A stretch of DNA of 32,000 nucleotides from Mycoplasma mobile 163K (GCF_000008365.1 NC_006908.1:180001-212000), one strand, 5' to 3'; shown: positions 1 through 32,000, counted from the stretch's first letter. Notes: generated by a model from the sequence alone, not told the origin. Program-made: numbers and translations.

Positions 1-53
1 CCGCGCATGACGGTTCCACAAACCGCTGTGTTAACCGCTTCACCACATACGCC
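1..53 (-). tRNA. tRNA-His (anticodon GUG), 3' part cut off by the window edge
   Basis: The reverse complement of 1-53 reads G(-1) plus the GCGTATG acceptor arm, a D arm, and anticodon stem GCGGT/ACCGT around loop TTGTGGA (GTG). It then runs into CGCGG entering the T arm. The extra 5' G is typical of tRNA-His. Confidence 0.85.
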
Positions 54-122
54 ATATTTTATTTAATTATAATAGAAAATTTTTTTATTTTTATATTAAT
101 TAAAAAGAAAAACCCTTTAGTT

Positions 123-128
123 TATAAT
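123..128 (+). promoter_or_regulatory. candidate -10 box (TATAAT) 7 nt upstream of the argS ATG at 136
   Basis: TATAAT lies at 123-128. No Shine-Dalgarno-like purine run sits between it and ATG 136. Confidence 0.35.
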
Positions 129-135
129 GTATATT

Positions 136-1737
136 ATGAAACTTTTGATTAAAGAAGCACTTGAAGATGCTTTATTAAAATTAAACATTAGTAGAAAAGT
201 TATTCTGACAGATGCAAAAGATTTTGGAGATTTTTCTTCAAATATTGCAATGGTTTTGCAAAAAGATTTAGGGAAAAACCCTTTAGAAATTGCTCAAATG
301 ATTGTTGAAAAAATTAACAAGGAAAAATTTTTAATTGAAAAAATAGAAATTGTTAAACCAGGATTTATAAATTTTTTTCTAGATCACAAATTTTATGTTT
401 ATTTATTAGAAAAATTTAGCAAAAATGATTTTTTAATTGAACTAGAAAAAACTTACACTTATAATCTTGAATATGTTAGTGCAAATCCAACAGGTTTTTT
501 ACATATTGGACATGCAAGAGGCGCAGCAATTGGCGATACTTTGGCAAATATTTTAGAGTTTGCAAATAATAAAGTAATTCGAGAATATTATGTTAATGAT
601 GCAGGAAATCAAATAAGCATTCTTGCTTATGCGCTTTATATAAGATATCAACAAATTTTAGGAAACAAAACTTTAAATTTGCCAGAAGATTCATATCACG
701 GTGAAGATATTAAATATTTTGCAAAAATTTTTCACAAAAAATATCAAGAGAAATTTAAAAATGTTGATTATTCATTAGAAGTTGAAAATTTTTTTAAGGA
801 TGAAGGAGTAAAAATAGCTCTTGAAAAAATTAAGTTAGATTTAAAAACTTTTAGAGTTGAATTTGATCTTTATACTTCTGAAAAATCTATTTATCCATTA
901 ATAGAAAAATCTTTAAAAAAATTGAAAAATACTTATGAACAAGATGGTGCTCTTTGATTAAAAACAACTGATTATGGCGATGATAAGGATCGTGTTTTAA
1001 TTAAAAATGATGGAACTTATACTTATTTTGCTCCTGATTTAGCATATCACTATGTTAAAAAAACAAGAAGTGAAAACGTTGATTACTTAATAGATTTTTT
1101 TGGTGCTGATCATATTGGATATGTAAAAAGAATGCAAATAGCTCTTGAACAATTTGGTTTTAGTAAAGACACTTTAAATGTTCTAATTTTAGAAATGGTA
1201 AAATTAAGGAAAAATGGAACCGAATTTGTTATGTCAAAAAGAAAAGGAACTGCTATTTCATTAGAGGATTTGATAGAATTGATTGGTGTGGATAATGCAA
1301 GGTTTTTCTTAGTTGATCATTCTTCAAGTTCAAAATTAGATTTAGAAATTGACTTAATTGCAGAAAAAAATTTAAGTAATGGAGCTTTTATAATACAATA
1401 TGCATATGCAAGAACAAATTCAATTTTAGAAAAAACAAAAGTAACTTTAGATGTAAAATTAATTAGAAAACCTTTTGATGACAAATTTGAAATGAAATTA
1501 GTTAATGTTTTAAAGGAATTTCCAATTTTAATTGAAAAAATTGCAGAAAATTTTAAAATTCATTTATTAAGTCAATATTTAATTACTTTAGCTAAAAGTT
1601 TTAATTCTTTTTATTCTAATTCAAAGATAATTGATTCAGAAGAAGAACTAAAATTAATTTTATTAGTAAAAGCAACACAAGCAGTATTAAAAAAAGGATT
1701 GGATCTATTAAAAGTAGAGGCACCAGAAAGGATATAA
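136..1737 (+). CDS. argS: arginyl-tRNA synthetase
   Basis: Track ORFs 127-957 and 1132-1737 share one frame and join through TGA 955-957 read as Trp. Motifs are HIGH 'HIGHARGAAIGD', 'GADHIGY' and the KMSK-like 'MSKRKG'. ATG 127 is an alternative start, but it overlaps the TATAAT box. Confidence 0.93.
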
Positions 1738-1738
1738 T

Positions 1739-1996
1739 ATGACAACAATTGATGTAATTATGAAAGCGTTCCAAAACGAAGAGAGTTTAAATTTCGAAGG
1801 AATTTTTTCTTTTTTAGAAAAAGAATTTAAACCACTTTGAGAACAAGAAGCGACAACAAAAAATATTACCTATGAAAATTTACTTGTAAAAAAACGTGGA
1901 GAAGTTTATAAATTATTAACTATCCATGGTGATTTTGTAAAGTTAAAAGAAAATAAGTGAACAACATACAAATTAAAAATGGAAAATTCTTTATAA
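1739..1996 (+). CDS. small RpoE (RNA polymerase delta subunit) N-terminal-domain-like protein, 85 aa, lacking the usual acidic tail
   Basis: ATG 1739 lies 1 nt after the argS stop. There are two in-frame TGA-Trp codons (1838, 1958) and the stop is TAA 1994-1996. 'IDVIMKAFQNEESLNFEGIFSFLEKEF' and 'RGEVYKLLTIHGDFVKLKENKWTTYKL' align by eye with the B. subtilis RpoE HARE-HTH region (..[27 protein letters not shown]). The ORF is missing from the track because TGA splits it. Confidence 0.5.
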
Positions 1997-2024
1997 AAAA
2001 GTTATATATATTTAGGAGAACAAA

Positions 2025-2897
2025 ATGAACAAAACAAAATTAGTAAATGCAAAAGAAATGCTTAAAAAAGCCTATTTAGGTAAATATGCAATTCCACACA
2101 TTAACACAAACAATTTAGAATGAACAAAAACAATTCTTTTAACAGCCCAAGAAATGAATTCGCCTTTGATTATTGGGGCTAGTGAAGGTGCTATTAAATA
2201 TATGGGAGGAATGAAAACTGTTCATGCCTTAGTTTCATCTCTAATTGAAGATTTAAAAATTACTGTGCCTATTGCTCTACATTTAGATCATGGATCATAT
2301 GAAGGTGTAGAAAAAGCTCTTGAAGCAGGATTTACATCAATAATGTTTGATGGAAGTCATTTATCTTTTGAAGAGAACTATAAAAAATCAAAGGAACTTA
2401 TTAAAAAAGCAGCACCATATAATGTAAGTTTTGAAGTTGAAGTTGGCTCAATTGGTGGAGAAGAAGATGGAATAATTGGAGAAGGAGAAATTGCAGATCC
2501 TAAAGAAGCACTTAAAATGTCTAATTTAGGAGTGGATGTTGTTGCAGCTGGAATTGGAAATATTCATGGCCCATACCCAGCATCTTGAAAATCTCTAAAT
2601 TTTGATGCTTTAAAAAATATTGAACAAGAAATTAAAAAAGGTATTGTTTTACATGGAGGAAGTGGAATTCCAACCGATCAAATTAAAAAGGCTATTTCTT
2701 TAGGAGTCTCAAAAATTAATATCAACTCGGAATTACAATGAGCAAACAAAAAAGCAATTAAGGAATTTGTTATTTCAGGAAAAATTGATGTTGATAAAAA
2801 CTATGACCCTAGAAAAATTTATGCTCCTGGTATAAAAGCAATGGCAGAAGTAATTAAAGAAAAAATTATTGAACTTGGCTCACAAAATAAAGCTTAA
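2025..2897 (+). CDS. fba: fructose-bisphosphate aldolase, class II
   Basis: ATG 2025 is preceded by TAGGAGAA. Track ORF 2154-2588 extends in the same frame on both sides across TGA-Trp codons. Motifs are 'LHLDHG', 'HGGSGIP' and 'NINSELQ'. The stop is TAA 2895-2897. Confidence 0.92.
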
Positions 2898-2922
2898 ATA
2901 TTTTAAAAAATTATTTAAAATC

Positions 2923-3471
2923 ATGTTTCTTTTAAAAATTTCTATTTCCTTTCTTTTTATTATAAGTTGTTCTACCCAGAATGAAAATTTTTATAAAGAT
3001 ATAAAATCTATAGAAATTTTAGATGGAGATACACTAAGTATTAATTCTAAGCAAATTAGATTATTTGGAGTAGACACCCCTGAGAAATTTCATTATTGGG
3101 AAAATAACATTGAATCCAATGGTTTAGAGTATTTTTTTGCAATTGAAGCAAAAAAATTTACTGAATCATTTTTCAATAGTTTGAGAGAAATAATAATTTC
3201 TCCAAAATCTAAAGATAAATTTGGTAGATTGATAGCTAGAATTCAAAACAATAAAAAAGATCTTGCTCTAGAGATAATAAAAAATGGTTTAGGAATAGTC
3301 CAATATGTTTCATTAGACAAAAAAAGTCCTTTTTTTACTAGAGACACAAATTATTTTTATTCGCTTCTTGAAGCTCAAAATATAGCTATAAAATTAAAAA
3401 AAGGTTTTTGACAATTTGAAAATATTTCCATTAAGACAATTTTTCCAAATCCAAATGTGAATTTAATTTAA
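2923..3471 (+). CDS. staphylococcal-nuclease (thermonuclease/SNase) family lipoprotein
   Basis: A lipobox is present: 'FLFIISC|STQ'. SNase catalytic-core motifs are 'IRLFGVDTPE' and 'DKFGRLIARI'. Read-through of TGA 3409-3411 extends the ORF to TAA 3469-3471. An alternative TTG start at 2869 would add a Lys-rich n-region and overlap the fba 3' end. Confidence 0.8.
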
Positions 3472-3549
3472 TTTCAATTTATTTTTATGATAAAATACAA
3501 TTAAATATAAGTTAAAATATCTAAACAATATATAAGCAAGAGGTAAATC

Positions 3550-3762
3550 ATGAAACCAAATATCCATCCAGAATATAAAAATATTACTTTAACATGTTCA
3601 ACGTGTGAAAAAAAGCATATTTTTGGTTCTACAGCAAAAAAATCTAGTGTTGATGTTTGCTCTAATTGTCATCCTTTCTTTACAGGTGATCGTTCAATCC
3701 AAAGAACAACAGGAAGAGTTGATCGTTTCAATCGTCGTTTAACAAAATCTGCTGAAAAATAA
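3550..3762 (+). CDS. rpmE: 50S ribosomal protein L31
   Basis: The product reads 'MKPNIHPEY...CSTCEKKH...CSNCHPFFTG' with the Cys-x-x-Cys pairs. AGAGG lies upstream, as does the extended -10-like TGATAAAAT. Confidence 0.95.
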   Translation: MKPNIHPEYKNITLTCSTCEKKHIFGSTAKKSSVDVCSNCHPFFTGDRSIQRTTGRVDRFNRRLTKSAEK

Positions 3763-3767
3763 TAACT

Positions 3768-4127
3768 ATGAAACATTATTCAAAAGAAGAAATTATTGAA
3801 ATAATTAATAAAATTTTTGAAAAAAAGACTACTCTAACTTTAGAAGAATTTATTGAAAGTGTATTTAGCAAAGTAATTTTAAATGAAGAAGAAAAAAAAT
3901 TGAAAAATCTATTTATTACTGGTAGAAAGATTTCTGAAACATTATCAAAATTAGATTCTAAAAATATTAAAGACTTGTCAACTAATTCTCCAAGTTTTAA
4001 TAAACTTGAAAGTTTATTTAGGTCCTTATTTAAAAGTATGAACATAACTTCATCAGAATTTCAATCTTTGGATGAAAATTCATTTGATGAAGATTACCTT
4101 GAAACTGATGAAACAAAAATTAACTAG
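3768..4127 (+). CDS. hypothetical acidic protein (119 aa)
   Basis: The uninterrupted ORF starts 5 nt after rpmE. The product is Glu/Lys/Ser-rich with an acidic C-terminus. I recognise no family. Its 3' end overlaps the convergent tsaD stop by 8 nt. Confidence 0.45.
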   Translation: MKHYSKEEIIEIINKIFEKKTTLTLEEFIESVFSKVILNEEEKKLKNLFITGRKISETLSKLDSKNIKDLSTNSPSFNKLESLFRSLFKSMNITSSEFQSLDENSFDEDYLETDETKIN

Positions 4128-5037
4128 ACTTATTTAATTTCAAAAAAGCTGTTATTGCAATCATAGCTCCATTATCTGTTGTATATTCTTTTTTTGGAAA
4201 TAAAACATTTGCATGCAACGTAGATAATCTTTTTCTCAATTCTGTATTTGCACTAACACCACCACCTACAACAAGAGATTGTGGATGGTGTTTTTTAATT
4301 GCTAATTTAAGTTTTTCCTCAATATAATCAATTGTTGTTTTTTGGAAGCTAGACGCAACATTATTAATATCTAAATTTTTAGAATTATTTATGTAATTTA
4401 TAACTTGAGTTTTAATTCCACTAAACGAAAAATCTAAATCCCTTTCTGTTTTAGGGATTGTAAATTTGATATCTCCAACAATTTCACTTGAAATTCTATC
4501 AATGATTGGTCCTCCAGGGAAACCTAAATTAAGTTTTCTAGAAATTTTATCAAAAACTTCTCCAATTGCATCATCCAGTGTTTCACCAATAATTTCTAAA
4601 GAATTTACATTTTTAACATAATAAATTAGACTATGTCCCCCTGAAACAACTAGTCCTACTGCTGGGTACAAAATTTCATTTGTTATTTCACTACTAAAAA
4701 AATGAGCTTCAAGATGATTTATAGGAATTAATTTTTTATTTAAAGAAATAGAAAGAGCACTTGCAAATAAAAATCCTATTTGTAAGGCTCCGATTAATCC
4801 TGGTTTTTCTGTATAAGCAATGTAATCAAGTTTTGATAAATCAAATTTTTCTATTAACATTGTCAAAAGAATGTTAATATTTTTTACATGTTCTCTACTA
4901 GCAATTTCTGGTATAGTACCCCCAAATTTTTCATGTGTTTTAACTTGACTTAAACTTAATTGAAATAAAACTTTTTTATTTTCTAAAATTGCAATAGAAG
5001 TATCATCATGACTACTCTCAATTCCTAAAATTATCAT
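4120..5037 (-). CDS. tsaD: tRNA N6-adenosine threonylcarbamoyltransferase TsaD (Kae1/Gcp family)
   Basis: The product shows 'MIILGIESSHDDTSIAIL', 'VSGGHS' and 'GGGVSAN'. The start lies 3 nt after the tsaB stop. Confidence 0.93.
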   Translation of the reverse strand: MIILGIESSHDDTSIAILENKKVLFQLSLSQVKTHEKFGGTIPEIASREHVKNINILLTMLIEKFDLSKLDYIAYTEKPGLIGALQIGFLFASALSISLNKKLIPINHLEAHFFSSEITNEILYPAVGLVVSGGHSLIYYVKNVNSLEIIGETLDDAIGEVFDKISRKLNLGFPGGPIIDRISSEIVGDIKFTIPKTERDLDFSFSGIKTQVINYINNSKNLDINNVASSFQKTTIDYIEEKLKLAIKKHHPQSLVVGGGVSANTELRKRLSTLHANVLFPKKEYTTDNGAMIAITAFLKLNKSS

Positions 5038-5040
5038 TTT

Positions 5041-5595
5041 TTACTCCTTCCCAGTTCCAATTTGTGGATTTTTAAAATAAAAAGGTTCAATTTCATCAAT
5101 ATTACTTTTATGTTCAAATCTATTCAATTCATCTAAAATATTTGCTTCAAATAATTTGTAGTTTTTGTTTGTTGAAAAATCTTTTTCTTCTTTTAAAGAA
5201 ATTTCTGAAGCAATTTTGAAATTTTCAACATTTGCGCAAAAAAAATTTTTTCCTCCTGCATAAATATTTATTTCGTGACTTTCTTTTTTATTTGCTAATC
5301 AAATAAAATTATTAATAGTAAAAATTTTTATATTTTTTTTAATTTTTACAATAGTTCTGCAAAAAACTAATGAAATTCTACTACCTGTAAAACTTCCCGG
5401 ACCAATATTTAAATAAAACTCTTTAACTTCATCTACACATACATTATTATTTTTTAAAAGTTTATTAAAAATATCCGGTATAAGTTCAACTTTTTCTTTA
5501 ATATTTTCATAATGGATGAATTCTATTAATTTGTATTCATTACTTATAAGAGCCATATAAAAATCTGAGTTTACTGTATCAAATAAAATTTTCAT
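5041..5595 (-). CDS. tsaB: t6A biosynthesis protein TsaB (YeaZ family)
   Basis: Track ORF 5299-5595 carries 'GPGSFTGSRI'. It continues in frame through TGA (5299-5301) to TAA at 5041-5043. I found no other stop in that frame. Confidence 0.85.
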
Positions 5596-5971
5596 GATTT
5601 CCTTTTTATCTTTTGAATTGTTATCAAAAGTAATATCTATTTTTCTATAATTTTAAATTTTTTTCAAAATCTATTTAACTTTAATTATTTATATCACACT
5701 AATTAAATGGCATAGGTCTTAAATGAAATTTATTGTGATTTCTTCACTACTTTTATTGCAAGAATTTAAATAATCATAGGCAACAAATTAATTATAACTT
5801 ATGGTTTAATGAAAAACACAATTTTAACTATCCAAATCATGCATTACTCATTTTTGGAGATAATCTTTTTTATTGAAATATATGCATAATTTTTATTCAA
5901 AAGATTTTAAAAAGCAATATTCAATTAAATAAATTTAAAAACAAAGAAATTCTAGATATCATCTAAAATAA

Positions 5972-6367
5972 TTACCTCCCTTTACTTTTATATTTCACAT
6001 CAATTATTCGCTTATTTTCTTCAATTTTGAAACATACTTTGACAAAATCTTCAAAAAAATCTCCAATTAGATCTGCTCATTCAATAATTACTATTTTATC
6101 TTCAAAATAGTCTTTAAACGTGTCTAAAGACTCTTTCAAATTATAAGCATCAATATGAACAATTTTATTATCATAAATATTCATCTTGTTAAAAGAAGGA
6201 CTTTTAATAAGTTCCTTTATTTTAAGTTCTTTTCCAATTGCTTTCACTAAAGTTGTTTTTCCAGTACCAATTTCACCAAATAATAATATTGGTCTATCAT
6301 TAAAAATAGAAAGAATAAATTTTGCAACCTTTTCAATTTCTTTTTGATCTTCTATTATAAATTTCAT
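5972..6367 (-). CDS. tsaE: t6A biosynthesis ATPase TsaE (YjeE family)
   Basis: It has the P-loop 'GEIGTGKTTLVK'. Track ORF 6077-6367 continues through TGA (6077-6079) to TAA at 5972-5974. Confidence 0.85.
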
Positions 6368-6426
6368 AAATCTATTTTTAATTATAATGAAAATTCTAAA
6401 ACTTGTAGAATTAAACTAATAAAGTG

Positions 6427-6432
6427 TAAAAT
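6427..6432 (+). promoter_or_regulatory. candidate -10 box (TAAAAT) 6 nt upstream of the K+ channel ATG
   Basis: The sequence reads gTGTAAAAT-ttaaat-ATG(6439), with no SD. Confidence 0.3.
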
Positions 6433-6438
6433 TTAAAT

Positions 6439-7512
6439 ATGAAAAATATTTTTAAAATTATTAATTATGAAAAAAATTTAGAGTTATGAAAAATTTTAAA
6501 TTATATTGCTGTTAGCGATAGTGATGATTCATATATAAGATCTAAAAATGTAAAATTTGCAAAAATTTTAAAGCTTTTATATTTAATCTTAGTTATAACA
6601 ATTATTTTCATATCATTTATTCCATTATTTAGTGCTACAAAAGATGGACAAAATCTTTTTCCGATTTCTCTTTCTATCACAATTAATTATGTTTTGTTTT
6701 CTATTTTAATAATTGATTATTTTTTTAGATGAATAACATTTCCTTTAAGAGTAGAAAATAAAAAATATTCATTGTTGTTTTTTCCTTTCACAGGTGTTTC
6801 TATAGTAATGTTTTTTGCGCTATTACCTTCTTTAATTATAATTATTTCTCCTTCAATAACTTCAAATGCGAACAGTGCCTTTTTTCTTGCTTTTTCACAA
6901 ATTGTTAATTCTTTAGTTTTTTTAAGATTAGGGAGATTAATTTTATTTTTAAATGTTCTTACTCCTTTTACAAGCATTAAAAATGTTTTTGTGAAACAAC
7001 GAGTTTTATTATTTAATGTTTTTATTTTTTTAATTATTATTTCTGTCTTATTTGCCCTTATTATTTTTCAAGCAGAATTAGTCGAAAATGCTAAAATAAC
7101 TAATTTTTGGGATGCTTTTTATTTTACAATAGTGTCTTTAACAACAATCGGTTTTGGAGATATTAGTCCTGTAACACCCCTTGGGCAAGCAATGGTTGTA
7201 ATTTTAGCACTTATAGGAGTAGCAATATTTACAATCCCAGCAGGTATTATTGCAGGAGGATTTTTGCAAGAATTGCAAAATAATGAAGCCTTTCAAAAAC
7301 AAAATGAAAAATCAAAAGAAAGTCAAAAAGGAGTTCTTTTACAAAAAATTATTGCAGGTAGTGCAAAAGCTTTGATTAATGTTTCAAAAAAAACTTCAAG
7401 ACCAATTAAAAAAAATAGCTTGCTTTTTTCAAAAAAATCAAGAAAAGAAGATGAGATTATAAATGAAATTTTAAGTGCAAAGAAGAAGAATAAAAACAAG
7501 GAAAGAATTTAG
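6439..7512 (+). CDS. six-TM potassium channel (voltage-gated-like topology), selectivity filter TTIGFGD
   Basis: ATG 6439 is the first start after an in-frame TAA. Two TGA-Trp codons (6487, 6730) join it to track ORF 6772-7512. The pore reads 'FWDAFYFTIVSLTTIGFGDISP'. Five further hydrophobic helices are present, including an S4-like 'LVFLRLGRLILFL'. The C-terminal tail is Lys-rich. Confidence 0.85.
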
Positions 7513-7517
7513 AAAAA

Positions 7518-8522
7518 ATGAAGAAAAAAATGAAATGAAAAATATTTACTAGCACTAGTATTTCAATTGCTTCGATAATTGCAATTGTTGCCCCAACAAC
7601 AGTTGTTTTAGTTTCAAATTCAAATACTGAATCAACTTTAAATAGTTTAAAAAAAGAAATACAAGATAAAATTGAAGATAGAATAATTAGAGGTTCTGAT
7701 ACAATTTTACCCACAGCTTTGAATCTTACAAATTTAAGAAATAACATTTTAGGTCTTCCAAATATAGACAATTTAACTTATTTTTTTAAATTTACTAATC
7801 AAGCAACTAATTCAAATGGAGGAAATAATTTTAACGGAAGTATTTCTATAGATATAACATTGCGATTGAATGGGCAAGAAGTTTTATTAGAAAATCAATT
7901 GGTTAGAAATTTTAGAACAAATGCTTTTGAAAGTTTTGCAAATATAAAAGTGGAACCCTTTAATGCTCAAACACTTAGACCAAACGCGTTTTCAGATTTT
8001 AGAAAAGGATTACCTCCTTCAAATATTTTTAAGCTTAGTTTAACAACTAATGTTGAAGAATATTTAATAATCGTAAGGGATGAAACAAGTGTTAGTTTGA
8101 GAATTAAAGGAACAGATCCAAGTGATAATATAAATCCTTTAGATAGAACGATCACAGTTTCAGGATTTGTTTCAAGAAATGATCCTCAAGGAATTGCAAA
8201 TCTTGCAATTCAGAGAATTGATAATTTTGAATCAGGAACAATTGCTCTAAAACCAGAATATTTAAATAATTCCTTTCAAGTAAATTTAATAAATAATGAA
8301 AACTTGATTACTTTAATAAATAGAGATTTTGAATTATTATTAGGGATTGAAAATATAAACAATATAACTTATTCTATATCATATAAAATTGAAAGTTTTA
8401 ATGAAACTTCAGTTTTTGCAAGAATTATAATTACTATTTCAAGAGATGGTGTCCCACCTGCTAATTCTCAAACATCAAGACCTATTGAAATAATTATTAG
8501 AAAAATGTCAGGAAGTTTTTAA
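7518..8522 (+). CDS. exported membrane-anchored modular protein A (334 aa), paralogue of 8522.. and 11216..
   Basis: ATG 7518 gives MKKKMKW (TGA 7536), then the TM segment 'SIASIIAIVAPTTVVLV', in frame with track ORF 7719-8522. There are about three modules, ending VRNF / VSGF / C-terminus. It contains 'GLPPSNIF' (8007), the motif repeated in protein D. Confidence 0.75.
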
Positions 8523-9238
8523 TGAAAAAAAGAACTAAAATTATTGCTTTTTCACTTATTGCAACTTCAGTTGTTTCAATTGTTGTTCCTACAACAATTG
8601 TGTTAGTGAATCAAAATCAAAAAATTGAAGAAAATAAAAATTTTGCAAAGCAAATCTTAAATTTTATTGAAAAAAATCAAAAAACTAATAATCAAGTAAG
8701 GATAAGAACAAATTCGGTTTCTATATTTCAAATTTCTAAACGGAATTTTGAAAATTTTTTAGAGAATAAACCAATCATTGAAAATATTATTGGATTGCTA
8801 GGAATTTCTCTAAATTCACAATCAATTAGTTTGTCAACAGAATTTGTAGATAAAAACATCAACCCCAATCCAAATATGATTATTAATTTTGCAATAGAAT
8901 TAGGAGAAGGATCTGCAAGAGTTAAAGAAAGCATAAATATTTCTGTTACAAATGGTTTTCAAACAAGTGAAACATATTTGAATAAGATCAAATTAAATTA
9001 TGAAAATAATTTTACTTCAGGACAAATTAAATTAAGAAATTCGGCTTCTATAGAAAATTTGGATGAAAATAATTTAGTTCAAAATTTAATTGGCATAGAA
9101 ATATTTTCAAATACAAAAATTTCAACATATAATTTTATTAAGAATAACGAAGCCAGAACAATTAATTTTGGTTTTAAAATTAGTTTAATTGATTCTCAGA
9201 TTTTTGATCAAACAATTATTTTTACAATAAATTTTTAA
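8522..9238 (+). CDS. exported membrane-anchored modular protein B (238 aa)
   Basis: The ATG overlaps the stop of protein A (TAATG at 8520-8524). The anchor is 'LIATSVVSIVVPTTIVLVNQNQ'. There are two modules, ending TNGF and TINF. Confidence 0.75.
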   Translation: MKKRTKIIAFSLIATSVVSIVVPTTIVLVNQNQKIEENKNFAKQILNFIEKNQKTNNQVRIRTNSVSIFQISKRNFENFLENKPIIENIIGLLGISLNSQSISLSTEFVDKNINPNPNMIINFAIELGEGSARVKESINISVTNGFQTSETYLNKIKLNYENNFTSGQIKLRNSASIENLDENNLVQNLIGIEIFSNTKISTYNFIKNNEARTINFGFKISLIDSQIFDQTIIFTINF

Positions 9239-9246
9239 GGAGTAAA

Positions 9247-11235
9247 ATGACAAAGTTAAAAAAATCTTTACTTGCATTTGGTTCAATTGCTTTTACATCA
9301 AGCTTAACAATCACAATTGTTTCTTGTTCGACAGCTTCTATTTCAGATTTGCAATTAGTAATTTCGAAAATTAATTCGAGTAAGATAACGGCATCCCAAA
9401 ATGTTTTTGCCTCTTCAATTACATCGGACGAAATGATTTTACAAAATATAAATTTAAAAACAATTCCTAGTGTTTCTACAAATATTAATCTAATTTTTCA
9501 ATTAGTAAATGGGGGAAATGCTAATGATCAAACAGGTTCTTTAGATATCAAAATAATTGCAACAAATGGAACTGGAGTAAACCAAATTTCAATTGAGTCC
9601 CAGACATTAACTGTTACAGGATTTTTAACACAAACACAAGTAAATAATACTAATTTAGAAATTTTAAAAAATATTTTTGACAGATTTGAAACATCTTTAA
9701 AAAATGGGGTGTCTTCAATTGTTAGTGCTAGAACTCAAATCACTTCAAATGAAACAAATCCTGTAATAGGTTCTAATACTTTGCCTTCAAAAGTATCTCA
9801 ATCAATTTTAAATTCTACTTTAATTCAAGGGCTTCAAGAATTCCAATCATTAAATTCTGCTTCAAATAGTGTAAATTTAACTTTAGAGGCAAATTATATT
9901 GATGGTAGTGCAAATGATGCATTAGGAACAATTCAAATTAGTTTACAAGGTACAATTGCAGGAAATATTCCAACAATTTCAAAATCCAAATCAGTTACCA
10001 TTGGAGGATTTTTGAAAGCAGAGAAAAATCAAATTCTAGAAAGTAATAAAAATTGGATAAGAGATATTTCAAAAGAAACTATACAAAATTTTGCAAACTC
10101 AAATAAAGAAGCATTTATAAATGATCAAGGAAAATTGCTCTTAAGTACTTCTTTGAAGAACAGAAATTTTTCTTTGAGAAGCAGTATCAAGAACGATAAT
10201 TTAGTTATGAATTATGGTAGTTTTAGTTTCTTTAATACAATTATTAATTCAAATCAAGATTATTCTATTGTGGCAACTATTTCAACAGGAGAAAATATAT
10301 CAAATGACTTTGAAGGAAGTGTATTAGTTGATTTTCAAATTACAATAGGAAATCGAGAAATAGGAACTTTTTTTTCAAGTTCTCTAATTGAAAAAGTAAA
10401 TCTTATTGGTTTTAAAAAGTCTTCTAGTTTACACAACACTATTTTTGTAAGAGATAAATTTAATTATAGACTTAGTGTCTTAAACACAGGAGAAATTAGC
10501 GCAGAACTTAATGGATTTGACACCAATTTAAACCCAATTTTAGAAGATTTAACTAGAATTGTAATTCCTAGTACTGTTGAAGACATTGGTGGGAATATTT
10601 TTAAGGTAAAATCAATTAAGGATTCAGCTTTTATAAATTCTAATTTGATTAGATTAGATTTATCAAATGCATCTAATTTAGAAAGTATTGGAAATTTTTC
10701 TTTTTCTAATAATAAAATTGAAAATTCAATTCAAATTCCAGCTTCTTTAAAAAATATTGGAGAAAATGCTTTCAGTAATAATTTAATTAAAAATATCAAT
10801 TTTGGAAATGCTTCTTTAAGTCAATTAGAAAAAATAAATAAGGCTGCTTTTTTGAATAATAATTTAGAATCTTTTCAAGTAAATGGAGTTTTTTCAAGCT
10901 TAAATTTTATTGGAGAAAATGCTTTTGCAAATAGCAATCCTGAAAATTCAAGACTTTCTACAATATCATTAGATTCAATAATTAATTTTTTAAATGATTT
11001 TACTTTTACTCAAGATTTGACAATTGAAAAAGGTGCTTTTGTTAGAGAATTAAAATCTGATTTTTGAATTCCATATCAAAACTTAAATGCTTTAAATAGA
11101 TTACATGTTTTAAAAAATAGTATTAAATTCTTGAGTAATCAAAATAACAACGGAATAGATACTTCATTTGGAAATGTCGCAGTGTCTAATTTTAAAACTA
11201 ACATTCAGGAGAAATATGAAAAAAATATTAAGTAA
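9247..11235 (+). CDS. lipoprotein with three repeat modules and a C-terminal BspA-type leucine-rich-repeat region (662 aa)
   Basis: AAGGAG precedes ATG 9247. The signal peptide ends in lipobox 'TIVSC|S' (Cys codon 9325-9327). Modules end TVTGF / TIGGF / LIGF. Read-through of TGA 11065-11067 extends the track ORF to TAA 11233-11235. Confidence 0.8.
10552..11049 (+). repeat. BspA-like (LRR_5-type) leucine-rich repeats inside the lipoprotein
   Basis: The segment shows a recurring ~23-25 aa pattern: 'IVIPSTVEDIGGNIF', 'LSNASNLESIGNFSFSNN', 'IQIPASLKNIGENAFSNN', 'LEKINKAAFLNNN', 'SSLNFIGENAFANS', 'LTIEKGAFV'. Confidence 0.6.
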
Positions 11236-14200
11236 AACATTAATTTCAAGTTTAGTAATTGGTGCAACAATTATTGTTGTTCCCACAGCGATTGTTTTTT
11301 CCAACAATATCAAAAGCAATCAACAAATTCTTTTAAATTCAATTAATGAAAATAGTTTTGCAATTGAATCAAACACTGTAGCTCCTAAAAATGGTAAATA
11401 TCAATCTTTACCTGAAGGAATTGTTCTTAAATTTCCAACAGGATTAACAAATGAATCAATAGAAGATTTTGAAGTAATTAATTCTTCTTTTTCTTCTAAA
11501 AAAATCACACTAATTATTAAATTAAAATCCGGTTTAAAAAAAGCAATCATTTTAAATTCTTTTATTACTCAAGAATTTGCATTAGAACAATTAAATATTA
11601 GAACTTCAATTTTAGCTAGTTTCCCATTAAATAATTTATCAGATCAAATTGGATTACCACCAAGAAATTTATTTAGATTTTCAACTTCTTTTTTGAATTT
11701 TAATATCGAAGATTTTATTACTTCATATTCATATACAATAAGTCCAGATAATCAGAATCTGACTTTAAAATTAAATGTTTCTGACACTGTTTCAAGAAGT
11801 GTTAATTTTTCAAAAAATCTTTTTTTTGAAAATGACCAAATACAAAAAAATTTAGAGAAAAACGTAAGTGTGTTAATTAGCCCTTTATTTCATCAAAATG
11901 TTTTATCTGCTAACATGAATCAAAATGAAGAAATTTTAGGAAAAGGATCTCCAACAGAAGATTTTGTAAAATTTATTTTTTCAAATAATATATCTAAAAA
12001 TGATATTGATTCTTTTAATATAAAAAAGAATAATTCCACTAGTGAAATTGATTTGAGTTTAACTTTTTTAAACTCAAACAATTCATCTATTGATATTGTT
12101 TATTCTTTGGGTAATGTTAATAATTTACCTACCGAGCAAAAAGCATTAAATTTATTTAATTCTTTAGAAGTTAAAGCAAATGAAACATTAATTCCAAATA
12201 ATACACTTGGAGAACAAATGGGAATTCCACCTATTTTGAATTTTAATTTAATTTTTAATGATTTTGTAACTTTAAATACTATTAAATCTTATAGACTTGA
12301 AAAAGTTAATTCAACAACAGTTAATTTAATTTTGATAAGTTTTAGTGGTTTGACAATAACAAAAACTATATCAGGTTTTATTCCTTCAATAGAAGATTTT
12401 AAAACGATTTCAGTAAAAGCATCTTCTGTTGTTCCGATTCCTTCTAACGACATTTTTAATTCAACAAATTTAATTTTATTAAATTCACTTTTTGTATTTT
12501 CTTATCCTGAAGGAATAGGCATTGAAAATATTAAATCTTTTTCACTTGAAAGAATAGATAATTTAAGTGTAAAACTTACTTTAAATGGGCAAATTTCAAA
12601 TTCCTTTTCACTAGAAATAAGTTCCTTTCCTTTAATGAATGATGCTATGAAAAATATTGATAACATAGAAGTAAGTGTTACACCAATTGGAATTAGACCT
12701 TTTAATAATTTGACAACTACTTTAGGCATTCCTCCTAAGAATCTCTTTAACTTTAATTTTAAAAACAATAGCTTAATTAATGTAAAAAATATTATTTCAT
12801 ATTCTTATAATGTGAATAACAATAATAGTATTTTTACTTTGAGAATTAATTTTTTAAATAATTTATTTAAAACTTTTGATATACCTTTTGCAAATTTCAA
12901 AAATTCAACAACAGCCCAAGAAGCATTTCAAAATTTAAGTGTAACTATTTCAAATGATCTAAAAGTTTTACCTGAAATGATTCATTTTTCTGAAGGTTCA
13001 TTACCTAATTTTGTAAATATCGATAGTAGTGTTACAAATATAGGAGCCAATTTTATTGATTCTTATACAATTATTAGGGTTAATGAAAATCAAATTCAAC
13101 TTACTTTAAGGAATCATCAAAATTCAACAAGATTAATTTTTTCAAAAATTTTTTCTCTTCCTCAATCTTTAATAACCCAAAATTCGCAACGTGAAATCGA
13201 TTCTTTAATAGTAAAAGCCTTTGTAAAACAAAATTCTTTATTATCAAATCAATTAAGTTTTGTTAGTTCAAACAAAATTGTTGAAAATATTGGAGATATT
13301 AGTTTCGAACTTAGAAATATTGAAAATGGCCCTCTTTTAAGTAATTTTAAAATCAACTCAATTATAGTAGAAAGTTCAAGACCTATTAACGGAGAAATTA
13401 CGGCATCATTAATTTTTTCTTCACAAAATCAAGGTTTGCTTAGAAAAAATATAATAATTTCAGGTTTTAAAAAATCATCAGAAATTTTTGATCAGTTTAA
13501 AATTTCAAGTTCTTCAAGAATCAATTTACCTATTGTTTCAGAAAATGAAATAACTTTTAGCGCTTCAAATTTTAGAATAAATTCATTACCTCAACCTCTT
13601 CAAATGTCTAATATTCAATCTTATGTAATTAGAAAAACAAATCCTTTATTAGGGACAATTACTGTTGATTTTACTATTAATCAAGAATTGTATGGAAGTA
13701 CTTTAATAATTCCTAATGTAGAAATTTCAAATTTTTCAAATACTTTTTCAAGTTTAAATACTATTTCAGGAACTATTTCAAATATGAATAATATTTTACC
13801 AATAATTCCTAATACAAATGAAATTTTTTATGATCCTTTGACTTCTAATATTTCATTTAATAATTTACCATCTCCTTTAATGAGTAAAAATATTTTATCT
13901 TATTCATTCATTACAGGAAGTGAAAATTTTGAAAAAGGATCGATAAAAATCAAAATTAAACTTACAGATGAATTTTTCAATTTAGAAAATTTAAATGTAG
14001 AAATTTTAGGATTTTTAACAACAGATATTCTTAAAAATAACATTATTAATTCAAATGCAAATGATTTTAAAGCGACATACATAGGTAATAGAACAACAAA
14101 CTTTGTTGTAGGTGAATCAATAAATATTAGAGATATTTTATTTTTAAATTTACCAGTAGGATTAAAATCAGATGTTTTTCTTAGTTTTAAAGTATTGGAA

Positions 14201-14320
14201 ATTAACCAAGATGCATCTGAATTAAAAATTGAATTTGATTTTGCAAATATTAATCCCTTCAATAATTTAAATAATTTACCAGCTTCTCAAAGAGTTTTTA
14301 CATTAGTAATTTCTGCTTAA
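11216..14320 (+). CDS. exported membrane-anchored modular protein D (1034 aa), about 11 tandem diverged modules
   Basis: ATG 11216 is preceded by CAGGAGAAAT, which lies inside the 3' end of the upstream gene (20-nt overlap). The anchor is 'LVIGATIIVVPTAIVFSNN'. The track's TTG at 11168 is less likely. There are no in-frame stops up to TAA 14318-14320. Confidence 0.8.
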   Translation: MKKILSKTLISSLVIGATIIVVPTAIVFSNNIKSNQQILLNSINENSFAIESNTVAPKNGKYQSLPEGIVLKFPTGLTNESIEDFEVINSSFSSKKITLIIKLKSGLKKAIILNSFITQEFALEQLNIRTSILASFPLNNLSDQIGLPPRNLFRFSTSFLNFNIEDFITSYSYTISPDNQNLTLKLNVSDTVSRSVNFSKNLFFENDQIQKNLEKNVSVLISPLFHQNVLSANMNQNEEILGKGSPTEDFVKFIFSNNISKNDIDSFNIKKNNSTSEIDLSLTFLNSNNSSIDIVYSLGNVNNLPTEQKALNLFNSLEVKANETLIPNNTLGEQMGIPPILNFNLIFNDFVTLNTIKSYRLEKVNSTTVNLILISFSGLTITKTISGFIPSIEDFKTISVKASSVVPIPSNDIFNSTNLILLNSLFVFSYPEGIGIENIKSFSLERIDNLSVKLTLNGQISNSFSLEISSFPLMNDAMKNIDNIEVSVTPIGIRPFNNLTTTLGIPPKNLFNFNFKNNSLINVKNIISYSYNVNNNNSIFTLRINFLNNLFKTFDIPFANFKNSTTAQEAFQNLSVTISNDLKVLPEMIHFSEGSLPNFVNIDSSVTNIGANFIDSYTIIRVNENQIQLTLRNHQNSTRLIFSKIFSLPQSLITQNSQREIDSLIVKAFVKQNSLLSNQLSFVSSNKIVENIGDISFELRNIENGPLLSNFKINSIIVESSRPINGEITASLIFSSQNQGLLRKNIIISGFKKSSEIFDQFKISSSSRINLPIVSENEITFSASNFRINSLPQPLQMSNIQSYVIRKTNPLLGTITVDFTINQELYGSTLIIPNVEISNFSNTFSSLNTISGTISNMNNILPIIPNTNEIFYDPLTSNISFNNLPSPLMSKNILSYSFITGSENFEKGSIKIKIKLTDEFFNLENLNVEILGFLTTDILKNNIINSNANDFKATYIGNRTTNFVVGESINIRDILFLNLPVGLKSDVFLSFKVLEINQDASELKIEFDFANINPFNNLNNLPASQRVFTLVISA
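11333..14317 (+). repeat. protein-level tandem array of ~85-95 aa modules, with a ~170-190 aa two-module super-repeat in the first half
   Basis: The motif G(L/I)PP recurs at 11651 (IGLPPRNLFRF), 12221 (MGIPPILNFNL) and 12725 (LGIPPKNLFNF). Each copy is followed ~20 aa later by (I/K)SY..., then a beta-like 'N.T(L/V).L...'. Junctions read x-[G/S/N]-F (LNSF, KNLF, ISGF, ISSF, FANF, ISGF, ISNF, ILGF). The DNA copies are strongly diverged. Confidence 0.6.
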
Positions 14321-14324
14321 AATT

Positions 14325-14352
14325 AAAAAAATCACTCTTGAGTAATTTTTTT
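14325..14352. terminator. weak AT-rich hairpin between the convergent genes D and ftsY
   Basis: The sequence is AAAAAAATCACTC-TT-GAGTAATTTTTTT, an imperfect stem with one mismatch and a tiny loop. It overlaps the ftsY stop codon. Confidence 0.25.
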
Positions 14353-15631
14353 AATCGATAGAATAATTTTCAAGAACCATATCTTTAGTTAAACCATAAA
14401 TAAAAGCATCTAGATCAAATTCTTGTAAATCATCCATTTTTTCACCTAAACCTAATAGTTTAACATCAATATTCACTAAGTCTTTAATTGAAATAATGAT
14501 TCCTCCTTTTGAAGTTCCATCCATTTTTGTTAAAACAATACCACTAAGTGGAGTTACTTCTTTAAAAGCACTAGCTTGACTTAATGCATTTTGACCATTT
14601 GTCGCATCTAAAACTAATAAAGATTCATGAGGAGCTTCTGGCAAAAAGCGAGAAATTGTTTGATTTATTTTAGCTAATTCATTCATTAAATTAACTTTAT
14701 TTTGTAATCTTCCAGCAGTATCAATAATTAAAAGATCATAGATTTCATCTTTTGCTTTTTGCATTGCTTTAAAAACAACGCTCGATGGATCTTGACCTTC
14801 TTTATCAGGTTTTACAATATCTACTTCTAACCTATTTGCTCAGATACCTAATTGTTCTACAGCTCCAGCTCTAAATGTATCTCCAGCAGCAATTAAAATT
14901 TTATAACTTTTTTGTTTATACATATTTGCTAATTTAGCAATAGTGGTTGTTTTCCCACTACCATTAACACCGACCATTAAAATAACATTTAATCTGCCTT
15001 TTTCGATTTTTAAATTAGTATCAACAATAGAATTATTAGTATAAATAACAAATAATTTATCTGCAATAATTTCGCCAATTAATTTTGGATCACTTACATT
15101 TTCAATTTTAACAACTTTTTTAATTTCCTCGATAATAGTAAAAACAAGATTTACAGAAATATCAGACATTATTAAAATTTCTTCTAATTCTTCAAAAAAG
15201 TCATCATCAATTTTATTGTATCTATTTTGTAATTCCATTACTCTTGTACTAAGTGCCGAACTACTTTTATCTAAACCAGCAATGTATTTGTTTATTTTGT
15301 TTTCTTTTTCAAGTTTTGTTAAATTCTTTTCTTTTTCTCTTTCATTTAATTTAAGTTCTTTTTTTGATATTGAATCATCATTATTTGTTTTTCTTGAAAA
15401 TATTTTTGTGAAAATACTTGTACTTTTTTTTGAATTTGTTTGTACTGTTTTTATTTCACTAGCATTATTTTTTTCAAGTTCTAACTCTATAGATTGATCT
15501 TTATCTAAAATATTTTCTTCAATTTTATTTTTTATAAATAATTCTTCAATATTTTGTTCGACATTTTGATTCTTTTTTGATTCTAATTCAGAGCCAAAAA
15601 GACGTTCTTTTAATTTTTTAAAAAATCCCAT
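14351..15631 (-). CDS. ftsY: signal recognition particle receptor FtsY
   Basis: Track ORFs 14351-14764 and 14840-15631 share one frame and join via TGA 14840-14842. Motifs are '[15 protein letters not shown]', 'DTAGRLQN' and '[10 protein letters not shown]'. The N-terminal region is Lys/Glu-rich. Confidence 0.93.
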
Positions 15632-15637
15632 ATGTTT

Positions 15638-15643
15638 ATTATA
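15638..15643 (-). promoter_or_regulatory. candidate -10 box (TATAAT on the minus strand) 6 nt upstream of the ftsY ATG
   Basis: The minus strand reads tgTATATAAT-aaacat-ATG(15631). There is no SD, and the box lies just downstream of the rplA terminator. Confidence 0.4.
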
Positions 15644-15656
15644 TACAAAAAATTAA

Positions 15657-15689
15657 ATAAAAAAATACTGGACTATTCCAGTATTTTTT
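15657..15689 (-). terminator. rho-independent terminator after rplA
   Basis: A perfect stem AATACTGGA / TCCAGTATT (15664-15672 / 15677-15685) encloses loop CTAT. It is flanked by A7 and T6 runs, giving a U-tail on the minus strand. It starts right after the rplA stop (15690-15692). Confidence 0.7.
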
Positions 15690-16391
15690 CTAGTTTTCAA
15701 TTTTAATTTTAAATGATGGTCCCATTGTTGTTGAAATTGTAAGATTTTGCATATAAATACCTTTTACAGTTGCTGGTTTTAATTTTCTAATTGTATCAAT
15801 TAAAACTTTAGCATTTTCAACAAGAGAAGTTGTGCCCATTGAAACCTTACCAATTGAAGAATTGATAATTCCACCTTTATCTGCACGATAATTAGCTTTA
15901 CCTTTTTTAATCTCTTCAACAGCTTTAGCAATATTTGGAGTTACAGTTCCTGTTTTTGGGTTTGGCATTAATCCTTTTGGTCCTAAAACTTTTCCATATT
16001 TACCTAAGGTTGGCATCATTTTTGGATCAGTTACCATGATATCAAAATCAAATTTTTCTGATTTTAAAATTTCTTCTAAATCACTTTTGTTTGCAACAAT
16101 ATTTGCTCCAGCTTTTTTAGCTAAATCTAATTGTTCTTTTTCATCACTTGTTGCTAAAACTCTAATGATTTTACCTGTACCATTAGGTAGTGAAACAGAA
16201 CCTCTTAGTTGTTGATCAGCTTTTCTAGTGTCAAGATTTAATTTTAAAGAAATATCAATTGAAGCATCAAATTTTACAAATGATGTTTTTTTAGCCATTT
16301 CAATAGCTTCATCTAATGAATAAATTTTATTTTCAACATCTTTAATAAGTTCATTTATTTTTTGACGATTTTTTGTAATTTTTTTACTCAT
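15690..16391 (-). CDS. rplA: 50S ribosomal protein L1
   Basis: The 233 aa ORF shows 'LPNGTGK', 'GPKGLMPNPKTGTVT' and 'ANYRADKGG'. Its start overlaps the rplK 3' end by 8 nt. Confidence 0.95.
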   Translation of the reverse strand: MSKKITKNRQKINELIKDVENKIYSLDEAIEMAKKTSFVKFDASIDISLKLNLDTRKADQQLRGSVSLPNGTGKIIRVLATSDEKEQLDLAKKAGANIVANKSDLEEILKSEKFDFDIMVTDPKMMPTLGKYGKVLGPKGLMPNPKTGTVTPNIAKAVEEIKKGKANYRADKGGIINSSIGKVSMGTTSLVENAKVLIDTIRKLKPATVKGIYMQNLTISTTMGPSFKIKIEN

Positions 16392-16977
16392 CTTTATTAC
16401 CCTTATCTTTTTCTTTAATTACTTCAACTTCAGCACTTTGTTTGTTTTCTGCTAATAATTGAGCAGCATCAGATTCTAATTTAGCTTCAAATGCAGCAGC
16501 AGATGCTGCTTCTTTTGCTGCTAATTTAGCTTCTTCTCTTGCTTTAACAATATCATCATATCCTTCAACAAGAATCCCCATATTTCTTGCAGTTCCTGCA
16601 ATTGTATGCATTGCTTCTTCAAGATTTTTTGTATTTAAATCTGGCATTTTATATTTAGCAATATCTTCTAATTGTGATTTTTTAATTGTAGCAACAATTG
16701 TAGTTTTTGAATTTGCTGAACCAGATTTGATTCCAGCAGCTTTTTTAAGCATGAAAGATGTTGGAGCAGTGAATAATTTAAAATCAAATGATTTATCTTT
16801 ATAAACTATAATTTGAACCGGAACCGGTTCCCCACTTCTTTCTCTTGTAGCGTCATTGAATTGTTTAGTGAATTCAGGCATAACAATTCCTAGACCTGCT
16901 AGTTCAGGTCCAGGTTTTGCTTGTCCTGCATTAAATTGCAACTTTGCAACTCTGACAACTTCTTTTTTCTTAGCCAT
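16384..16977 (-). CDS. rplK: 50S ribosomal protein L11 with a ~55-58 aa Ala/Glu/Lys-rich C-terminal extension
   Basis: The product shows 'AKLQFNAGQAKPGPELAGLGI', 'KMPDLN' and 'GTARNMGILVEG', after which bacterial L11 normally ends. I prefer ATG 16977 (MAKKK) because AAAGGAG at 16984-16990 abuts the upstream ATG 16983. Confidence 0.92.
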   Translation of the reverse strand: MAKKKEVVRVAKLQFNAGQAKPGPELAGLGIVMPEFTKQFNDATRERSGEPVPVQIIVYKDKSFDFKLFTAPTSFMLKKAAGIKSGSANSKTTIVATIKKSQLEDIAKYKMPDLNTKNLEEAMHTIAGTARNMGILVEGYDDIVKAREEAKLAAKEAASAAAFEAKLESDAAQLLAENKQSAEVEVIKEKDKGNKDE

Positions 16978-17066
16978 GAGCATCTCCTTTTATAGATCTC
17001 TGTGTGGTAACGAATTTCTTCTCCCACTTGTAGAGGCAATAGTTAAATTGCATTTTAATTGTATCA
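16978..17066 (-). promoter_or_regulatory. rplK-rplA promoter (extended -10 TGATACAAT) plus a ~75 nt structured leader; possible L1 autoregulatory site
   Basis: The minus strand reads aaTGaTACAAT (17058-17066). The leader can pair CUCU..GUGG[GAGAAGAAAUUCGUUA]CCAC..AGAG (16998-17035), and this is the only GC-enriched patch in the spacer. Confidence 0.3.
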
Positions 17067-17095
17067 TTTTTCAATTTTTTTATATTAAATTTTAT

Positions 17096-17120
17096 AAAAA
17101 AATAGCCAATATGGCTATGG
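17096..17120 (-). terminator. rho-independent terminator after the tRNA-Cys/tRNA-Arg pair
   Basis: The stem ATAGCCA / TGGCTAT (17102-17108 / 17112-17118) has a 3-nt loop. An A7 run at 17096-17102 gives a U7 tail on the minus strand. It lies 23 nt downstream of the tRNA-Arg CCA end. Confidence 0.65.
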
Positions 17121-17141
17121 ATCAATTTATTAAATTGCTTT

Positions 17142-17218
17142 TGGCGCGCCTGAGAGGAGTCGAACCCCTAACCTTTTGGGCCGTAACCAAACACTCTGTC
17201 CAATTGAGCTACAGGCGC
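17142..17218 (-). tRNA. tRNA-Arg (anticodon ACG), CCA encoded
   Basis: The reverse complement, GCGCCTGTAGCTCAATTGGACAGAGTGTTTGGTTACGGCCCAAAAGGTTAGGGGTTCGACTCCTCTCAGGCGCGCCA, folds as a full cloverleaf. It has a 7-bp acceptor, anticodon stem TTTGG/CCAAA, loop TTACGGC and T-loop TTCGACT. Confidence 0.95.
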
Positions 17219-17222
17219 ATTA

Positions 17223-17297
17223 TGGAGGCACCAACCGGATTCGAACCGGTAATCAGGGTGTTGCAGACCCATGCCTTGGCCATTTGGCTATGGTGCC
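17223..17297 (-). tRNA. tRNA-Cys (anticodon GCA), CCA encoded
   Basis: The reverse complement is GGCACCATAGCCAAATGGCCAAGGCATGGGTCTGCAACACCCTGATTACCGGTTCGAATCCGGTTGGTGCCTCCA. It has acceptor GGCACCA/TGGTGCC, anticodon loop CTGCAAC and T-arm CCGGTTCGAATCCGG. Confidence 0.93.
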
Positions 17298-17319
17298 ATC
17301 AAAAAAATTTTACATTAAT

Positions 17320-18141
17320 TTATCTATTTTTATTGTTTTTCTTAAATTCTCCATTTAAAATTTTGGCAACTCCACCATTTTTATATTTTGGTCCAATATG
17401 AGTTGCAATTTCTTTTAAAGAATTAGATCCATCTTCTAATGCTATTAAAGCACCTACTTTTCCTAAGGTTGTTGAATCATTCATACTATCTCCAATATGA
17501 ACAGTTTTTTGCGGATCAATTCCTAAAAGTTTTGAAACAAATATACTTGCTAAGCCTTTTGAAGCCTTTATATCCGTTATTTCAATAGCTCATCCATTTG
17601 CAGTTGTTGTAATGGTCACATTTAATCCTAATGATTTTATTTGATCTCAAAACTCATTTAATTTCGATTTTATAGGAGCTATCAAAAGAATTTTATTAAC
17701 TTCAATATTTACATTAAAATTAAAATTTTCATAAGGTTTTGCAGATAGAGTTGAAAATTTATCTGCAAAAAATCTAAAAATAGATTTTTTAGGTCCGTAA
17801 AAATTACCACGTGAATTTATCAAAAAAAAGACTTTGTTTTTTTTAGCAATTTCAATTATTTTATGAACTGTGTTTCTTTCAATAGTCAAATTCAAAAGTT
17901 TATTTGCATTTCTATCAATTATAAGCGCACCATTTTGACAAATTGCATATTTTAAATTATGTTTTTCCATTAATTGATAAATTAAACGGCTTTCTCCTCT
18001 TCCAGTAGATATAATTATTGGGGTAGTTTTGTTAACTTGGTTCAAAACAACACTATTGAAATCAGACAACTTGTGCCTACTTTTATCAAGTAGAGTTCCA
18101 TCTAAATCAATAAAATAGCCTTTTATATCAAAATCAATCAT
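17320..18141 (-). CDS. Cof-type HAD-IIB family hydrolase (sugar-phosphate phosphatase-like)
   Basis: Track ORF 17647-18141 carries 'FIDLDGTLLD'. It continues in frame through two TGA codons (17647, 17590) to TAA at 17320-17322. The downstream part contains 'GDSMND'. Confidence 0.85.
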
Positions 18142-18147
18142 ATTTTA

Positions 18148-18153
18148 ATTATA
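18148..18153 (-). promoter_or_regulatory. candidate -10 box (TATAAT on the minus strand) 6 nt upstream of the HAD hydrolase ATG
   Basis: The minus strand reads caaTATAAT-taaaat-ATG(18141), with no SD. Confidence 0.35.
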
Positions 18154-18195
18154 TTGAGAATATTTTTTTAATTCTAAAAAAGCATAAATTTAGAT

Positions 18196-18498
18196 TTAAA
18201 TCTTATTAATTAAATCTATTAATTCATCTGCAGATTTAAATCCAATAACTTTTTCTTTTAATTCTCCATTTTTGAAAAAAAGTGTAGAAGGTGTGTTTTT
18301 AATTCCAAATTCTCTTGTGAATTCTCTATCTTTATCAACATCTATTTTGAAAATTTCATAACCTTTAGAACCCACTTCTTCTAAAATTGGCCCATACATT
18401 CTACAAGGGCCACATCAAGTTGCATGAAAAACAAGAATTTTTTTATCCTTATTAAATTTTTCAAAGTCAATTTGCTTTTTTACTACTTCATGAACCAT
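18196..18498 (-). CDS. trxA: thioredoxin (100 aa), copy 1
   Basis: Track ORF 18196-18399 extends upstream through TGA 18415-18417, which encodes the Trp of 'WCGPC'. It reaches ATG 18498, preceded by GGAGAG. Confidence 0.9.
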
Positions 18499-18550
18499 AA
18501 AACACTCTCCAAGATCTTATACAAATAATTATATTATATAAAGCATCATT

Positions 18551-18592
18551 TATAAATAAAAAAAGAAGTTTTAGCTTCTTTTTTTATTTATA
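18551..18592 (-). terminator. 18-bp perfect AT-rich inverted repeat between the two thioredoxin genes (probable terminator)
   Basis: The arms are TATAAATAAAAAAAGAAG (18551-18568) and CTTCTTTTTTTATTTATA (18575-18592), with loop TTTTAG. It begins 20 nt downstream of the stop of thioredoxin copy 2. Confidence 0.5.
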
Positions 18593-18611
18593 AAACTTTG
18601 AAAAAAACAGT

Positions 18612-18917
18612 CTATTTATATTCATTTAAGATTTCTAAAATTTCTTCTTCAGCTCTAAAACCTACAACTGTTTCAACAACTTTTCCATCTTTGAAAACAA
18701 ATGAAGTTGGAAATCCTGGAATTTCCATTTCTTGAGCAAATTCTTTGTCTTTATCTCCATCTACTCTATAGATTTCAAAACCTTTTTCTGAAACTCTTTC
18801 AAGCTCTGGACCTAATAATTTACAAGGTCCACATCATAAAGCATGAAAATTTAATAATTTTAATCCTTTATTGAATTCTTTAAAATTAATTTCTGATTTT
18901 GTTACATGTTTAATCAT
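18612..18917 (-). CDS. trxA: thioredoxin (101 aa), copy 2
   Basis: This ORF is absent from the track because TGA 18834-18836 (again the Trp of 'WCGPC') splits it. It runs from ATG 18917, preceded by AGGAGAA, to TAG 18612-18614. I checked the frame codon by codon. Confidence 0.88.
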
Positions 18918-19008
18918 ATTAAAATTCTCCTAAATATCATTTTGTATTTCTACTTTATAAGTATACCATATATAAGTTAAAGTTTATGTATTGATATAAA
19001 ACTTAACT

Positions 19009-20439
<1,431 letters not shown>

Positions 20440-20446
20440 AGTTTAA

Positions 20447-20452
20447 ATTATA
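20447..20452 (-). promoter_or_regulatory. candidate -10 box (TATAAT on the minus strand) 7 nt upstream of the proS ATG
   Basis: The minus strand reads ttTATATAAT-ttaaact-ATG(20439), with no SD. Confidence 0.4.
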
Positions 20453-20503
20453 TAAAAAATTAAAATTAATTCAAAAAAATAAAAAAACACCCTATAGGTG
20501 ATA

Positions 20504-20578
20504 TGGCTGCCCCAGTTGGATTTGAACCAACGCATGTCGGTACCAAAAACCGATGCCTTACCGCTTGGCTATGGGGCA
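20504..20578 (-). tRNA. tRNA-Gln (anticodon UUG), CCA encoded
   Basis: The reverse complement is TGCCCCATAGCCAAGCGGTAAGGCATCGGTTTTTGGTACCGACATGCGTTGGTTCAAATCCAACTGGGGCAGCCA. It has a U1-A72 acceptor TGCCCCA/TGGGGCA, anticodon stem TCGGT/ACCGA and loop TTTTGGT. Confidence 0.93.
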
Positions 20579-20581
20579 ATA

Positions 20582-20665
20582 TGGTGGGGGGGGAGGGATT
20601 CGAACCCCCGAATCCTAAGAAAGTGGGTTACAGCCACCCGCAGTTGGCCGCTTTGCTACCCCCCC
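20582..20665 (-). tRNA. tRNA-Tyr (anticodon GUA), long variable arm, CCA encoded
   Basis: The reverse complement begins GGGGGGGTAGCAAAGCGG and has anticodon loop CTGTAAC and a long extra arm. The T-arm is followed by CCCCCCC-A-CCA. Total length is 84 nt. Confidence 0.92.
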
Positions 20666-20709
20666 AAGTTATTGTGATAGTAAGTTAAAATAACCTCAAT
20701 CACTTTTAT

Positions 20710-20717
20710 ATTATACA
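20710..20717 (-). promoter_or_regulatory. candidate extended -10 (TGTATAAT on the minus strand) for the tRNA-Tyr/tRNA-Gln unit
   Basis: The minus strand reads aaaTaTGTATAATataaaag, about 45 nt upstream of the tRNA-Tyr 5' end and just downstream of the nusG terminator. Confidence 0.35.
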
Positions 20718-20736
20718 TATTTATGATTTTCATAAA

Positions 20737-20768
20737 TAAAAAAAATGGTAATATTTACCATTTTTTTT
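20737..20768 (-). terminator. rho-independent terminator after nusG
   Basis: The stem AATGGTA / TACCATT (20744-20750 / 20756-20762) has loop ATATT. It is flanked by A and T runs, giving a U-tail on the minus strand. It starts 3 nt after the nusG stop. Confidence 0.65.
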
Positions 20769-20770
20769 AT

Positions 20771-21418
20771 TTATTCCGAAACTACTTTTAAGTTTTTGTG
20801 TTCGAATTCAACAGGTGTTTTTCTTCCAAAACTTTCAATAGCAATAGTTGCTAAGGCTTTAATATCATTATTCTCTAAAATTATTCCTTCTTCATCTTTA
20901 AAAGGCCCTTCTAGAACTTTAGCTACTAAACCAATTTTGAATTTTGAATTGTAATTACCAGATCCAAATTCTTCAATTTTCTTTTTCTCAAAATCTAGCA
21001 TTTTAGAAAACTTTCTTTCGGAAATAGGTGTTGGTTTTGTACCTTTACCAGAACTACCAATTAAGCCAGTTACATTTTCAGTGTTTCTAACCATAAATCA
21101 AACATCATCAGTCATTATCATTTTCATAAAAATGTATCCTTTATAAAGTTTTTCTTGTTTTACTTTAAAATTTTCACCATTGCGCTTTTTTTCTAATTCT
21201 TTTTCAGTTAAATAAGGAGTTTGAAAAATTTTTATTTCTTTTATAACTTCACCCATTCCTAAAGACTTAATTTTATTATTTAAAGATTCTAAAACTTTTT
21301 CTTCTTTTCCGGAAACAACTGAAATTGTATATCAATGAAAAAGAGAATCATCTCTTGTGTTTTTTTCTAATTCAACTTCTTTATTTTTTTCATTTTCAAT
21401 TTTTAGTTCTTTTTTCAT
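20771..21418 (-). CDS. nusG: transcription termination/antitermination factor NusG
   Basis: Track ORF 20771-21094 carries the KOW region 'KIGLVAKVLEGPFKDEEG'. It extends through TGA 21098 and 21332 to ATG 21418. The N-terminus reads 'WYTISVVSGKEEKV'. Confidence 0.9.
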
Positions 21419-21646
21419 TTAAACTCCAACTCCTATTGTATTGAATAATTGTGTAAATCCAGTAACTATTCCATAGAAAAACAAAGTACACAATATTAAA
21501 AAAATTATAACATATACAAAAGATATAAAATAAGGTTTGCTTTCAGGTCATTTAACCCTTTTCATTTCTTTAGTAAAATCTCTAAAAACAAAATTTTTAC
21601 GTTTTTTCATTTTGGTTTTTGGTTTACTCGAAATTTTGCTTTTCAT
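21419..21646 (-). CDS. secE: preprotein translocase subunit SecE (75 aa)
   Basis: ATG 21646 is preceded by AAGGAAG. The product has 'FRDFTKEMKRVKWPE', with Trp encoded by TGA 21548, followed by a single TM helix. The stop at 21419-21421 abuts the nusG ATG. Confidence 0.85.
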
Positions 21647-21786
21647 TATTTTTCTTCCTTGTGCAAAGTGTGCTCCTTACATCTTGAGCAGTATTTATTA
21701 AGTTTTAATCTTTCAGAAATTGATTTTTTCACATGATAGTTTTTAGTTCCACACATTTCACAAGCTAATGCATACTTTTTTATCAT
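21646..21786 (-). CDS. rpmG: 50S ribosomal protein L33 (46 aa)
   Basis: The product is 'MIKKYALACEMCGTKNYHVKKSISERLKLNKYCSRCKEHTLHKEEK' with CxxC...CxxC. Its stop overlaps the secE ATG (TAATG). Confidence 0.9.
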   Translation of the reverse strand: MIKKYALACEMCGTKNYHVKKSISERLKLNKYCSRCKEHTLHKEEK

Positions 21787-21792
21787 TTGATA

Positions 21793-21798
21793 ATTATA
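21793..21798 (-). promoter_or_regulatory. candidate -10 box (TATAAT on the minus strand) 6 nt upstream of the rpmG ATG
   Basis: The minus strand reads tataTATAAT-tatcaa-ATG(21786), with no SD. Confidence 0.4.
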
Positions 21799-21846
21799 TA
21801 TAATAATTTATATTTTATGAATATTAATATTTATTATTAAGTTAAT

Positions 21847-22383
21847 TTAATAAAAGAGATCTTTTCTAATTTTGGACAATTTTTCTCTTATCTCGGAAGG
21901 TTTGCTTTTTAATATTTTTGAAAGTTTTCTACCATGAACATTTTTTTCAACAACAAGATCGTACATGTTCAAATCATCTTTACTTAAAATTTTTAAATCA
22001 ACCGGAACTTGATACAAATCATAATTATCTTCTAGCGCAAATTCTAAATCTTCTATTCAATAATATTTGTTTAAAACACTATATTTTTTTCCGTAATACT
22101 CTCTACACTTATTTTGCATTAAAAATTTTGAAAACTTAAAAAAGAATGTTCTAAATGTTACATTTTGTTCTGGTCTAAATTTCTTCTTTAAATCTTCAAA
22201 TTTGAAATAAACTTCATTTAAAAGATCAGTGTATTCCAAAAAAGGAATATTATATTTTTTTAAAATTGCTTTTGCACTTGAAATTAAATAATCATTATGT
22301 TTCATCACTCAGTTTTTTAAAGTGAATTTACTTACTTCTTCAAGTGTTTCTATTTTTACTATTTTATTCGAATTTATCATCAT
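21847..22383 (-). CDS. sigma-70 family (SigH-like / group 4-like) RNA polymerase sigma factor candidate, 178 aa
   Basis: Track ORF 22057-22308 extends both ways through TGA codons 22057 and 22309. It runs from ATG 22383 to TAA 21847-21849. The region-2-like stretch is 'DLLNEVYFKF...FRTFFFKFSKFLMQNKCREY'. The region-4-like HTH is 'LSKDDLNMYDLVVEKNVHGRKLSKILKSKPSEIREKLSKIRKDL'. It occupies the position of B. subtilis sigH (rlmB-...-sigH-rpmG-secE-nusG). An alternative in-frame ATG lies at 22419. Confidence 0.55.
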
Positions 22384-22393
22384 ATTTATTTTA

Positions 22394-23086
22394 TTACCTA
22401 CTTTTTTTGCTAAGATCATGAAGTAAAATTCCTGTTGCTACTGCAGCATTTAAAGATTGTACTGTTCCACTCATCATAATTTTTACCTTTACATCTAATG
22501 AATTTATCATTGTTTTTGAAAGCCCACTATGTTCATTTCCAATTATCAAACCAATTGGAAAATTTATTGGTGCATTTTTTATTTCAAATGAATTTTCATC
22601 TAGCATTGATCCATAAATTCAAAAACCGTGTTCTTTTAAAAAATTAATAGCTACAATTAAAGAGTCTATTTTTATAATTTTTACATTATAAAAACCACCA
22701 GATGATACCTTCAATGCAACATCGTTTATCTCAACAGATCTTTTGGAAGGGATTATAATATAGTTTCAACCAAAAGCATTTGCACTTCTTAGAATGGAAC
22801 CGAAATTAAAGGAATCTTGAATGTGATCCAAAATTAACACTTTATCAGCTTTATCTTTAATTATATTTTCTAGAGAAAAATAATTAAATTCTTTTAATTC
22901 TGCAACAATATTTTGATGATTTGTTTTTACTAGTTCATTCAAAGTTTGTAAATTGGTATATTCAACAATAATATCTTTGTAAATACTTTCATAATCTTTT
23001 TTATTTATCAGAAAAATTTTTTTTATTTCAACTTTATTTTCTATTGCCTCTCTTATTGAGTTTTTACCACTTAAATACAACTTCAT
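22394..23086 (-). CDS. rlmB: SpoU/TrmH-family RNA 2'-O-ribose methyltransferase (RlmB/YacO-like)
   Basis: Track ORFs 22394-22606 and 22766-23086 share one frame and join through TGA 22766 and 22619. Motifs are 'DSFNFGSILRSANAFG', 'IIGNEHSGLS' and 'VQSLNAAVATGILL'. Synteny places it after cysS. Confidence 0.82.
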
Positions 23087-23089
23087 AAG

Positions 23090-24331
23090 TTAAACCAACT
23101 TTTTTTCTTTTAATTCTAGAAATAATTTATCTGAAATTTTGAAATTTTTATTTGTTTTTTCTATTTTTCATTTCAAAAACAAATCCAAATCTTTTTGACT
23201 GACATTTTGTGAGCTAAATTTAAACCCTAATAATTTAAAACATTCTACTAATTTATTAGCTGCATCTAAATCTACCACACTATTAAATAACTTAATTTGC
23301 AAATTAATTTCAAAATTTATTTTGCTAAATTCAAAATTCTCTAGTAATTTAGCAATTTTTTCAAGATATTTTTGAGTTTCAACTTCATTTTGTCTTTTTT
23401 TGCTTTGCATTATTAATAAATTCGCTTGATTAAAAGTTACTTGATATTTATTTGAAATTTTTTTATTTGATTCTAAAATTTCTTCATTTATACTGATAGG
23501 AGTTGAAAAACTAGTATTTAAAATCAATGTTCTGAATGTATCGTTCCCATATTTTTCAATGAAATCATCTGCTAAAATAAAATTATTTAATGATTTAGAC
23601 ATTTTTTCATTTTCTCACTTAATATGTCCAACATGCAATCATTTTTTTGCCAAAGAAAGTCCATGCAATGCAATATTTTGAATGTTTTCATTTTCATTAT
23701 GGGGAAAAATCAAATCTATTCCCCCTCCGTGAATATCAATTTGATCTTTTTTGAAAATATGATTTATCAAAGCTGAACATTCTGTGTGTCATCCAGGTCT
23801 TCCTTCAGATCAAGGACTTTTTCAAGTTATTCCAACTTTTGTTTTTTTTCATAAAACAAAATCATGAGGATTATTTTTTTCATTTTTAAAATCATCATCA
23901 CCATCAAGAGTTTTGTTTAAATTTAAATTTGAAATAGAACCATATTCAGGGTATTTTGTTGTATCAAAATAAACTGAACCTTTTTTAATATAACCAGAAC
24001 CTTTTTTTACTAACAGTCCAATGTATTCAATAATCATATTAATATTGTCTGTTACTTTTTCAATATAATCTGGTTTGTTAATATTATACTCATCTAGCAT
24101 TTTTAAATAAAAATCACTATATAATTCACTTATTTCTAATTCGGTTTTATTTTCCTTAGAAGCTTTTTCAATTATTTTGTCATCAATATCAGTTAAGTTA
24201 TGCAAAAAAAGGTATTGTTTTTCTATAAAATTTGCCCCTCTTAAAAAAAGATCAAAAGTCATGATTGGTTTCATGTTACCAATATGAACTTTATTGTAAA
24301 CAGTTGGACCACAAACATATATGTATTTCAT
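23090..24331 (-). CDS. cysS: cysteinyl-tRNA synthetase
   Basis: Track ORFs 23168-23602 and 23849-24331 share one frame and join through several TGA codons. Motifs are HIGH-like 'VHIGN' and 'KMSKSLNNF'. Read-through of TGA 23168 extends the C-terminus to TAA 23090-23092. Confidence 0.92.
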
Positions 24332-24546
24332 AAAAAAATTATATTATATTTTCATGTTTTTTTTAATTGCATTAGAATATTTATAGTAAATTTTGACTTC
24401 TTTAATTAGTATATTTTTATTTTTTATATTATAATTAGTATGAATATCAATTATTTTGATATATGTTTTTTGCAAATATAGAAAAACATAGTAATTTCAC
24501 TTACTATATATTATTTTTTAAATTTTGCAAGATTAGAGGGGAATTA

Positions 24547-24969
24547 GTGACTTACAAGGAAAAATTGCTAGAAAAATATCCTGATTTGATTTATGAAATA
24601 ACTTGAACTAAAGAAAAAGATGATTCATTTTTACAAATTACTTTGAATGAAAACAATTTGGAAAAAATAACTGAATACTCAAAAGAAATATCAAATATTT
24701 TAGACAATTATGAAAAAGAACTCCCCTCTAAATATTTTCTTGATATATCATCTAGGGGAATAAACCTATCAATTCAAAAGGAAAATTTAGATAATTATTT
24801 AGAAAAGTACATTGAAATTTCTCTTGTAAATGAAACAAAAAAAATAAAAGGTATTTTGTGAGAAATCAAAAATGAAACAATAATTTTGAAAGTAAATTTC
24901 AAAGGCCAGTTTAGAAAAATAGAATACAAAAAAAATAACATAAACTTAATTGAAGAAGTAATAAAATAA
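24547..24969 (+). CDS. rimP: ribosome maturation factor RimP
   Basis: GTG 24547 lies 6 nt after AGAGGGG. It is in frame with track ORF 24643-24861 through TGA 24604 and 24859. 'FLDISSRGINLSI' matches the RimP 'LEVSSPG..R.L' motif. An upstream in-frame ATG at 24463 is possible but lacks an SD. Confidence 0.75.
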
Positions 24970-24984
24970 AAGGAAATAAAATAT

Positions 24985-26529
24985 ATGAGTATTAAAAAAG
25001 AAAAAACTAATGAAAAGCTAACAATCAAAGACTTTTTTGAATTAGTAGGATCTCGTGCAGATCTTTCACAAAAAGAAGTAATGGATACATTATTGAATGC
25101 AATAACTTTAATTTTCAATAATGATTTTGATCCAAATGCAAAATTGGATTTAGTAATTGAAAAATCAGAAACTGGTGAAAGCAAAATAAAATTATATATT
25201 TTAAATAAACTTGTAACTGATTATGATGTTGAAGAAGAAGAAAAATACTATTCAATGAATGTAGAAAATGCAAAAAAAATTAATCCATCCCTTGAAGTTA
25301 ATATGACTTTTAAAGACGAAATACCTTTCGAATCTTTTAGTCCTTCGATTTTTAAGAAAATTTATAATGTTTTTACTCAAAGTATGAAAGAATTTTCAAA
25401 AGAGTATTTGATTTCAAAATATGGTAATTTAAAAGGTCAGATTATCAGAATGAAAATTGAAGGAATAAACATTACAAATAATAGAAGAATGGTTTCTTTG
25501 AAATTAGAAAATGAAAATGGTTCAATAGAAGCATTTATGCCTGATAAATTACAAAACCCAAATATTGAAATGGTAATAGGAGATTATGTTGAAGTTTATG
25601 TTGAGGATGTAAAACCAGATAGTCGCGGATTAAGAGTAATTGTTTCAAATACTTCAAATGAAATTCTTAAAAAATTACTTGAATTAGAAATTCCAGAAAT
25701 TGCTTCAGGAAATATTGTTATTAATGCTATTAAAAGAATTCCTGGAATTAGGTCTAAAATTGCTGTTTCAAAAACTTCTTTTGCACCTGATGGAATTGAT
25801 CCTATGGGGGCAATTGTAGGTCAAAAAGGAAGTAGAATAAACAAAATTTCTGACCGTTTAGGTGGAGAAAAAATAGATGTTATTTTATTTGATACAAATC
25901 TTGAAAAATTTATTATTAATTCAATAAGTCCAGCAAGTGTTGCTCATATTTCAAAAATTAATGACGAAGCAAATAATCATTTTCTAGTTGTTGTTCCCGA
26001 TTTAGACAATACTAAAGCAATTGGTAAGGCTGGCCAAAATGTTAAATTGGCTGCAGGTTTAACAGAAACTAGACTTGATATTTTATCAGTAACTCAAGCT
26101 AAAGAAAAAGGGATTGAGTTATTAAACAATGGTAATTTAGATAAAAGTAATTTTGGAAATAGAAGACCTAGTTTTTCTAGAACTAGAACTGAATTTAATA
26201 ATGGTCATAGATCAACTAGTTTTAATTCTATTATGGAAGATTTTGATAAGGAAGTTGAAACATATAAAACAAATATTTTAACTCTTCAAGATAAGGCTCC
26301 AGAAGATTTTCCAAGCTTTTTACCTAAGAAAAATACTCCTAATTCTAAAAATAATAAATCAATTGAATTCCCTCAAAGTTTTTCTTCTTTCAATACCCAA
26401 AAAGAAGATACATTTTCAATGGAAGATTTAGCTAAAATTAATAGTGATTTTGAAACAGATTCAGATATTGCAAGTTATGATGATTTTGATATGAATAATT
26501 TAGATGTAGATGGAGCTGATTGAGATTAA
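24985..26529 (+). CDS. nusA: transcription elongation factor NusA with a long low-complexity C-terminal tail
   Basis: An S1-like region is followed by two KH GxxG motifs, 'GAIVGQKGSRI' and 'KAIGKAGQNVKLA'. The track ORF continues past TGA 26521 for one more codon to TAA 26527-26529. Confidence 0.92.
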
Positions 26530-26827
26530 AAAAGAAATTGATAAATCTTTAAAAAGATTTTGTATTTTTACAAATCAGTTCTTTTTTAAAAAAGAACTTT
26601 TAAGAATCAATAAAACAAATGAAGGTAATATCGAAATTGATTGAGATCAAACAAAAAAAGGAAGAGGAGCATATTTAAAAAATGATTTTGAAATCATTAT
26701 GCAAATCTTAGAAAAAAGAAAATTAAATCGTTCTTTTAAAATGAACATAAATCAAAATGTTTATAATAATTTAATAGAAGAAGTAAGAGGTTATTATGGC
26801 AATAAAAAAAGCGAAAAGAAAATCTAA
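26510..26827 (+). CDS. ylxR: YlxR/RnpM-family (DUF448) RNA-binding protein
   Basis: ATG 26510 overlaps the nusA 3' end by 20 nt. The product shows 'KRFCIFTNQ...LLRI' and 'GRGAYL', with TGA-Trp at 26642. The stop at 26825-26827 overlaps infB by 32 nt. The position between nusA and infB is conserved. Confidence 0.7.
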
Positions 26828-28598
26828 TGTTGAAGAAGTAAAAACACAATTATTAGAAATCAAGACTGAATTAAAAGATGGTGTTTTTACCTTTACTGGC
26901 CCAATGACTATCAATGAGTTTTCTAAAAAAATTAAAAAGCAAGCAAAAGATGTAATTCTTCACTTTTTTAAACAAGGTAAAATGTATAATGCTAACCAAA
27001 TTATAAACGAAGAAGAAATCGCAGAATTATGTTTAGAATTTGATTATGAATTCAAAAAAGAAGAACAAATAACAGTATCTAATTTTATGGATACTCTTGT
27101 TTTATCAGATGAAGCAAAAGATTTAGAAGAAAGAGCCCCAATTATTACAGTTATGGGGCATGTCGATCATGGGAAAACTACTTTAATTGATGTAATTAGA
27201 AAGTCTAAAATAGTAGATACTGAGGCAGGTGGAATTACCCAACATACAGGTGCTTATCAAATTGAATATAATGGCAAAAAAATCACTTTTATCGATACTC
27301 CAGGTCATGAAGCTTTTACACAAATGAGATCAAGAGGAGCAAAAGTAACAGATATAGTTATTTTAGTTGTTGCAGCTGATGATGGAGTCATGCCACAAAC
27401 TAAAGAAGCAATTGATCATGCTAAAAGTGCAAATGTTCCTATTATTGTTTTTGTAAACAAAATGGATAAACCAAATAAAGATATTGATAGAATTCTTTCG
27501 GCTTTATCTACTTTAGATGTAGTTTCTGAAGAATGAAGTGGAGATACACAATTCATTTATGGTTCCGCTTTAAAAAATCAAGGAATTGATAAATTATTTG
27601 ATGCTATTAATTTGCAAGCTGAAATTTTGGAATTAAAAGCAAATAGAAATCGTGATGCAATAGGAACGATTATTGAATCACATTTAGATAAAGGAAAAGG
27701 TTCAGTTTCTGTTTTAATTGTTCAAAATGGAACTCTTACACCTAGAGATTTCATTGTTGCAGGAAGTCAATATGGAAGAATTAGGTCAATTGAAGATACA
27801 AATGGAAATTCACTTGATGCCGCTTATCCAGGAACACCTGTAATTGTAACAGGATTGAATTATGTCCCAAATGCAGGAGATAGATTTATTGCTTTAAGTG
27901 ATGAATCTTTTGCAAAAAATATTGCTGAACAAAAAGCTTTTGTAGATAAGCAAGCGGAACTTATTAGCAGAAATACAATTGTCGTTCAAGACGGAATTAA
28001 AGTTTTAAATATTATTTTAAAAGCTGATGTTCAAGGAATTGCAGAAGCAATAAAGAGCAAATTATTGGAAATAAAAAACGAAGAAGTAAAAATTAATGTT
28101 GTAAGATCTTCTGTTGGAGCAATTACAAAAAGTGATATATTATTAGCTCAAGCTTCAAATGCTATAATTTTTGGATTTAACATTAGAGCAACTGGGGGAA
28201 TTAAAACATTTGCTGAAGAATCAAGAGTAATTGTAAAAACACATACAATTATCTATGAGTTATTAGATGAGGTTAATGAATTATTAAATGGATTAAAGGC
28301 CCCTAAATTTAAAGAAGTAGTTACTGGAGAAGCAAGAATTAAGAAAATATTTTTCTATTCAAAAGTTGGTAATATTGCTGGATGTGAAGTCATTTCAGGA
28401 AAAGTTACTTCTGGAACAAAAATGAGATTAATTAGAAACGGAATAACAGTTCATGAAGGTATTTTAGATTCTTTACAAAGAGAAAAAAATCAAGCAAGAG
28501 AAGTTTTAAAAGGCTTTGAATTTGGTACACACATTAAAAAATTTAATGATATTAAAGAAGATGACATTATTCAAACATTTGAAGATGTTCAGATTTAA
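26796..28598 (+). CDS. infB: translation initiation factor IF-2
   Basis: Track ORFs 26796-27536 and 27612-28598 share one frame across TGA 27534. G-domain motifs are '[12 protein letters not shown]', 'DTPGHEAF' and 'NKMD'. Confidence 0.95.
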
Positions 28599-28622
28599 TA
28601 GTATAAATTTGAAAGGGTTATT

Positions 28623-28988
28623 ATGAGAAAATTTGAAATAAATTCACCTCAATATATTAATCATCAAAAAAAGGAAGCAAACTATAAAAGAATTCTTTCT
28701 TTAATAATTAAAGATGTAAAAGGTTATGAAAATTTTATTCCTACTTTAGTTGATTTGCAATTGTCTAAAGATTCATCACATTTAGTTATTTATTTAAGTT
28801 TTGATCATTATGAAAAAAAAGCTTTAGAACATTTTAATAATGCAAAAGGTTTTGTAAGATCTGAATTAGCAAGAAACATTAGTGCTAGATATACTCCTGA
28901 TATTACTTTTAAATTAGATGAAGCTTCAAAAAACGGAAGAAATATAGATGCAATTTTAAAAAAATTAGAGGAAGAAAATGGCAGCTAA
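28623..28988 (+). CDS. rbfA: ribosome-binding factor A
   Basis: The 121 aa ORF directly follows infB. 'LVDLQLSKDSSHLVIYLSF' matches the RbfA core pattern. Confidence 0.85.
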   Translation: MRKFEINSPQYINHQKKEANYKRILSLIIKDVKGYENFIPTLVDLQLSKDSSHLVIYLSFDHYEKKALEHFNNAKGFVRSELARNISARYTPDITFKLDEASKNGRNIDAILKKLEEENGS

Positions 28989-30813
28989 AATTTATGATGC
29001 TATTGTTATTGGTGGAGGGCATGCTGGTGTAGAAGCAGCATTTATTTTATCTAAAAAAAATTTTAATGTAGCATTAATTTCTTTAAATCAAAATAGATTA
29101 GCTTCAATGCCATGCAATCCTTCTATTGGTGGTCCTGCTAAAGGAATAATTACTAGAGAAATTGATGCATTAGGTGGAAAACAAGCTTATTTTGCAGATC
29201 AAGCAATGATTCAAATTAAAATGCTTAATACTTCAAAAGGTCCTGCTGTAAGAGCTATTAGAGCTCAAATTGACAAAGAGAAGTATTCTCAAATTATTCT
29301 AAAAGCAGTTCAGGAAACAAAAAATATTGATTTGATTGAAGATATGGTGTTTGAAATTCAAACAAAAGATAATAAAATTTCAGGTGTAATTACTGAAAAA
29401 AATGGATTATTAGAAACAAAAACTGCAATAATCACAGCTGGAACTTATTTAGATTCTTACATTTTAAGAGGAGAGGAAAAATATAGTTCAGGCCCTGATG
29501 GAGAAAAAACATCTAATTCCTTATCTAATTCTTTAATCAAACTTGGTTTCAAGTTATTAAGATTAAAAACTGGGACTCCTCCAAGAATATATGCTAATAG
29601 TATTGATTTTTCAGAAGTAGAAGAAGAAATATTGCCAGAATCAAATTTAAATTTTAGTATTTATCATTCTAAAAAATTATCAAAACAAATTCATTGCTAT
29701 TTAACATATACAAGCGAAAAAACTCATCAAATAATTTTAGATAATATCAACAAAAGTAGCATGTATAGTGGATTAATAAAAGGAATAGGACCGAGATATT
29801 GTCCTTCTGTTGAAGATAAAATTGTGCGTTTTAAAGATAAAGAAAGGCATCAAATTTTTTTTGAGCCAGAAACAATTAAAGCAGATATTATGTACATTAA
29901 TGGCCTTTCAACATCAATGCCTATAGATGTGCAAGATCAAATGATAAAATCAATAAACGGTTTGAAAAATGCTAAAGTAGCAAAATATGCTTATGCAATA
30001 GAATACGATGCTATTGATCCTTTACAATTAAAAAAATCTTTAGAATCCAAAGAAATTGAAAATTTATTTTTTGCTGGACAAATAAATGGTACAAGTGGTT
30101 ATGAAGAAGCTGCAGGTCAAGGACTTCTAGCAGGGATTAATGCTTCATTAAAGTTAGAAAATAGAGAAGCTTTAAATTTAAAAAGAAGTGATTCTTATAT
30201 TGGAGTTTTAATTGATGATCTTACAACAAAAGGCACAAAAGAACCTTATAGAATGTTGACGTCTCGTGCAGAGTATCGCTTGCTTTTAAGAAATGATAAT
30301 GCAGATATAAGATTATTAAAATATGCAAAATATGCCAAAACATTAACAGATAAAGAAATTGCTACTACAGAAGCTAAATATGATTTGATCACTAAAAAAA
30401 TTGCTGAATTAGAAAATCAATATATTTCAATTAATGATCCTCTTGCAAAAAAATATAATCTTGCAAATAGCACTTCATTTTTACAATTAATTTCAAGGCA
30501 TGAAATTGATATCAAAGAAATTGTTGGCAATTTCCCTTTTCTAGAAGAATTAAGCACTAATGTAAGATTAGATGGTTATATAAAAAAACAATTGAGTCAA
30601 GCAGATAAAATGCTTCGATTAGAAAATTTAAAACTTCCAGAAGATTTGAATTATGATAATGTTGTTAATTTAGCATTTGAAGCAAGACAAAAACTTAAAA
30701 TGATCAAACCTCTAACAATTGGACAAGCATCTAGAATAAGCGGAATCAATCCTGCAGATATTCAAATGCTAATGTTTCATTTAAATTTAAAAGTAGTAAA
30801 AAATGAAAATTAA
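28978..30813 (+). CDS. mnmG: tRNA uridine 5-carboxymethylaminomethyl modification enzyme MnmG (GidA)
   Basis: The 611 aa ORF has the FAD motif 'VIGGGHAGVEAA', plus 'GPRYCPS' and 'FAGQINGTSGYEEAA'. Confidence 0.95.
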   Translation: MAAKIYDAIVIGGGHAGVEAAFILSKKNFNVALISLNQNRLASMPCNPSIGGPAKGIITREIDALGGKQAYFADQAMIQIKMLNTSKGPAVRAIRAQIDKEKYSQIILKAVQETKNIDLIEDMVFEIQTKDNKISGVITEKNGLLETKTAIITAGTYLDSYILRGEEKYSSGPDGEKTSNSLSNSLIKLGFKLLRLKTGTPPRIYANSIDFSEVEEEILPESNLNFSIYHSKKLSKQIHCYLTYTSEKTHQIILDNINKSSMYSGLIKGIGPRYCPSVEDKIVRFKDKERHQIFFEPETIKADIMYINGLSTSMPIDVQDQMIKSINGLKNAKVAKYAYAIEYDAIDPLQLKKSLESKEIENLFFAGQINGTSGYEEAAGQGLLAGINASLKLENREALNLKRSDSYIGVLIDDLTTKGTKEPYRMLTSRAEYRLLLRNDNADIRLLKYAKYAKTLTDKEIATTEAKYDLITKKIAELENQYISINDPLAKKYNLANSTSFLQLISRHEIDIKEIVGNFPFLEELSTNVRLDGYIKKQLSQADKMLRLENLKLPEDLNYDNVVNLAFEARQKLKMIKPLTIGQASRISGINPADIQMLMFHLNLKVVKNEN

Positions 30814-31234
30814 TCTTATCGCAGTTGGAAAACTTGAGAAAGAATATTTAAATTTATATCTTTCATATTTAAAAAAAATAAGTTTTTTCGCAACTATAAA
30901 CCTTATTGAAATAAAAGAAATAAATGAAAAAAATATTGACCTTAAAAAGCAAAAAGAAACTGAACTTATTATTGAAAAAATTCCTAAAAACTCCAAAGTA
31001 TATCTTTGTTCTTTACAAGGACAAGAAAAAACTAGTGAAGACTTTTCATTATTATTTAATGAAGATAATTTAACATTTGTAATAGGTGGTTCAAATGGAG
31101 TTGATGAATCAACTTTTTTGCACAAAATATCTTTTTCAAAAAACACCTTTCCCCATCAATTGTTTAGAATTTTATTAGTCGAACAAATATATAGATCCTT
31201 TACAATTTTAAAAGGAATAAAGTATCATAAATAA
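30803..31234 (+). CDS. rlmH: 23S rRNA (pseudouridine1915-N3)-methyltransferase RlmH (SPOUT)
   Basis: The product shows 'MKINLIAVGKL', 'FVIGGSNG' and 'PHQLFRILLVEQIYRSFTI'. It overlaps the mnmG end by 11 nt. Confidence 0.88.
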   Translation: MKINLIAVGKLEKEYLNLYLSYLKKISFFATINLIEIKEINEKNIDLKKQKETELIIEKIPKNSKVYLCSLQGQEKTSEDFSLLFNEDNLTFVIGGSNGVDESTFLHKISFSKNTFPHQLFRILLVEQIYRSFTILKGIKYHK

Positions 31235-31278
31235 ATATAGTAGCATTTATTTTTTTATTTTATTATAATAGTATAGAC

Positions 31279-32000
31279 ATGAACAAATGAACAAATAAAA
31301 AGATTTCTTTTATCTCTGTATTAATAGCAACTTCAGTTGCATTTACAATAATTGGTGCAGGTGCTTTAGCAATAACTTCTTTACCCAATATTAAGTTATC
31401 TTTTGCGGGTTTACCAGTAAAAATTACTGGATATTTATTTGGGCCTTTAATAGGTTTTATTACAGGATTTCTAGCTGATTTATTGTCTTTTTTGTTCATT
31501 CCTTCTTTTTACAATCCATTATATTCTTTTGGATTAGCTTTAACAGGAGCAATTCCTGGGATTGTCGCCTGATTTTATTTTAAATTTGGAAAAAATTTGT
31601 TTAGTAAGGAAACAAAAATCCAAAGATACACGAATAAAATTATTTTTTACAAAAACTTCATATGATTTAATGAAAATAAAGAAGAAATTAAAACAATTGA
31701 AAAATACAATTTTTTAATTAATAAATATGAGAAAAAAATCATTTTGCTACAAAAGGCTGAATATTCAAATTCTATTTTAAATTTCAATTGAATAAGTTCT
31801 TTCATAATTATTTCCATTTTATTAATTGCAATAGTAACATTAATAACAAATTTACCAGATAGGTTTTTTGACTCTCCAATTTTTTTTAGAACTAGACCAT
31901 CTTTTTATTTATTTTCAATTTTAGGTTTAGCAATAATGATAGTTTTTATTAGTTATATGAGATTTAACTCCAAGCCAAAAACCTTTTTGAATATTGTTCC
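31279..32000 (+). CDS. ECF-transporter S-component-like membrane protein (partial, continues beyond the window)
   Basis: It starts at ATG 31279 and has four in-frame TGA-Trp codons. 'LPVKITGYLFGPLIGFITGFLADLL' matches the S-component pattern (lP..l.g.l.GP..G...G.l.dll). The frame stays open to the window edge. Confidence 0.55.

What the first reader, a model, noticed from the sequence alone, without database searches (positions are those of the whole stretch)
7518..14320. Accessory block: four-gene operon of exported proteins built from ~20 diverged copies of one ~90-aa module
Four same-strand ORFs are packed head to tail. There is a TAATG overlap at 8520-8524, an 8-nt gap at 9239-9246, and a 20-nt overlap at 11216-11235 with an internal CAGGAG SD. 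I see no hairpin until after 14320, so one transcript is likely. All four products carry export signals: three signal-anchor-like helices and one lipobox. All four are made of a recurring ~85-95 aa unit. Each unit has a beta-like alternating stretch (GSLDIKIIATNG, GTIQISLQGT, GSVLVDFQITIG, SVSLRIKGTD, GTITVDFTINQ, GSIKIKIKLTD). About 15-25 residues later it ends in a hydrophobic-x-[G/S/N]-F junction (VTGF, IGGF, LIGF, VSGF, TNGF, ISGF, ILGF ...). My hand count is about 3+2+3+11 modules. From memory this resembles the Mollicutes 'lipoprotein-associated' domain (Pfam Lipoprotein_17, PF04200). However, the copies are very diverged and three of the four carriers are not lipoproteins. It is the only non-housekeeping block in the window, about a fifth of its length. 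The role is unknown; adhesin, host-ligand binding or an antigenic shield are inferences only.
Basis: partly seen in the sequence, partly recalled or inferred. Interest (0 to 1): 0.7.

Follow-up and report, generated by a model that had tools for sequence, protein, structure and literature searches.

The report
Mycoplasma mobile repeat-stalk surface protein operon
This is a tightly packed, conserved cluster of four Mycoplasma mobile genes for membrane-anchored surface proteins built from ~90-residue stalk repeats of at least two sequence families, one protein carrying a leucine-rich-repeat binding tip; it is a new variant of the known mycoplasma repeat surface proteins rather than a new kind of system.

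Summary
The window comes from Mycoplasma mobile 163K and uses genetic code 4.

**One module in about 20 copies.** This claim is only partly supported. I sorted 19 segments as follows.
- Seven are Lipoprotein_17: C m1-3, A m1 and D m8-10.
- Seven form a second repeat that I call "GLPP-type", with the motif G[LI]PPxN[LI]F…IxSY…LxL…F: A m2 and D m2-7. These are clearly related to one another (leave-one-out z = 7-20). They have no detectable sequence link to Lipoprotein_17.
- Five are unassigned: A m3, B m1, B m2, D m1 and D m11.

**Homologues and conservation.** D matches only itself among 1.84 billion representative proteins. The block is not strain-specific, though. An uncultured relative carries channel-A-B-C-D in the same order at 41-45% identity.

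**Extent of the unit.** A K+ channel gene ends 5 nt upstream of A, so it may belong to the same transcription unit.

**Best reading.** The block encodes a set of surface stalk proteins. C is an adhesin-like protein built as anchor, Lipoprotein_17 stalk and LRR tip, the same domain order as the gliding leg Gli349. Function is inferred, not shown. Interest is moderate.

The parts
6439..7512 (+). K+ channel gene (Ion_trans/Ion_trans_2) that ends 5 nt before gene A. It is probably the first gene of the same transcription unit.
   Evidence: Pfam gives Ion_trans_2 at E 3.8e-16 and Ion_trans at 1.1e-13. The stop codon TAG is at 7510-7512 and the ATG of A at 7518. The same adjacency occurs in the relative's contig L002, where the channel is 60.6% identical.
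7518..8522 (+). Gene A (334 aa, AAT27620/Q6KIF6, 'expressed protein'). It has a signal anchor at aa 8-33, a Lipoprotein_17 module m1 at aa 46-134 (nt 7653-7919), a GLPP-type module m2 at aa 135-223 (nt 7920-8186), and an unassigned C-terminal segment m3 at aa 224-334.
   Evidence: Module m1 scores 21.5 bits against PF04200 (E 3e-4), just under the cut-off. The ortholog A2 scores 23.1 bits, and 27.3 bits for m1 alone, above the cut-off. Module m2 has leave-one-out z 8.1 and no shuffle out of 300 reaches its score. Module m3 shows no signal. RefSeq starts the gene at 7530, giving 330 aa.
8522..9238 (+). Gene B (238 aa, AAT27621, 'expressed protein'). It has a signal anchor at aa 6-29 followed by two ~90-100 aa segments whose membership of either repeat family is unproven.
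   Evidence: There is no Pfam hit for B, B2 or their segments. B m1 against the C modules gives hhalign E 0.0018 and 15% probability. B m2 shows no signal. B ends in ...TINF, which resembles a module end (read directly from the sequence).
9247..11235 (+). Gene C (662 aa lipoprotein, AAT27622). It has a lipobox IVSC with Cys27 (nt 9325-9327) and three Lipoprotein_17 modules at aa 36-128, 163-257 and 294-391 (nt 9352-9630, 9733-10017, 10126-10419). A BspA-type LRR_5 domain covers aa 455-589 (nt 10609-11013).
   Evidence: PF04200 scores E 9.3e-16 over 3 stretches and PF13306 scores E 8.8e-13. The NCBIfam HupY/LrrG adhesin model matches the LRR region at E 7.6e-12. PDB relatives of the LRR include PcpA 4cp6, 4fs7, 4fd0 and 4fdw. 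Orthologs P0006 and P0007 are 44-45% identical.
11216..14320 (+). Gene D (1034 aa, AAT27623, 'expressed protein'). It has a signal anchor at aa 7-30 and an unassigned m1 at aa 36-117. Six GLPP-type modules cover aa 118-657 (nt 11567-13186). Three Lipoprotein_17 modules m8-m10 cover aa 661-935 (nt 13196-14020). The last segment, m11 at aa 936-1034, is unassigned.
   Evidence: D matches only itself among 5.8 billion and 1.84 billion proteins. GLPP modules have leave-one-out z 7-20. Module m7 was recovered at 21.9 bits against a best decoy of 12.0. Module m8 scores 16.6 bits against PF04200. The consensus of m8-10 plus A m1 scores 33.2 bits. A partial ortholog D2 is 44.5% identical.
7584..7609 (+). 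DNA encoding the shared signal-anchor motif (I/V)(V/A)PT(T/A)(I/V)V. The copies at 8579-8604 in B and 11273-11298 in D are 81-85% identical at the DNA level.
   Evidence: This is direct-repeat family D2. The motif is also present in A2, B2 and D2. The N-termini of A and B match by BLASTP at E 0.001.
14322..14355 (.). AU-rich hairpin flanked by A and U runs, lying between the convergent genes D and ftsY. It looks like a bidirectional terminator.
   Evidence: The RNA fold gives -7.1 kcal/mol with z -1.96 against shuffles.

Best explanation
The block is a conserved, probably co-transcribed cluster. It may start at the upstream K+ channel gene. It encodes four surface-exposed proteins, each held to the single mycoplasma membrane by its N-terminus: an uncleaved signal anchor in A, B and D, and a lipid-modified Cys27 in C.

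Outside the membrane each protein is a chain of ~85-100-residue, beta-rich stalk modules. These belong to two sequence families. One is the known Lipoprotein_17 domain (C x3, A x1, D x3). The other is a lineage-restricted 'GLPP-type' repeat (A x1, D x6). The GLPP-type repeat has a similar predicted strand order and may be a very remote derivative of Lipoprotein_17.

C carries a BspA-type leucine-rich-repeat domain at the far end of a three-module stalk. That is the layout of a fibrillar adhesin, and it has the same domain order as the M. mobile gliding leg Gli349. The most likely role is static binding of a host or surface ligand by the LRR tip of C. D would be an extended rod of eleven modules, and A and B shorter rods, forming an accompanying surface layer or complex.

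Shown here: the genes, their junctions, the anchors, the domain content, the conservation and (from the annotation) expression. Inferred: co-transcription, surface exposure, rod shape, ligand binding, and any interaction among the four proteins.
For: - **Organism and expression.** The four proteins are exact matches to M. mobile 163K entries named 'expressed protein' or 'putative expressed membrane/lipoprotein'.
- **Packing.** The genes overlap or sit a few nt apart. The only terminator-like hairpin beyond chance expectation lies after D.
- **Anchors.** Each protein has one N-terminal hydrophobic segment. The single Cys in all four proteins is in a lipobox.
- **Domains of C.** PF04200 occurs three times and PF13306 once. 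The LRR is related to the adhesins PcpA and HupY/LrrG and to the Bacteroides BspA-like structures 4fd0 and 4fdw.
- **Lipoprotein_17 in A and D.** Supported.
- **GLPP family.** Leave-one-family-out z is 7-20 with no shuffle out of 300 reaching the score. The HMM scores at most 4.5 bits on the other genes called in the window.
- **Structure models.** The AF2 model of a GLPP module has pLDDT 74.5 and pTM 0.66 and is nearly all-beta with three long C-terminal strands. The lower-confidence model of the Lipoprotein_17 module D m10 has the same element order.
- **Conservation.** The relative carries channel-A2-B2-C2-D2 with near-identical protein lengths at 41-45% identity. The LRR (57%) and C m2 (59%) are the best conserved parts.
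- **Literature.** Lipoprotein_17 repeats build the Mvsps, Gli123 and Gli349. PF04200 is used as a stalk domain of fibrillar adhesins. Gli349 is a TM segment plus 18 repeats plus a Foot whose LRR part was modelled on 4h09, and its M. pulmonis ortholog on 4fdw.
Against: - There are no localisation, binding or transcript data for these four genes here. No held paper mentions the inferred locus tags.
- The two papers most likely to mention these genes, Jaffe 2004 and Wu & Miyata 2012, could not be read.
- Foldseek found no significant PDB match for either model. The fold assignment therefore rests on Pfam and on predicted secondary structure alone.
- B and three terminal segments have no solid family assignment.
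- The consensus promoter scan is uninformative in this 25% GC DNA: 59 sites found against 58 expected. Internal promoters cannot be excluded.
- Similarity of C to Gli349 is architectural only. Gli349 did not appear among the hits of C.
Confidence: 0.6

Rival explanations
1. One reading: all ~19 segments, including the GLPP-type ones and those of B, are copies of one ancestral Lipoprotein_17 module that diverged beyond sequence recognition. The block would then be a pure Lipoprotein_17 family cluster.
For: - Module lengths are alike, at about 82-107 aa.
- The layout is shared: a short LP/PP motif, then an (I)xSY strand, then an alternating LxLxL strand, then an xIxI(S/G)F end (alignments).
- MAFFT puts both types into one register.
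- The AF2 models of one module of each type have the same order of elements: two short strands, a short helix, then three long strands.
- Both types occur in tandem within the same proteins (A and D).
- In Gli349 only 6 Lipoprotein_17 domains are listed, although 18 repeats are reported. Undetected diverged copies are therefore precedented.
Against: - HMMs trained on one type give mean z of 0.9 and 0.1 on the other type.
- hhalign gives 0.2% probability between the two types.
- The GLPP consensus gives no PF04200 hit at E<=10. The equally small consensus of A m1 with D m8-10 gives 33.2 bits.
- A m3, B m2 and D m11 match neither family.
- The model of the Lipoprotein_17-type module has low confidence (pLDDT 56). 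The similarity in secondary structure is therefore weak evidence.
Confidence: 0.4
2. The proteins are an antigenic shield or variable surface coat like the Mvsps. They would be abundant decoy proteins whose job is to cover the membrane and vary, not to bind anything specific.
For: - They share domain family, organism and anchoring modes with the Mvsps.
- They are Asn/Ser-rich, repeat-built and cysteine-free.
- They evolve faster than the neighbouring channel: 41-45% identity against 60.6%.
Against: - One-to-one orthologs in the same order and with near-identical lengths exist in a second species. That is not the pattern of an expanding and contracting variable family.
- There are no DNA-level module repeats and no simple-sequence tracts of the phase-variation type.
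- The Lipoprotein_17 domains of C total 58 bits for three, against 30-70 bits per repeat in the Mvsps. The domain coordinates of C match none of Mvsp A-P.
- C carries a dedicated LRR binding-type domain that is better conserved than the stalk.
Confidence: 0.2
3. The four proteins are extracellular accessory subunits or partners of the K+ channel encoded immediately upstream, and the five genes form one functional unit.
For: There is a 5-nt gap between the channel gene and A. The channel-A adjacency is conserved in the relative, with a 21-nt gap. A divergent intergenic region upstream of the channel gene (6368-6438) is the obvious place for a promoter.
Against: Gene adjacency in tiny, densely packed mycoplasma genomes is weak evidence of shared function. 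No known channel uses Lipoprotein_17 or LRR_5 partners (my own knowledge). Only two genomes support the linkage.
Confidence: 0.05
4. The apparent modules are an artefact of the biased composition (Asn, Ile, Ser and Leu rich) and of hand-picked motifs, and there are no real repeats outside C.
For: - All-against-all BLASTP shows no significant repeat.
- Ungapped autocorrelation shows no significant period.
- Whole-protein Pfam scans of A, B and D are empty.
Against: - Composition-matched shuffles never reach the leave-one-out scores of 14 modules.
- A non-seed module (D m7) was recovered at 21.9 bits against a best decoy of 12.0.
- The other M. mobile proteins called in the window, which have the same composition, score at most 4.5 bits.
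- The autocorrelation test also misses the three Pfam-confirmed domains of C, so it is simply insensitive.
Confidence: 0.03

Closest known systems
Mvsp variable surface proteins of Mycoplasma mobile (for example MvspI, with 16 Lipoprotein_17 repeats)
   Same: They come from the same organism. They are surface proteins built from tandem ~83-100 aa Lipoprotein_17 (PF04200) modules. C is anchored by a lipobox, as described for MvspI.
   Different: Mvsp repeats score 30-70 bits each and sit in multi-gene mvsp loci (MMOB33xx). Here the repeats are much weaker: 58 bits for three in C, and sub-threshold in A and D. C matches none of Mvsp A-P by domain coordinates. Over half of D is a different repeat, and C adds an LRR domain. 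One-to-one orthologs exist in another species.
Gli349 and Gli123, the gliding-machinery surface proteins of M. mobile
   Same: They have an N-terminal transmembrane anchor rather than a lipobox, and arrays of ~100-aa repeats that score only 10-30 bits against PF04200. A m1 scores 21.5 bits and D m8 16.6 bits. Gli349 ends in a Foot whose N-terminal part is an LRR modelled on BspA-type structures (4h09; 4fdw for MYPU2110). The LRR of C hits 4fdw and 4fd0 by sequence.
   Different: These proteins are far smaller: 238-1034 aa against 1128 and 3183 aa. They are not in the gli locus (MMOB1020-1050). In this block the LRR sits on the lipoprotein, not on a TM-anchored protein. No link to motility is known.
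BspA-type LRR (Pfam LRR_5) surface adhesins such as S. pneumoniae PcpA, streptococcal HupY/LrrG and Bacteroides/Tannerella BspA-like proteins
   Same: C aa 455-589 matches PF13306 (48.7 bits, cut-off 27.7), NCBIfam HupY/LrrG (E 7.6e-12, far below that model's full-length cut-off) and PDB 4cp6 PcpA (E 9.7e-8).
   Different: Only the LRR module is shared. Anchoring and stalk differ: choline-binding, LPXTG or Por-type anchors in those proteins, against a mycoplasma lipobox plus Lipoprotein_17 stalk here.
Fibrillar adhesins in general (stalk repeats plus a distal adhesive domain)
   Same: The architecture of C is anchor, then repeated stalk domain, then a distal binding-type domain. PF04200 is on the published list of stalk domains.
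   Different: The stalk is short, with three modules. A, B and D have no recognisable adhesive domain. There are no near-identical tandem repeats.

Membership tests
Pfam PF04200 Lipoprotein_17 | Sequence scores at or above the Pfam gathering cut-off (22.4 bits): protein C | tested here: met
   C scores 58.4 bits, E 9.3e-16, over three stretches.
Pfam PF04200 Lipoprotein_17 | Sequence scores at or above the cut-off: A m1 and D m8-10 | tested here: inconclusive
   Whole A and whole D give no hit. A m1 alone scores 21.5 bits and D m8 alone 16.6 bits, both below the cut-off; D m9 and m10 give none. However, the ortholog A2 scores 23.1 bits (27.3 for m1 alone). The consensus of A m1, A2 m1 and D m8-10 scores 33.2 bits, E 6.7e-8. 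hhalign to the C modules gives 58-74% probability, while 0 of 90 non-self reversed controls exceed 5%. Membership is supported at the profile level, not for each single sequence.
Pfam PF04200 Lipoprotein_17 | Sequence scores at or above the cut-off: GLPP-type modules (A m2, D m2-7) | tested here: not met
   There is no PF04200 hit at E<=10 for any single module or for the family consensus. Cross-family HMM tests give mean z of 0.1-0.9. hhalign gives 0.2% probability.
Pfam PF04200 Lipoprotein_17 | Sequence scores at or above the cut-off: B, A m3, D m1, D m11 | tested here: not met
   There are no Pfam hits. Only weak hhalign signals appear, for B m1 (15%) and D m1 (8.6%).
Pfam PF04200 Lipoprotein_17 | Fold: a small beta domain with a three-strand core, with domains joined by a helix and short loop (as described in bioRxiv 10.1101/2022.09.07.507039) | tested here: inconclusive
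Pfam PF13306 LRR_5 (BspA-type leucine-rich repeat) | Sequence scores at or above the cut-off (27.7 bits) | tested here: met
   C aa 455-589 scores 48.7 bits, E 8.8e-13. Solved relatives are 4cp6, 4fs7, 4fd0 and 4fdw.
Bacterial lipoprotein (lipobox) | A signal peptide ending in a lipobox with an invariant Cys | tested here: met
   C reads ...LTITIVS-C27-STAS after a basic, hydrophobic N-terminus, and this is the only Cys in the four proteins. Lipid modification itself cannot be tested here.
Mvsp family of M. mobile | Being one of the named Mvsp A-P proteins, with strong (30-70 bit) Lipoprotein_17 repeats | tested here: not met
   The domain coordinates and scores of C match none of the Mvsp entries in Table S3 of the Gli123 preprint. 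The repeat scores here are far lower.
Mvsp family of M. mobile | Variable (switching) expression | not testable with these tools
   No phase-variation-type DNA repeats were seen. Expression variation needs experiments.
Gli349-type gliding leg | Sequence homology to Gli349/MYPU2110 and location in the gli123-gli349-gli521-gli42 locus | tested here: not met
   The neighbours here are tsaE, a K+ channel and ftsY. Gli349 is not among the hits of C or D. A direct alignment to Gli349 was not possible because its sequence could not be fetched.

The most novel reading that the evidence does not exclude
The GLPP-type repeat is a genuinely new stalk-domain family confined to the M. mobile lineage. The block would then be a conserved 'static' adhesion operon. 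Its lipoprotein C (anchor, Lipoprotein_17 stalk, BspA-type LRR tip) would be a surviving relative of the non-motile binding protein that Miyata and colleagues proposed as the ancestor of the gliding leg Gli349. C might then bind sialylated oligosaccharides as the Gli349 Foot does.
Probability: 0.15. Interest if true: 0.65.

Novelty: new variant of a known kind. Interest (0 to 1): 0.4.

Why it matters
**Surface repertoire.** M. mobile is the model for a unique ATP-driven gliding motor. Its surface parts (Gli123, Gli349) and its coat proteins (Mvsps) are all built from Lipoprotein_17-type repeats. This block adds four expressed, conserved but unstudied members to that repertoire.

**Blind spot in annotation.** More than half of the largest protein consists of a second repeat that current domain libraries do not recognise. 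Pfam-based counts of stalk repeats in mycoplasma surface proteins are therefore likely to be underestimates.

**A testable candidate.** C repeats the Gli349 domain order in miniature. It is a tractable 662-aa candidate for testing how an LRR tip on a Lipoprotein_17 stalk binds host ligands. It also bears on the proposal that the gliding leg evolved from a static adhesin.

The practical consequences are modest. Nothing here changes the known kind of system.

Tried and rejected
1. All-against-all BLASTP of the four proteins gave no significant internal repeats. It is too insensitive for this question.
2. Ungapped BLOSUM autocorrelation gave no significant period in any protein, including C with its three Pfam domains. 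It is uninformative.
3. An HMM seeded only on the C and C2 modules reached A m1 and D m8-10 only marginally, at scores near the decoy level in the first round. I replaced it with leave-one-out, hhalign and consensus-to-Pfam tests.
4. A search of the 5.8-billion-protein database with the GLPP alignment returned nothing, not even A or D themselves. I treat this as a failed search, not as evidence.
5. phmmer of D against 1.84 billion representatives returned only D itself.
6. Two scans of genome contigs (alignments D+D2 and A+A2) and one of metagenome contigs found no relative. M. mobile itself was not retrieved either, so it appears to be absent from that genome collection.
Full-length A with module rows gave a scrambled MAFFT alignment and was not submitted.
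9. PDB sequence searches with both module profiles gave only chance-level hits. The weak ubiquitin hit (E 0.03) and the SIN1-RBD hit (E 0.12) for the GLPP profile are probably noise.
10. NCBIfam on the N-terminal anchors gave only sub-threshold matches to assorted models, a few of them mycoplasma N-terminal membrane-anchor families.
11. The sigma-70 promoter scan found as many sites as in shuffled sequence.
12. The inferred locus tags MMOB1330-1380 appear in no held paper. Jaffe 2004 (PMC509254) and Wu & Miyata 2012 (PMC3486091) are not held.


Full report
**Source and gene structure**

The window is 25% GC. Its ORFs merge only when UGA is read as Trp. Protein D is an exact match to a protein of Mycoplasma mobile 163K, whose genome is 777,079 bp. 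All four products are deposited as AAT27620-AAT27623 (UniProt Q6KIF6-Q6KIF3). They are named 'expressed protein' or 'putative expressed membrane/lipoprotein'.

From WP accession numbering relative to Gli123 (MMOB1020 = WP_011264622), the genes are probably MMOB1340-1370. This is my inference. No held paper mentions those tags.

The gene coordinates are A 7518-8522, B 8522-9238, C 9247-11235 and D 11216-14320.
- TAATG at 8520-8524;
- an 8-nt gap at 9239-9246 behind AAGGAG;
- a 20-nt C/D overlap with CAGGAG at 11206-11211.

An AU-rich hairpin flanked by A and U runs sits at 14322-14355, between D and the convergent ftsY.

A voltage-gated-type K+ channel gene (6439-7512; Pfam Ion_trans and Ion_trans_2) ends only 5 nt before A. 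It is preceded by a divergent intergenic region. The unit may therefore have five genes. The consensus promoter scan is useless in this AT-rich DNA, finding 59 sites against 58 expected.

**Export signals**

Each protein has exactly one strongly hydrophobic segment, at the N-terminus. The only cysteine in all 2,268 residues is Cys27 of C, in the lipobox IVSC.

A, B and D share the motif (I/V)(V/A)PT(T/A)(I/V)V inside the anchor, as do their orthologs. At the DNA level this motif is still 81-85% identical over 26 nt among the three genes. The N-termini of A and B match at E 0.001. The three anchors therefore appear to be paralogous.

**Domain content of C**

Pfam gives Lipoprotein_17 (PF04200) at E 9.3e-16 over three stretches. 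It gives BspA-type LRR_5 (PF13306) at E 8.8e-13 over aa 455-589.

The LRR part also matches the streptococcal adhesin model HupY/LrrG. Among solved structures it matches pneumococcal PcpA (4cp6) and the Bacteroides BspA-like proteins 4fs7, 4fd0 and 4fdw.

**Are all four proteins made of one module?**

Whole A, B and D have no Pfam or NCBIfam match. D finds only itself among 5.8 billion clustered proteins and among 1.84 billion representatives searched exhaustively with phmmer.

Composition-matched shuffles, reversed sequences and the other genes called in the window served as controls. Two families emerged.

*Family 1 is Lipoprotein_17:*
- C m1-3 are the Pfam-confirmed domains.
- A m1 scores 21.5 bits, just under the 22.4-bit cut-off. 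Its ortholog passes, at 23.1 bits for the whole protein and 27.3 bits for the module.
- D m8 scores 16.6 bits.
- A consensus built only from A m1, A2 m1 and D m8-10 scores 33.2 bits, E 6.7e-8.
- hhalign links these modules to the C modules at 58-74% probability. None of 90 non-self reversed-profile controls exceeded 5%.

*Family 2 is what I call GLPP-type,* after its motif G[LI]PPxN[LI]F…IxSY…LxL…F:
- It comprises A m2 and D m2-7 (alignment).
- Leave-one-family-out HMM scores are 13-38 bits, with z of 7-20. No shuffle out of 300 reaches them.
- A non-seed module, D m7, was recovered at 21.9 bits against a best decoy of 12.0.
- The HMM scores at most 4.5 bits on every other gene called in the window.

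*The two families are not detectably related by sequence:*
- Cross-family HMM tests give mean z of 0.9 and 0.1.
- hhalign gives 0.2% probability.
- The GLPP consensus has no PF04200 hit at E<=10.

*Five segments remain unassigned.* B m1 (hhalign 15%) and D m1 (8.6%) have weak links to Lipoprotein_17. A m3, B m2 and D m11 have none. Even so, A ends in …SGSF and B in …TINF, which look like module ends.

The observation of recurring ~90-aa units is therefore real for 14 of 19 segments. It reflects at least two sequence families, not about 20 copies of one.

**Structure**

An AF2 model of D m4 with a seven-row GLPP alignment reached pLDDT 74.5 and pTM 0.66. It shows a short helix, three short strands, and three long strands at residues 48-57, 60-67 and 72-78.

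A model of the Lipoprotein_17-type D m10 reached only pLDDT 56. Its element order is similar: strands at 26-29 and 34-37, a short helix, then long strands at 50-60, 65-73 and 78-86.

This agrees with the published description of a three-strand Lipoprotein_17 core joined by a helix and loop. It keeps open the possibility that GLPP modules are very remote Lipoprotein_17 derivatives.

**Conservation**

The two 44-45% identical homologs of C lie on Logan contigs from two SRA runs. One 5.1-kb contig carries, in order, a K+ channel gene, A2 (335 aa, 41.5% identical), B2 (242 aa, 40.6%), C2 (644 aa, 44%) and the first 233 aa of D2 (44.5%).

The channel is 60.6% identical. Within the block the LRR (57%) and C m2 (59%) are the best conserved parts.

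The block is therefore a conserved syntenic unit with stable protein lengths. It evolves faster than its neighbour. It is not a strain-specific accessory island.

No other relative was found in the species-representative genomes or in JGI metagenomes. The DNA shows no module-sized or phase-variation-type repeats.

**Comparison with what is known**

Lipoprotein_17 repeats are already described in 15 Mvsps, Gli123 and Gli349 of M. mobile. Repeat scores are 30-70 bits in the Mvsps and 10-30 bits in the Gli proteins. Pfam 33.1 listed 22 M. mobile proteins with the domain. C is not one of Mvsp A-P, judging by domain coordinates.

PF04200 is treated as a stalk domain of fibrillar adhesins.

Gli349 is described as a transmembrane segment, 18 repeats of ~100 aa, and a C-terminal Foot. 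The N-terminal part of the Foot is an LRR modelled on 4h09. That of its M. pulmonis ortholog was modelled on 4fdw, a structure that the LRR of C also hits by sequence.

C thus has the same domain order as the gliding leg in miniature. A and D resemble Gli123 and Gli349 in using a TM anchor and weak Lipoprotein_17 repeats. This resemblance is architectural. No sequence homology to Gli349 was seen or could be tested directly.

**Verdict**

The best-supported reading (confidence about 0.6) is a conserved, probably co-transcribed set of membrane-anchored stalk proteins on the cell surface. C would be an adhesin-like protein that presents an LRR tip. Ligand, localisation and any complex formation are inferred.

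It is a new variant of a known kind. It adds new, unannotated members of the mycoplasma repeat-stalk surface proteins, and a second repeat family that is invisible to current domain libraries and to exhaustive single-sequence search.

Interest is moderate (0.4). The most novel reading not excluded is that C is a relative of the static ancestor of the gliding leg and that GLPP is a new stalk fold. I give that about 0.15.

Noticed in passing
window 6439-7512 (+): A voltage-gated-type K+ channel gene (Ion_trans/Ion_trans_2) ends 5 nt before gene A. The same channel-A adjacency is present in the uncultured relative, so the 'four-gene operon' may be a five-gene unit.
   Followed up: partly
window 7584-7609, 8579-8604, 11273-11298: The DNA encoding the (I/V)(V/A)PT(T/A)(I/V)V motif inside the signal anchors of A, B and D is 81-85% identical over 26 nt, far better conserved than the rest of the genes. 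The same peptide motif occurs in the three orthologs. Its role (membrane insertion, sorting or processing) is unknown.
   Followed up: partly
window 7518 vs 7530: Gene A has two in-frame ATG starts. GenBank uses 7518 (334 aa) and RefSeq uses 7530 (330 aa, WP_156768862.1).
   Followed up: no
window 2923-3471 (+): This is a lipoprotein with a staphylococcal-nuclease domain (lipobox ...FIISC; SNase E 5.9e-12). It is a second exported, non-housekeeping gene in the window, so the block is not the only one.
   Followed up: partly
L002 (SRR26596557) and L003 (SRR26596566): An unidentified ~25% GC, code-4 organism carries the orthologous block at 41-45% protein identity, with the channel at 60.6%. It is absent from the GTDB species-representative genomes searched, so it may be an undescribed relative of M. 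mobile.
   Followed up: partly
GLPP-type module profile (A aa 135-223; D aa 118-657): Two independent weak hits point to ubiquitin-like (beta-grasp) domains: polyubiquitin chains in the PDB (E 0.03) and Pfam RBD_SIN1 (E 0.12-0.17). They are probably chance, and the AF2 model is nearly all-beta, but the coincidence is unexplained.
   Followed up: no
window 18196-18498 and 18612-18917 (-): Two adjacent ~100-aa ORFs both contain a WCGPC motif and have similar N-termini, so they look like tandem thioredoxin paralogs.
   Followed up: no
window 21847-22419 (-): A 190-aa ORF between a tRNA/rRNA-methyltransferase-like gene and secE/nusG has only sub-threshold Pfam hits, to Sigma70_r2 (E 7.6e-4) and YezG-like (E 5.5e-4). 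It may be a divergent sigma-like factor.
   Followed up: no
Genome-contig collection: Peptide patterns taken from D and A (for example VAPKNGKY) did not retrieve M. mobile itself. The source genome seems to be missing or masked in that collection, so negative results from it say little about close relatives.
   Followed up: no
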